From NCBI GenBank assembly GCA_026023565.1, contig JAPETS010000005.1:124001-188000 (forward strand): a DNA stretch of 64,000 nucleotides. The letters run 5' to 3'. Positions 1 to 64,000 of this stretch are shown here, piece by piece (positions within the stretch are counted from its first letter, which is position 1; every line of letters begins with the position of its first letter). Source of the DNA: Cirrosporium novae-zelandiae (Eukaryota). A program made the translations under genes and the position numbers. A model generated the notes under the pieces. The model was not told where the DNA came from. It searched no databases and saw only the letters and a program-made list of their open reading frames with translations.

Positions 1-1871
1 CTATAGCGACCGCCGCCGTGGCGCAGTTGATGCTCATCGCTACAACTATATCATTCAGTTAGGCAAAGCCTATCAGGATAAATGGGACATAAGATGACCT
101 ACCATATCTCGGTGCTTGAGATGATGGATACATGAAACTCCCAAAGATGTTAGCACAGTTTCCAACTGCATTGATAGCTGCGAGCGCCGCCGCTCTCTTT
201 TCTACTGGCCTGGGCATCGAGTTAGAAATCCAGGCCAGCACAACCGAGTATGAGGAATAGACTCCAGGAATCATAAGCATCATTGACAAATATCGTGGGG
301 CTACTGCGGTCGTGGTGGCAGCGATGACGTTTGCGATGATAGCAACATATATAGGGATAGTGACGTGAAAGTAGCGTTCGCCTGTTCGGTCGGCGGACCA
401 GGCTGTGAGTCCTGCAGTTATGACACAAAGGAGCTTTCAAAGAAACGAAAGTTAGTAATTTTGAGAAAACAGAGGGTAACTGAATAAGGGAAGGGGAGAC
501 TAGGACCTACATATGGTGGTGCAGTTAGCAGGAGAGACTGGATGCTGCCATATCCGAGGGTTTCAACAACACTTGGGAAAAAATTGATGACAGAAGCGGA
601 CGAAGCGATGCAGAAAAGCATAATCATCTAAAAGCCTGTCAGCTCGATTCAATGGCAGGCTAATTGTCCGAATCATACAAGAATCCAGGTCTTAATATCG
701 GTGATGGCAAGCCTGATCCCATAGGTGAATGTCTGTTGTTCACTGCTCGTCCAATCATCTTCGCCTATATCCTCTTCCAATCGCCACACAGCCAGTTGTC
801 GTTCGGTTTCCGAGAGCCAGAAGGTCGTTCTCGGGAAGTTTGGAAGGATGAAGTATCCACAGAATGCCACGACGACAGTTATAATCCCTTCAATAATGAA
901 AAGCCATCTCCTAGGTAGATATCAGCTAACTCTTGATACCAGGATCTTTCACCAAGGAAACCGCCCACGGTCTTATTTGTTCTTCTAATATAATTTAATA
1001 GACCACTCACCACGATGCTAAACCCGCCTTGTCATCCATGCCGTTTGTTATCCCAGCTGCTATTAGACCAGAGAATGCACCAGAGAGAAGAGAACCCATG
1101 AACAAAATGGCTGTCCGAAGACCAAGCTCCTTGCGTGTATACCACGAGGATAGATAAAATAGGCATCCCGGCTAATGAAGGGTTAGGAAGCGTTTCATGT
1201 TGAAGAGTGGTGACTAACAAAGTATGCAGCCTCGACAAACCCTAGAATAAAGCGGCACGCAATAAGGCCTCCAAAGTTATGAACTGCACCTGTGGCCCCA
1301 GAAATAACTCCCCATATGATCATTGCCGATGGGAGGTATAATCCTGGCTTTCCGATTTTATTGAGGAACAAATTAGAAGGAACTTGATCCCTTGTAAGCA
1401 TTTACCAACATTGAAATTAGAGAATTACTAGCTTTAGATTACTCACTCTGCATCAACACATAACCGACAAAAAGGATACTGACACAAGTCTTGGGTGATG
1501 AGGTAAGTATGTATGCCTCTCATAGCGAGATGTAAAAGGTGTAAAATTACCTGATACTCTGTGCCTTTCAATCTCAGGTCATCCTCCAGCCCAGCCAATC
1601 TAGCTGCGGCAATGTTGTTGCGGTCCAAATAGTTCAAGATATACATCAAAATAATCATAGGAAGGATTCTCAGATCAATTTTCCATAGTAACTTTCGCTC
1701 GAGCCGATTGCGCTCGTCAACAGATAGCTCCTGGACCAGAGGAGGCATTTCTACCCCTCTCCGCTCTGGGATCTGTTCAGTATGTAGGACACTGGATTTG
1801 ACATCATGAAATTTGAGGTCCTCAACGCCAGGAACGTCCTCTAGGTCTTGTTTGTTCTCTTGGAGTCCCAT
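1..1871 (-). CDS. MFS transporter, anion:cation symporter (Dal5/Tna1-like) family; 3' end runs off the window
   Basis: Seven GT-AG introns splice to one open frame with family motifs KIDLRILP, LNYLDRNNIAAARLAG, RFILGFVEAAYFPG, SSWYTRKELGLRTA, WRWLFIIEG, LLTAPPY, ADRTGER, APRY. No lesions seen. Confidence 0.92.
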
Positions 1872-1967
1872 ATTGAGGTGTCTCTTGACACTTCAGGGTC
1901 AAAATGTCATGGAGCTCAAACACGGGGGACCCAGGGACATCAAATAGTGTCGAGATCTGCCAAGATT

Positions 1968-2240
1968 GTGGGGGTCATGCCAATATAATTATCTATAGGC
2001 ATGGACCCCACGTCGAGGGGATCAATGAGTATGCAAATTGAGGAATGATACGGAGAGAGCTAAGCTCTCAAGTGGGCATTTATCATTTAGCATGATATAA
2101 ATATTCAAAAGGCCCTCGGTTAACTTTCAAGAAGCGACGCGAACAGCGTGGGGAAATGTGGGGAGAGCCAACGGTTAGACTGCAATCCTTCATGGGATAG
2201 GATAGAGTGGGGGTCGGAAACTAGGAACCTGCCTGTGGGG
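1968..2240. promoter_or_regulatory. Cluster of six GTGGGG boxes (CreA/Mig1 consensus SYGGRG) upstream of the MFS gene
   Basis: GTGGGG at 1968, 2148, 2158, 2207, 2235 and CCCCAC at 2006, all 97-370 nt upstream of the ATG at 1871. Function is inferred from the consensus. Confidence 0.55.
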
Positions 2241-2409
2241 ATACTAAAGTCCAAGTAGACTATCTACCATAGCTAAGGAATATATTTTATTGAGACTAAT
2301 TCCATTATTAATATTTATTCAAAGTACAACAGAAATATCAGTCCCTCTTATGAGTCTTTTTGCCTAGCGGAATTGAGCTCAGCGAAATAACGTTCTCCGC
2401 AAGATAGCT

Positions 2410-3428
2410 TTAACCAGCACCACCAATGACTCGAGTCTTGAGAAGATCAGAACCAAGAATACTTTCCTTTATGCTCTCCAACTCCTCGACATCCCATGTA
2501 GCAGCAACATAACGTCCCTTAAGAGAGGATGTTCTATTTCCAGTTGTTAAGTACTTTATTAAGCAGTGCTTGATTGAAGAGGATGTAACTATACTTACTT
2601 CTCTGTTGTGAGCCAGACAGCAAAGCCTCCCGAAAGCTCTACCGTATCCTTAAAGAGTGGTTCTAGATCACTAGGAACCCTGCCATTCACCATACCGGTC
2701 CAAGTATTTCCAGGATGATATGCAAATGACCGGATTCCCTTGCTTCCATATTCTAACGATGGCGCATTATCAGCTAAACTCAGATTCCAAAACTTATCTT
2801 CCCCTACCAGCATCCACAAATTCGGCAATACGGTTAATGCTCGTCTTTCCCGATTGATAAGCCGACCATCCCTCAGTTACATAGTCGGTACCCATCGAGC
2901 CCGTCATGATAGCGGTGGCACCCGGCTTTTCCTGTGCTATGAAGTATCAAGTGAATAGATAAGTTCCGAATATATTGATCTCCTAAGTCCGCCACCACGC
3001 GTCAATGGCGGAGTCCCCAATGAGTGCTGCTTGCTCGAGCATACCTGCACTATTAACAAGAATGTCTATAGGAGCAGTCATGTTATTTTCAAAGAACTTC
3101 TTCACAGAGATAGAATCTGACACATCTATCTGTCCAAATCCTCCCTTCTCGACTAAGTGTTTGGTAGTGTTTAAATTTTCCAAAGACCGTGCAATAAGGG
3201 AGAGACGGCTTGCTCCAGCAGCTGCAAAAGCCATTGCAACGGCCTAACTTTTACATCAGTAGTTGCAGACAAGCAGAGATTATAGGATAATAGGCTACCT
3301 ATCCGGCCAATGCCTTGCCCTGCACCTGCTATCAAGACATGTTTCTCAGCAGCAGCACCCTTCAAAGCCTTCCGTGGATCAATTGCTTCATAAATATCCG
3401 AATGGACATTCGTGACTGGGCCCACCAT
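2410..3428 (-). pseudogene. Short-chain dehydrogenase/reductase pseudogene
   Basis: Motifs AGAGQGIG, DILVNSAG, YQSGK (YxxxK), YHPG, LKGRYVAATWDVEEL. In-frame TAG (2983-2985) and TGA (2947-2949) in WWRT*EINIFGTYLFT*YF; the first intron donor reads ATAGGT instead of GTAGGT. Confidence 0.85.
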
Positions 3429-3889
3429 TTTCAAAAAAGACAATTATTCTATTAGTCGTTGGATTTCCCAAAGAGAGCAGCTATGCTGAGAGATGTGGAA
3501 GTACTTATGCATTTTCTTGGTATCGATATGCTTCGGAGATTGAAGCTCTCTCGTATATGATTACAAACCAAGATTTGTATGGTGACAAATTCAGAATTTC
3601 TTAACCCTAAGAGGATATTAAATAATTCCTTAAATCGTCATGACTGCACAAGGAGGACTCAGACCCGAGCGACACGTATCAAGATACCCTGGGATTTCAA
3701 GACTGGGTGGATTTCCAGCAAGGCATGCCTGAATTTAACTAGCCACCTTCAAACTCTCTAGCAAATCCAGGTATGAGAGAAGAGAGGATGCAGATAACAA
3801 GGAGCTGTTGAACACGGAGCTCCGTGTTTTGTAGTAAGCAAAAGAAGAGATCGACGAGGTTGCTCTAAAGAACTCGACCATCCGCTACT

Positions 3890-4372
3890 TTCAACGCCGA
3901 CCACATGCGCCTTTTTTTCTTCTCCTAAACCATCCACCAAGACTTCCTCTTTATTATTATTATTAGGAAACGATTATCTAATCAAATAAATAGTCAGGAG
4001 TCATTATTCTGTTGCCATTTATCTTTTATCGACAACGAAAATGGTAGCATTAATGAAGCTTTACCACCCTCAACCAGGCGGCTACGTCCAGTGACAATGT
4101 TCTTGTTCATCGTTCCACTAGTGTTTTTCACCCTCACTCTTGCCATTATATACATGATAAAAAGTCCTAGGCTAGGTAGTCTACACAAAGATCTTAAGGC
4201 TTTAGTTATCGCCCGCGTGTTAATCTCACCAAACCTCAGATTTCCCAGACAAATTCGCGAGATAAAGGCCAACCTTTTCAATTTTGGTAGAACACTTGAT
4301 GAATTTAAGGATCCATTCACATTCCTGCATGAGGCGATAATAAGTCAACACGATCTCAGGATTAAAGGGTGA
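3890..4372 (+). pseudogene. Possible relic of a fungal-specific transcription factor (Fungal_trans-like) domain
   Basis: One frame reads HMRLFFFS*TIHQDFLFIIIIRKRL...MFLFIVPLVFFTLTLAI...ARVLI, loosely like the 'FF..IH..FPFL...F' plus hydrophobic helix pattern of Zn2Cys6 middle domains. No zinc cluster or start seen; by-eye resemblance only. Confidence 0.25.
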
Positions 4373-4553
4373 CTTGTTTATTAGCGTCAATGGCAAAACG
4401 GAATCTACGACATGGCACAGAACTGAAGGACATCAGATATCGATTGCGTCTAGCCATAGCTCTATGGCAATGAAGTGAGCAGAGAATCAAAAACAATATA
4501 CATGATCTTCATATAGATGCAGAGGTTGAAGCAGCATTACATTGTCAAGCTCC

Positions 4554-5923
4554 TCAATCTTGCAATTCAGCCTCGATAATCCCTTGGCCGTCACCTGGTG
4601 GGCGCCACACCTTCATAACTTTCAGCCCTGCTGATTCTAAAAGATGCTTCCATTGTGTCTCCGAACGTTCCATGCCCGAGATGAAATTCATCACTATAAG
4701 GTCCCACATAGCGGATAACTCAGGACACTTCTCGTCGGGAAGGACGAATTCTTCAATGATGAGTTTTGAGTACCCTTTCCTCATAGCCGTAGCAATGTTT
4801 CTTAAGATGGGAATACTGTATTCGTCCGACCAATCATGGAGAATGAATTTCATATAATACGCTCTGGCGCCTATGACCCAGATTAGTGACTTGGGTTTTC
4901 AACATTAGTTAGGTGCAATGTTACCTTCTATCGGTTCAGGGGTAAAGAAATCATGCTTTTGTCTTTCGATTTTTTCATCGAGAGCTTCAATGGCATCAAT
5001 GACATGAGGTTGATCTTGAAGAATCAATCTGCCAGGTATTGTTTTAAACCTGGCCCTGAACGTCGCCAGATCATGCCCGCGGCTACCACCAATATCCACC
5101 AGTAGAACATCTTTGTCTGACCCAGTGAACCCATTCAGAAGTTGTTGCTGGACCGGGAACCAGTCTACCCAACTTGGACGGCTACCTCGATCAATTTCCA
5201 AGTAATCGTGGAAACTCTTAAAAACGTCCGGATGAGCATCCAGCCATTCGAATATGCCAATGTTCACTCCAGCGGCAAATTGGAACGGCCCATTGTTCGG
5301 GTCGGTGGGATTTTTGAATCCATTGCTCTTGAAGTATTCGATTTCTTTTGCAAATACATTCATTGTTTCGTATCTGTCACACTTCAGATCAGCAAGGCTG
5401 TCGGTTTGAACATACATGGTGAACAATTTACATGAATTTGGTAGTGCCTTCCATGAGAGGATTGGCTAGCGTTTTCGTCAGTGGTCTCGGATAATATGTT
5501 TCGGGACCCATTTCTCCCACAAAATCCAACGGAATAAGCACTCGCATGATACGAACAATCAGTGCTTGATCTGCATTAGTCATTTCAGCGAGCTGTTTTG
5601 ATGTTTTTTCGCCATCAGCGTCAAGTATTCGGAAAATTCCTAACTCCACGGCCAGTCTCGAGGCAAAAACCTGGCCTGTCTATAAAAAGCAATCAGCATG
5701 ATTGTAAATCAATAACAGAGCATGTGCTGTTCTTTACACAATAGGTATGCTTAAAAATAACATCCTCTGGTTTTTCCAACGCAGAAACCAGCTTCTTTGC
5801 TGCTTCTATTGCTTCTAGTCTGGAACTCTCTTGTCGAATATCGACCTGAAAGTTATCTGCAGCTAAGTTAAGATTCTTTAATAAGGATCGGATATCCTGG
5901 ATTTGAATATTTATTGCTGACAT
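4554..5923 (-). CDS. SAM-dependent O-methyltransferase (Methyltransf_2, fungal secondary-metabolism type)
   Basis: Four exons joined in frame by canonical introns; LLVDIGGSRGHDL SAM motif, GRLILQDQP, HDFFTPEPIEGARAYYMKFILHDW, GMERSETQW. Confidence 0.93.
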
Positions 5924-8270
5924 TGCGAATAGTTAACTCAATCTTGGGGAAGATAGAAGTTCCAGTCCAACAATGACTGAAGCTATGGGCTGTAGAAATT
6001 CATGGGATACTGTTCTTAAAGAGTCTAACTCTTAGGAACGCTCAACAGTGCTGTACCTGCAGATTCCAATACACACTACCAACTAGTTACAGTGTCTGGG
6101 ATACCAAGTTAGCCTCTCAGTCTCCAGTATCCACTAAAGGGCCGGAAGCATCCGCCACTCGATATTTTTTGGATGATCATACAAAATAGTTCAAAAATAT
6201 CAAACCCTCTCATGTCCTAGCGGGGGCACTAAGGATAATGGAAAAAACAGAAAGCAACCCTCTTCTTCATCATCTTCCTCCCAGCCGTTCTGCGTCTAGA
6301 TTTATACAAGGGTTATAAGAGTATCATGGGTAACGCTATACTCGCTAGAGTAATTAGATATCGGGGCTTTCTACTTCGGCTTTTATTTGATGTCTTCGCA
6401 GAAATCCGAAGATCATACGAGAGTTGAAGTCATAGATACGAATCGTGAGAGACCTCGATTTTCACTGGGGCAATGGCGCAATCTGAAGGAGGTGGATAGG
6501 CTGCTGGTGAGTTTTAACCATAGCTAAATAGTTCAACCTTTAGGTCTCGTTCTAAATTATCCCTATATTCTTCATATGCTACCTCCAAGTTATAAAAAAG
6601 CGAACAAGGCAATCATATTCACTATCCGTATTTAGCCCGTGCTATCTCGGGCCGTAAAACTATGACTCTGGTTGATTGGATTAAACATGATTATACTTTC
6701 TTCCCTTGGATACCGGTGTGGAGGATAATTGCCGTATAAAACTACTACTATGTACTCGTACTTATATTACGGTTGCAACTTTGCAAGGGAAGCAAGTGCT
6801 AGGGCCGCAGTAGGACAGCACTGACAGTGACGGGGCTCCAGACGGAATTTAACGATTTCGAGTAACTGGTTTATACGGTTGAAAGGAGCTAAGAGAATAA
6901 AGTTGATGCTAAAAATGATTCACCTGCAACAGCAGTCCTACTACTTACTATCCATAGCAGGTACCTACATGATAAAGCGAGAGACCACGTCAAATGACGG
7001 TAGAAAAGGGGATGAAGAAAACCTTTAGGCCACAAGAGGAATGTAAACCTCGTTGGTTGCATGCAATGTAACCGACCTCAGTGTTACTAACCATTGACCA
7101 GATGTTTGTCCGAATATCTATCTTCTTCACAGGCTTCTTACGTTGGTCTATTTTTCTAAATGCCCAACAGATCCCGGTGCCCCGTGATCTCTAACTTAAC
7201 TAAGCGAACTGGATCGCTTAACCTACCGAGGCTAAGAGTAAATTCCACTTTACATTCAACTTCTTGAAGAATGCTTAATTGGAGATCACATCCAAGATAT
7301 TAGAGGCTTGAGGTCATATGATATCTACAGTGCTCGCTATGACTATCCAACATCGTTTCCCTAAACGCTTGAACACAGTTTAAAGGTTATAGAGACAGTT
7401 AGCAACCTTCGAATAGACAGAGATCACACCTATAATCTTAATCATCACTTCATGCCTAGGGAGACTATCTATTATACATTCTATGAAGTACACCAACTGG
7501 ACCATAGAATATTTTAGTGGCATTTGTATTCGTCTTCTAGGAGTACATCCCCCAGCAAGAGAAGTTCATGTACTAACACACTATAATCGGTCAAATTAGG
7601 TGGCCCTATCATTCTAATAGCCAACGAAAATTATGGAAGAGTAAATAAATCTTACCATAAAAATCCCCGTGGTTATCCTGCAAGCATCTGATCTTGAAGT
7701 ATAAGAATGATGTTATCCTCCGCGTTTCATTCACCTTCTTACACTCGTCCCCCAACCCATCACACCCACAACAACACAGCAACAAAATGCCAATGTACTT
7801 TTACTAAGCCATCGTCTTCCAGTCCACCAAGACCAACAATATATTTAATTTACAAACATGCTAATATTTCAACCAAAGAGGAAAAAAATTATGTAGTCTT
7901 GGTGATGATTATATTGTTATTACGTATCGGAATATATATTAAGATTCCTTCACATCTGCTGAGCTATGTATAAATAAGCAATTGGCTTCGGGCGGTTGGC
8001 TATATTTTTCAGACTAATGCAGGGCCAACGGCAGCGCCGGTGTATTAGGCTCCGGGGCTTGGGCTTCTCAAAGGACCCTCCCGCCAACGTAACCTACTCA
8101 ATCTGGTTCCCCTCACCAAAGGCCCTATCCATACATTATGCATCCTATAATACCACAATCATAACTATTACCACAGGTTTGGCCAATCAAATTTCTTCAA
8201 TCTTAATGGAAACACGTAACTCACATATAAATGAATTTAAAATCAAAATCTTCAACCACAACAGAAAATG

Positions 8271-8343
8271 GTCAGCATAGCTCAGCGGTACGAGCGGCCG
8301 GCTGCAGTCCGGTAGGTCCCTGGTTCAAATCCGGGTGTTGACT
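8271..8343 (+). tRNA. tRNA-Cys (GCA), intronless
   Basis: Cloverleaf: acceptor GTCAGCA/TGTTGAC, D stem GCTC/GAGC, anticodon stem GCCGG/CCGGT with loop CTGCAGT (GCA at 8304-8306), T arm CCTGG-TTCAAAT-CCGGG, discriminator T. Confidence 0.95.
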
Positions 8344-8348
8344 TTTTT
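8343..8348 (+). terminator. RNA polymerase III oligo-T terminator
   Basis: T6 run directly after the tRNA acceptor stem, with another T run just downstream. Confidence 0.8.
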
Positions 8349-11319
8349 GATTCTTTTTTTCTTTGGTTAGTGTATGATATTGGTATAAATCTAAACTCCT
8401 GGCTTTAAATTGCTGTATAGTGATTGAGGTTTTTTTATTTTTGGCTATTGCGTCGGTGTGGCTTCCGCCCAAGGAGAAGTTGGTAACAAGGAGATTGTTG
8501 GGGTTGGAAATGATTTATAATGACGAGGGATATTCGGGTGTGCTTGCTTCAGATGGGGACGATTCGATTTGGGTTTTGGGGAGAGGTAGATATGTAATAT
8601 CAGCTAGGTGTTTGAGCGTTAGTGGATTTAACCTCGAAGGAGCCATTCGCTCATTAACCAGTATTTCATATATAGGAGAGTTGTAGGTATTACTATTTTA
8701 GTTTTATCCTACCTATGTCTTCTGTCTCCGGCTATTGACATAGCTCCCGTCATACTAGCAACAACGCCGGACTCCTTCTCCTTTTCCTTCTCCTTCTTCT
8801 GAATACCCAGGTTTCCAGAATCCACAGACCTCGACCTAATATGGCTAGGCAGCTCTTGAATCTCTTTCTTAGCGGCGTGTTTATCAAGGTATTGAGTTCA
8901 TGGACTTTATCTACTAATATATATGAGCCATACAGTACACTCCAAAGCAATGACCCATATAATTTCACGCATGGCTACAATGACGACTATCATAGCAATG
9001 ACATATTTTCTCCAGTATGGCGCATCATCCAGAAACCTGAGGGCTGCTTCAACAGATATGAGTAAAACAGACAGGAATAAAAAATCGGACCTGGGTAAGA
9101 GGACAATTCCCCGGAATGGATACAGGATGCTAGATGCTGCGTTTATTGAGAATGAAGTAACAGGCCGCGGAGCTTCGTCGTCGCCGCCACGATGGCAAAT
9201 TATATTATAACTGGGGATAGGAAAGATTATCATTGTAATGGAGCAGATAAAAGCACACAACAACTTACAACGCTGGTGAAGTGAATATATATGTCTAGTG
9301 GGTGATCAAGAGCTAATTGCACCCCCTCGGCCTTAAGGAACGATCCCTTGATACACTCAGGGAGGTCGGGAAAAACAGCTAAGGGGAGGATGATATAAAA
9401 GCATGGCAAAAATATGAAAATGGTTTGTTTATGCATACGAAGCCCGTGATCGTAACTACTAATGTGATAATATTATCTAGAGTGAAAAAATGGGTATCAG
9501 AATTAATAACCTCCAGGTATATCAAATACAATTTCATCACACACGAGAAGGGTTTTAATTCAAAGATAGGCGCCTTTAGACATGGCTTTGAAGAGCGTGT
9601 TCGAACAGAGATATGAAGTTGGGATGTTCCATAATTCAAGAGTGGATCAGGAGGGTAGTCAGTGAGAACAAAGATATGAATACAGAGGCAATCACAATAA
9701 GCACAAATCTCTGCAAAGGCGCTTTTTCTAGAAACAGACGACGTCGCCGCAGAAGTATCCAAGACATCGCATCCCCTCCTAACGTTCATCGTAGCAGCCT
9801 GCCTGCTCTCTTCACTGCTGTTAAAATATCCGTCTCGTCTTTTGCGAGCATGGGCATCAGGATCAATTCTGACATTGATACCAGTGCATTTTTTTCTCCC
9901 TACCTGGCCCTCACTACGATATATCGGCGAACCATGGTTTCCCAGGCCACAAAAGCTGTAGGCTTTGGTAAACGCGAAGCTCAGCAACCCGCAAGCATCG
10001 AAGGTGTATATAAACATAGCACTGCACCCTTGTTGGCAATAACGTAGTTGGTGTTGCACCTACAATTTCGAAAGACCTTATATCTTATTTTTACCCAGGG
10101 GATATGAAGGCGTATAAAACTAATGCCAACGAATACTTTACCTACACTACTTCCTATTAACATTTACTGCTTAGGCCATATCCATCTTGTGATTGTTCGC
10201 AGTAACAACATCTATATCTTATTTGCTAATAGTCTCCATCAAACAGAAATTATCTTCCATGGTTTCCCGACTGCTTGGTAAATATGATCGACCCTCAAAC
10301 CGCAAAACTGATGGCGGACAATACATCTCCTTGACTCCAGCCTTGAATCTATATACCTTCGTCAAAATATCAGCTTATGACAAGTTCGAGACATCTGAAA
10401 GTCTGCAAAAAAAAATAATTGTTGGTAATACTGGCCCTAGACCTATTTGGTTTGTCAAAGACGTAGAAGTCTGTGTCTACTCTAGAATGGATACTACGAG
10501 TCCAATATTGAGTCATACCGATAGACGAGGTAAAATAGAACAAATATACCTAAAGTGCTGTATCTCATCCTTATATCTATTTTTTTTTTCAATTCGTCGT
10601 TCGCATTGCGCCTCTTCCATCGTCCTGAAACGAGGAGCCATCAATGGGGCCAGACATCTTAGTACGAAAAGCTTTCTTAGTAAGCTCGTCTCCAGAACCT
10701 ACGCTTGTTTGTTGCTTTGAACGAAAATTCTCTGTAAGTTGTTACTTGCCCTAGCTGTTATAACGAGAACCTAATGTATATCATAAAGGGTGATAGAACG
10801 TGTTTGCGAGTAGGGTTAGGTTGAAGAAGGCACGAGTAAATAATTTTCAAAAGAAATAAATAAGTAATTAGAAAGAATATAACAGAAACCCAGGACTGAA
10901 GAGAGTCAGGAAGCAAATGACATGTTGAGAGCATCATTGACAGACGTTTGCATTTGATGAGGCGAGTTCTCTCCCTGTAAATAAATACACCCCTTTGAAA
11001 TCACGTTGTATCTTATACAGACACCACCATTTCCTACAATGGTTGCTGTGCAATGCATCTCTCCACAAATTTCAACAGCTGCTTTATCAATTATCTAACT
11101 CTCAATAGACGTTTAAATTCAACATCACCACTACAGACCCTCTATTGTCTCTAGGATCAGTCCCAGAGTTAGGGACGAAATAATGTTGCTAATCACTTCT
11201 TAGTATGGTACTTATACTAGCAGTTTACCTTAACACCCCGAATGAAGATCAACGAATACTAGTTATTGAGTACTGAAGGTCGCAGGCAAATAATACCGTA
11301 TATTATGTTTCTTTCACGT

Positions 11320-12520
11320 TAATGGGACAATGGAACTAAATGCAAAGGCAGTGAACCACATCATAATTCCAAAGGTCCACCCAAACAATCCTTTAAGCCG
11401 TCTAGGCAACCTTCAAAAAATGAAAAGGATACCCCGAAGACCAAGCGGTCGAGTGCTGGTACCTCCTAAGCCTCGTGGATACATAAAAAAAACACTCAAC
11501 GGCATAACTGGATATAATTGGGACAACCACAACCTCGCCCAAGGCATAGAATGGGCAAAAGTTAAAATCCTATAATGAAATCTATGCCCAAGGCAGATTC
11601 TTGTCATGGCAAAAGCGATCGGCATAATAATCAGACCAAGGGGAAACGAGAATCCAATATACGGGCGATAAATCAGGTTTCCTGACACCCCCACGGCGAG
11701 GATAGATCCAGTAGTAAGCGATCATTCAGCAAGCACCATAACCGAAAGAACAAAGAGGAGGCCCATCCAATGACAAAACGAAAATGCCATACTCTGTAAA
11801 AGTGTGGATCCATAATTACTTTGGGACTTTGGTGTCTGGAGGAAGGTGAAGAACATTTTCTTCGCCCCTACTGACTGTCCAAACGCGATCAAGGTAAATA
11901 TTGGCCTACCAGAAAAGTCACGGAATATACGGAGGTACGCCAACTAAAAAAAATGTAGACTTAGACTCATTCAACGAATAGTCTTTGTCTTATCTTGCTG
12001 GGTTATTTGATGCCCAAGAATATATTGAACTGCCGATTGATCCACAATGCTCGCCTCGGTTATGGAGCGAGGTCATAATTATCTCGTTTCACCAGAAGCT
12101 AACGTCCCCGAGGAAACGGAATACTATAATAGCAGTGACTCCTTATGCACTAACACACTATCAGAATGCGGCACGGCACGATGTATGGTTGCCAATAAAT
12201 CTCCTAAATGCTGCACCTAGTTTAAGACTCAGGACAAAGTTTATTTCAGAAATGGCATACACCCTACAGGGTTGGGTGTAAAAAGATTATGTCCAAGCAA
12301 GTCTCAGTTACAACGACTACTGCAGTTATAATAACACCGCTTGCCATCAATCCTAGGGTAATAAAAAACGTGTGGTTATCGCTAGAGGTCATACGAGCAG
12401 ACTGGATCTTCCATGTGATGCCACGACTGGACTCCAAAAGACGCAGGAGCTTTCATAAAACTGGTCCATAAAATGGGACCAGATGAACAGAGCTGCAGCA
12501 TCCTCAGCTACGACGGCACT
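11320..12520 (-). pseudogene. Decayed multi-pass membrane transporter, probably APC-family (GABA/choline permease-like)
   Basis: Hydrophobic fragments broken by stops and frameshifts: FFITLGLMASGVIITAVVVVTETCLDIIFLHP; SMAFSFCHWMGLLFVLSVMVLAE*; LIIMPIAFAM...YRILTFAHSMPWARLWLSQLYP, which resembles the 'SR..FAFARD..PFS.WLS.LHP' permease motif. Boundaries approximate. Confidence 0.4.
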
Positions 12521-13799
12521 GATTTATTAGTGGTGGGAAACAGTTTCGACCAATATCACTAACGTGTATTCTACATGTGACCGAAATCCACGTCTGACCC
12601 CACTACAGGATATCAAATGAAATGGGGCTTCAGCTTTCCTTTACTCGGAACGAGTAAGAAAATCTCACTGCAGCGACATGCTTGCCAAGTAGGATTTCTC
12701 GGTAGGAATCTTGTCATAGAGCTGCGCTTGAAGGAACCCCCAAACAGGTTCTCGAATGATTCGGCGAGATTTCAATGCACATAATCAAGAATACTAACCA
12801 CATCTTCTACATGAGCTGGTTCGATAGATTGGTATAACCGCTGATAGGCTGAGGCTCAAGGATAACGCCAAACGGTCTTCTTGAGATCAACGGCTGTCTC
12901 TAACTGTTGGCTATGGAGATGGTTTCCATATTCTACTCCGGAGATATTGGTGGAATTTTTCATTATGAGTTAATGGTCGAGCCCAATTTCTTCACATGTT
13001 CAATTTTCTTGGAGCCCTCCTCAAAAGGGAAGTTACCAGGAATGTCACCGGCGATGGGCTTAGCTGCTGTAATGCAAGTTTGTTCGCCAGTGTGCCGTTG
13101 AGTTATGCAAAAGACAAGGTGTAAAAGGTATTAATTATTTCTACAACGGTAACATATTTGACATAATATAGTACAAACTATCATTTCATGAGAACCAACA
13201 AAAACACACAATGCTATGAACTAGCGTCCATATTCATCTCAGATAACTCTTTTTTTATGCAACCGCTTAGCAAGATAACAGCATCAAGTATTTTGCTTCT
13301 TTATATATTTTTCACTATGAAGCAGACTTCTCAAGCTCCATATGAGCAAATTAATGAACACTATCCAAGTTAGTTAATATATCCTGGCTTAAAGGTGGCG
13401 ATATTTTACATGAAGCGGTAGAAACTGTATCTTAAGATTATATTCAGGAATATATTATTAGGGGTTCATGACCTATCCCACATGACGGGAGCTAGAGTGG
13501 TGTCGTATGGCCTATTGATAAAGTCGACCTTTGATATGAATATATAATATCTAGATATATATATTGTGTTCGATTAAATTTATTTCATGTGATAGATGGT
13601 GGGGCAGCACGGGGCAGGTACACAGTACATCAAACTACAGTAATATTTAAGCGTAAATGAAAGCTCAAGCTCGACATACCTCATGCAGCCAAGGTGTACG
13701 TAACCAACCAAATGGCTCCTCCCCCTAGGGAGGTATTGACAGTCAGAGCCTCTCCTCCTACTTTTCTTATTTCATGTACTCCATTTTAATGCTTTAACC

Positions 13800-15906
13800 A
13801 TGTTGCTTCCTATGAGAAGGTTAATCCTTCTTGGTGCTTTCGGAACATTCTTTGTCCTACTCTTCAGATTAACCAGACCTAGAGATCAATTTCATTCACC
13901 TGCGACTTCAACAGATTCAGTTTCTCAAATAACTCAGTTGCCGTACTCTCCTTTGCCCGATACATCTGGTACACCTGATACATCTGGTACACCTGATACA
14001 TCTGGTACACCTGATACACCTGATACACTACCACAGGATGGCAAGTTTCGATGGAAGGACCGTTCCCAGCATTATCCAGTGACCTCCTTCATCCCATTAC
14101 CATCTGGCGATCCGAAAACGCTGCCAAAAATCCAGGATGAGAACCGGAAAGTAGAAACAGCTGAGGAACGTCAAGATCGACTAGAGAAGCTCGAGGCAGT
14201 GAAAGAAGCATTCACACACTCGTGGAATGGATACAAAAAGACGGCATGGATGAAGGATGAGCTGGCGCCTTTAACTGGCGGGTTCAGAAACACGTTTGGG
14301 GGGTGGGCCGCTACGTTGGTAGACAGCCTTGATACGTTGTGGATTATGGGATTAAAGACTGAATTCGAGGAAGCGGTGGACGCTATCAAAAAGCTAGACT
14401 TTACATACTCGGAAGGAGAAGAACTGAACGTCTTTGAAACTACAATTCGTTACCTAGGTGGTTTTATATCTGCCTATGATTTAACAGGTCGTGATCCTAA
14501 ATATTCCATCTTATTCGGGAAGGCTGTTGAGCTAGGTGATATGTTATACGCAGCATTTGATACCCCCAATAGGATGCCCATAACTCGGTGGAAATGGAAA
14601 CTGTGAGTTTATTTTCAGCAAATGATGCATCGCTTGAAGACTTATGAGATTGCCAGTGCAAAAGAAGGACACGTACAAGAAGCCGATGAATCGGTCCTCG
14701 TAGCGGAGCTTGGATCGCTCACTTTGGAGTTTACTCGCCTTACCCAGTTGACTGGAGATCCGAGATATTTTGATGCAGTGCAGCGAATAACCGACCACTT
14801 CCAAGAACAGCAACAAAAGACCAAGTTGCCTGGAATGTGGCCTATAGTAGTTAATGCTCGAACCACGTCTTTCACAGGAGATAACACATTCACTCTATCT
14901 GCCATGGCTGATTCTATGTTCGAATACCTCCCAAAGCAGTTCCTTCTCCTAGGGGGGGTCTCAGACCAATACCGTAAAATGTACGAACGCGCCATTACGG
15001 TTGCACAAAAGTCGTTATTTTTCAGACCCATGACTCCCTCCAACGCCGACATACTCATTTCTGGAACAGCGCGTTCTTATCCCGACCAAAAGACCATTCA
15101 ACTTGAGCCCCAAGGCCAGCATCTTGCCAGTTTTGTCGGAGGCATGCTCGGCATTGGCTCAAAGATATTCAACAGATCTGAGGACCTCCAAACCGCCATG
15201 AGACTTGCAAACGGGTGCATATGGGTGTATGAAAGCATGCCTTCGGGAATCATGCCCGAAATTTTTAGCATGATGCCCTGCGAGCAGCCAGGCGCTGAGT
15301 GTTTATGGGATGAACTTAAATGGCGAGCTGCAGTGCTCAACTGGAATGCGGACGAGGCAGAGCGCAAGGCTTACGGAGACTCGACCAAGATGCTAGAATT
15401 AGCAGAAAAGAAGATCCGGGAATTGAGACTCCCGCCCGGATTTTCGAGTATCAGAGATAGGCGATATATCCTCCGGTAAGTTGTAACCACCAGTCTCCCT
15501 AAATCCCATTCCCCATTACAACCCCCCTTAACAATATCTCCCTCATTCACCCATCCACCCACCACCCATCCAATCAGGCACTCATACCAATACACAACCC
15601 AGCCCCGAAGCAATCGAAACCCTCTTCATCCTATACCGAATAACCTCCTCCCCCCACCTCCTCAAAGCGGCATGGACCATGTTCGAAAAAATCAACGCCC
15701 AAACCCGCACGCCCATCGCACACGCCTCCCTCGACGACGTCACCCTCCCCTCGAACCCGCCCAAATCCGACCGTATGGAAAGCTTCTGGACCGCCGAGAC
15801 ACTCAAGTATTTTTTTCTTATCTTTAGTGAGCCTGATGTCGTGAGTTTGGATGAGTGGGTTTTTAATACCGAGGCGCATCCTTTGAGGAGACCGGAGGTG
15901 AGTTGA
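13800..15906 (+). CDS. Class I alpha-1,2-mannosidase (GH47), type II membrane protein
   Basis: N-terminal signal anchor; GGWAATLVDSLDTLWIMGL, NVFETTIRYLGG, AELGSLTLEFTRL, ADSMFEYLPK, YILRPEAIE, DRMESFWTAETLKY, FNTEAHP. Introns 14603-14656 and 15476-15602. Confidence 0.96.
13956..14027 (+). repeat. Coding minisatellite: 3 x 18 bp (PDTSGT) plus 2 x 9 bp (PDT) in the mannosidase stem
   Basis: CC(C/T)GATACATCTGGTACA x3 followed by CCTGATACA x2. Confidence 0.95.
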
Positions 15907-18900
15907 GGGGGGTGTATAGGATTATTTATATATAGAGAGAAAGCGGGTGGGGAGGAGAGACGAAACGGAATGGAATGGATTCATTCTTAGAGGCTCTGTT
16001 GGATGGGATTATATTTGCGCGCCCCTGGTTTGGATATCTAAGTATAGAGAGAGATTGAATGGAGGGATATAAATGATATACAGGTTTGATTAGTCTACCT
16101 ACCTATTTAGCCTACTTGTTTACTTGTTTCTTATATACTGTAGAAAGGTAGAAAGTCGTCTACGTGCGATTTGTACATCTAAACGGGGTTGGTTGATTGT
16201 TAATTGGTTTATATATTGTAGATTTGTAGATGAGTATATATGGGACTCTCTCTCTCTCTCTCTCTTTCTCTCGCCTTCGCTTTATCTTTGGTTAGGGTAG
16301 GGTAGGATAGGAGGTAAATTTGTTCGTTCATAGGTATAGCTATGGCTATGGATACTTGTATGGACGTGTGGATGATGGATGGTGTGGTAGTTGGGTTGTT
16401 GGAGGGTCGTTTGGTAGGTGGGTAGATGGGTGGTAGATGGATAATAGATGGATAGGTAGATGGATAGTTAGATAGAGAGAGACTACGCATGATACGATTC
16501 GATTGATGCCACGGTCATGGTCATGGTCATATATATTATCTTCCATGTACGCCCCATCCCATCCCATCCCATCCCATCCCATAACCCTTCACCAATAAAG
16601 TAAAGAAAAAAAAAAAAAGAAAACAGAGGTCAAGAGAAAAAACTCTTGGAACATTAATGTAGGTAATACAGATTCCATAAATAACATTTATATCATATGC
16701 AAACAAACAAACATTGAATACAAGATTGTCATCTAAAAGTCCCACACACTACTACTTTCCATAGCACCGCTGTTTTTTTCTAATTGATTGATTGATTGGA
16801 TTCATTTTTTGTATATTTATCTATATCTCTTTCCATGCTTCTATATCCCTATATCGCCCAAGCTCTAGTCCTTGAAGATGATATCTCATCTGGGAGGACT
16901 ACTTCTATAAGTGTATATGCGTGCTGAAAAGCTCTTTGGGAGAGGGGCGAGCTCGAAAAGGTGACGCCATGAGCTAGCTCTCGAGAGTTGAAAGAAGGCT
17001 GAAGGCACTTTGGAATGGATGAATTCGTGATTTTGGATTTGGAGTTTTTTCCCCTTTTTGTTGGTAGGGGTTTCTGGTAAGAGGTATATATTTTGTATGT
17101 AATGTATATTTATATATGATTAAGTAGTTAGGACCTAAAATTCAATTAAAGGGAAGACATAGGGATAGAATAGTTAGATGGAATTATATTATATTCTGTT
17201 TTTTTGTTTTCGTGAGCTTATGAGATTAAAAATTGTCATTCTGAGAGAAAGGGAGAGATTTCTTTGGCATGAGGAGAGTAGTGGATAGATTCTACTCTGG
17301 GTACGTTGGAGGTGTTTCCAAACCTGAGCCATTCATTGCATAGAACTGCAGGGAGTAGCTGTATGTGAGTAAGTCACGAATCATGGTGTAGAATTGCAGT
17401 CGGTAGTTGTGTAGGCAACCTGTATGTTTTGCCTCGATATATCATTCTCGTATGACCTACCTGGCACATCTATCTACGTGTGTGTGTGTGTGTGTGTGTG
17501 TGAAGGAGGGGAACATTTTCCAGCTCAGCCTTCCGTTGCTTCATGGATACCCATGAACAAAGCTCATATGAGGGACTAATTGAGGGGTGCTTGCGATCCG
17601 ATATTCCTGCCCAGACTTGACCTCGGGAAAAGTCAACTGGAACAAGATAGTGCCTTGCCCGGCTCCATGAATTTGCGGCAATTCAGGTTTGTCTATTATT
17701 ATGCCACAATGCAACGGTCATGCGAATGTGGGGAGCTCCCCTGAAACTGATATGAAAGGATATTTAGAGGGGAAAGATAGAAGATCAAGAATCATGGGAT
17801 ATTTAGTGACTCATGAGAATACGATAGGGGAAACGTGAAGCGATACAGAGGATTAATTGCTTGGAGATTCGTATAGCTAGCATAGCTATCCGTAACGTAG
17901 CGTGGGATTGTGTATTATTATTATTATTGTTATCGATGAAATTTAGTTGTCAGCAGTCAGTCAGCGGCTATCGGCTAGGGCTTGTGGCAGACCAGTTCGG
18001 ATTTGTTTGGCCGGAGCTACATTGGACAAAGCGAAATTCCCGAAGCCTTGTTTGTTACCCAAACAAGTAAATGCGGTACGAACAGACAGCTTTTTTGTCT
18101 CGGTCCAAAAAGGTACTGCAACCTGGAATATTTTTCACCGCTCCCCTGTCCATGATTCCAGCCCCCAAGGGTTGGGGGTTGGACTGTGAAGGCCGATGGG
18201 GAGCTTTCGTAGCTTTCGGTAGCTCTCTTGGATCGGGGGTTGGTCAACCTTTCTTTTCTCTAGAGATCAAAGACACGTTCACTCTCCCCTATCAATGTAC
18301 AAAATCCCAAGGATGTGTAAAACTCAAAAGGCATGCTTCGAAACTCGGCCATGGGCGGTTGAAGGTTTGGGAGTTGGCGGTTCTGGCGGTGGGTGGTCTT
18401 ACCTGATTTTCAGGGAAAATCCGGTCACATCAAGGGAGAGAAAATCTAAAAAGGTTTAAACGATGGAAGTTGAAACGGAAGGGAAAAAAAGGAATAAATG
18501 ACTAAGATAAATTCGGTCAAATCGGTCACGCGGAAGGAGCCCTCCGACCAAAGGAGAGAGGGAAAAAGGGAAAAAGGGAAAAAGGGAAAAAGGGAAAAGG
18601 AAAAAAAAAAGGGACTCAACTACAACAAAACAGCAACGGATTGAGGGATTAAGGTTTTTAACTTTTTTGGGCATCAAGATCATCATCATCATCATCATCA
18701 TCATTATTATCCCCCATCATCATCATCGCAATAATGACTATGACCATCTCCACCACCTTCAAACGCGAACCGAACTCAAGGAGCCCCTCAGTTAATTATT
18801 CATCATCATCATCTTCTTCTTTCATCATTCATCGCTTCCCCCTTGCCACAATCAACTTCGGATCATCACTCTCTGACCTTATCATGGAATATGCACAGCC

Positions 18901-21900
18901 CGCCGTTGGGCATCAGAGGATTCGAATCTGTCAAAGACATCCCCTCTGTATGTCGCATGGGATGCTAATTCCACTTAGGCCTAAGGTCGTTGATGTGAAA
19001 GATCCGAAGAGGAATATGCAAGTTGTTAGCACGTGAATCAGAAAATATATCCTTCTGGATGAATATGCAGGTTTGTTGCTAGAGCCATGAATCCAAGGGG
19101 TGTTACCGGAGATTAGTTCCGACATACACAATTCATGTAGGCTTGGTTGGGTTTTGATTGATTTGATATTCGTTAGAAATTGATAAGAAATCCCACCGCC
19201 ACAGTCGTGGAAACCTCGAAATAGAGAAAGAGAGAGACCATCTCGGTAAAAAATTAAGCTAGGGTTTTGCAGTCTTTCAATTGTGAACCCAAACAAAACG
19301 AAAACGAAAAAGAAAGAAAGATGCCTGTTCTAAAAAATGCATGAACTGTCAGGTGGACAATTCGGGTAGCTGTAAGTAACTGGAAGTAGCCTGCTCTCCA
19401 AATCCTGACAGGCCGAGATGCATGATAATCATGTAGGTAAGAATGATAAAGGGTCAATAACGCTCGGCTATAGAAGGGAGAAAATGAGAAAAACAGGAGG
19501 CTTGGCCTTTCTGGAACCTCCCCCGTTCTTTGTGGCTGCCACCATGAGGCAACATTGTTGCATATTTGAAGGAGCAATACGAAGCATTCAACGCCGTCAA
19601 TGCATTCCTCCTCCAGCGTGAGCCACGGATGTTATGTGAGGCTTTGGGGGAGGCTTTAATTACTCCACAGACAACGCTCGTAAATAACTAGTTGATGAAG
19701 ATCTCCCGTGGAGTCGATATTCAGTTCCCAGTTATGAATGAAATTTACTTGGAGGGCTGGAAAGGGCCTGGAAGTGGGTTCATGCATATGCCCGCAACTT
19801 CTAGACTCAAAAGACCGTCAGAAACAACCAACGAGGCAAAACATTAGGGGAGATGAGGGCAATTAATTTATGGCGATTGCTGGGATTTATCGGGACTAAA
19901 TTCCTTTCTCAAACAAATTACTGCGTGAGAAAGTCGAGGTACAGCCCGTGGGGTTGGACCTGTTAACATGTAGTTGATAGAGATTCGTTGGCGACCAACT
20001 GATTGAAAGGCCGCCCTGGGGGGGGGGGAGGAGGAGTGAGGCGTCGGGCTTGATCGGCTGTTGCACAGCAAACATTTATTTCAAGGAAGGGCGAATTTGG
20101 TCCCCTCTTCAAGACCAAGATCAACAAGAGAAGAAACAAAATAATCAAAAGAGTGGAAAAAAATAGAAAAAATTAGAAAAGAAAAAATAGAAATGCGACA
20201 AGTCAACTGCAAAAGTCCCTTGGGAAGCATAATAAAAGAAATGATGGAAATGGTAAAATGGTAGGGTGGCAACTCGAACTGGGAATTTGTGCCTTTCAGA
20301 TCTACGGTAAGGCGGACGGGTGAGGCTTTAGAACTGCCTTGGTGTCTCTGATCCCGACATTTCACATTCCATTGAGGATAATTATCTGGTTTCCGTTGCA
20401 TGTCAATGCAATGCCCTGACCGTTGTGGCAAGAAATGCAGAGAAGAAGGGAATCCCAAACTCATCCTTCTGTATGCCAGTCATCTGTCGGAATGTCCATC
20501 CCCCTGTTCCCTTGTTGGTGTAGCATGTTATGTGTAGCAGATAGAGACATTTTTCATCAAGGTAAGAATAAAAAACAAAGATGTATATATATAAAATTAT
20601 ATATATGTATATATTAGCAATTTTGGTATGTTGTATTTTTGTTTTGGGTTAATTCTTTTTTTTTTTTAATTTTTTGTTGTTTTGTTTCAGATGCTTTATC
20701 TCTCTGTTTCTTTCTTATCAATGTTGTAAAGGAACTGGAGACTTTGACGATGTGGATACAAATATTAAAGAGTGGAATTGGATTATAGGATTAGAGTGGG
20801 TAACTCAAGTGGACAGCTCAGATGACCCCAAAAGTATGGAGGTGAAACAAACGTGGGTTGATGATGACATGCTTCCAAGGTGCCAAAGTCCCGAAGATGA
20901 TGAAGCTACATGAAGAATCAAGTGAAAATCAATGCAAATCTTTCTTAGAAGGGTCAATGGGAGGTCATTGGAGGTCATTGTTGGTACATGATCCATTGGC
21001 TCCAAACTTTGAACAAGATCAATCACACCACCTGTTTTGGGGGATGTATCTATTAGTTATTCATTATCTAAAACTCTGGTCGGCCTGTCAAAGTGACAAT
21101 GAAATCATACCACTATTATTGAATGATAAAAATAATAATTGTACTTTTGATGGTCATGACATTGGTGGTGTAGCATCTCTTAAGGAAGATAAGCTCTATT
21201 CAGCCCAGGGATACTACATACCCCACTGGGTAAAAAATGCTCCGCGGGATTGCTTCTTCTTTCTGACCTTCTGGAAAACGTGATTGACTAAAATTCACCA
21301 CACTAGGCTGCTTCAGGAGCTAGGTACCTTAATTATGCCCATTATACCTACACTTGTTCACCTTGGGCACCAGGAGGAATCAATTCAACCAGTTAAGGAA
21401 AGTGGGACTTGGAATAAGCTCTGATACAGTTTGTCGCGTTGATACGGTGGAGAGAGTGGCTATGCAGTTTTACTGTCCGTGATAATTTAGATAGTACGTC
21501 GAGATAGATGGATCTGATCTTGCTCGATATCTGTCCCATTGACCAGGTGGTCGGACACCGGGGAGGGAGATGCTTTGCAAAAGGAGATGAGATGATGCTG
21601 ACGATGATGATGCTGAAGAAAAAAAAAAAAAAAAAATTGAAAAAAGGAAAAAAGCATTGACAAACAATGATAGACACCGCCTCATTAGCCTCACAGGGCA
21701 GAGAAAGTTGGGTCCAAGGACTTCTCGAATCCTCGAATAGACGAAAAAGAAAATTATGCAACAGAGGTTAAAATTGCCAAGTACGTCGTCCATGTGGTGG
21801 TGAAGTGGTGGTGAAGTGGTGGTAGGTTCCTCATTTACGTGTATCGATAACTACAAAGTATGAGAGGGGGAGACAAAGTACTGTCAGAGTTCATTACCCA

Positions 21901-24900
21901 GGTTGTTCCTTGTAACTTGTCACGCGTCTCCAGAACCATAAACGCTCAAGAATACAGAATTACAGAATTACACAGGAAGTACAGGATCCTGAAATGCTTG
22001 TATGCTTTCCTACTCGAGTCTTGTAGGCTAATATTACTTGGTCGTCCATGCGTGGATGATGGCCATGTGGCAGTAAAGGCCGCCAAGTGGCTGCATGACT
22101 AATCTCCTTTGTTTCTTTTTCGCTTAACTACTGGTAGAGGAGGGGGAGGAGGGGGGGAGGAGCAGGTCCTTTAGTCTCCAGTAGTTCTCGTTAGTACCCC
22201 GTTAGTTTCCCTACTAGTGTCACCCTAGTCCTCTTAGTTCCTTACCACGGTAGTTCCACCAGATCCATAAATCATTGTGCAGCATATTCCCGGCAAACGT
22301 CTTCTGACTTGGTGTATGTGTATGTATGCATGTGCATGTATGTATGTATGTATGTATATATGTGTATGTATGTGTGTATGTGCGTGTGTGGGTGACCGGA
22401 TCCTTGTCAAATCTCATCTCATCAAGGGAAAAAAACAATATCAACATCCACATACTGAGTACAGTACATCAGAATACCATATCGAATCATAACATCAAAG
22501 TATCTTCTGTTCCATCTTCTATTTTTTCTTTTTCTTTTATCTTTTTCCTTATAATTTAATTATAGTTAATAGAAAGTATATATACCTCTAAGATAAGAAG
22601 GGAAGAAGAAAAAAAGAAAAACGAAGAAGGAAAAGAAAAATTAAATAATATTAATTAACTTCTAACTTTTTTTTTTTGAAAAGAAAAAATCTTTTTTCCT
22701 TCTACATTTCTTCCTCAACTTTGTTCGCTCTGTGGCTGGGGGGAAACCATACGGAAAATCAACAAACAGAAGGCAAAGAAGAAAGAAGGGATCTTAACAT
22801 CCTAGCCATCCATGCCATGCTCTTATTTCTTAGTATACCTAATGGATCCCTGACTAACAATTATTCCAAAATCGAAAATCCCCCCTCCGGTCTCCATTGT
22901 TCCCGTACTAATTAACTCTACTCAGACATTACACATACACACGCACACAACAGGCTGGGAGCACACATAGTAAAAAGTGACCGATGTGACCGCCATGACC
23001 GCCTTTTTACTAGGTTACAAGGTTTTTATTTATTTTTTCGTTATTTTATTTTGGCCTTGTTTACGCGTTCGAACCGTATCTAGTAAGTTGAAGAACGTTC
23101 GTTTAGTTAAATGATAATCATTCTTCTTTATTCATCCCTCACTATCCCTCACACACACACACGCACACCCCTCTAACAAAAGTGGCCAAGGCGAGAAAAC
23201 CCCTGTCGGTACGTACCAGGTGAGAGAAGGGAATCTTCACAGTTCACACCGTCCACGCCGTCGCTTTCCGTAGACCCCAAGCCTAAGATGGCCTAGGACA
23301 ACACTTTCAAGGGGATCCACACTGCCCACCACCCCCCCCTCCCTCTCCCAACAAGGACCTGACCAGGACCAACCAGGGCCTATCAAGACTTACCAGGTCC
23401 TCCCATTGACCAGGCCCATTTACCCGTTTGCCCATTTGCCCATTTGCCCATTTCTTACCAGTGCCAAAATGTTGTAAATTTGCTGACTAGACTAAATCAT
23501 TTCAATCGAAATCATTGGAATTCATTTGTTCATCCCATTTAGCTAGTGGACCAAAAAAGTAACCCAAGGTAAAAAAGAAAAGAAAAAAAAAGAAAAAAGA
23601 AGGAAAGAAGAAACCCACTTAACCAGGGATTTGCTAATATTATTCATTTCCCTCAGAAAAAAAATAAAAAGAGGCCCCTCATCTTATTTCTAGGGAAAAA
23701 AAGAAGCCTAGGCTATATACAACATACCCCCCACCTCACTCCCCTCCTCTCCCCCCATGTCCATGTCCATGTCCATCCATACCTACCCATGCTCCATGCC
23801 AATACCCAATACTAATACCTAATACCTAATACCAATCAATACCAATCAATACCAATGCCAATATCAATGCCCATGCCCATGCCCATGCCAATGCCAATGC
23901 CAATGCCCTTTATACCCCCATGCCCATGCCCATGCTTGAATTTCTAGGGCAACAGTCTAGGGTCAAATACTCGATCCAGGAAAGAAAAAAACAATTAAGA
24001 GGCCTTAGATTCTATTAGATTTCCTTAGAGCTGTTAGGCTCAATTAGCCAACATTAGCCAGACTTCTGGTCCTTGGACTTGGGACAGCTCCGGCAATTAA
24101 TTATCGAAGCCGCACATTGGCCGGAACCTGTCAGGCGTCGTTTTTTCCATTCTGCCACCAAACTACCTTCCAGTCCATGACAAAGTCTGAGAGAAGGACG
24201 GTTGCTCAACCTTGAATGATCTACCCAGCATCTCCCTTCCTCGGGTCCTGGAGTATCTGGAGATTAATCCTCTAGATTGTCCATTGTACCTATCCACCAT
24301 CACGGAATCAACATTTTACATCCTCCGATCACCATTGGCACATTTTCAACTCTCCCAGTCAAAAAAAAAAAAAAAATATACCTCTTCCACACCCCTCCCC
24401 CCCCCCCCCCCCCCCTCCTCCCTCCCAATCAATCAACAACAAACCCCAAAGGAACTTTGACTCCTACAATCCAAGTCGGAAAAGAAAAACACCCCAGCTA
24501 CACCTGTCTTCGTGTAATAGTGGGAGAGAGAAACGCGAGAAAGAAAATAGAAGAAGAAAGAGAGAGGTAAACTATCCCCAACCTAGCCCTCGACCTTGAC
24601 TGGTTCCTTTGACTGGTAGCCCTCTTGTGAGAGTTCCCACCTTCTTCCATCCGGATTCCACCCAGCAAATCCGCAACATTTTATTGTTGCTTCCGCGATC
24701 ATCTACTGTTGTTCCCCCCGCTCGGATTGTCTGTTACTTCGTTCAACACAACAAAGCTCTCTGGTCATAACGGCTCCACCCTAGCTACCTGTTGGATAGA
24801 CGTTTTTTTTACTCTCTCAACTGAACCTGGGATTTCGAGGTCCGTTGTCGCCTACCACCACCACACTATACCAACTGTCATGTTGTTTGCGTTTGCCTTG

Positions 24901-25057
24901 CATCTTGTCGTCCCATTGAACAAAACTGATAGCTGATAATAGCCCTTCCCCCCAAAAAAGGTGGGATTCCAACAACTGCATTGTGCGACCTCACTCCGCT
25001 GTTCTGTCCGGATTCGCGCACCTGCCTTGGTGCGACGGCAGTGCGCTGCTTGCTCAG
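15907..25057. repeat. ~9 kb gene-free region dense in microsatellites and homopolymers
   Basis: (CT)n ~16246, (CCATC)n ~16553, (GT)n 17478-17502, (GGGAAAAA)n ~18560, (CAT)n ~18680, (TATG)n ~22320, hexamer arrays ~23755-23935, A and C runs ~24361-24417. No ORF with recognisable protein character. Confidence 0.8.
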
Positions 25058-25186
25058 ATGACTGCGTCGTCCGCACACTGCCGAAGATCAGTTTGCTTGG
25101 AACCATTGAGCAATTGAACAATTGAACAATTGGGAGGAATTACTGCTCGCCAGAGCAAATGGATTGCGACGAGCCTAGCACCTGAG

Positions 25187-28100
25187 ATGGAGACATCAGA
25201 ACCAGAGGGTTTTCGCACACGCTTCGGATCTTATGCCCCAGCACCACCACCACTATCGCGCATGCAGTCTTCCGAAACCCACCATGGTTATGCGCTACCA
25301 CCACCTGCGCAATACAATCAACCACCGCCTCCCTCACCGTACGAGAATGTGAACTCCGAACACCCACCCAACTTGCCAGAACCTACAACACATCCATATT
25401 CCTCCACCATTCCGGGATACGCTACCCCAGGAAGAGATCCTCACCAATATCCTCCATCAGAAAACGCATACGGTCGTCCCGGAAATTCACAAGCACCGCC
25501 ACGAATACCTAACGATGTGCAGCACCCTCCTCAACCTTTCCGCTCGATGAATGGCATCTCGCCAGACGGTCCTCACCATCCCCAAATCCAGCCGGGGGAT
25601 TATCGAGGTCAACCGGGCTTCCCTTCCTATGAGGGCCCGCCGCCTGGAGGACCACCTCATGGTCTGCCCTCCTCTGGTCCTCACGAAGGCATGTCCACCG
25701 GCCCATCTCCCAGTCCTGGAGGAGCTTACCCTCCTCCACCAACACCAGTAACCCATCCCGGCCAATCTCCTTATGACAATAACAATGTTTATCACCCCCA
25801 CCTCGTTTCCGCCCCGTATCCACAACAACGTAGGAGGCCTGTGCGAGCCGCTCAGGTGAGTTTTTACTGTTGGTGGTCACGGTTGATATGTGTTAATCAT
25901 TTGCTAGGCCTGCGAGAATTGCCGACAGCGAAAAGCCAAGTGCGATGAACAGCGTCCCTGCAGCTCCTGTAAAGAGGCGCAACAGCAGTGCGTGTACAGA
26001 GACGTTCCTCCAGCAAAGTAGGTGATACCAACTATTCTTTTCCGGGACTTGGCGCTAACAAAAAGTGTAGGCAAGAAAAGACGCAATTAGCTATTCTAGA
26101 TGAGCTCAAGAAAATTCAAGCTCGAATGGACCATTTCGAGCGAGTTCAGCAGTCCATCTTGTCCGCCGTTCAATCTCGAGGACTTTTAGATCCTCAAGCT
26201 TCACCAGCATATGGATCCCATGGATCTTCTGGCACCCCGCAGTATAGTCCCCCAGTGTCTGGCATGTCGCAAGTGATCAAAAAGCCAAATTCACCACAGG
26301 GCGCGCCTCTCGACAATTTAATTCATCATGAACCAAAGCAGGAGATGCCCACAAGGACCAATGGCAATAATGATATAGACTCGGATGCCGCCCAAGATCT
26401 CGTGAGTATTCCAGCTGATCACACAACAGCCGCTTCGAAACTCCTGCGCTGGCCTAAGATTAAAGAAATGGTCCCCCCTGGTCTAGAAACAGACTATGTG
26501 ATGGAAGGCGAGCTGGATCGAGGCTCGCTGAAGTTGTTTGGAAGAGGGGAAGGAAAAATCTCTATGGAGAGCATCGTCTCTAATCCAGAAAACTCTTTTA
26601 CCAGTGTCAAAACCGAAGATACTCAATCGTCTTCTTCGGATGGATCCTGGGGTACCGAATTTTTCGGACCCGCCAGTCTTGATGTTAGCCAAAAAGAAGT
26701 GGCTATCAACAATGATGGCACGTTGAGGTTGGATATCTATACCATAACGTGCCTCGTCAATAGCTACAAGTCCAATATCCACATTCTACATCCGATATTG
26801 GAACTCAAAACTCTGCAAAAAATGGTATCTAGGTTCAAGGCTCGGTACAACCCTTCAGCGGAAAAGGCCTCCAGGTCTTCATTTGCGGTTGGCGGTGGTT
26901 ATTCCAATGCTGGATCTCCGCGAGAGTATGGTCCTAGAGCAGCTAAACGCAAGCGCTCATCGGAGGATCTACAGAGCCCGGAGCTTCGTCCTAACACAAA
27001 TCCCATGAATGGCAGTGTGCAGGTTCAGTCAATGTTTGACATGTCAATCGATACGGCTATAGTGCTTCTTGTTTTGGCGCTTGGGCAGATCTGTGAAGTA
27101 AAAGGCCGGATCCCTGGTCCGGTGCCAGACAACGGACACATTATAGGCACCCCTTCAGACCGGTCAGACTCGCCAATGCAGGCGGATTATTCCCCTCAAC
27201 CCTTTCCGAAGCAGTCTCCAGCATCCACAAGCTCCCCTCTAAATCCAGTTGCACCGTCACCTTTGGGGACGTTTCGAGTTAATTCCGCCCCAGGGGCAAT
27301 TCCACGCAGATCAAATTTCGAAATTGCTCAGAAAAACATAGAGGTAATTCCTGGACTTGGGTACTTCGCGATGGCGACCAAAATACTGGGCACGTTGTTC
27401 GGTACTCACGAGTTGGCCTTGATCCAGGCCTACCTTCTAGCAGGCCTGTATGTAGGACAACTGGCTCGTGTAGGGGACAGCTGGCATTGGATTAACATGG
27501 CCTGCATCGAATGTCGCATCTTAATGTTTGTTGACCCTTGTCCTATGTATTATGTGCGAGCCGACAGGTTAATCTGTTTATTAGTGATAAATTTTATGGC
27601 ATTCAGAAAGATGCAGCTCGAAAAGACCTGATTGAGATCAATTTTTGGAGCTGTTTGCAGCTGGAAAGGTTGGTCACGATGGCTCACTAAAGTTATGCAT
27701 CATACTAACTGTTGGCAGCGACATTCTTGCTGAGATGGATCTTCCTGCCAGCAATATCACAAGTCTTGAGCAATCGGTCAAAAAACCAGCCGGATATACG
27801 TTGGAGATTTTCCCAGACAGTGACTTGTCCGAAAACGATCCTCTGATCATGCTACATTTCCTCGCGCAGATTTCTTTACGGAAGTTGTTGAACTCTATCC
27901 ACTCGACACTCTATCGAAACGATATCAGTAAGTCAAACCAATCCTTTAGAAATTGCAGTTGCTAACCAGTTTCTCAGAATCCAAATCAAGACAAAGGGAA
28001 AAATGGACCAGCCAACTCAGCGAGGCTCTTAGTCTGAGTCTTGAGGATTGGCGCAAAACCCTCCCTGTTCAGCTTCAATGGCAAGACGATGCTCCTCCTG

Positions 28101-28755
28101 CCAACAATATCAATGATGCCCGGCTACGAGGAAAATATTATGGGGCAAAATACATAATTTACCGCCCCTTCCTTCACCATGCGTTGCAGCAAACAGTTCC
28201 AAACTTCCCTGAATCACCTGTTAACTCGAAAGTCCACTCTTCTAGACCTTCACCGTCACTTGGACCGAGAAAAAACAGTGACATGGGCCCGCCGCACAAA
28301 ATACCCCCTCCGAGTACTGAAGGTGTGCACGACAAAATTCTCGAGGCCTGCTACACATGTGTGGAAGCAGCCTTCCAGAGTACCATTGCTTTTGATGGTG
28401 TCCGAACAACCATTGGGGAAGACCGAAAATGGTCGAGACCTATTGTAACAAACATCTTTGGTACTGCTCATGCGTAAGTTCACTCTTGAGTCCGTAGCCA
28501 AAAAAAAATTAATACTGACACCTTTTTAGACAATTCGGTAACCTCCTGGTGCTAACAGCCACCCATCGATCCCACCTTTCATCCTTGGTTCCTAAGGAGA
28601 GGCTTAACCCGTTGCTTTCACGTACGATCCACTTTCTCAGAATGAGCTCTCGGATATCTCCTACGCTGCGCAAGGATGCCGAGATCTTGGATCATATTCA
28701 GAACAATATCCTCCAGTGGCCCACAGACAAAAGTCTAATCATGCACAGTGTTTAG
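25187..28755 (+). CDS. Zn(II)2Cys6 transcription factor with Pro-rich N-terminus
   Basis: Spliced cluster ACENCRQRKAKCDEQRPCSSCKEAQQQCVY; HTTAASKLLRWP, FWSCLQLESDILAE, ARLRGKYYGA, VTNIFGTAHAQFGN. Introns 25856-25907, 26018-26070, 27526-27584, 27669-27718, 27928-27977, 28474-28529. Confidence 0.93.
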
Positions 28756-29636
28756 CCCATCATACCATCAAGTAGTTCCGTTGGATCGGCCTTTGTCAAA
28801 TTGACCTTTTGGAAACACGACAGGATGTCCTTGGGACTCGTCTAGGTGTCTGTTTCTCAAATTCACTCGGGATGCGCGTTTTTTCACATGCATACACGTA
28901 AATCATTAAACATATACCCCCAAAGTTCTGGATGATTAACATTACGTCTGGCTGATGAACTTGGTTTTGCATGCATTTTTCGGTGGAGGCAGTCTGATTT
29001 TTTTTTTAGTTCAGAGATATCAATAGCATTGTTTGCGGGACGGCATCATGGTTTCTCCTATATATATATGTGTTTGGCGCTGATGGCATTCTCAAACGGC
29101 TTTTGCGTGACATTGTTTTTGGCCTTGCACTTGGTGGGCTTGGTTCTGTTACGAGGAGAATGGTGGTGGCTATTCTGATGAGCATCTTTGGTGGTAATTT
29201 GCCTCATTTTATGCGTTTCTCCACCTTTGATAGGAGGTCTCTGCACTCTCTGAAGGCAGAAATGATACGTCATATCTAATGTGTGCAACAAGCATTACAA
29301 TTGCATTGTAGGAAATACTTGTAGATATATACTGGTGCCCAGAAGTCTTGATCGAAAAAATTGAACCATGAATCCGCTCAATAGCTATCAGAACCTTGAT
29401 ATTTTTTTTATTACCCCTTTAGCGACAGAACTCCATGAGAAGTTTGGGTAAGTTTTGTATAATTGCAAATTTTAGATACGCGTAATTACAATGTACTGTG
29501 TAAGCGCGTCAAGATGCGACGGACGCCCCCTCGTCGCGGTACTCTCTAAACTTCCCTCCGGCGCAATAAAAGTCACATCGACCTTGCTACCCTTTACACT
29601 TCATCTCTACCCAATCGCCTCAGGTACAATGGACTG

Positions 29637-30842
29637 ATGCATCTGAGGCCTTTGATTTATCGCTCTTCTTTACGGTACAAGAAGCTCTCCGTACCTTGTC
29701 GATGCTTCTCGACCCTTCTCTCGAGGCCTAGAGATGAAATTCGGATTCAAATCGGTTCTAGCGGCTCCATTGACCTCAGGTACCTTCCCTCGTGTAACCA
29801 TAAGATGCTTTGAGCTTGTACCTAGTATCTAACCAACTATAGTATACATTACCCTCCTAAATTGATTCCTGGTTTCCTTGTATTCTACCTTCCACGCGGA
29901 TTGATCTCAACTCCAGATCCCAGGGATGACGAAATTGTTGAAGGACTCTCCCTGAGCTCCAATGCAACTATTATTCGCATCAACTATCGCCTAAGCCAGA
30001 CACAGAAATACCCTACGCCTGTGCATGATGTGCTTGCAGGCTATGACTGGGTTCTCAAACATTTTGTACCGACTGTGACCAATCCTAATATCAAAATAAA
30101 ACTAGGAGTGTGCGGAGAACTTGTTGGAGGAGGCCTGGCACTGACGCTTGCTCTTACCGAATCCTGGGTGGAAAGACATGGAATCAAGGCGGTTGCTGTA
30201 GGCAATCCGATAACGGAATGGCAGTTCCCGGACACATTATTGATGGATGAGCAGAAGGATGCACATCAGCAAAGTGAAGGGGGCTTAGAAGAACCTCATA
30301 AAATAAGAAGGGTGTACAAGAAGCGGACATCCTGGACCATGTTTGGATCCAACCCGTTATTTTCTTCGAAACAGCTTCTTTCGCTCCGCAGAGCAGTTTT
30401 TCAAAATGCTCCTGCCATTTTTGATCCTTTTGCTAGTCCACTCTACTTTCTACGGACGCCTGGCCTTGAGATACCTACTTGGCATGATATTCCCGTGGAT
30501 GCGCTCACTAGTCCCGAGTTACGTGAGGAAGACGACTTAATTATTCGACGTCGAAAGGTTGCTCGCTATTTTCCTCCAAGAGACAGCGATTTGAGAATAC
30601 CACCAACGAGGATCCTAGCTGGTAGAAACAGCCTGCTGTGCGATCAAGCGGTAGAAATGGTTAAATGGATGAGGAAGAGCGTCGTTGTTAGTGAGTCGAA
30701 TTTGGAGAGCATTTTCGATGGAGATGAGAATGAAATGGCGAGACGGAGGGTTCAACTAGCAACCTGCAATGGACTGGGTCTTTGGGGAATGGACACGGAT
30801 GACCTGTTTGGTGTTGGACGGTGGTTGAAAGATGTCGAATAA
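29637..30842 (+). CDS. Alpha/beta-hydrolase fold-3-like protein, probably mitochondrial and catalytically divergent
   Basis: Basic presequence-like start MHLRPLIYRSSLRYKKLSVPCRCFS; intron 29780-29842; INYRLS, YPTPVHDVLAGYDW, GVCGELVGG, DPFASP. Confidence 0.85.
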
Positions 30843-31273
30843 CTAGCTGTTAAGAATTAAGGTGCGCAGTAACGTATTTCGTTGAAAGGGAACCTGGAAG
30901 TTATGGCTTCCTCTCATATTTAACAATGCCAAGGAGTTTGAAGGCGAGGCCAAGTTAGGGCTTGGATAGCTTTGCGTTTTGAGTTTAGTTGGATTATCAC
31001 GTGTCCATCTAATTGCTTAGGATGAATGCGCCATGTCCGATTGGATTATGACATCATTGGTTCAGGGTACAAAACAATGCTTGAGTTCGAATTAATGTCA
31101 CTCTGTTTACCTGATACCATCACAGCACTGAGACCTTGGAAGCTTGAAAAGTAAAGAAAGAGGGGTGAACTTCCCCACATTCTTTTTACTGTATAACTTC
31201 TTTTTCCTTACACTCTCACTTTCACCAGCTTCAGGTCTTAGAATATAATCTTTCTTCCAGTTACAGAGCCAGA

Positions 31274-33556
31274 ATGTCTTCTTGCTTCGGTTTTCGAAAT
31301 CGCTGGGATGACGACGACGATGATGAACCACTTCTTCCACGTTATGATGATGACACAGTTCTGCAACGAAAGTTGCACCAAAAGCTGCATTCTTATCAGA
31401 TGCTGAGAGCCCTGTCTATGGGGTTCATGCCATCTACCGAGCAGATCATCATCAATCTTCGTACATTGACTGGTTCTGATGTCTTGAATCCCGAGAATAC
31501 CGAGTTAAGTGACTCTGGGAGGTTGTTGATCAAGTATTCAAAAGAATGGCTCGTTGAGTACATTGAGCTTCTTCGTCACAAGAACGAGCATGACCAGATT
31601 CAAGACGCTATTTGGTTTCTTAGTAAGTCTCGGATATCACTGGATGCTAATGAGCTCGCAAATCGTGCTTCGAAAGCCAAAGAAAATGCAGGTTCGGTAG
31701 CAGGTAAGACCATGAGTATTTGAATGTTAATATATCCAGGCTAACGTATCTCTCTAGCCTATGAAAGCCTCCGAACTGTCGGCACTCTGCTTTTTACCAA
31801 TTCAGATTTCCGTCTTTTCCTAGGGGATCTCACTACCATTGGGCGTCAAGTGTTTGCCGACACTGCCTCTTCTCTTTCTGGGGCTGTGAAGCAGGCTGGA
31901 AAGCAGCTTGAACCATCAGAACAAGAACTGGACGCAATTAGAAACCCCGAGGCTAACGGTGGCCCGCCTCCTAATGCCGAAGATTTCGAACAGGAAGCGG
32001 CGGAGGTTTCTAGGGTGGTTGGGAATGGCCTGGCTAAGACGGGCCGTGAGGCGCTTGAGAGTCTAAAGGACAATGTTTCTGGTGAACAAAAGGAGACATT
32101 GATCAACAGGCTAAAAAGGGCTTTACTAAAACTTAGGAAGAGAAATGACTACTCTGACTCGGTTTCAACAATTTCGTTGTTGATTAAAAGATATGCTCGA
32201 GCGTACTCCCAAGCTGCCTCGGCTACGATGAGCGCTGCTGCAGATAATGTAGAAACAAGTCCAGAACTCGATAGAGCTATGCAAAACCTATGGGCATTGA
32301 TAACCTCGTTCGGGGAAAAGAAGCAGTGGGAGCTCTTGGAGGAAAGGTTCAAGAAAGTGATGGGGCATTCTGCAAAAGACCCTGAGCTAGAAGATTTTAT
32401 GAACGATGTTGGCGATGCTGCACAAAAGCTGCTCACAGATCCATCATTCCTTGACTCAATTGACCAAAAGGTCGAGGAACTGAGACGAAAGTCCAAGGAA
32501 GTTGGCTCTGGCTCTTCCTTGCGACAGGATATCGATGACTTTCTCAAACAAATCCAGACAACATTCAACTCTGTTTTGCATGATCAAGACATTGCAAAAC
32601 TCATCTCTATTGGCGGCAAAATTGCAAATATTTTGAATCCGACCCATACAGTATCCAATAATGAGCTCCTTCATGACTCTCTCAATGTCTTCATTCCAAT
32701 GTTCGTATCAGCGATCCAATTCATCCCCATTCCTCGTCTCGAAATCTCCTCTCCGGAAATCGATATCCTTCTTGAACCTCTCATTCTGGAACCAGGTCAC
32801 ACTATAAACCAGACCTCCTTCCTCCCATATAAGCTCTACCTTGAAACGCTCAACGCCGTCTCCGTAACCAAACATCGCTTCCGCACGACCACCTCGCTAA
32901 TAACCAACATCACCCTCTCCCTCCGTGGCCTTACCATTCGTGCCGACGAAATCGGCTTCTGGATGCGAGCCCACTCAGGCCTTCTCCGCCTCGTAGACAC
33001 CGGCATCGCATCCATTGCCCTCGACGATCGCGGCCTCGACATCACGCTCGACATGTCCCTAAACCGAGCCCTCCCATCCACCATCCTATCCCTCCGACAC
33101 GTGGACGTCACTATCCACAAATTCACCTACAACCTCCGACGCTCTAAATTCTCCCCATTCGCCTGGCTCCTCAAACCCTTCATCAAGCCCCTCATCCGCA
33201 AAACCCTCGAAAAGCAACTCGCCCTCGCCATCGAAGACTTCTTCCACTTCGCGGACCGCGAGCTCCTCTTTGCCCGTGAGCGCCTTCGCGCCACCCGCGT
33301 TGCGGACCCGAACGATCTTGCTACGTTCTTCAAGGCCGTCACGGCGAGGCTGGTGCCCGAGGATGATCCGGATGTGTATACGCGTGTAGGGATTGCGGCA
33401 CCGAAGAAGGGCGTGTTTAGGGGTGTTTATGCGCCGGGTAGTGTGGTGAAGGTCTGGGAGGACGAGGCCAGGGGGGCGGCGGAGAGGGTCGAGGAGTGGG
33501 AGGCTGGGGGATGGAGAAATGAGATCTTTGATACCCATGTTAGGATGATGGGGTAG
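31274..33556 (+). CDS. Conserved uncharacterised fungal protein: helical N-terminal region, possible BPI/TULIP-like C-terminal domain
   Basis: Two exons (intron 31704-31757) in frame; IPIPRLEISSPEIDILLEPLILEPG motif and beta-rich C-terminal half. Domain call is from recalled family resemblance. Confidence 0.8.
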
Positions 33557-34220
33557 GGTATTTATATCCGGGAAACTAACTACACGGGCGAGGATGAGGG
33601 TGAGGAGGGGGGGTTCTAACCGAAATGAATGAAATTGAAACAGCAAAGGAAATGGAAAGGAAAGAAAAGGAAAGGAAATAAGAGAAACAGACACAGGGGG
33701 CCTTTTTTTAATTCTGGTTGGCTAATTGGTCGATTCGAGGTTTTTTAATACGTTCATCCATCCACCCACCCATCTACTCGTCCTAAGCAAACCACTGGGA
33801 GAGAGAGAAAAAAGTGATTATTATTTTTTTCTGGTAAAGCTAGTTAGCTAGTTGGCTTACATATTAATATATACCATACATACATACATATATGATATTC
33901 ATATTGCGTGTTTGTTTGTTTGTTTGTTTTTATGTTTGGTGTGTGTGTGAAAGAAGGAGATGTTAAGAAGACCGGGGCTAGGTGAGTGAGTGGCATTTTC
34001 TTTAAAGAAAGAAGGGAGATGGTTGGCTGGTTGTTTCACACACACACACATATATATATATATATACTGTGATTCAGTGGGCTGACTTGTTGGGGGGGGG
34101 ATGATGTGTGGAAAAAAAATCCATTCTTTCTTTTCTTTCTCATATTCATGCTGCCGAACCATATATACAAATAACCCATCCATCCCATTCAGCAAAAAGC
34201 CCTTTATTCCATCATCAATC

Positions 34221-35236
34221 CTACAACTCCCCATCCGTCCTCAACGGAAACCTCTCCACAGTCGCAGGCTCTACCGTCAAATTCGTCAACCCAGCACTAT
34301 TCTCACAACTCCTCCTACCAGTCATAGGCCCCGGGGCCGGAACCTTACCCTCCTTCCCTTTCCCCTCCGCGCTCGCCTTCAGCGCATCCAGCAGCTGGAT
34401 CGTGGTATCTGGCGTCAGGTCTTCGTAGTAGTCGTCGTTTATCTGGATCATGGGGGCGTTGACGCACGCGCCGAGGCATTCCACTTCTAGGAGGGTGAAG
34501 ATTTTGTCGGGGGTTGTTTGGCCTGAGTGGATGCCGAGGTGCGATTCGATTGCTTTGAGGATGGCGGTGCTGCCACAGCCGCCGAGTTGGCAGGGGGTCT
34601 AGAGGAGAAGGTATTAGCTATTTTTGCTCGGGTTAGAAGGATATATATATATATATCCGCATGTGCGGGAAGGGAAACTCGGAATCGGACACAAAAGTAA
34701 GTGGGGAAAAAAACCAACCGTAGTACACAGCTGCAAAAAGAACTTGCCCACGGGCTCCCGGTTATACATGGTATAGAAAGTGGCCACCTCGTAAACACGC
34801 ATCGGGGGCATTTCCAGCATCCGCGCGACCTCGTTCATGACGCTCAAGCTCGTGTAGCCGTGCTGCCGCTGGCCCAGATCTAGGATGGGCATCACGGCCG
34901 CCTTTTTGTATTGCGGTGGGTACCGCTTCAGGATCTCATCGATTAGTTTTTGGTTTTGGGCATTGAATTTGAAGGGGAGGTTTGGGTTGTTGGTGGGGGT
35001 GTCGCGGTGCTAATTGTCGGTATAGGTTGGAATTGTTAGTTTTTATTTTTGGCTTGTTTGTTTGTTGGTTGGTTCGTGGGATGGAATGGGGGAAGGGAAG
35101 GTGGGCATACGACGAAGAGGGATTCGCTGCATAGGATGGGAGTTGTGGTGAGGGATCGGATTTGGGGTTTGTTACAGGAGCGGAGCATTCGCGAACTCCA
35201 TCTGGAGGCGGAAAGAGGGGAGATTTTGGAAGCCAT
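34221..35236 (-). CDS. nuo24: NADH:ubiquinone oxidoreductase 24 kDa subunit (NDUFV2/NuoE)
   Basis: Presequence; [45 protein letters not shown]; 2Fe-2S ligands CTTTPC and [10 protein letters not shown]. Introns 35110-35010 and 34718-34599. Confidence 0.97.
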
Positions 35237-35523
35237 TGTTTAGAGTGGCGAGGGTCAATTGAAGTGGGGGAGAGAAGGAGGAGAGAGGATAGTGGTGATG
35301 GTGGTTTGAGGAGGATAAGAACGTCGATGATGAATTGGAAGGTCGGTTTGATAATACTTGATTCTGATTGGCTAACTGTTCCTTTCTTTTGTCAATTCTT
35401 GACTTTCTCCAAACTTCCAACCATTTTATTCTATTTTCAAGCAAAAAAATATTCAGGAAGAGCTTTCTTATTCTACTTTCACTTGTATAACTCATATAAA
35501 TTATTCTTAATGATAACTATTGC

Positions 35524-37776
35524 TCATATCAACTTCTCCCTACAAGCTTTATTTAGGTCTTGTATGGCCTCCCATACTGCCTTCTGTTTTTCGTCGTCTC
35601 GCAGCTGCTCAAGTCCCCTCCGTTGTAACCGATCAGCATGCCACCTTGTCAATTCCTTCTTAGCTTGTCGTCTCAACCCCTCGAGGTCGCCATGTCCATC
35701 AATGCTTAACTTGAGGTTAACCTTGCTCGGATTTAGTTTTGTTCTTTCTACAGTTATGCTAGGAAAGAATCCATAGACGCAGACAAAAAAACTAAAGGCA
35801 TTCCACTTTTGCAGATAATCAATATTGGACTCCAGCCTCTCTTGATGCTCTCTTATGAGTGAGCCACAATCATTAAGGTGAAAGAGGGCAGAGCCTTCGA
35901 GAGTTCTGGATGGCCATGGGACCTGGGAGACTGTCGGCGAAGATGGGAGCGTTTCCCACCTCTCGTTGTAACGGCTTATTAAGTCGGACCAGTTAATACT
36001 GTCTTCAGCGGTAGGTCTTGGTTCGTTACTCTCGTGGTTACCAAAGCGTCCAAAGGGTGGCATTTGATAGCTAGACCCGGAATCATCAGGTAGAAAGGCG
36101 CTTGAAGACGATGGATTGGAGTGATAGTCATCATAATGTCCCCATTCCATTGGCTGCTCAAACGCCCCCCACCATTCCCTTTGTCGTTCATCCTTCTGCT
36201 TACGTCGTTTCATCCCTCTGATATCTTCGTCCAGCTGTATTCGCTCGTGCTCCATTCTTTCTCTTTTTATTCGGAGTTCTCGTTTAAGTTGCCTAACATT
36301 CACTTGCTCCCGGCGCGCTTTTATGATTTCGTGTCTAGCCTTTTGTTCGAGTACGTTCAGTTCAGCTATCTTTACTTCCACTTGATGATCAAGATGATGG
36401 CAATAGTCTGTACAGCTCGAGCAGTGGTGGTTTGTGCTCGTGGATGAACAAGAACGTCTCGTGCGAGAGAAAGAGGGCCTTCTCGCAGGATCCTCAGGCC
36501 AGGAGTTTGTATTTGACAACTGCGGAGATGCAGATCTGATACCGGTCTCGCTAGATGCGAAGCTGTCAGAACGCATATTTTGTTGATTGACACCTTCAAG
36601 AGACTTGGAGCTTGAGGATGGCCATGGTAGAATATTCTTTGGCGTCTCGTACTGCTGTTCGCCCAGGGAATCAACGTTGTCAGGCTCTCTCAAATTGTGT
36701 TTGTGATCCCCTCGCAGCTTCAATCGTTTCCCCCAAAGCTTCCAGGTCGATGCTTTTCGCCTTTTCTGATTCTGTTCATGAGATGGTATTTTATGATTGG
36801 TGAAAGGCTCCCGTGGTTGCCCTGCCCCCCCAGGAATAAACGAAGATCTGGAGGATATGTTATCGTCCTGAATAGACTCATCCACCTTGACGCCCTTACC
36901 GCTCTCGGGGTAGGGATTACCCTCCGAGAACATGGTGTCGGAAAATATTGGGGGAACTGTCCTCGGCATTTCGTCGGGAAATGTAGTAACATATCCATCA
37001 ACGTGGTTGGAATCAGAGGGTGTACCAGCCCAAGTATCATAATGGACCACTGGCTCAACCACCAATTGCACAAACCCTTCACTCGAAACAGGCTTCCCAA
37101 ACCCCTGATACCGATCCACAAAACGACCATTTCCATCACAAACACCAGCTCCAACACTATCACCTCCCGTTCTAGAACCCACAAAGCTCCCCTGCAACCC
37201 CGCAGGGGACGAAGACATCTCACCCGCTACCCCCTCTCTCGTGCGTACAGGCAGAAACCTAAACCCAAAATCCGAATCTCGTGGCAACCCAACCGAGACA
37301 AACTCCTGCGGTCTTCTCCCTCGCTGTGGCTGCGAGATTCCCTCCTCCCACAAGCACGCGGAACTAGTTTCAAATACACCACCCTGCGACATTCTCGCTG
37401 TCGTTGAATTGGAAAAGGATGGAACAGGTTCGTATCTCTGATTATTGGCGTAGTAGTGCTCATGCTCAAAACCATCTAGACCATTATTCCAAGTGTCTAG
37501 GAAGACACTGGGGATCGAGTATGGCGGGGAGGAGTCGACTCTCGATCTTGGTCTCGATGTCAGCGCTGGTGTTTTTGGAACGGCTCTTAAATGAGGATAT
37601 TCCGAATACCTGGATGGATGACCATGCCCATCGTATTGATTGCTCGCTAGCCTCAACGAGCCGTACGGGTGATGTGAGTAATCCCTGGAGGAATTCATTC
37701 GGTGGTGATGATCATCACCATAATCATAAAATTCAAACCAAGTCTCAGACCCCATATTCGATTCGACAAGGAACAT
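35524..37776 (-). CDS. 750-aa hypothetical protein: disordered N-terminus, coiled coil, C-terminal NFKBIL1-like helical domain
   Basis: Single uninterrupted ORF; charged coiled coil; YNERW...VPWP...KKELTRWHADRL...VWEAIQDL resembles the WHPDK-type C-terminal module. Confidence 0.75.
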   Translation of the reverse strand: MFLVESNMGSETWFEFYDYGDDHHHRMNSSRDYSHHPYGSLRLASNQYDGHGHPSRYSEYPHLRAVPKTPALTSRPRSRVDSSPPYSIPSVFLDTWNNGLDGFEHEHYYANNQRYEPVPSFSNSTTARMSQGGVFETSSACLWEEGISQPQRGRRPQEFVSVGLPRDSDFGFRFLPVRTREGVAGEMSSSPAGLQGSFVGSRTGGDSVGAGVCDGNGRFVDRYQGFGKPVSSEGFVQLVVEPVVHYDTWAGTPSDSNHVDGYVTTFPDEMPRTVPPIFSDTMFSEGNPYPESGKGVKVDESIQDDNISSRSSFIPGGAGQPREPFTNHKIPSHEQNQKRRKASTWKLWGKRLKLRGDHKHNLREPDNVDSLGEQQYETPKNILPWPSSSSKSLEGVNQQNMRSDSFASSETGIRSASPQLSNTNSWPEDPARRPSFSRTRRSCSSTSTNHHCSSCTDYCHHLDHQVEVKIAELNVLEQKARHEIIKARREQVNVRQLKRELRIKRERMEHERIQLDEDIRGMKRRKQKDERQREWWGAFEQPMEWGHYDDYHSNPSSSSAFLPDDSGSSYQMPPFGRFGNHESNEPRPTAEDSINWSDLISRYNERWETLPSSPTVSQVPWPSRTLEGSALFHLNDCGSLIREHQERLESNIDYLQKWNAFSFFVCVYGFFPSITVERTKLNPSKVNLKLSIDGHGDLEGLRRQAKKELTRWHADRLQRRGLEQLRDDEKQKAVWEAIQDLNKACREKLI

Positions 37777-38942
37777 AAGGGAAAAAAGAACCCTTATTCA
37801 AGGATCCAAGGATTTCAAACGTCCGACTGATAATCAATCTAATCGATTCAGTTAGTCAAGTCAGCTAATAAGAAAAGATGAAAAAATACATAACATAACA
37901 AAGGTTCATTCCTTCCAAAAAAATATATTAGCTATATTGATTAATTATATATATGTTCAACGCATATACCAAAAAAACAAACCAAACCAAACGACCGGGA
38001 GTTGTGTTGGGGGGCTGCGTTGGGAGGACCTTGCCCCTCTCTACCCAAAGGACAAACTTCTCAACGCGCCTACTTACTCACCCAGACAACCACAACTACA
38101 ACCGCAACCGCAACCGCAACCGCAACTGCAGCGAATAAATACGTTTTCATCTTGTTGTTTGGTGACTACGCATATGTCATACCCACCCAACAATCAATTA
38201 TCAGTCAGTCAACACTCGGAACGGAACGAAAATGGGCAGCCAATTTACAGTCTCTCTTTATACATAGCAAAGATCAAAAAAGGGTAATACTCTAGATGCT
38301 AACTAATTACTAGACTTTAGGTAATTGCATCGGTTAAACTACCTAGTACTTTCCGTTTGGTCCTTCATTCGTTCGTTCATTTTGGTCCCCTTCACATGTG
38401 ACCAGGATACAATAAAGTATTAATTTCATTAGGAGTAGTAATAGCGAAGTAAATAGTTAAGTTAGCTAACACTCGTTTGCTTGTCCGTTCGTTTAGTTTC
38501 ATAGAGAGAGGTAAGAAAAAACAGCTGGCAAGAAAAAAAGGCCTTATGCATAAGTGTAATAATTTATTTATTTATCTTTTTCATTAAACCATATCAATCT
38601 TAGGAAGTCCCGCCCCCAACCCATTTAACAGACAAAAAGCAAACCAAGAAAAGACAAGGGAAAAAAAGTATTGTGTTAATCGATCAAACAAACACCCGCT
38701 TTCTCGCCACATCACGTACACGTCCACGTTCCTGTAGTTTGTAGTTGTGGTTCTGTTTGCAGTACCCAATAATAGTAGTTATAGTAAAAGAAGGGTAAAA
38801 AGAGGTAAAAATGAAAGGGCAAACTCCCTTTACCCCTCCCTCCCTCACTCGCCCCGGATGCATGACAAGTAGGAGAGAAGAAAAAAAGAAAAAACAGGGT
38901 TTCCCCATCAATCAGTCAGTTCAAGTCATCCATCTAATCTAT

Positions 38943-41052
38943 CTAGAGTTCATTCTGCATCACACTCTCAACAACCGTTTCCACCTTTGGAGGTGCCGCC
39001 TCTTCTTTGCCTCGATTGAACCATCCCATCCAGCTGCCTCTGTTTGCCTTTCTAGCCGCCGTCTCATCGACCGATGCGCCGCGGTGTCCGCTGCCTTGAT
39101 CCCCGCTTCCGAATTCCGCTGCCTCCTGCACAAGCCTCAAAGGGCGCATTTTGTTTTGTGTCATGACAGCCGGGGTGTACTTTGCCTGGTTTAGGGATCT
39201 GGGGGGGCTGGAGCTGTTGGTAGCGACTTCGCCGTTGCTATGTTCGCTCCTGAAGCTTTCTGAGCTGGCGTCGTTGTTGGTTTGGCGGTCGCCGGGGTTT
39301 ATGATTCCCGATGCAGCGCGGGAGCTGGGGGTTGAGCCGGAGCGAGGGCCATTGACGGGGAGGGAGAAGAAAGAGCTGTTGCGTGGGGAGGCGATACTGG
39401 TAGGGCTTATGGGGCCAGGGGGGACGGGGCCACCGGCTGGGGATGGACCGCGGTACATATGGTTCACGACCGAGGCAGCATGGTGGTTGTTGGCCATGTC
39501 GGATCGTGTCCTGCGGTGACCACGGTTGAGGGGGATGCTGGGTGCCGTTGAAGGGTCTTCGTGGGCATTTGGGCCTGGGCCCCTCATGGGTGGGAGTTGA
39601 CTCATCGGTCTTTGCGGTTTGTTGGGACGGCCGGTGCCCGATACAACCGACTTAGCTCTCTGTAGCAAAGAGGGAGCTGGTTCGTCATCCTTTGGAGGTG
39701 GTGGAGGTGGAACGTCGTCTGCCTTTGGCTCATCGGAGCTCTTGTCCAAGATGGTTTCGAAGCCTTCGTGTTGTAAGAGACGCCCGATGATTCTCTCGAT
39801 ATAGAGCGTTAACGCCTTATTTTGGTCTTTAAGAGACTTAGCTTCGGCTTCTATACGCCTGTAATTCTCACTCTCGTGTTCACCCTCAGTAGCACTCTCA
39901 AGCTCATCAGCTAGAGAGCCCAATCCGGACGCTCTCGCGTTCGACGAAGACTCCTGCATGAAGTCTGCTTTCGAAAAATCGCCGTTAAGCGTCTTCTCGC
40001 TGAGGAGGAGCTGAAAGCTCTCGTTGTCTTCCATCAACCTTGCATTAGTCATGCGAGTCTCAAGGAGAGTCTTTTCAAGGGCTTGCAGACGACCATCGCC
40101 CATGTTTTCCATCTCCACGAGCTTGATCTGGGCTTCTGCCAGTTCCAGGCGGAGAGCCTCTATCATTTTGTCCTTCTGCAGTATCAACTTGGAGCTCGCG
40201 CGAGAGCTACTTCGCTCGATATTTGCCGAGGGAGCAAACTGCCCATCACCTAGATCAGGGGATGAACGATTCCGGAAGCTAGCTGCTTGACGGTCAGTAT
40301 TGATATGTTGGAAGATCGATAAACGGAGACTAACAAGATCTGGATAGCTTGCCTTCTTCTCCCGTGTTGATTCGCATTTCCTTCTGAGCTAGAGTTTCCT
40401 TTAGCCGTTGGATAACATTCTGCAGCTCTTCTTCCTTAGAAACTTGTTCCTCCTTGTCCCGTATCATCGACGCTTTCTCAGATTCGAACATCTGTTCAGC
40501 GTCACTCCTTTGTCGAGCCGCTTCTTTCTTCTCAATCTCTAGTTTCGCAATGATTTCCTCTTTTTCATGGGAACTATCTTCAAGCCGACCTTGTTCCTTG
40601 AGAGCATCATCGAGTCGTGATTGTAACGAGACCAACTGACGTAAATATTCCTCCGACGTGGATTCCGCTTTTCGTAGTTGTCCTTTGAGGTCTTCAATAA
40701 GGGCAGCCGTCTCCGCTCTCGAGTTCTCATCACTTTCAGGATCGGGTCTGCTGGATAGAACATTGCTTAAGGTGCTGGATCGAGTATGGTGTCCAGGTCG
40801 TCTTGCAGCAGCACGAGCAGAAATGGGTGATCCAGGAGGCCCTTTGGCCGATCCACTCCTCTGAACGCCATGGGAACTGCTTGTACTACTATGGGTAGAG
40901 CTGTGACCATTGCCATGACCAGTTTGGAGGTTCAAAGGCGTTGGCGACTTGGAGGTTCCCCTTGAAGTGGAAGAGGCAGTTGCGGGAGTGCTAGGGGTTG
41001 TCCTGCGATTACCATTGTTTGGCGGAGTGACTTTCTTGACGGCTGCAGACAT
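38943..41052 (-). CDS. Conserved fungal coiled-coil protein ('M protein repeat protein'-type)
   Basis: Two exons joined by a short intron near 40334-40286; LRLELAEAQIKLVEMEN, ARLMEDNESFQLLLSEKTLNGDF, NKALTLYIERIIGRLL, MRPLRLVQE, SWMGWF. Confidence 0.85.
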
Positions 41053-41694
41053 GGTGCAGGATTTGGATAGTGATTGGCTTCAAAAAAAGGTCTTCGTTGG
41101 ACAACAGGATTGGCTTTTTCCGATGCTGCAGCTTCCCGCGGTACAGAAGATAGCTATTTTCACTTTGAAGAGTTCTGCAACCTTTCCAGAATGTCCTCCA
41201 TATAGTCTGGATATAGAGTCGGCGGGGGGGGGGGGTGTTCGTGTCCAAAAAGTTGAAGGTAATATTGAAGGGGCAGCTGGTTGTAGGAAACTCCTGAAGC
41301 GGGTCGGGGAATGACCCTAGCCACGAAACACGGAATTGTAGGGGCTACCTGGCGGAGAAAATGCCGCTAATTAAAAGTTATCAATACGGTATAGGATTTA
41401 TTTGTTAGGAGAAATGATTTACAGAGGGAAGGGCGATGGGAAGTAGAAGTTGATGACTTTCAAGAGTTCAATTTTGGGTGAGTTTCGTCAGGGCGCAGCA
41501 GTCATCAGCAAATAATAATTATTGTTGTTGTCGCATTCCAAAAATAATTAATTAGAGTAAGAAATGAATGTACTTGTTGGTTTGGCAGGACGGCATTCGT
41601 TGAAGCCGACATAGAAGGAACATAAGGGGCGTGTTGGATGGGTGTGGATGGATTGATTTTCGACCTTTGTTTAGTCGGTCAGGAAAAGGAAGAC

Positions 41695-41702
41695 TCACGT
41701 GA
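41695..41702. promoter_or_regulatory. TCACGTGA E-box (Cbf1-type bHLH site) upstream of RPL30
   Basis: Perfect palindrome ~185 nt upstream of the RPL30 ATG, in the divergent promoter. Confidence 0.4.
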
Positions 41703-41886
41703 TGACCAGTGGCTCGGTGGCTTGGTGGCTCGGCTTTTTGTGGCTTGCTTCCCACCCACACAAACCAATCTTCCACAGCTCAAAATTATAATTCTACCAA
41801 CATCTTTGCCGGAGAGCATTATTCTACCTCGATTTTCAACCACCACATAACTTTCCCTTTCGACAAGTTATCCTAAACGCTCAACG

Positions 41887-42603
41887 ATGGCTCCAAAGAA
41901 GACCAAGAAGACTTCCGAGTCTGTATGTTTTTTGCCCTCAACTCTGGTTCTAATCATCACAATTACTGACTCGAAAAAAAAATAGATCAACAGCAGGCTT
42001 GCCCTGGTGATGAAATCCGGAAAGGTTACTCTAGGATATAAGAGTACTTTGAAATGTCTTCGATCAGGCAAGGCCAAGTTAGTCATCATTGTATGTCCAG
42101 TATCCAGGCACAAGAACTCCATTCATCGTTTTTAACATTCTCCATAGGCCGGCAACACCCCACCCCTCAGGAAATCTGAGCTCGAATGTAAGAATGGACA
42201 GGTACTGCAATAGCTGAGATCTCTTATACTGATGCAAATTGCAAAGACTACGCTATGCTTTCTAAAACCAATGTCCATCACTTCCAAGGAAATAACGTAC
42301 GTTCACCACCCGTTTTCCCCTACTCCCATACCCTTCTCTTGAGGCTCAAAGACCAGATTTCCATGTCTCGAGAGTCTTGCCCAGCGAAGAAGTCTCCTTT
42401 GTGGGAGAGGGACTTTGGAGGGCCTCAACAAGCAGCTAACACTCTCACAGATTGAATTAGGGACAGCCTGGTAGGTTATCTTGACGATGTCGAACTGTCA
42501 ACGTTCCCGTCTAACCAATATTTGTAGCGGTAAACTTTTCCGGTGTTCTACACTTGCAGTCCTTGACGCTGGTGACTCCGACATCCTTACTGGCTCCCAG
42601 TAA
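41887..42603 (+). CDS. RPL30: 60S ribosomal protein eL30
   Basis: Six exons give [108 protein letters not shown]. Confidence 0.98.
42339..42428 (+). promoter_or_regulatory. Structured intronic RNA element with a kink-turn in RPL30 intron 4
   Basis: Outer stem TTGAG/CTCAA; hairpin AAGAC/GTCTT; K-turn GCCC-AGC-GAAG-AAGTC paired with GACTT-TGGA-GGGC. Confidence 0.7.
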
Positions 42604-42849
42604 ATGACATGAAAAAAGGTGGCATGGATTGGATGTTTTATGTTGAGACGGACAGCGAACTCTTAATAGAAGATATTCGCTTGATGACTAGATATATAGT
42701 CGTGAATACCAAAAACAATTCGGCCAGTCGGCCTTGAATCAATCCGAATTTCATCGTACAGCAAATCCATGTTTTTCCAGTGTTACAAATCAAGGTGTAT
42801 CTGTAAGCCTCGTAGATGACTCAGTGACCCAAGTAAGTTAAAGGCATGG

Positions 42850-42865
42850 AGCCCTAAAGCCCTAA
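42850..42865 (+). promoter_or_regulatory. Tandem AGCCCTAA (TTAGGGCT; Tbf1-type ribosomal-protein promoter motif)
   Basis: AGCCCTAA-AGCCCTAA ~180 nt upstream of the RPL10 start; the same 8-mer lies upstream of RPL42. Confidence 0.6.
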
Positions 42866-43042
42866 GCTCACTAGCGAAGCAGTTATGTTAGGAAGTGCCG
42901 CCACGCGATTAGAAATCATTGTCCCCGTCAAAAACGACCTCATCCCCCAAGATCCTTTTGAATTTCCTCGACGACGTAACCTCTTCTAACTCAACAAACA
43001 TCGTTCGCAGGAAGTGCAGAATCAACCAAAAAATCAATCGAA

Positions 43043-44121
43043 ATGTAAGCTTCCATTTTCTTACCGTCGTCCTGATCGATCTAGTCTGACCTTTCAACTC
43101 TAGGGCTCGCCGTCCCGCAAGTAAGGATTATATCTTATGACATGGTCGAAACTGAGCTGAACTCCATCCTAGGATGTTATCGCTATTGCAAGAACAAGCC
43201 CTACCCGAAGTCCCGGTTCAACGTATGTGAATTCTCCACCTGACGGCACTTATCGTACGTGAGGAGAGCTAACTTGAAACCAAAAACAGCGTGGTGTGCC
43301 AGACCCAAAGGTACATATTTATTCGCAAAATCGTGACAAAAAACCCATCTAGACTAAATATTCCTAGATCCGTATCTTCGATCTTGGCCGAAAGAGGGCG
43401 AACGTCGACGAATTCCCCCTTTGCGTTCACATGGTTTCCAACGAATACGAACAAGTAAGGATAAAACGGAGTACAAGATGAAGAAAGTGGTACTAATTAT
43501 GAACTAAAAAAATAAAGCTGAGCTCTGAAGCCCTCGAAGCTGCCCGTATCTGTGCCAACAAGTACCTCGTCAAGGTTGCCGGAAAAGAAGGTGTACGTAC
43601 AATTGGAACATTGATCGAAACAAACACCTAGATGCTGATCATATCAAACAGTTCCACCTTCGTGTCCGCGCTCACCCATTCCACGTTGTCCGAATCAACA
43701 AAATGGCAAGTCCACTGACCCCAAACTAATCACAAGACCTCCTAACTAACAAACACTAAAGTTATCGTGTGCCGGAGCTGATCGTCTCCAAACCGGCATG
43801 CGCGGAGCATGGGGCAAGCCCAACGGCTCCGTCGCCCGCGTCAACATTGGCCAGATCCTCCTCTCCGTCCGCACCAAGGATGCGCACCGCGCCACCGCCA
43901 TTGAAGCCCTCCGCCGCTCCATGTACAAGTTCCCCGGCCGCCAGAAGATCATCGTCTCCAAGAACTGGGGCTTCACTCCTCTGCGACGCGACGAGTACGC
44001 CCAGGCCAGACAGGAGGGTCGCATCCTCATCGACGGCGCTTACGTGCAGTTCCTGAGCACCCATGGAAACCTAGCTGACAATGTCAGGCGGTTCCCCAAG
44101 GCGTTTGAGAGCGAGGCTTAG
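43043..44121 (+). CDS. RPL10: 60S ribosomal protein uL16
   Basis: Eight exons give [39 protein letters not shown]...[20 protein letters not shown]. Start codon split AT|G by intron 43045-43103; last intron 43706-43761 is GC-AG. Confidence 0.98.
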
Positions 44122-45255
44122 AGAGAGAAAGAAAGAATGGTTGAAATGGAAACGGGAAATCGAAATCGAAATGAGGAGCTGTGTGTTGAAAATGAGGGAC
44201 CGAGAATACGATGAGTGGGGGGAAGGAGAGAAGAATAGGGATGAAAAAGCTGTCTCCGTCTGGATGTTTCTTAGAAGAATCGAGACGGAGGAGGTGCTTT
44301 TCTGTAGCTTACCTACCCAATCATATCTAAATGCATGCAGCAATGATTCAAACTTGTTATAGCCCTTTACCCTTTACCCTTTATCTATTACTTCCAGCAC
44401 ATGTCGTAGAAATTGGACATGCCGTTGGTTTTCATACCATATAAAATACCCTTTGATCTACCATTATGTATGTGAAGAACAAACCCTCTCAAACCATTCT
44501 CTCTCAATACCTCCACGACAAACAAGCACAAAAACAAAAAACAAATCATCTATATTACCATACCATACCAACCCCCCTATATACCCATATATATACATCA
44601 TCCCCAACAACAGTAAAAAAAAAGCCGCCCTCTCAACACCAAGAAAAATACCCAACTAATCAAACACATATGTATGACGTATGCTAGAGTTTATAAAAAA
44701 AAATCATAGACGCATACATATATAGATGCACACATAGATGGATGGATGATAGACGGAGAGTTGGATATCACATGTGACATGCGACATGACAGATAAAACC
44801 GGTATGTGGAGTTGGAGTTTGTAAGTTGTAAGTTGTAATAATAAATCAATCAATCAATCAATCGCCCCCCCCAAATAACACATGACAGTGAACAGCACAG
44901 CCATATCTAATGTACCCATCCGTCCATAACCCAACCAGCCGATTTGCAATGAACCATCCCTCCCCCGAAACCCAAATCCCAAATCCAAAATCCAAACCTA
45001 AACTCATCCGCACGCTTTGCTCGCTTCATTCGCTCATATGAATATAGCTAGTATGGAATACGGGCGCCCTCCGAAGTCAAAAATAAAAATAAAAATAAAG
45101 AAAACAAGAATAAAACACCGTACCAATGCATCTCAGCTCGTTCTCATCTATAATGCCATACGCACATGACCAACATGCCCGTTCGTTATCGTAGTCATTA
45201 TTCAGCATCATCATCATCCTCTACTAACACTAACCCAAGGATCAGTAGTTTTCAT

Positions 45256-47019
45256 TCACGCCTCGCCCCAAGTTCTAACTCCCACACTTCCACTCCCCAC
45301 GCTCATCGTGCCCGGGAAATCCCAGTAGCACCGGCTGCTTCCGCTGCCGGCTTGAGTATTGGTCCTGGTGCTCTGGCTAGCGCAGCTACTGCCCGTCCTT
45401 TTCCGGAGGTAGTGGCCCTGGAGAATCGATTTGGACCGATCCCGGTCCCTCTGTCGTCTGCGCTCGCGGTCTTGCTGCGAGCGGGCTACTAAAGGGTGGT
45501 TGTGACGGATGATGGCGGCACGGTAGGCGGATTCGGGGGTTTGGGATATGGCCACGTTGTTGTACGAGTGGTTGATCGAGGAGATTGAGGATTTTCGACG
45601 CGAGGATGACGCCTGGGAGGGGCGGGATGTGGGGTAGGAGTCTGTGAAGCGGTCGCGAAGGTATCGGAAGACCATTTTTACGGAGAGGTCGCGCTCCCAA
45701 TAGGCGCGTTCGCGTTTTAGGCGCTCTTCGTGGGATTCTCCGCGGGGTCGAGGGGTGGGCTCTGAAAACTGATCAAGAGTGGGTTTGAAGATGGGGGAGA
45801 TGTCAGAAGCGGCTTTGGTGGTTGAGGGGAGACTTGATTCTACGAGTACGGGACGAGGAGTCGAGGAACGGCTAATGGGAATGCCCGCGTACTCTTGAGA
45901 AGGATCTGGTAGAGGGGTATAGGTGGAGAATGCACGAGAACGCTCGGAGAAGTGGTTGACGAGAACACCTAATTCGCGAGCGATGCGTTCAAGGAGTTTA
46001 TCTTCCCAGCCTTTGACTAGGGCAGCGGTATCGGTGAAGGGTTGGGAGATGGTAGAGTTGGTCGGAAATGAAGTCCTTGGTGTAGCACTTTGCTCCTCCT
46101 CCTCCTCATCCTCCTCTGGAAGTTCTTCTCCCAATATCACAGATAGCAGAGGTTCGTCAATGCCGATAAGGTCTCTAATCACCCGCCGAGTGATGCGCTT
46201 CCAGAACGATTCTTGTTCTTGCGAATCAGCATTCTCACTAGGTGGAACTGTCATTGCTGATTCGTGGTCGGTATCGTGGAAATCCGCTAATGTTGATCTC
46301 TCTTGTTCCTCTTCAATCGTCTCATGGGTTGACTTTGCCGCTACGCTGGCCCGACTCATTCGTCTCCTTCTAGTTTCTTTCTCTATTTCGTCTAATACGG
46401 CTCTACTCTGCTCCATCCTCCATTGTTCAATGCGCTGCATCCGATCACTCTCCCCCTGTGGACCCATGGATTCCTCGATAGCATCCAGATGTCTCTGAAC
46501 GCTTGATCTTCGATGTCGGGTTCCGTCACTCCTCCTCTGAGGATTGTACCGTTCGAATTGCCATAGCTGTTCTCGGGTGGGAGATCTCGGAGCCTGGAAA
46601 GTTCCAAGTCCATCGTGCACAGGCAATATGCTATCTCCACCTTGATCTATTGTGGTGGAATATCTGCGATAGATTTCAGGTTCCTGAAATGCACGCAGTC
46701 CATCATCTAGACTGTCCAATTCCTCATCCTCATCGATGGTTGTCTCCAATACTTCCGAGTCTGCTTCCACGTCGCCTCCTTCAATTCTCGGAGAGAAATC
46801 TGTCGAGGCCAGTGATCCGAAATCAGTCAACCGCGACCGACCAGCGGTGCATGGTGTTTGATCGGTGGACGAAGCCTGATCGGGGGAGAAGAGTACCCAT
46901 TCCTGTGAATCTTCGGGCCTATGTTGCTGATTTGCGACGGAGATTTCAAGGTTCGGCGCATCCTCCCTGATCGGAGAGACAAGGGGTTGCGGTGCTTGCG
47001 TCGGCTGCCGAAAAGCCAT
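45256..47019 (-). CDS. Conserved uncharacterised fungal protein (587 aa, largely disordered)
   Basis: Single ORF with conserved-looking blocks SQEWVLFSP, LPVHDGLGTF, RIEQWRMEQSR, ESFWKRITRRVIRDLIGIDE, YWERDLSVKMVFRYLR. Confidence 0.85.
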   Translation of the reverse strand: MAFRQPTQAPQPLVSPIREDAPNLEISVANQQHRPEDSQEWVLFSPDQASSTDQTPCTAGRSRLTDFGSLASTDFSPRIEGGDVEADSEVLETTIDEDEELDSLDDGLRAFQEPEIYRRYSTTIDQGGDSILPVHDGLGTFQAPRSPTREQLWQFERYNPQRRSDGTRHRRSSVQRHLDAIEESMGPQGESDRMQRIEQWRMEQSRAVLDEIEKETRRRRMSRASVAAKSTHETIEEEQERSTLADFHDTDHESAMTVPPSENADSQEQESFWKRITRRVIRDLIGIDEPLLSVILGEELPEEDEEEEEQSATPRTSFPTNSTISQPFTDTAALVKGWEDKLLERIARELGVLVNHFSERSRAFSTYTPLPDPSQEYAGIPISRSSTPRPVLVESSLPSTTKAASDISPIFKPTLDQFSEPTPRPRGESHEERLKRERAYWERDLSVKMVFRYLRDRFTDSYPTSRPSQASSSRRKSSISSINHSYNNVAISQTPESAYRAAIIRHNHPLVARSQQDRERRRQRDRDRSKSILQGHYLRKRTGSSCASQSTRTNTQAGSGSSRCYWDFPGTMSVGSGSVGVRTWGEA

Positions 47020-50000
47020 GGCTTATTCAAAGCCGAAAGAAGAAATTAAGATGTAGTCGTCTGGTGGTTGGTGATCGGTGGGAGGCTGGAGGGTAAGATA
47101 AGGCGACCGGAAATAGAAGTGGCACTAATCCAATATCACGCCCTGGGAAAATCCATGATTAGATGGTCAATTTGTTTCAGCTTGCGTAGGAGAAATTGCA
47201 CAAAGTATTGTTGCGCCTGTGGAAACTCTAGCGGTGACGTGAAGGTTACCTCAGTCAGGTGGACAAGACAGGGCCTTGATTTGAATGAAATGAAGCGGGG
47301 GGGGGGCTATAACTAGAGATGAATGCGCAAACAGTTTTGTTGAGGTGAAAGAGGTCAAGTAGTTAATGGTAGAGATTAATGAATATAAAAAAATTTGATT
47401 GTTCAAAGTACCGTATAGATTAAGAGGTAGCAGGTAGCAGGTATGTATTTCAGGAAGGAATGTCAGTTGTCAATGTCAAGGTTGCGTTGATGACTTGATG
47501 GATATGGTGTCGTAGACTTGTAGAGATGATAGACTAAAAACCGATGATGAGTCGGAGTTGATTTGATGGCGGTTGCAGCTGATCCCTGAGATCAAGCAGC
47601 CTTGCAACTTACAACAACGTATCCTTGGGCCTTTGGACCCCCAATTAAAAATCATCGAGGCCTAAAACCAGATACCTATCCCAGTACTTCTACCTTGGAA
47701 CTCAATAACACATGGCCCTGCAACATAATCAACTTATTCCACCGCTACTTTTCGCCTTCCTTCTGAAATTCTCTGTCTTGTTACAATTCCCTTCCATTTT
47801 GTTGATGTGCTTTCTTCTTCGTCCATGACAGCATTCACGTATCGTCACTTCAAAAGGTGCTGTACATATAAATTACAAAACTTTTAATTAACAATCATAC
47901 TTTTCCGATTATTCACTTTTTCTCTTCGCATCTCCGGCGGTCAACCCTATTTTTCTTGCTTCCACTAGAACGACATTGTTACTGATGTTGTGGCTAACCA
48001 ACCCAACTAACCTCTTCTCTACTCGAGTAACAGGCCCATCTGACACCAACAAGCGGTTGAACCCCGGTCAAGAAGATCAGCTTCCTTCTTTCGTGTTTCT
48101 AGAGCAATTTGTTTGTTGGACACTTCATCATGACCATGTGTGAAAGTACAGAAAAGAAAAGAAATAGGGAAAAAAATACGTGATGAAAACTAAAAGCTGA
48201 CCCAAGTGGAAAAAATATTCCCTCGCCACCTCAGCAAAAACAGCCTTATCTACAATCTCACAGGCACCGACAAATCATGCCCGACAGTGTCCTTGAGTCA
48301 AGGTACTTCCACACCCGCTGCCATTACCCTGCATGAAGAAAGATTATGTAGCAGTTTGAGTAATCAGCCGGCAGCTCTGTACAGTACAACTCTAAATTTA
48401 TCTTCAGTCCGGGCATTACTTAGTAGTCGCACAACGGGACGAGACGAGGCGAGACGAAACAGCAGGTCGAGGAAGAAATAAGCAATTTCAGACGAGGATA
48501 GCGTCAGCTTGTCCTCGGTTAAATGAATTTCCTATTTGAATTTCATTCCGTGTTTCTCCTGGCCACAACATGGCCCATGGGTAACTTTTTAAGAACAGTA
48601 ATCACCAATGTTTAAAGAGAGAGAGATCGAGAAGAGAGAGAGGGATGGGGTCATGGAGATATATATCCTTAGGTCCGAGGACACCCGGCGTGGCTCATTA
48701 GGTTCAAAAAAAAAAACAGTTAGTGTACTATTAAAATCTTGGCCTCGCGCTGAGTCCGAATTTAAGTTCACGCTGGTCATGATAATTCCTATCTAAACTC
48801 CGATATCGGTCCGAGTCACCTTCTCCTTTGCGCAAGTTTGATAGGGTTCATGAATTGAGGACTACAACTGCAGATCAAGTGTTGACCAGCATCGCCTGAA
48901 CTATCCTAACTCCTCACTCCTTGTGATTATGCGCTTCCCAGACAAGTCACAAAAGACTCTAGGGGTGTGTGTGTTTGGATAGATGGAGATGGGATTTCAC
49001 TTTCCATCTCCGAAAAGTCTTCGTCAATAGCTTGATGTCCGTAGACTTAGAAAGCTTAAGTCATTCTGATGACAGTTCCCCGCATCAAATACCCCGCAAA
49101 AAATGAAGCCAAGAGACTGAAGCTTTGGGGATGCTGGGGGCTTGAAGGGTCAGATAAGATATTTTGAAGACACATTTCCATGTCAAACAGGAAGGACATG
49201 AGGAACGAGGAGAAATGATTGGAGAGTAAATATATGCAAGCCACGGCCGAGGAGAATGCCCGCATTGACCGGAACCGGTAATATGGCATGCGGAAAGTCA
49301 AACTATAGTGGTTGTTAGTCTAAAGTCTGAGGTAAGTAGAGTGGGGTAAAGTAAAGCCCGAGGTAGAGTAAAGAAAACAAAATAAAATAAGAAAAGAAGA
49401 AGAAAGAAAAGAAAGGGAAAGATGAATGACATTCCGGAGGGGGGGATACTAGATGAACAATAAAAAAGAAAAAAAAAGGAGAAGGAAATATTTGGGCAGG
49501 AAAGCATATAGCGGTGACAACTTTGACAAGGAAAGAATACAGAGAGAGAGAGAGATCAGGTGAAATGTCACATGTTGACTAGGGTTGAAGTGAAGTGAAC
49601 TGTTTCGCCTTTCAGCCCTACACACAGGACTATTAACTATTAATCCCGAATTCCAGATCAAGGGGTGGTCAATAACTTAACTTAAGTGGTGTTTAGCACC
49701 TGGAACGGGATCTACGGGAATTCCGACAATCTCAATAAGTCAAAATCAAATGATTAACGAAAAAGAAGTATCTATATCAAAAAACATTTGCGAAAAAGCT
49801 GGGGGATTGATAATTTTATGGCGGTTTGATTACAAGAAATAGAGAATTTTTAGAGAAATGTGTTGGTTACTGGGAATTGATCAAGCACCTGTTCGTAAAT
49901 ATCAAGGGCCTAAGGAGATCTTTGGGTTGCGCCACAAATCAGGGATTACTTCCTGCTCGAGACAAGAGATCAAAGGGCGCTGTTGTCCGATTTCCAATCC

Positions 50001-50302
50001 CCAATCCCCAATCCACGTATCAATCACGCACAGCAGCGTAATACCTAGGAATTAATTACTTTTCTTGCTCTCTCTCTCTCTCTCTCTCTCTTTCTCCAGT
50101 ACCGTCCGTACCGTCTCTACCGTCTATACCGTGGTCAACCATGGTCCATGGATTTGCAACTTAATAAAGTCAAAAATATTCTCCGGTTCTTCCCGATCTT
50201 TCCCAGATTAGGCCTCGGGAAAGGTCTCGAAAAGGGTGTCTGAAGTCATCGTCTCGCATGTCGCCGGCGGATAATTGTGCGTCTCCTTGTAGATAGCTGT
50301 AC

Positions 50303-50356
50303 TGACGGTGGTGACGGTGACGGTGACGGTGACGGTGACGATGACGGTGACGGTGA
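50303..50356. repeat. (TGACGG)n hexanucleotide array upstream of malic enzyme
   Basis: About eight near-perfect units read directly. Confidence 0.9.
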
Positions 50357-50960
50357 AGCACCTCTCTCGGTGATTACCTGAGGTAGGGGGGGGCTTTGGG
50401 CTTTGGGCTTTCTGCAGGACCGGTGTCTGTTAAACAATCTAATAATGGATGATGGGGTCAACGGCATCAATGCGTCCAGCTCAGCGAAAGTGTATTAAGG
50501 TCAACAAAACTGCTTATTCTACAGTCCATTCTTAGGGTAATCCTTTCGTTCCCTTATCGCAATCCATCTATTCATCTTTCAAGGGAAAGCCGAACTTTTG
50601 AAATACACTTCTTCCACTTAAACCCACTCTCCGTCTTTTTCCCATATCTCTTCCTTCCTCGTCCCCGATTTTGCCCGATATTCAACACCAAAAGGTCCAT
50701 TGAGAAGCTCCAACGACCATTCACATCAAACATAGCCCATACAGCCATCGTTGTCGCAATCTGACCCATCCCGAACTCCCCACGTCCATTTGCTTATTAA
50801 CTCACCCCAAAGCAGAAAGGACGAGTCATAGTCTCCAAACAGAATCAGTAACAGTAGTTCAAAGTGTGTGGTAGGATAGCAGGGTAGTCAAACGGTAGCC
50901 ATCAATCGTTGAAGGGACCACACCTGTCAATTTTTATTTAAACCTTCGATTATTCTCACA

Positions 50961-53020
50961 ATGTCGCTCAGACCTCTTTCTCGTTCTCTGACCTCAGCTC
51001 CTTATCTCCATCCCCATCTTCGTCCTATCCGAACTTGTATATCACCTATATATCTAAATTCTACCTCACGTCTTCATTCGACTGCTACTGCCACCGCTAC
51101 TGCTGTCAACATGGGTTCCACTTTATCTAGTATGGGTGGTTATGACTCCACCGAAACTACCACCACTGCTCGAGCGCATCCCAATCGCATTACTCTGCCT
51201 GTTGCCAATTATGATACAACAACTCCAGCAGAAGTTCGACGGTTCCTGAAGACATATGGCCTCACTCCTCCAGCTGTAGAAGACTATGCGACACAGGCCC
51301 AAAGATGTGCGTCACAGCGATTGCTCCCCTCCCCCACTCACTTTGAGAACCATAGTGACTAATATCATATAGGTATGAAGCAGTTGAACTCAAAAGAGAA
51401 GGACATCGACAAATACCTTTACCTCAGCACCCTTCGTCATAATAATGTCCACCTATTCTATCGTCTCGTTACCGATCACATGAAAGAATTGACTCCTATA
51501 ATATATACTCCCATTGTTGGAGAGGCTTGCGTCAAATGGTCAGAAATATATCAGCAGCCTGAAGGACTCTACCTAAGTTACTCAGACAAAGGTCACATCT
51601 CACAAATCCTAGAGAACTGGCGCCAAGATAATGTTGCCATCACCGTCATCACTGATGGTTCTAGAATCCTTGGTCTTGGCGATCTTGGTATCAATGGTAT
51701 GGGCATACCTGTCGGCAAGCTATCGCTGTACGTCGGCTGCGCTGGTATTCGTCCAGAAGCTACTCTGCCATTGACCCTAGATCTCGGCACGAATAATGAA
51801 GCCCTTCGAAATGATCCATTGTACATGGGTAGTCGACGACCAAAGGTTACCCCACAGGAAGAGCAAGAGTTTATGGACGAGATGATGGAGGCACTCACAA
51901 AGAGATGGCCTGGGTAAGTCAGAACTCTTGAAAAACATGTGTCACGTGCCTAATTACCATTTTCAGAATTGTTATCCAGTTCGAGGACTTCAAGAATCCA
52001 TTCCCAGCTCTTAACCGCTACCGCAACAAGTATACCTGCTTTAATGATGATATTCAAGGCACAGGTGCCGTCATCTTGGCTGGTGTCATCAATGCTGTCA
52101 GAGAATCGGGAATCCCTGTAAAGGGCCAACGTGCAGTCTTTATTGGTGCAGGCAGCGCAGGCGTGGGCGTCGCCAAGCAGATTGTCGAATATTTTGTGAA
52201 AGAAGGCCTAACCGAAGATGAAGCCCGTCGATGTTTCTACCTCGTCGACAGCAAGGGTCTCATCACTGCTGATCGAGGCGACAAACTTGCGGACCATAAG
52301 GTCTACTTCTGCCGTGACGACAATGAAGGAAAGCAGTACCCTGACCTTGCATCCGTCGTTGATCTTGTTAAGCCAACTATGCTGATGGGTCTTTCCACCA
52401 TTGGTGGGGTTTTCACACCTTCTATCCTTTCCAAGATGGCACAGTGGAACACTCGCCCAATCATCTTCCCTCTCTCCAACCCCTCGTCTAAGTCAGAATG
52501 TACTTTCGAGGAAGCTGTTACTCATACTGAAGGCCGAGTTCTCTTCGCCTCTGGCTCGCCATTTCCTCCTTGCCCATCCCCAACTGAATCAAAGACTCTG
52601 TACCCAGGCCAAGGCAACAATATGTATGTCTTCCCTGGCATTGGTCTAGCTACCATCCTTTGCAAAGCTCTCCATGTTACAGATGAAATGATCTACGCCT
52701 CTGCCTCTGCTCTCTCAACCGCTGTTCTGCCTGAAGAGAAAGAAGTGGGTTTGCTCTACCCTGACATCAACCGCATCAGAGAAGTAAGTGCCATTGTGGC
52801 TAAAGGTGTCATCCGTGCTGCACAAGAGGGCGGAGTGGACCGAGAAACACGGTTGAGGGAGATGAATGACGAGGCGTTGATGAGGTATATTAAGAGCAAG
52901 ATGTATGATCCTCATACCGAAGGGCAACTTTTGGAAGATGAGGTTAAGGGTTTCTTGAATGGAGAATCTAATATCCTTTCGGAAAAGATGGATTCGACCA
53001 TTTCCGTTTCCAGGCTTTAA
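50961..53020 (+). CDS. maeA: Malic enzyme (NAD(P)-dependent, decarboxylating)
   Basis: PIIYTPIVGEAC, TDGSRILGLGDLG, IQFEDF, FNDDIQGTG, GAGSAG, IFPLSNP, GQGNNMYVFPG. Introns 51307-51372 and 51914-51966; ends SRL. Confidence 0.96.
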
Positions 53021-54623
53021 GTGATGAAATAATTTGAACATTTTATACGGGCTTTCCTATTCGGTACTCCCAGATTATGGATGAACGGACAAGACAAAAG
53101 TATTGATTAGGAATGAGTCTTTTGGGTTGGATTTGGCGTTATCTCTTACAGGTTCATTTTCGACATTTTCCTTTTTTTTTTTGCGTTTGCCATTCAATTA
53201 TGGCTTGAGACTGAGACTTGAGCTCGCGCTCGTGCTGAAAGATGGATGGCCTTTGATAATGATGGTAATACCCCCTTTAGAGCCTGAACAAAATTATTTC
53301 TGCTCACCTATACTATTTCTTCGTGATAGGAGGAAGAAGGAAGATGAGAGACATGGCATGTGGGCTATGTATGTCGAGAAAGCCTTTTTTTTATTGTTGT
53401 TACAAAGAGGCAAGACTGAATTGGTGGGTGTGTTTGTGTGAATAATTTTCATTATGGACCCAGCAATTAGAAGGAATGCTTTTGCCCCTATGGCGTTTTT
53501 TTTTTCACCTTGGAAAGGGGGGAGGTGAAAGGTTATTGTTATTAGAATGGAATATGAAATGTGAATTAATGAAATTGAATATATTTTTTTTCCTTTATTT
53601 TATTTTGGGATGTGTGCCATCTTAGTATTCTGTATTCTTTCTTTTATGTCCTTTTATACTTTTCCATTCTTTTGATCAAATAAATGCATGGATGAATGCG
53701 TTCATCCATTCATCCATTCGTGCTCGACTTTTTATATCCGAAAAATGCATGAAGGTTGTTGGATTATCAGGTCGCTTCGCTAGGTTATAGTACATTGTAT
53801 GTATTATATAATAGTTAATTAGCCCCATTTCTCTTTACCTTTTTCTTCTTCTTCTTCTTCTTCTTCTTCTTTCATTAATTAGAGGGTTACTACCATATAC
53901 CTAGGAATATGACCCATCAAGGTCTATTTTTATTTAAAAAGGAGGAAAGAAGGAGGGAGGGGGAGCCAACAAGGTAATTTTTCGAACTTCCTCATCCATC
54001 ATTCATGAATGACTCAGGTAAGGTAAATTAGTTAAGAAGGAGAAGATGGAGAAGAAAGAAACATGGATTTAATTAATAGTACAATGGGGAAAAGAGTCGC
54101 ACCCCGAGAAAAATCAGAGGCAGGCAGGCAACTAATGAGAACCGAAAAAAATTGTGGTCCTGACCCTTGTAAATAGATAGGATAAATAAAGGTAGAATAA
54201 AATAAATAAACCCCGATCCATCAATCAATCCATCAGATGGGACGAAATACATGTAAATAGTTTCATCTTTATTATTCCCACCACCAATACCACCGCCACC
54301 ACCATCATCATTAGCACGTGTTGCCCCCCCTCCATTTTTTGCCATGAGAAATTTTATCCTATCCCAACCCCATCTTTACTTTGGTGCGTGTATGTGTGTT
54401 TGCGTGTGAGCGGATGGATAGGGACGGCCAGGCAGATTGGTTTGATTGACGCTTTTGCATTGCATTGCCTTGTGTGAATTAAAAAATTTTTTGCTTCCCT
54501 TCTTGGTATTGATCCATTTCTATCCCATCCTATCCCATCCCATTCTGCCCCGTCCCATTTCAAACCAAAGTCGTTAATAGACGGATAAAAAACGATGTAC
54601 GTGAGATCTTTTAAGTCGTCCAG

Positions 54624-57600
54624 CTACTGCGGCAGCTGCATCTTTCTTTCGTTCTCGCTTTCGCTTTCAGGGTTGCGAGGGCTAAGGCGGGAGTTGTCGG
54701 ATATCTGCTTCCATCTACTTAACCAGTTCCAGATTCCGCCGTCGGTTGTGTAGGTTGGTGGGGTATACTTTTGATGGTGTTAGTATTGTGCGTATTTTAT
54801 TTATGATTTATGTGAGGATGAGGATGGGGGAATTTACAGTAGGAGTAGAGGAAGTGCTTGTCCAGCTTGTTGTTATCAGTGTTGTTAGAGATGTAGAAGG
54901 GGATGTTAGAGTCGAGGAGGGGGTTGTTAGTGGTGAAATTGTGGAAGTTAGAAGCGTTGTTGGTGGTGTCGAGGTTGATGGGATGGAAGCTGTTTCTGAG
55001 GTAGAATTCGAGGTGGTTGTCACTGTTGTGGAGACAGATTCTGTAGATTTAGAAGAAGTAGGTCTGGAGGAGGAGGAGGGGGTTGACATCGACATCGACA
55101 TTGACATTGACATTGATATTGTCGGGGATGTAGAAAGAGAAATAGAGCCCCTAGTTGATGAAGGCAAAATGGAACTGGAGCTACCACTCGATGGCGTTAC
55201 GATTACCGTTGTCGTCTCACTCGAACTTAAACTTGGACTTGAACTCCTAGATGTGGTGTTGGAGCCAGCGGAGGAGGTGACACTGACGCTAGGAGTTTCA
55301 GTTAAGGAGATAATTGGGATTGAGTAGGAATATGAATAACTAAGATAAGAGTTTGTGTTTGTGATGCCAGAGGCGGAGGACAGGGTCGTTTCCGTTGCTG
55401 ACCCGATCATTGAAGGCGTACCAGTCATCCCTGAGGATGAGGAGCTTATAGGTATCGATAAACTCATGGAAATTGATGATGAAGTGCTATTGGAAGTTGA
55501 GGGTGAAGAAGTAGAGCTAGATCCAGTCAACAAAGATGAAGATGTGTAACTGGTAGGAATTGGCGATGTGCTGGACCCTGTCGACAGAGTTGACACGGAA
55601 GCTGATGGGGTTGACACGGAAACTGAGGGGGTTGATGAGGGCATGGGCCCCAATGTAGAAATGAAACTTGACGGAGAGGTAGTAGGTACCGATACTGTGA
55701 ATGATGTGGAGACACCGGATGTGTTGCTGGACGAACTCGATGACATTGGTGTAGTTTCTGTTGCAGACCAGACGGTAGAAAACGAGGTGGAGTTCAACCA
55801 GCTCGATGAGCTCGAGCCCGATATTATGGATGAACTCGTGACCAAAGAAGAAGAAATTGAGAAAGAGGATGTGTACGTTATAGAGCCAGAGGATGTAGAC
55901 AAAGTAGTAGACATCGACGAAGTTGACGAAATATAGGTAGAAGACATTGGAATGCTTGAGCTTGAAGAATTGGAATACATAGTCCCCGAAGACGATGATG
56001 TAGATATAGAGAGGGTCTGGGTCGTTAGCAAAGACGACAACGAGCTAGTTGATGTTGGGGAGGAAGCCAAAGTAGACCAAGTCCAGGTTACCGAATTGGA
56101 TGGGATGGATGACGTGTTAGTCATACTGATGATTGAGGATAATGAAGAGGGCATGTACGTGCTAGAGGCAGATGGACTAGAGGTTGTCGGAAATGAAGGC
56201 CAGCTGTAGGTGATAGAGCTGGACGAAGAACCGGTTGCGCTAATGGAAGGCGTTGTTGAATTAGTGGATGCGGTGGAATATGTGTAGGTGATAGAGCTTG
56301 ATACCCCCGATGAAGAAGTATAAGTGAGAGAACTGGGCAGAGTGGATAAGACAGTGAGCGAAGACCCAGTTCCGCTAATGATGGATGAAGTGTTATTTGA
56401 CGTTGGTGTTGTTGTTTCCACCCTAAAAGATGATGTCGAGGAGCCGGAATTGGTAGTAGCTGGCAAAATAGTCGACGGAGAGCTCGAGTTCAATATAGCA
56501 GACGTGGATGTTGATAGTGTGAGCAACGAAATAGTCACAGTTATTGAGGGTGATAGTGGGGTCGTACTATAACTTGAAACTGGGGTTTCTGTTGTACCTG
56601 ACGAGACTGACGAGTAAACAGGCCATGTCCAAGAATAGTAATAGCTACTAGACGTAGACACAGAAGATGCCCCCGATGAGTATAGACTTGAACTGGAGAC
56701 CGACTGGGATGAAGACGGAAGTGTCGTCGTCGAGGAATTAGAGATAGTCCAAGATCTACTTGAGATGGTGATAGTCGAGGAAGGACCTGTTCCAGTCAAA
56801 GATGTTCTCAGAGCAGATCCTGTTCCAGATAAACTAGATGACATTGGGGATGTGCCAGTCATACTTGTTGAAGTGGAAGAACTGTTTGTATATGAGCTCA
56901 TAGAGTAGGAGCTATACGTCCCAGTAGCACTCCACAGTGTTGAAGGACTTGAGGAGCTACCTGTAGTTAAAATTAAAGAACTAGTAAAAGAATAGCTCGT
57001 GCCAAATGAGCTTGGGACAGTTAAAGAACTACCCGTCACAACTGAAGAGCTACTCTTGCTGTAGCTGGTTCCATACGAACTGATTGAATTCGAGCTCGAT
57101 GTTCCAGTGACACTCCAGATGGTTGATGAATTTCCCGTTGCAATCGATGAACTTAAAGTAGAAATACCAGTTCCTGTGGAGGTTAATGAACTTCCAGTCA
57201 AGGTCAAGGAGCTTGATTGGCTATAGCTAGTCCCAGATGAACTAAAAGAGTTTGAAGCAGAAGTTCCAGTAGCATTCCAAAAAGTTGTAAGTGTTGAAGA
57301 ACTTCTTGTCGCAACTAAAGAGCTGCTTCTGCTATAACTAGTTCCGAACGAACTCAAGCTTGAAGGCCATGTCATTGTAGAGTAATGAGTCCCGGTTGAC
57401 AGGGGGGTTGAAGATGACATGTAGGAGATACCTGTGCCTGAAGAATGACCCGAAGAAGTTAATGTGCTTGAAACAGACCCAACCAACGAAGAGCTATTTG
57501 TGCCTAAGCTACTTGTGATAGTGAGTGTCTCAATTGAGCTACTAGTCAGGCCACTCGAAGGATAAACCGTAATGACAGTTGTAGTAGTTATGTACGTTAT

Positions 57601-59356
57601 GTTCGCGCTCGAGCTGGGTACATAAGTGCCATAGCTGTAGCTTGGTAGCCAAGGAGTATATGTGGGGCTAGTATTGCTTGTTGATGAGACTATTGTGATC
57701 ACAGTGATTATTGGGGTTCCCGAAGTCGTATAATTAGTTGACCAGAATGACGGAGTTGACGAACGAGAGTTAAGACTACCAGTTCCCGAGCTACTATAAG
57801 TAGGTGTGGATGTAGAAGAGCCACCCGTACCAGTAGATATAGATGACGAGTAACTTGTTCTGAGAGATTTAGATGATATTATCGAGGAAGCTGAAAGAGA
57901 GCTTGTGTTTGTAGCCATCCAAGTTGTTGAGTTGAAACTAACTACTCCGGTTCTAGAACTGGTATAACTCGACTTAGAGATGGAGGAACCGCCAGTGCCT
58001 GTAATAGTATAGGAATAGGAGGGGCTTGTTCTAGGCGTACTGGAACTTGCGCTAGAGTTTGACGATGTTATTGTGGAAGTCGGCAACGTGAAGCTAGTCA
58101 CAGATATACCAGTGCCAGAAGTGCTTGAACTCCAGGTAGACCAGGAGCTGGGGACATTAGTATTCGTAGAAGTGTTGGAGAAGGAGTTCGTTTTGATGCT
58201 GCTGTAACTTGTTTCATAGGTAGATAGTGTTATCAAAGACGATGATAAAGAACTGGTACTACCGGTAGGGCTGATGCTTGAAAAACTTGAAGAGCCAGTG
58301 CCCGCACTGCTTGAAACTAGTGTATTTGAAACCCAAGAATAAATCGGCCAAAAGAGTGACGTTGTGCTTGAACCAGTAGTACTGTATACTGTAGAAAGTG
58401 AAATGGATGTTGTGCCAGACTTGCCTGAATTGGAAAAAGTGATGGACGAGCTTGTTCCAGTCGATAGCGGTATACTATGGTTTGAACTAGAAGGGGTGTA
58501 GATATTGCTCGAGCTGTAAGCAGTACCGCTCAAACTAGATACAAAAGAAGTTCCAGTAGCCGACACAAGTGTGCTAGGTGTAGAGCTGCGTGGAGTGCTA
58601 ATAGTGTTTGAGCTATATGTAGTACCACCATTACTGAGACTAAACGATGAAGACAAACTTAAAGCGCTTGTTCCAGGTAAGCTTGAACTTAGATTGTAAG
58701 ATGTCACAGTACTGCTTGAGTTAGGGAATGAACTAGAGGGGTAAGAAGTAGTCCATGTCATAGAACTGATTCCGCTAGTAAGGGATGTGATACTAGAGCT
58801 TGAACCAGAACTAGCGGAAAGGGATGATGTCAATGAGCTTGAGTTCCCTATCGAACTGGATGACAATGAATAATAGCTCGAGGTAGAGCTAGATCCTATC
58901 GATAATTAGACAAGTCGCATAAAGTTTAATGTATTATCCATACCTGTGGCATTGGTCAAAGAAATGGTTGTAGAAGACGTGATCTCTGTCGAACTCCCGG
59001 TCGAGCTAGTGCTCAGATGTGGAAGGGATATCGATTCACTACAAGGTGGGGGCGGAGGAAAGTACGGCAGCTCAGCCACATCTATATCAGGCGTCACTAA
59101 ACAAGAATTTTCGGGTCAGTAAGATAGCTTCGCCCGAGGAAATCAACAAAGACTACAAGTAGAGTCTTTCTCCCGATTCCTCAATCAGATTTTTGTTTCT
59201 ATTCCCAAAATATTGAGAGGAATAGAGTCTTGGCGGGTCAAAACAGCGGTTCAACAAGCAACATGGAAAAATATTAATACATGTCTTACCGGGAATGCTC
59301 TGGGCCACTGAGATAGCACACAAGGCGACGGCAGGCAGAACTGTTGAAAAATGCAT
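54624..59356 (-). CDS. Very large secreted Ser/Thr-rich mucin-like glycoprotein (~1,473 aa)
   Basis: Signal peptide MHFSTVLPAVALCAISVA; exons 59356-59290, 59096-58944, 58895-54838 and 54767-54624 join in frame; many N-x-S/T sequons. The last exon is the least certain. Confidence 0.85.
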
Positions 59357-62300
59357 GGTAAAGATGCTGTATGTTAGTAAAGACAGAATACGAGAGTTGG
59401 CAAAGAAAGAAAAAGGCGCCTTGTCTTTGTAACATGATTGCAGTATGAAGGGGTTTTATAATATAATGCTTCTCCAGGTCTCCTTACCGTGTTTAGATTT
59501 CTTCTCAGAAACTAGATATTGTGTGATGAGACACAGCGCAAGAAGGCATAGCGGAGCGGATGGTTCCTCACTAATTCCGTAAAAGCAGGTACTTTACTCA
59601 AGGAGTGAGAGTAATAGCCCCTGTTAATCGACTCATAACGGGAATACTGAGATAACTGTACTCCGTTTGCTTAGAGGAAAGCATGGACCCTCTAAAGGAC
59701 CAGGAGAGCTGCAGAGAGGCAAGGCTACTAATGAACCCGTCCGTTAGGAAAGGTGAATACAACTCAATAACTGGACTTGTTAATTAGAGAAAAAGGGGAA
59801 ATATTTGCAAATCGTAGAAAAAAAAATAAGAAGATTAGGGATATTGTTGTGCAACAAGAATACTTGCCTCGTAGGAAAGCTCAATTGGACGGGATGAGAA
59901 CTTATGAAAGAACCTTTATTGGTACCCAATCATGACCCTCATTCTAGTAAATTGCATTTCCACTACAATAGCTCCCTAAACACAGTATTCTATGCAAAGA
60001 TGTAGCACGAGACAAGTAACACCCGTTAGAAGCAGTGCTAGAGGTCTTTAAGTAGGTAAATCGATTTCTTGAGTTTAAATATTCTTCTTGGTGAAGCTGT
60101 CACCCGAGAAAAAAGTGATATAATAGGAATAATGCAAGCACAGTAAAATAAATATTATCAATATGTAGTTGCTTTCAAATATAGCGAGCACTGTAAATTC
60201 CACGGGAGGCTCGATGCCTATGTGAATCAGCTGGGGCCGCCGTCGTACAACGGTTGGATGTCTCAACATATCCATGAGCTGCCATCAAAACGTCGCAGGG
60301 TGTAACATAAATCGCAATATTCAATATATTCTGTACGTCTTGCGGGAAATCAAGTGTATCAAGATCAAATTAATTAGGCAAACATTGTAGAGCCTTGCAT
60401 CCTAGGGAAGGAAGAAACATATTTTCCCTTTTGTTTACTCCGGCTATTGATAGATCTGGCTGTGTGGTTCAATAATTGTGGCAGCTGTACAACGGTTCCT
60501 CGCATACTGCATGTACTCCACATACTGGCCCATACGGCTCGAAGGTGACACCCAAAGATAAGAGGTTCGGTTGCAAGGAAGAGACCAAGGTAAAAGTCGT
60601 TTAGGAGAGATCGTCACTAGGATGGATTAAAGTGAATAGTTCTGCCATGATAGTACCTGAAAGCAGCTGCAGTGGCGTACTGTATGTAAGGTACCTGATT
60701 TTCCTAGTAATATTTTTCATGTCCTCTTAATCTGCCCCATCAATATGCCTGCCGTAAGCCCACGTGTTATACGGGGCGTAGCAAGATATTTCCTTAAACT
60801 GCATATGAAAAAGGGTTCCTTTGCCTTCCTTGCTTTCTGGCCCTCGGTCATTGGCTTGAAAGTCTATATCCATAGAGTCAGAATAAGTGCAATGGAGATT
60901 TATTTTCCTGTAAAGCTGATTGCTATTCAATTAGTCCGTAGCTGGGTACTGATCTACCTGTCAGCTCGTTTGGTTGAATAATAAAGGACGGGAGACTTTG
61001 TTTGCCAGGTACGGATGATGTAACGAAACTTCTGGCAATCTCGCTTTGCTGCTTCAGGGCTTCAACGTCATAACAAGACATCCAAGGTGTTATGTACCTT
61101 GCCGCAACCCGATTCAAAATATTGTGTATGGAAGGACAAGGCCAAAACGATTGTTGGAATAGAAAATAGATATTGAATTTGGAGATTCAAGATTAAATGC
61201 TACATTACGTTAATGTACTTTATTATTAGGTTCCGTTCACAACTGAATCTGCAAAGCAGATATGGGGCTAACCTATAATAGGCATATATGATAATCATTC
61301 AGGTCTTAGGGTAGTTGTTTAGGCCAATCTTGGGAATACGGCAATGTTGTGTTCCTACTACAGTTATAGTTTAGGCTTGGATGATATTTTTATTGTGTAC
61401 TAGACTGGATAATGGGTAATCGTGAGATTTTACTTCAAATGAGATAAATGGAGTGATTAGGAGCTGTGAGTTTATCTAGATAATATTTGAATATCTCATG
61501 CATATAGACTATCCGGTGTCAAATGGGCACGCACGGTAAGCTGCAATAGCTTGACTAGAGAAGATGTTGGGAATATCACTAACCTCGTTTTCAGGCTTCT
61601 TAAGAGAGGGATACTCTAAGTCTTCCATCTACACCGTCATAAATCTCCTGGGCAATAGATAACTTCATGAGAGAGCATATGTCCTAACGGGAATTTCCAG
61701 CATCAAGAGAAAATATTTTCCAAGCTCCATTAGACCACAACCAGCTAAGAGCTTTATTCAGTGAAGAACACCGCAGAAAACAAGCTTCAATAGGTCAATG
61801 GCTATAAAAGCGAATCTCGCAAATCCAATCACCTCTATAGCATCGAAGCAGAATTCTAAATCGGTGCTATAGAATTTAGAAATAGATTTATCCAAATTAA
61901 GCTGCTAGAGGTTTGAAGGTATAAGATATCCTATAACATAAAGGACTAGGCAATGGCGACTAAATCAAAGGGGAAGTTAATAATCTGAGAAATACCGAAG
62001 AGGGAAAGAATGAGACACGGAGAAAATTAGTTGAGATAAATGCGGAACTCTCAACAATCCTTAGACTATAATATGTTGTGCATTAATTGAAGCTGGTTCA
62101 GTGATGGTCTAACACTGTGTCATCCTTGGTCTTGGCATCATGTTTTGCAAGTGTATTGTTACGTTGAATAGTCCACATGCTGAAAAAAAAATCAATCCAA
62201 GCAGCTTTCTCACTCATCGGCTTTTTCAGTACCCCTAAATTGGGGTGATATTTTGATTGTTGTGCTATCGTCCTAGACCATCATGCATGTATCATAGTCC

Positions 62301-62381
62301 AGTGATTGTTCACTGTTTACCCAGCACACAGACGCAATTTACAGCCATTCCATGAGATCCATAAAAGACGTGTAAAATAAT

Positions 62382-63025
62382 TTAGAAAACAAGAGCAGCA
62401 CCCTTTGTTTTCTTGTCACCACTGTAAAATCAAGGATTAGTAATTAATGTGCTGTAAGATAGACGTTGACTAGATATTGACATACCCCAATTCGAAATGT
62501 TTGCAACGTTTCAGTGATAATTGTGCCTTAGTTTTGCAGACGGTGCATTCTAGACGCAACACAACCTTCTTCGTAGTTTTGGCCTTCTTGTGGAAGACAG
62601 GCTTGGTCTGACCACCATAACCTGATTGTTTTCTGTCATAACGTCTCTTTCCTTGGGCGAATAGCGAGGCCTAGAAGAAGCAAAGTCAGAACCTTGAAGT
62701 CTTAGAAATATCAATATTTCGAAGATAGTCATACCTTTCCGGCCTTGTACTGTGTCACCTTGTGTTGGGTGTGCTTTTTGCAGTCTTTCCCCTTGCAATA
62801 GGTCTTGCGTGTCTTGGGAACGTTCACCTGTTATAAAAAATGGGTTAGCATCTACTGAAGAGATAGTTGAAGCTATGCGCTGAATCAGGGTAATTCTGGT
62901 CAAGAATCAAGTAGCAATCCAGCAAGTCGACAGATCCGTAGAGCCAACATCAATATATCGAGATCCCTAATATTCAGAGTCTATATTCTAGCCTCCTCAT
63001 TATATAAAAATATTTAACTTACCAT
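62382..63025 (-). CDS. RPL42: 60S ribosomal protein eL42 (L44/L36a)
   Basis: ATG-only first coding exon (63025-63023) and three introns give [106 protein letters not shown]. Confidence 0.98.
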
Positions 63026-63139
63026 TTTGACTGATTTAATGCGGTGATGCGGTGATTCGGGGATGCTAAGGTTGATTCGATGTCGCTGGCGTTGGAGATA
63101 ATTCTGTCTTAGGAACCTTGGTGGGAACCAACTCGCTTG

Positions 63140-63147
63140 AGCCCTAA
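63140..63147. promoter_or_regulatory. AGCCCTAA (Tbf1-type) motif upstream of RPL42
   Basis: 115 nt upstream of the ATG, with a variant AACCCTA at 63158. Confidence 0.55.
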
Positions 63148-63419
63148 TCATTACGCTAACCCTATTTAGAATAACTTGAGCCACAACTGTTCGGAGTTTG
63201 AGCCGGGGGTTCTTCTCCCTCAATAATCTATTACTATTTAGCATTGCTCAAACCCCTCCAATAGACTCGAGAGCATATGCTCTTACAAATATATCTATCG
63301 AGGAAAAGTGTTACATCCTTCATATAAGACAGCACCAACTGATGCATTCTTACTAATCTATTTAGATGCCACAAGAATCATTTCTTGGAGAGGGAAACCA
63401 AAATAAATCTAATTAGTTA

Positions 63420-64000
63420 TTAAAAGCCTTGACCTAGACGTATACGTTCTCCATCCCCATACCATAGCCTTCCCTTACGACACTCAAGTCCTTTCTCCTC
63501 CCCAACAATCCATTCCCCCCCTGCTTTGATATTCTCTCCTTCCCGAGGCCAATATTCCTCACGCAGCCACCCGTTGATCTCTTGGATCTTGGATATCCAC
63601 TTCTTGATCTTTTCCGGGTCGACGGCCTCACCACCCTTAGTTCCAGCCATTTGGAAGTCACTATGAGTGACAAACCGCCCGATTGTCAAATGAGCGGAGG
63701 GGACGACATATCTTGAGCCTATATTTAACCCAGTACTACTCGACAAATCAAAAATATCTCTACGAAGATGATGGTATGTATATGCATCATCTTGTGAAGT
63801 GCGTTGGTCGCTCAAAGCTTCTCCGGCAGCTGGAACCCAACTCAGAGCTAAAGCTGAGTTGTCGAAGCTGAGTACTGGTCGAATCAGTCTAGCTCGGTGC
63901 TCCATAGGGTAGTCAGTAATTTCTGGTATCTTTGGCTCTAGTTTTTGTATGAGACTTTCTATTTGGTCTGCAGTGAGCGAGTGCGCTACTTCTAATGTAG
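63420..64000 (-). CDS. 2H-phosphoesterase (RNA ligase/cyclic nucleotide phosphodiesterase-like) protein, 3' part
   Basis: Frame is open to the window edge (TLEVAHS...); YTYHHLRRD, RYVVPSAHLTIGRF (HxT motif), GRLWYG. Confidence 0.75.
   Translation of the reverse strand, partial: TLEVAHSLTADQIESLIQKLEPKIPEITDYPMEHRARLIRPVLSFDNSALALSWVPAAGEALSDQRTSQDDAYTYHHLRRDIFDLSSSTGLNIGSRYVVPSAHLTIGRFVTHSDFQMAGTKGGEAVDPEKIKKWISKIQEINGWLREEYWPREGENIKAGGEWIVGEEKGLECRKGRLWYGDGERIRLGQGF

Follow-up and report, generated by a model that had tools for sequence, protein, structure and literature searches.

The ribosomal protein eL30 (L30e) is a member of the L7Ae family, which binds kink-turns (K-turns) (PMC5061560). 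The K-turn recognized by budding yeast L30 lies in the pre-mRNA of L30 itself and takes in the 5′ splice site (PMC6298567), and the protein represses the recruitment of the U2 snRNP (Macias 2008, cited in PMC4695336; also PMC6298567). This yeast K-turn has been the subject of a series of studies (Eng & Warner 1991; Vilardell & Warner 1994; Mao 1999; Chao & Williamson 2004; Macias 2008; via PMC6298567, PMC5061560, and PMC4695336). In Schizosaccharomyces pombe, rpl30-1 lowers the splicing of rpl30-2, with nuclear decay of the RNA (Lemieux 2011, in PMC4695336). Archaeal L7Ae autoregulates through a K-turn located in the 5′ leader of its mRNA (PMC6298567).

A candidate element linked to the L30 genes of Pezizomycotina has also been described. 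Li & Breaker 2017 (BMC Genomics 18:785, PMC5640933) reported 47 examples of an “rpl30 motif” from 26 species, the species listed including Eurotiomycetes, Sordariomycetes, Botryotinia, and Leptosphaeria. It was depicted as a large hairpin whose purine-rich internal loop is conserved, preceded by a long 5′ region without structure; it was placed mostly in the 5′UTRs of L30 genes, and L30 binding and autoregulation were proposed (PMC5640933). The words “kink” and “K-turn” are absent from the main text of PMC5640933, which was the only source of the term “rpl30 motif” in the literature searched, that is, outside subscription journals. In this same literature, no paper combined RPL30, a kink-turn, an intron, and fungi. 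The earlier note on this locus overstated its novelty, as an L30-binding “rpl30 motif” in Pezizomycotina had been proposed in 2017 (PMC5640933).

In the nomenclature of Huang & Lilley, a standard K-turn has a 3-nt bulge followed by G·A and A·G pairs, and its folding is conferred by either a G at position 3n or a C at position 3b (PMC5061560). HmKt-7, in which 3b·3n is A·G, folds completely in Mg2+, and the K-turn of the yeast L30e pre-mRNA has U·G at the same position (PMC5061560).

Intron 4 of the eL30 gene

The window analyzed here, a 64-kb stretch of Cirrosporium novae-zelandiae DNA, encodes eL30 (RPL30) on its + strand, from the start codon at 41887 to the end of the TAA stop codon at 42603–42605. 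Based on the sequence and on stop-to-stop frames, six exons were assigned (41887–41922, 41986–42090, 42148–42187, 42247–42296, 42451–42470, and 42528–42605), and the translation of exon 2 is 94–97% identical to fungal eL30 proteins (PF01248). Partial matches place the nearest named proteins in Chaetothyriales and Helotiales, eL30 being too conserved to reveal the organism. The introns measure 63, 57, 59, 154, and 57 nt. Intron 4 (42297–42450, GTACGT…CACAG), which lies between codons for GNN and IELG, is therefore the sole long one, as had been pointed out earlier. It is separated from intron 5 by a micro-exon, exon 5 (42451–42470), whose 20 nt encode IELGTA plus 2 nt. Unlike in the window, the sequence IELGTACGK is uninterrupted in eight metagenome orthologues, a set biased toward genes with few or in-frame introns.

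If intron 4 were retained, the reading frame (42192–42455) would stay open until a TGA at 42453–42455, the first in-frame stop, in line with the read-through proposed in the earlier note. The inferred branch-point motif, CTAAC at 42436–42440, is the only match to YTRAY within the final 50 nt of the intron; the presumed branch A would be at 42439, 11 nt upstream of the 3′ splice site. This motif is part of a GCTAAC (42435–42440) that starts 6 nt beyond an outer stem drawn previously, with which the coordinates agree.

Just upstream of this putative branch point, a hairpin is found at 42379–42423 on the + strand, starting 82 nt into the intron and ending with a C-stem that lies 11 nt before GCTAAC. 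The C-stem pairs GCCC (42379–42382) with GGGC (42420–42423) and is followed by the 3-nt bulge AGC (42383–42385). The core consists of G42386·A42419, A42387·G42418, A42388·G42417 (the 3b·3n pair), and G42389·U42416. It continues into an NC stem of 8 bp, counted from position 4b, that includes AAGUC (42390–42394) paired with GACUU (42411–42415) and is closed by a 12-nt loop. The internal loop reads AGC-GAAG/UGGA, and the −1b·−1n pair is C-G. By its sequence signature, the element fits a standard K-turn. Every pairing listed in the earlier note was found where it had been placed, and so was the K-turn consensus with A·G at 3b·3n, which is the pair present in HmKt-7 (PMC5061560).

The same signature is seen in all 16 K-turn instances assembled from the window and the orthologues described below. 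The bulge is 3 nt long and the GA/GA core is invariant in each of them, while the 4-bp C-stem is fully paired in 15 (in L005, three of the four positions are paired). Position 3n is a G in 13 instances and position 3b is a C in the remaining three; the sequence rules for folding in Mg2+ are thus satisfied by 16/16.

Conservation and distribution of the hairpin

To find orthologous introns, metagenome contigs were scanned using 18 aligned eL30 proteins from Pezizomycotina, and the best 80 of 495 relatives by tblastn rank were retained; these were mostly intron-less or transcript-like. An intron at the identical GNN|IELG position was present in 10 of these 80 loci (8 distinct, as L068 = L070 and L076 = L078). 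Seven of the eight distinct introns, of 99–159 nt, carry the K-turn hairpin, and none was found in the eighth, the 60-nt intron of L014. The lengths of the seven K-turn-bearing introns are all divisible by three, which points to selection by tblastn rank. It should be noted that the orthologue set is small (seven distinct introns plus the L004 locus) and comes entirely from metagenome contigs.

The hairpins share a consensus made of a C-stem RCCC/GGGY, a 3-nt bulge, GA, A·G, G·U, a variable stem, a loop of 3–19 nt, and a 3′ strand ending in CUUUGGA-GGGY. In an alignment of 11 hairpins, 95.4% of the cells are paired and compensatory changes occur at 8 of 10 pairs, in both stems. Slid controls reached at most 61.5% and none of 500 shuffles attained the observed value, although these controls flatter the structure somewhat because it was drawn from the same 11 sequences. 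RNAalifold independently yielded the same two helices.

A covariance model built without the window (R2) recovered 42379–42423 at 41.1 bits (E about 5e-11, the E-values being rough), and the runner-up within the 64-kb window scored 10.3 bits. With model R1, the window and the 80 eL30 loci (242 kb) gave 17 matches at E ≤ 0.02, all of them in GNN|IELG introns or downstream of the eL30 gene of L004. With filters off, searching a further 35 eL30 loci (70 kb) returned nothing below an E-value of 0.9, and neither R1 nor R2 matched any 5′ region of the DNA searched. In the DNA covered by these searches, the element is associated exclusively with eL30. Rfam 15 contained no family at E ≤ 10 for the window region, nor at E ≤ 1 for the eight orthologous loci.

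An intron-encoded box C/D snoRNA was also considered and rejected because the strands AGCGAAGAAG and UUUGGAGGG lack a C box (RUGAUGA) and a D box (CUGA); no Rfam match was obtained either.

The hairpin consistently sits close upstream of the branch-point motif. In the window, 12 nt separate the end of the K-turn from CTAAC, and in six orthologues the branch motif lies 2–11 nt beyond the K-turn; in L008, only a CTTAC variant was found, read by eye, 11 nt downstream of the K-turn. An eL30 autoregulatory site would be expected to be a K-turn inside an intron of the eL30 gene itself, near the branch point, and conserved with this gene in particular; the element agrees with this expectation, and this part of the earlier proposal stands. 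Judging from the sequence comparison, the element is a real, conserved K-turn, specific to the eL30 gene in the DNA searched, and very likely an eL30 autoregulatory site.

The L004 locus differs in its arrangement. Its eL30 coding sequence (1501–1824) is intron-less, and among named organisms its closest relatives, sharing 85% identity at most, are Eurotiomycetes. Three R1 matches (33.2, 21.3, and 20.3 bits) lie downstream of the stop codon, in a region with no ORF, and each falls inside an apparent intron of 84–94 nt that begins with GTAGGT, GTACGT, or GTATGT and ends with AG. The branch motifs of these putative introns are CTAAC, CTAAC, and CTGAC, with the K-turn 9–10 nt upstream. The L004 K-turns therefore appear to sit in three 3′UTR introns. 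If these introns are real, the K-turn and the branch point form a unit that travels independently of the reading frame, since L004 has no coding introns and carries the K-turns in its 3′UTR introns instead.

The breadth of the element among named Pezizomycotina was estimated indirectly, from eL30 protein models in databases that misread the intron as coding, whose peptides, rather than DNA, were back-translated to the K-turn strands. An insert or read-through following GNN was present in 31 of 191 eL30 proteins. Both K-turn strands could be obtained in the correct order from 13 of these 31 inserts, compared with 28 of 620 shuffled inserts; the 31 include six inserts of at most 11 residues that end before the element and two mere sequence variants. 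Apart from P0049, the positives (12/13) come from named organisms, and those that were looked up span six classes: Eurotiomycetes (Aspergillus udagawae, Rhinocladiella, and Endocarpon), Dothideomycetes (Bogoriella), Lecanoromycetes (Gomphillus), Candelariomycetes (Candelina), Leotiomycetes (Diplocarpon), and Sordariomycetes (Monosporascus). Exophiala (Eurotiomycetes) and Didymella and Phyllosticta (both Dothideomycetes) were likewise positive. No K-turn peptides were detected in read-through proteins of three Aspergillus section Nigri species, nor in seven of the remaining inserts that are 19 residues or longer; some lineages may lack the element or have it elsewhere.

Predicted function and competing explanations

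We consider it reasonably likely that the conserved K-turn of intron 4 is the site at which surplus eL30 blocks branch-point recognition in its own pre-mRNA. In such a mechanism, eL30 made beyond the needs of ribosome assembly would bind the intron 4 hairpin or hairpins on the nascent pre-mRNA and would cover the stretch immediately upstream of the branch point. This stretch is contacted by SF3a/SF3b as U2 docks. With eL30 bound, the branch point would not be engaged by BBP/SF1 and the U2 snRNP, intron 4 would be retained, and the resulting unproductive transcript would undergo nuclear retention or decay, or would encode a truncated or disrupted protein. Because Snu13, Nhp2, and eL8 also bind K-turns, we infer eL30 as the ligand from the gene context only.

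The coupling of intron retention to nonsense-mediated decay (NMD) put forward in the earlier note is doubtful. The EJC participates in Neurospora NMD, and the junction-dependent mode requires that a junction lie 50 nt or more beyond the stop (PMC6173133); in the window, the premature stop lies 3 nt into exon 5, just 15 nt before the exon 5/intron 5 junction. Moreover, the orthologous intron of L080 has no in-frame stop, and the L004 modules come after the stop codon. The window, L080, and L004 are better explained by nuclear retention or decay, or by a non-functional product, than by NMD dependent on a premature stop. As a point against the proposed mechanism, a block of 3′UTR splicing in L004 would leave the protein unchanged, and could even spare the mRNA from junction-dependent NMD.

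A broader version of this proposal is held more tentatively, at somewhat less than even confidence. The element would be a portable module of filamentous ascomycetes, made of one or two tandem K-turns placed 2–12 nt upstream of the branch point, through which eL30 would block branch-point and U2 engagement from an internal intron. Such a module would act independently of the reading frame, given that the L004 lineage has lost its coding introns and has three 3′UTR introns with K-turns. The same frame independence suggests that the stalled pre-mRNA would be retained in the nucleus or decay there instead of undergoing NMD dependent on a premature stop, and tandem copies would give a cooperative, steeper response.

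An unlikely alternative, though the best of those weighed, is that the hairpin binds another L7Ae-family protein, such as Snu13 or Nhp2, or has a purely structural role in shaping the intron, for instance by bringing the 5′ splice site nearer to the branch point; in both versions, the level of eL30 would not be sensed. The sequence rules do predict protein-free folding in Mg2+, and K-turn or K-loop RNAs bound by 15.5K in mammalian introns are reported to suppress excision of the host intron (bioRxiv 10.64898/2026.08.03.742641). However, across 242 kb of eL30 loci and the 64-kb window, the motif was found solely within or just downstream of eL30 genes, and it stays with the eL30 gene even where coding introns are missing, as in L004, a pattern difficult to account for if the ligand were anything other than the gene product. 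The lack of C/D boxes and of an Rfam match also argues against a different binder, and the invariance of the internal loop while the stems vary would be unexpected for a mere spacer helix.

The remainder of the intron bears on a second alternative. Two tandem K-turns occur in four orthologues, the second lying 2 nt upstream of the first in L008, L057, and L076 and 14 nt upstream in L034. In the window, a degenerate K-turn-like hairpin at 42343–42376 (+ strand) aligns in register with its distal counterparts in L008, L057, and L076. It has a C-stem GGCUC/GAGUC, a bulge AAA, G42351·A42371, A42352·G42370, and a C·C at 3b·3n, after which come one bulged C and a weak 3-bp AGA/UCU helix. This distal C-stem is paired in 5/5 sequences, with compensatory change at three of four pairs, including U-A in the window versus C-G. 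Model R2 failed to detect the distal copy of the window, and in the minimum free energy (MFE) structure of the core, where the distal K-turn is not drawn, CUCUUGAGGC is paired with GUCUCGAGAG. The upstream arm is tentatively read as a degenerate second K-turn; we hold it as tentative because R2 misses it and the MFE prefers another helix.

In the earlier note, this same region had been folded into a three-way junction, with an outer stem TTGAG/CTCAA enclosing an AAGAC/GTCTT hairpin next to the K-turn arm. The AAGAC/GTCTT hairpin competes with the distal C-stem GGCUC/GAGUC, and the comparison favors the latter. The outer stem is equalled or surpassed by 34% of the window shuffles, and nothing comparable was present in the seven orthologues. 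The two-state fold proposed alongside it, in which UUGAGGCUC pairs with GGGCCUCAA, fared differently: it is strong in the window (9 bp, −15.0 kcal/mol, 0/300 shuffles), yet absent in six of the seven orthologues, and in L068 it is borderline at 5% of shuffles. On these comparisons with shuffles and orthologues, the three-way junction and the two-state switch were both rejected as conserved features.

It is accordingly improbable, more so than another binder, that a junction closed by TTGAG/CTCAA toggles between the K-turn and the UUGAGGCUC/GGGCCUCAA fold with NMD as the readout. All of the pairings in question exist, and the alternative helix stands out in the window itself; against this, neither the outer stem nor the alternative pairing is borne out by the orthologues (L068 being the borderline case), and the upstream arm aligns with their second K-turns. 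An NMD readout would also conflict with a premature stop only 15 nt from the next junction, versus at least 50 nt for junction-dependent NMD (PMC6173133), and with L080, in which retention gives no in-frame stop.

Finally, the window sequence taken by itself does not set the hairpin apart from chance. The MFE z-scores are −0.17 for intron 4 and −1.22 for the core, no better than shuffles, and a loose K-turn finder gave 24 matches on the + strand of the window, two of which, the present element included, combine a C-stem of 4 bp or more with an NC stem of 6 bp or more. The K-turn arm is far beyond chance once conservation is counted, because it is conserved with compensatory changes in orthologues, and not from the window sequence alone. 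A functionless, chance K-turn-like hairpin in a long intron, which the non-significant z-scores and the abundance of loose matches on one strand would allow, is thus extremely improbable in view of the compensatory changes, the conservation in seven of eight distinct orthologous introns, and the 41.1 bits given by the window-free model versus 10.3 for the next match.

Comparison with described systems

The proposed binding of eL30 resembles the archaeal case in that an L7Ae-family ribosomal protein, in the present case presumably eL30, would sit on a K-turn hairpin in its own mRNA. In archaea, however, translation is controlled, and the K-turns are predicted to be unfolded without protein (PMC6298567), in contrast to the hairpins found here, which conform to the Mg2+-folding rules. 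The S. pombe system is closer as to the step affected, since rpl30-1 lowers the splicing of an rpl30 intron and the RNA undergoes nuclear degradation rather than acquiring a premature stop, an outcome that would suit L004 and L080. It differs in acting between paralogues and in involving Mmi1 and the exosome; the account in PMC4695336 describes no K-turn.

With S. cerevisiae RPL30, the window shares a GA/GA K-turn with a purine-rich loop in the eL30 pre-mRNA itself, and splicing is the step regulated in yeast (PMC6298567, PMC5061560). The geometry is different. The yeast K-turn lies at the 5′ end, where it is formed by the 5′ leader together with the first intron's 5′ splice site, whereas that of the window is in intron 4 near the branch point. 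In a Saccharomyces-like locus of our set (L066), the AUG and the 5′ splice site lie in the NC helix, the bulge is AGA, and the C-stem CGC/GUG faces the loop. In the window, by contrast, the C-stem closes the hairpin, 3b·3n is A·G rather than the U·G of yeast (PMC5061560), and two copies are often present in the orthologues. Neither R1 nor R2 gave a match in the yeast-like loci. Autoregulation of a ribosomal protein by splicing is a textbook case solely in budding yeast, with L30 at the 5′ splice site. The element described here suggests that the same protein–RNA pair may be used across Pezizomycotina in a different geometry, beside the branch point. If true, it would be a natural and compact case of a K-turn binder occluding a branch point, and the module could be used in filamentous fungi as a small splicing switch that responds to a protein. 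With a 45-nt hairpin and GA mutants, the hypothesis is directly testable.

The closest counterpart is the rpl30 motif of Li & Breaker (PMC5640933), and a comparison by description makes it quite probable that the window element is an instance of it. Both are hairpins with a purine-rich internal loop tied to L30 genes. In addition, the approximately 1.8 examples per species reported for the motif are consistent with the tandem copies seen here, and Botryotinia is listed among its species, while the Sclerotiniaceae-like L076 has two K-turns in its GNN|IELG intron. The two differ in location, as the rpl30 motif was placed mostly in 5′UTRs and the element of the window and seven orthologues is instead in the GNN|IELG intron. 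Proximity to the branch point, a feature of the window element, is likewise not mentioned for the motif in the text of PMC5640933 available to us. If the two are the same element, the internal loop of a candidate motif that was published but not characterized is identified here as a K-turn, and its reported location is probably corrected. Also new are the fixed placement of the element beside the branch point, its occurrence in tandem, and the variant in apparent 3′UTR introns.

Fold and length of the K-turn intron

In the window sequence, the minimum free energy structure of the core of eL30 (RPL30) intron 4 is dominated by a 10-bp helix at 42336-42375, in which CUCUUGAGGC is paired with GUCUCGAGAG. 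This helix competes with the AAGAC/GTCTT hairpin proposed in the earlier note and also with the tentative, degenerate distal K-turn (42343-42376).

The K-turn-bearing introns of seven orthologous metagenome loci (L005, L008, L034, L057, L068, L076, and L080) are 99-159 nt long and all have lengths divisible by 3 (7/7), whereas that of the window is 154 nt. This regularity is most likely an artefact rather than biology, as the ranking of loci by tblastn score favors in-frame introns.

Apparent 3'UTR introns in a metagenome locus

The eL30 coding sequence of another metagenome locus, L004, contains no introns. Downstream of it, three apparent 3'UTR introns of 84-94 nt each were found (L004:1858-2211), and each of them carries a K-turn located 9-10 nt upstream of a branch motif of sequence CTAAC or CTGAC. 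The exon ends ahead of apparent introns 2 and 3 are near-identical (...GCTGAAGCAG and ...GCTGAAAGCAG, respectively), suggesting a tandem duplication.

Micro-exon, gene models and the RPL10 neighbor

Exon 5 of the window's eL30 gene (42451-42470, forward strand) is a micro-exon of only 20 nt. It owes its existence to an additional intron (42471-42527) that interrupts the Cys codon in IELGTAC|GK. This stretch is unbroken in all metagenome orthologs (8/8), a set biased toward genes that have few introns or in-frame ones.

The K-turn intron seems to mislead gene predictors repeatedly. Faults at this intron are present in many public eL30 models (31 of the 191 database proteins examined), the errors being read-through, a stop inside the intron (models of 88-89 aa), or splicing around part of it.

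The next gene after RPL30, identified from its reading frames, encodes uL16 (RPL10; about 43045-43650, forward strand). The RPL30-RPL10 order is common to the window and the metagenome loci L014, L034, L057, L068, and L080, and a 341-aa database protein of Exophiala dermatitidis (P0004) is a fusion model of RPL30 and RPL10.
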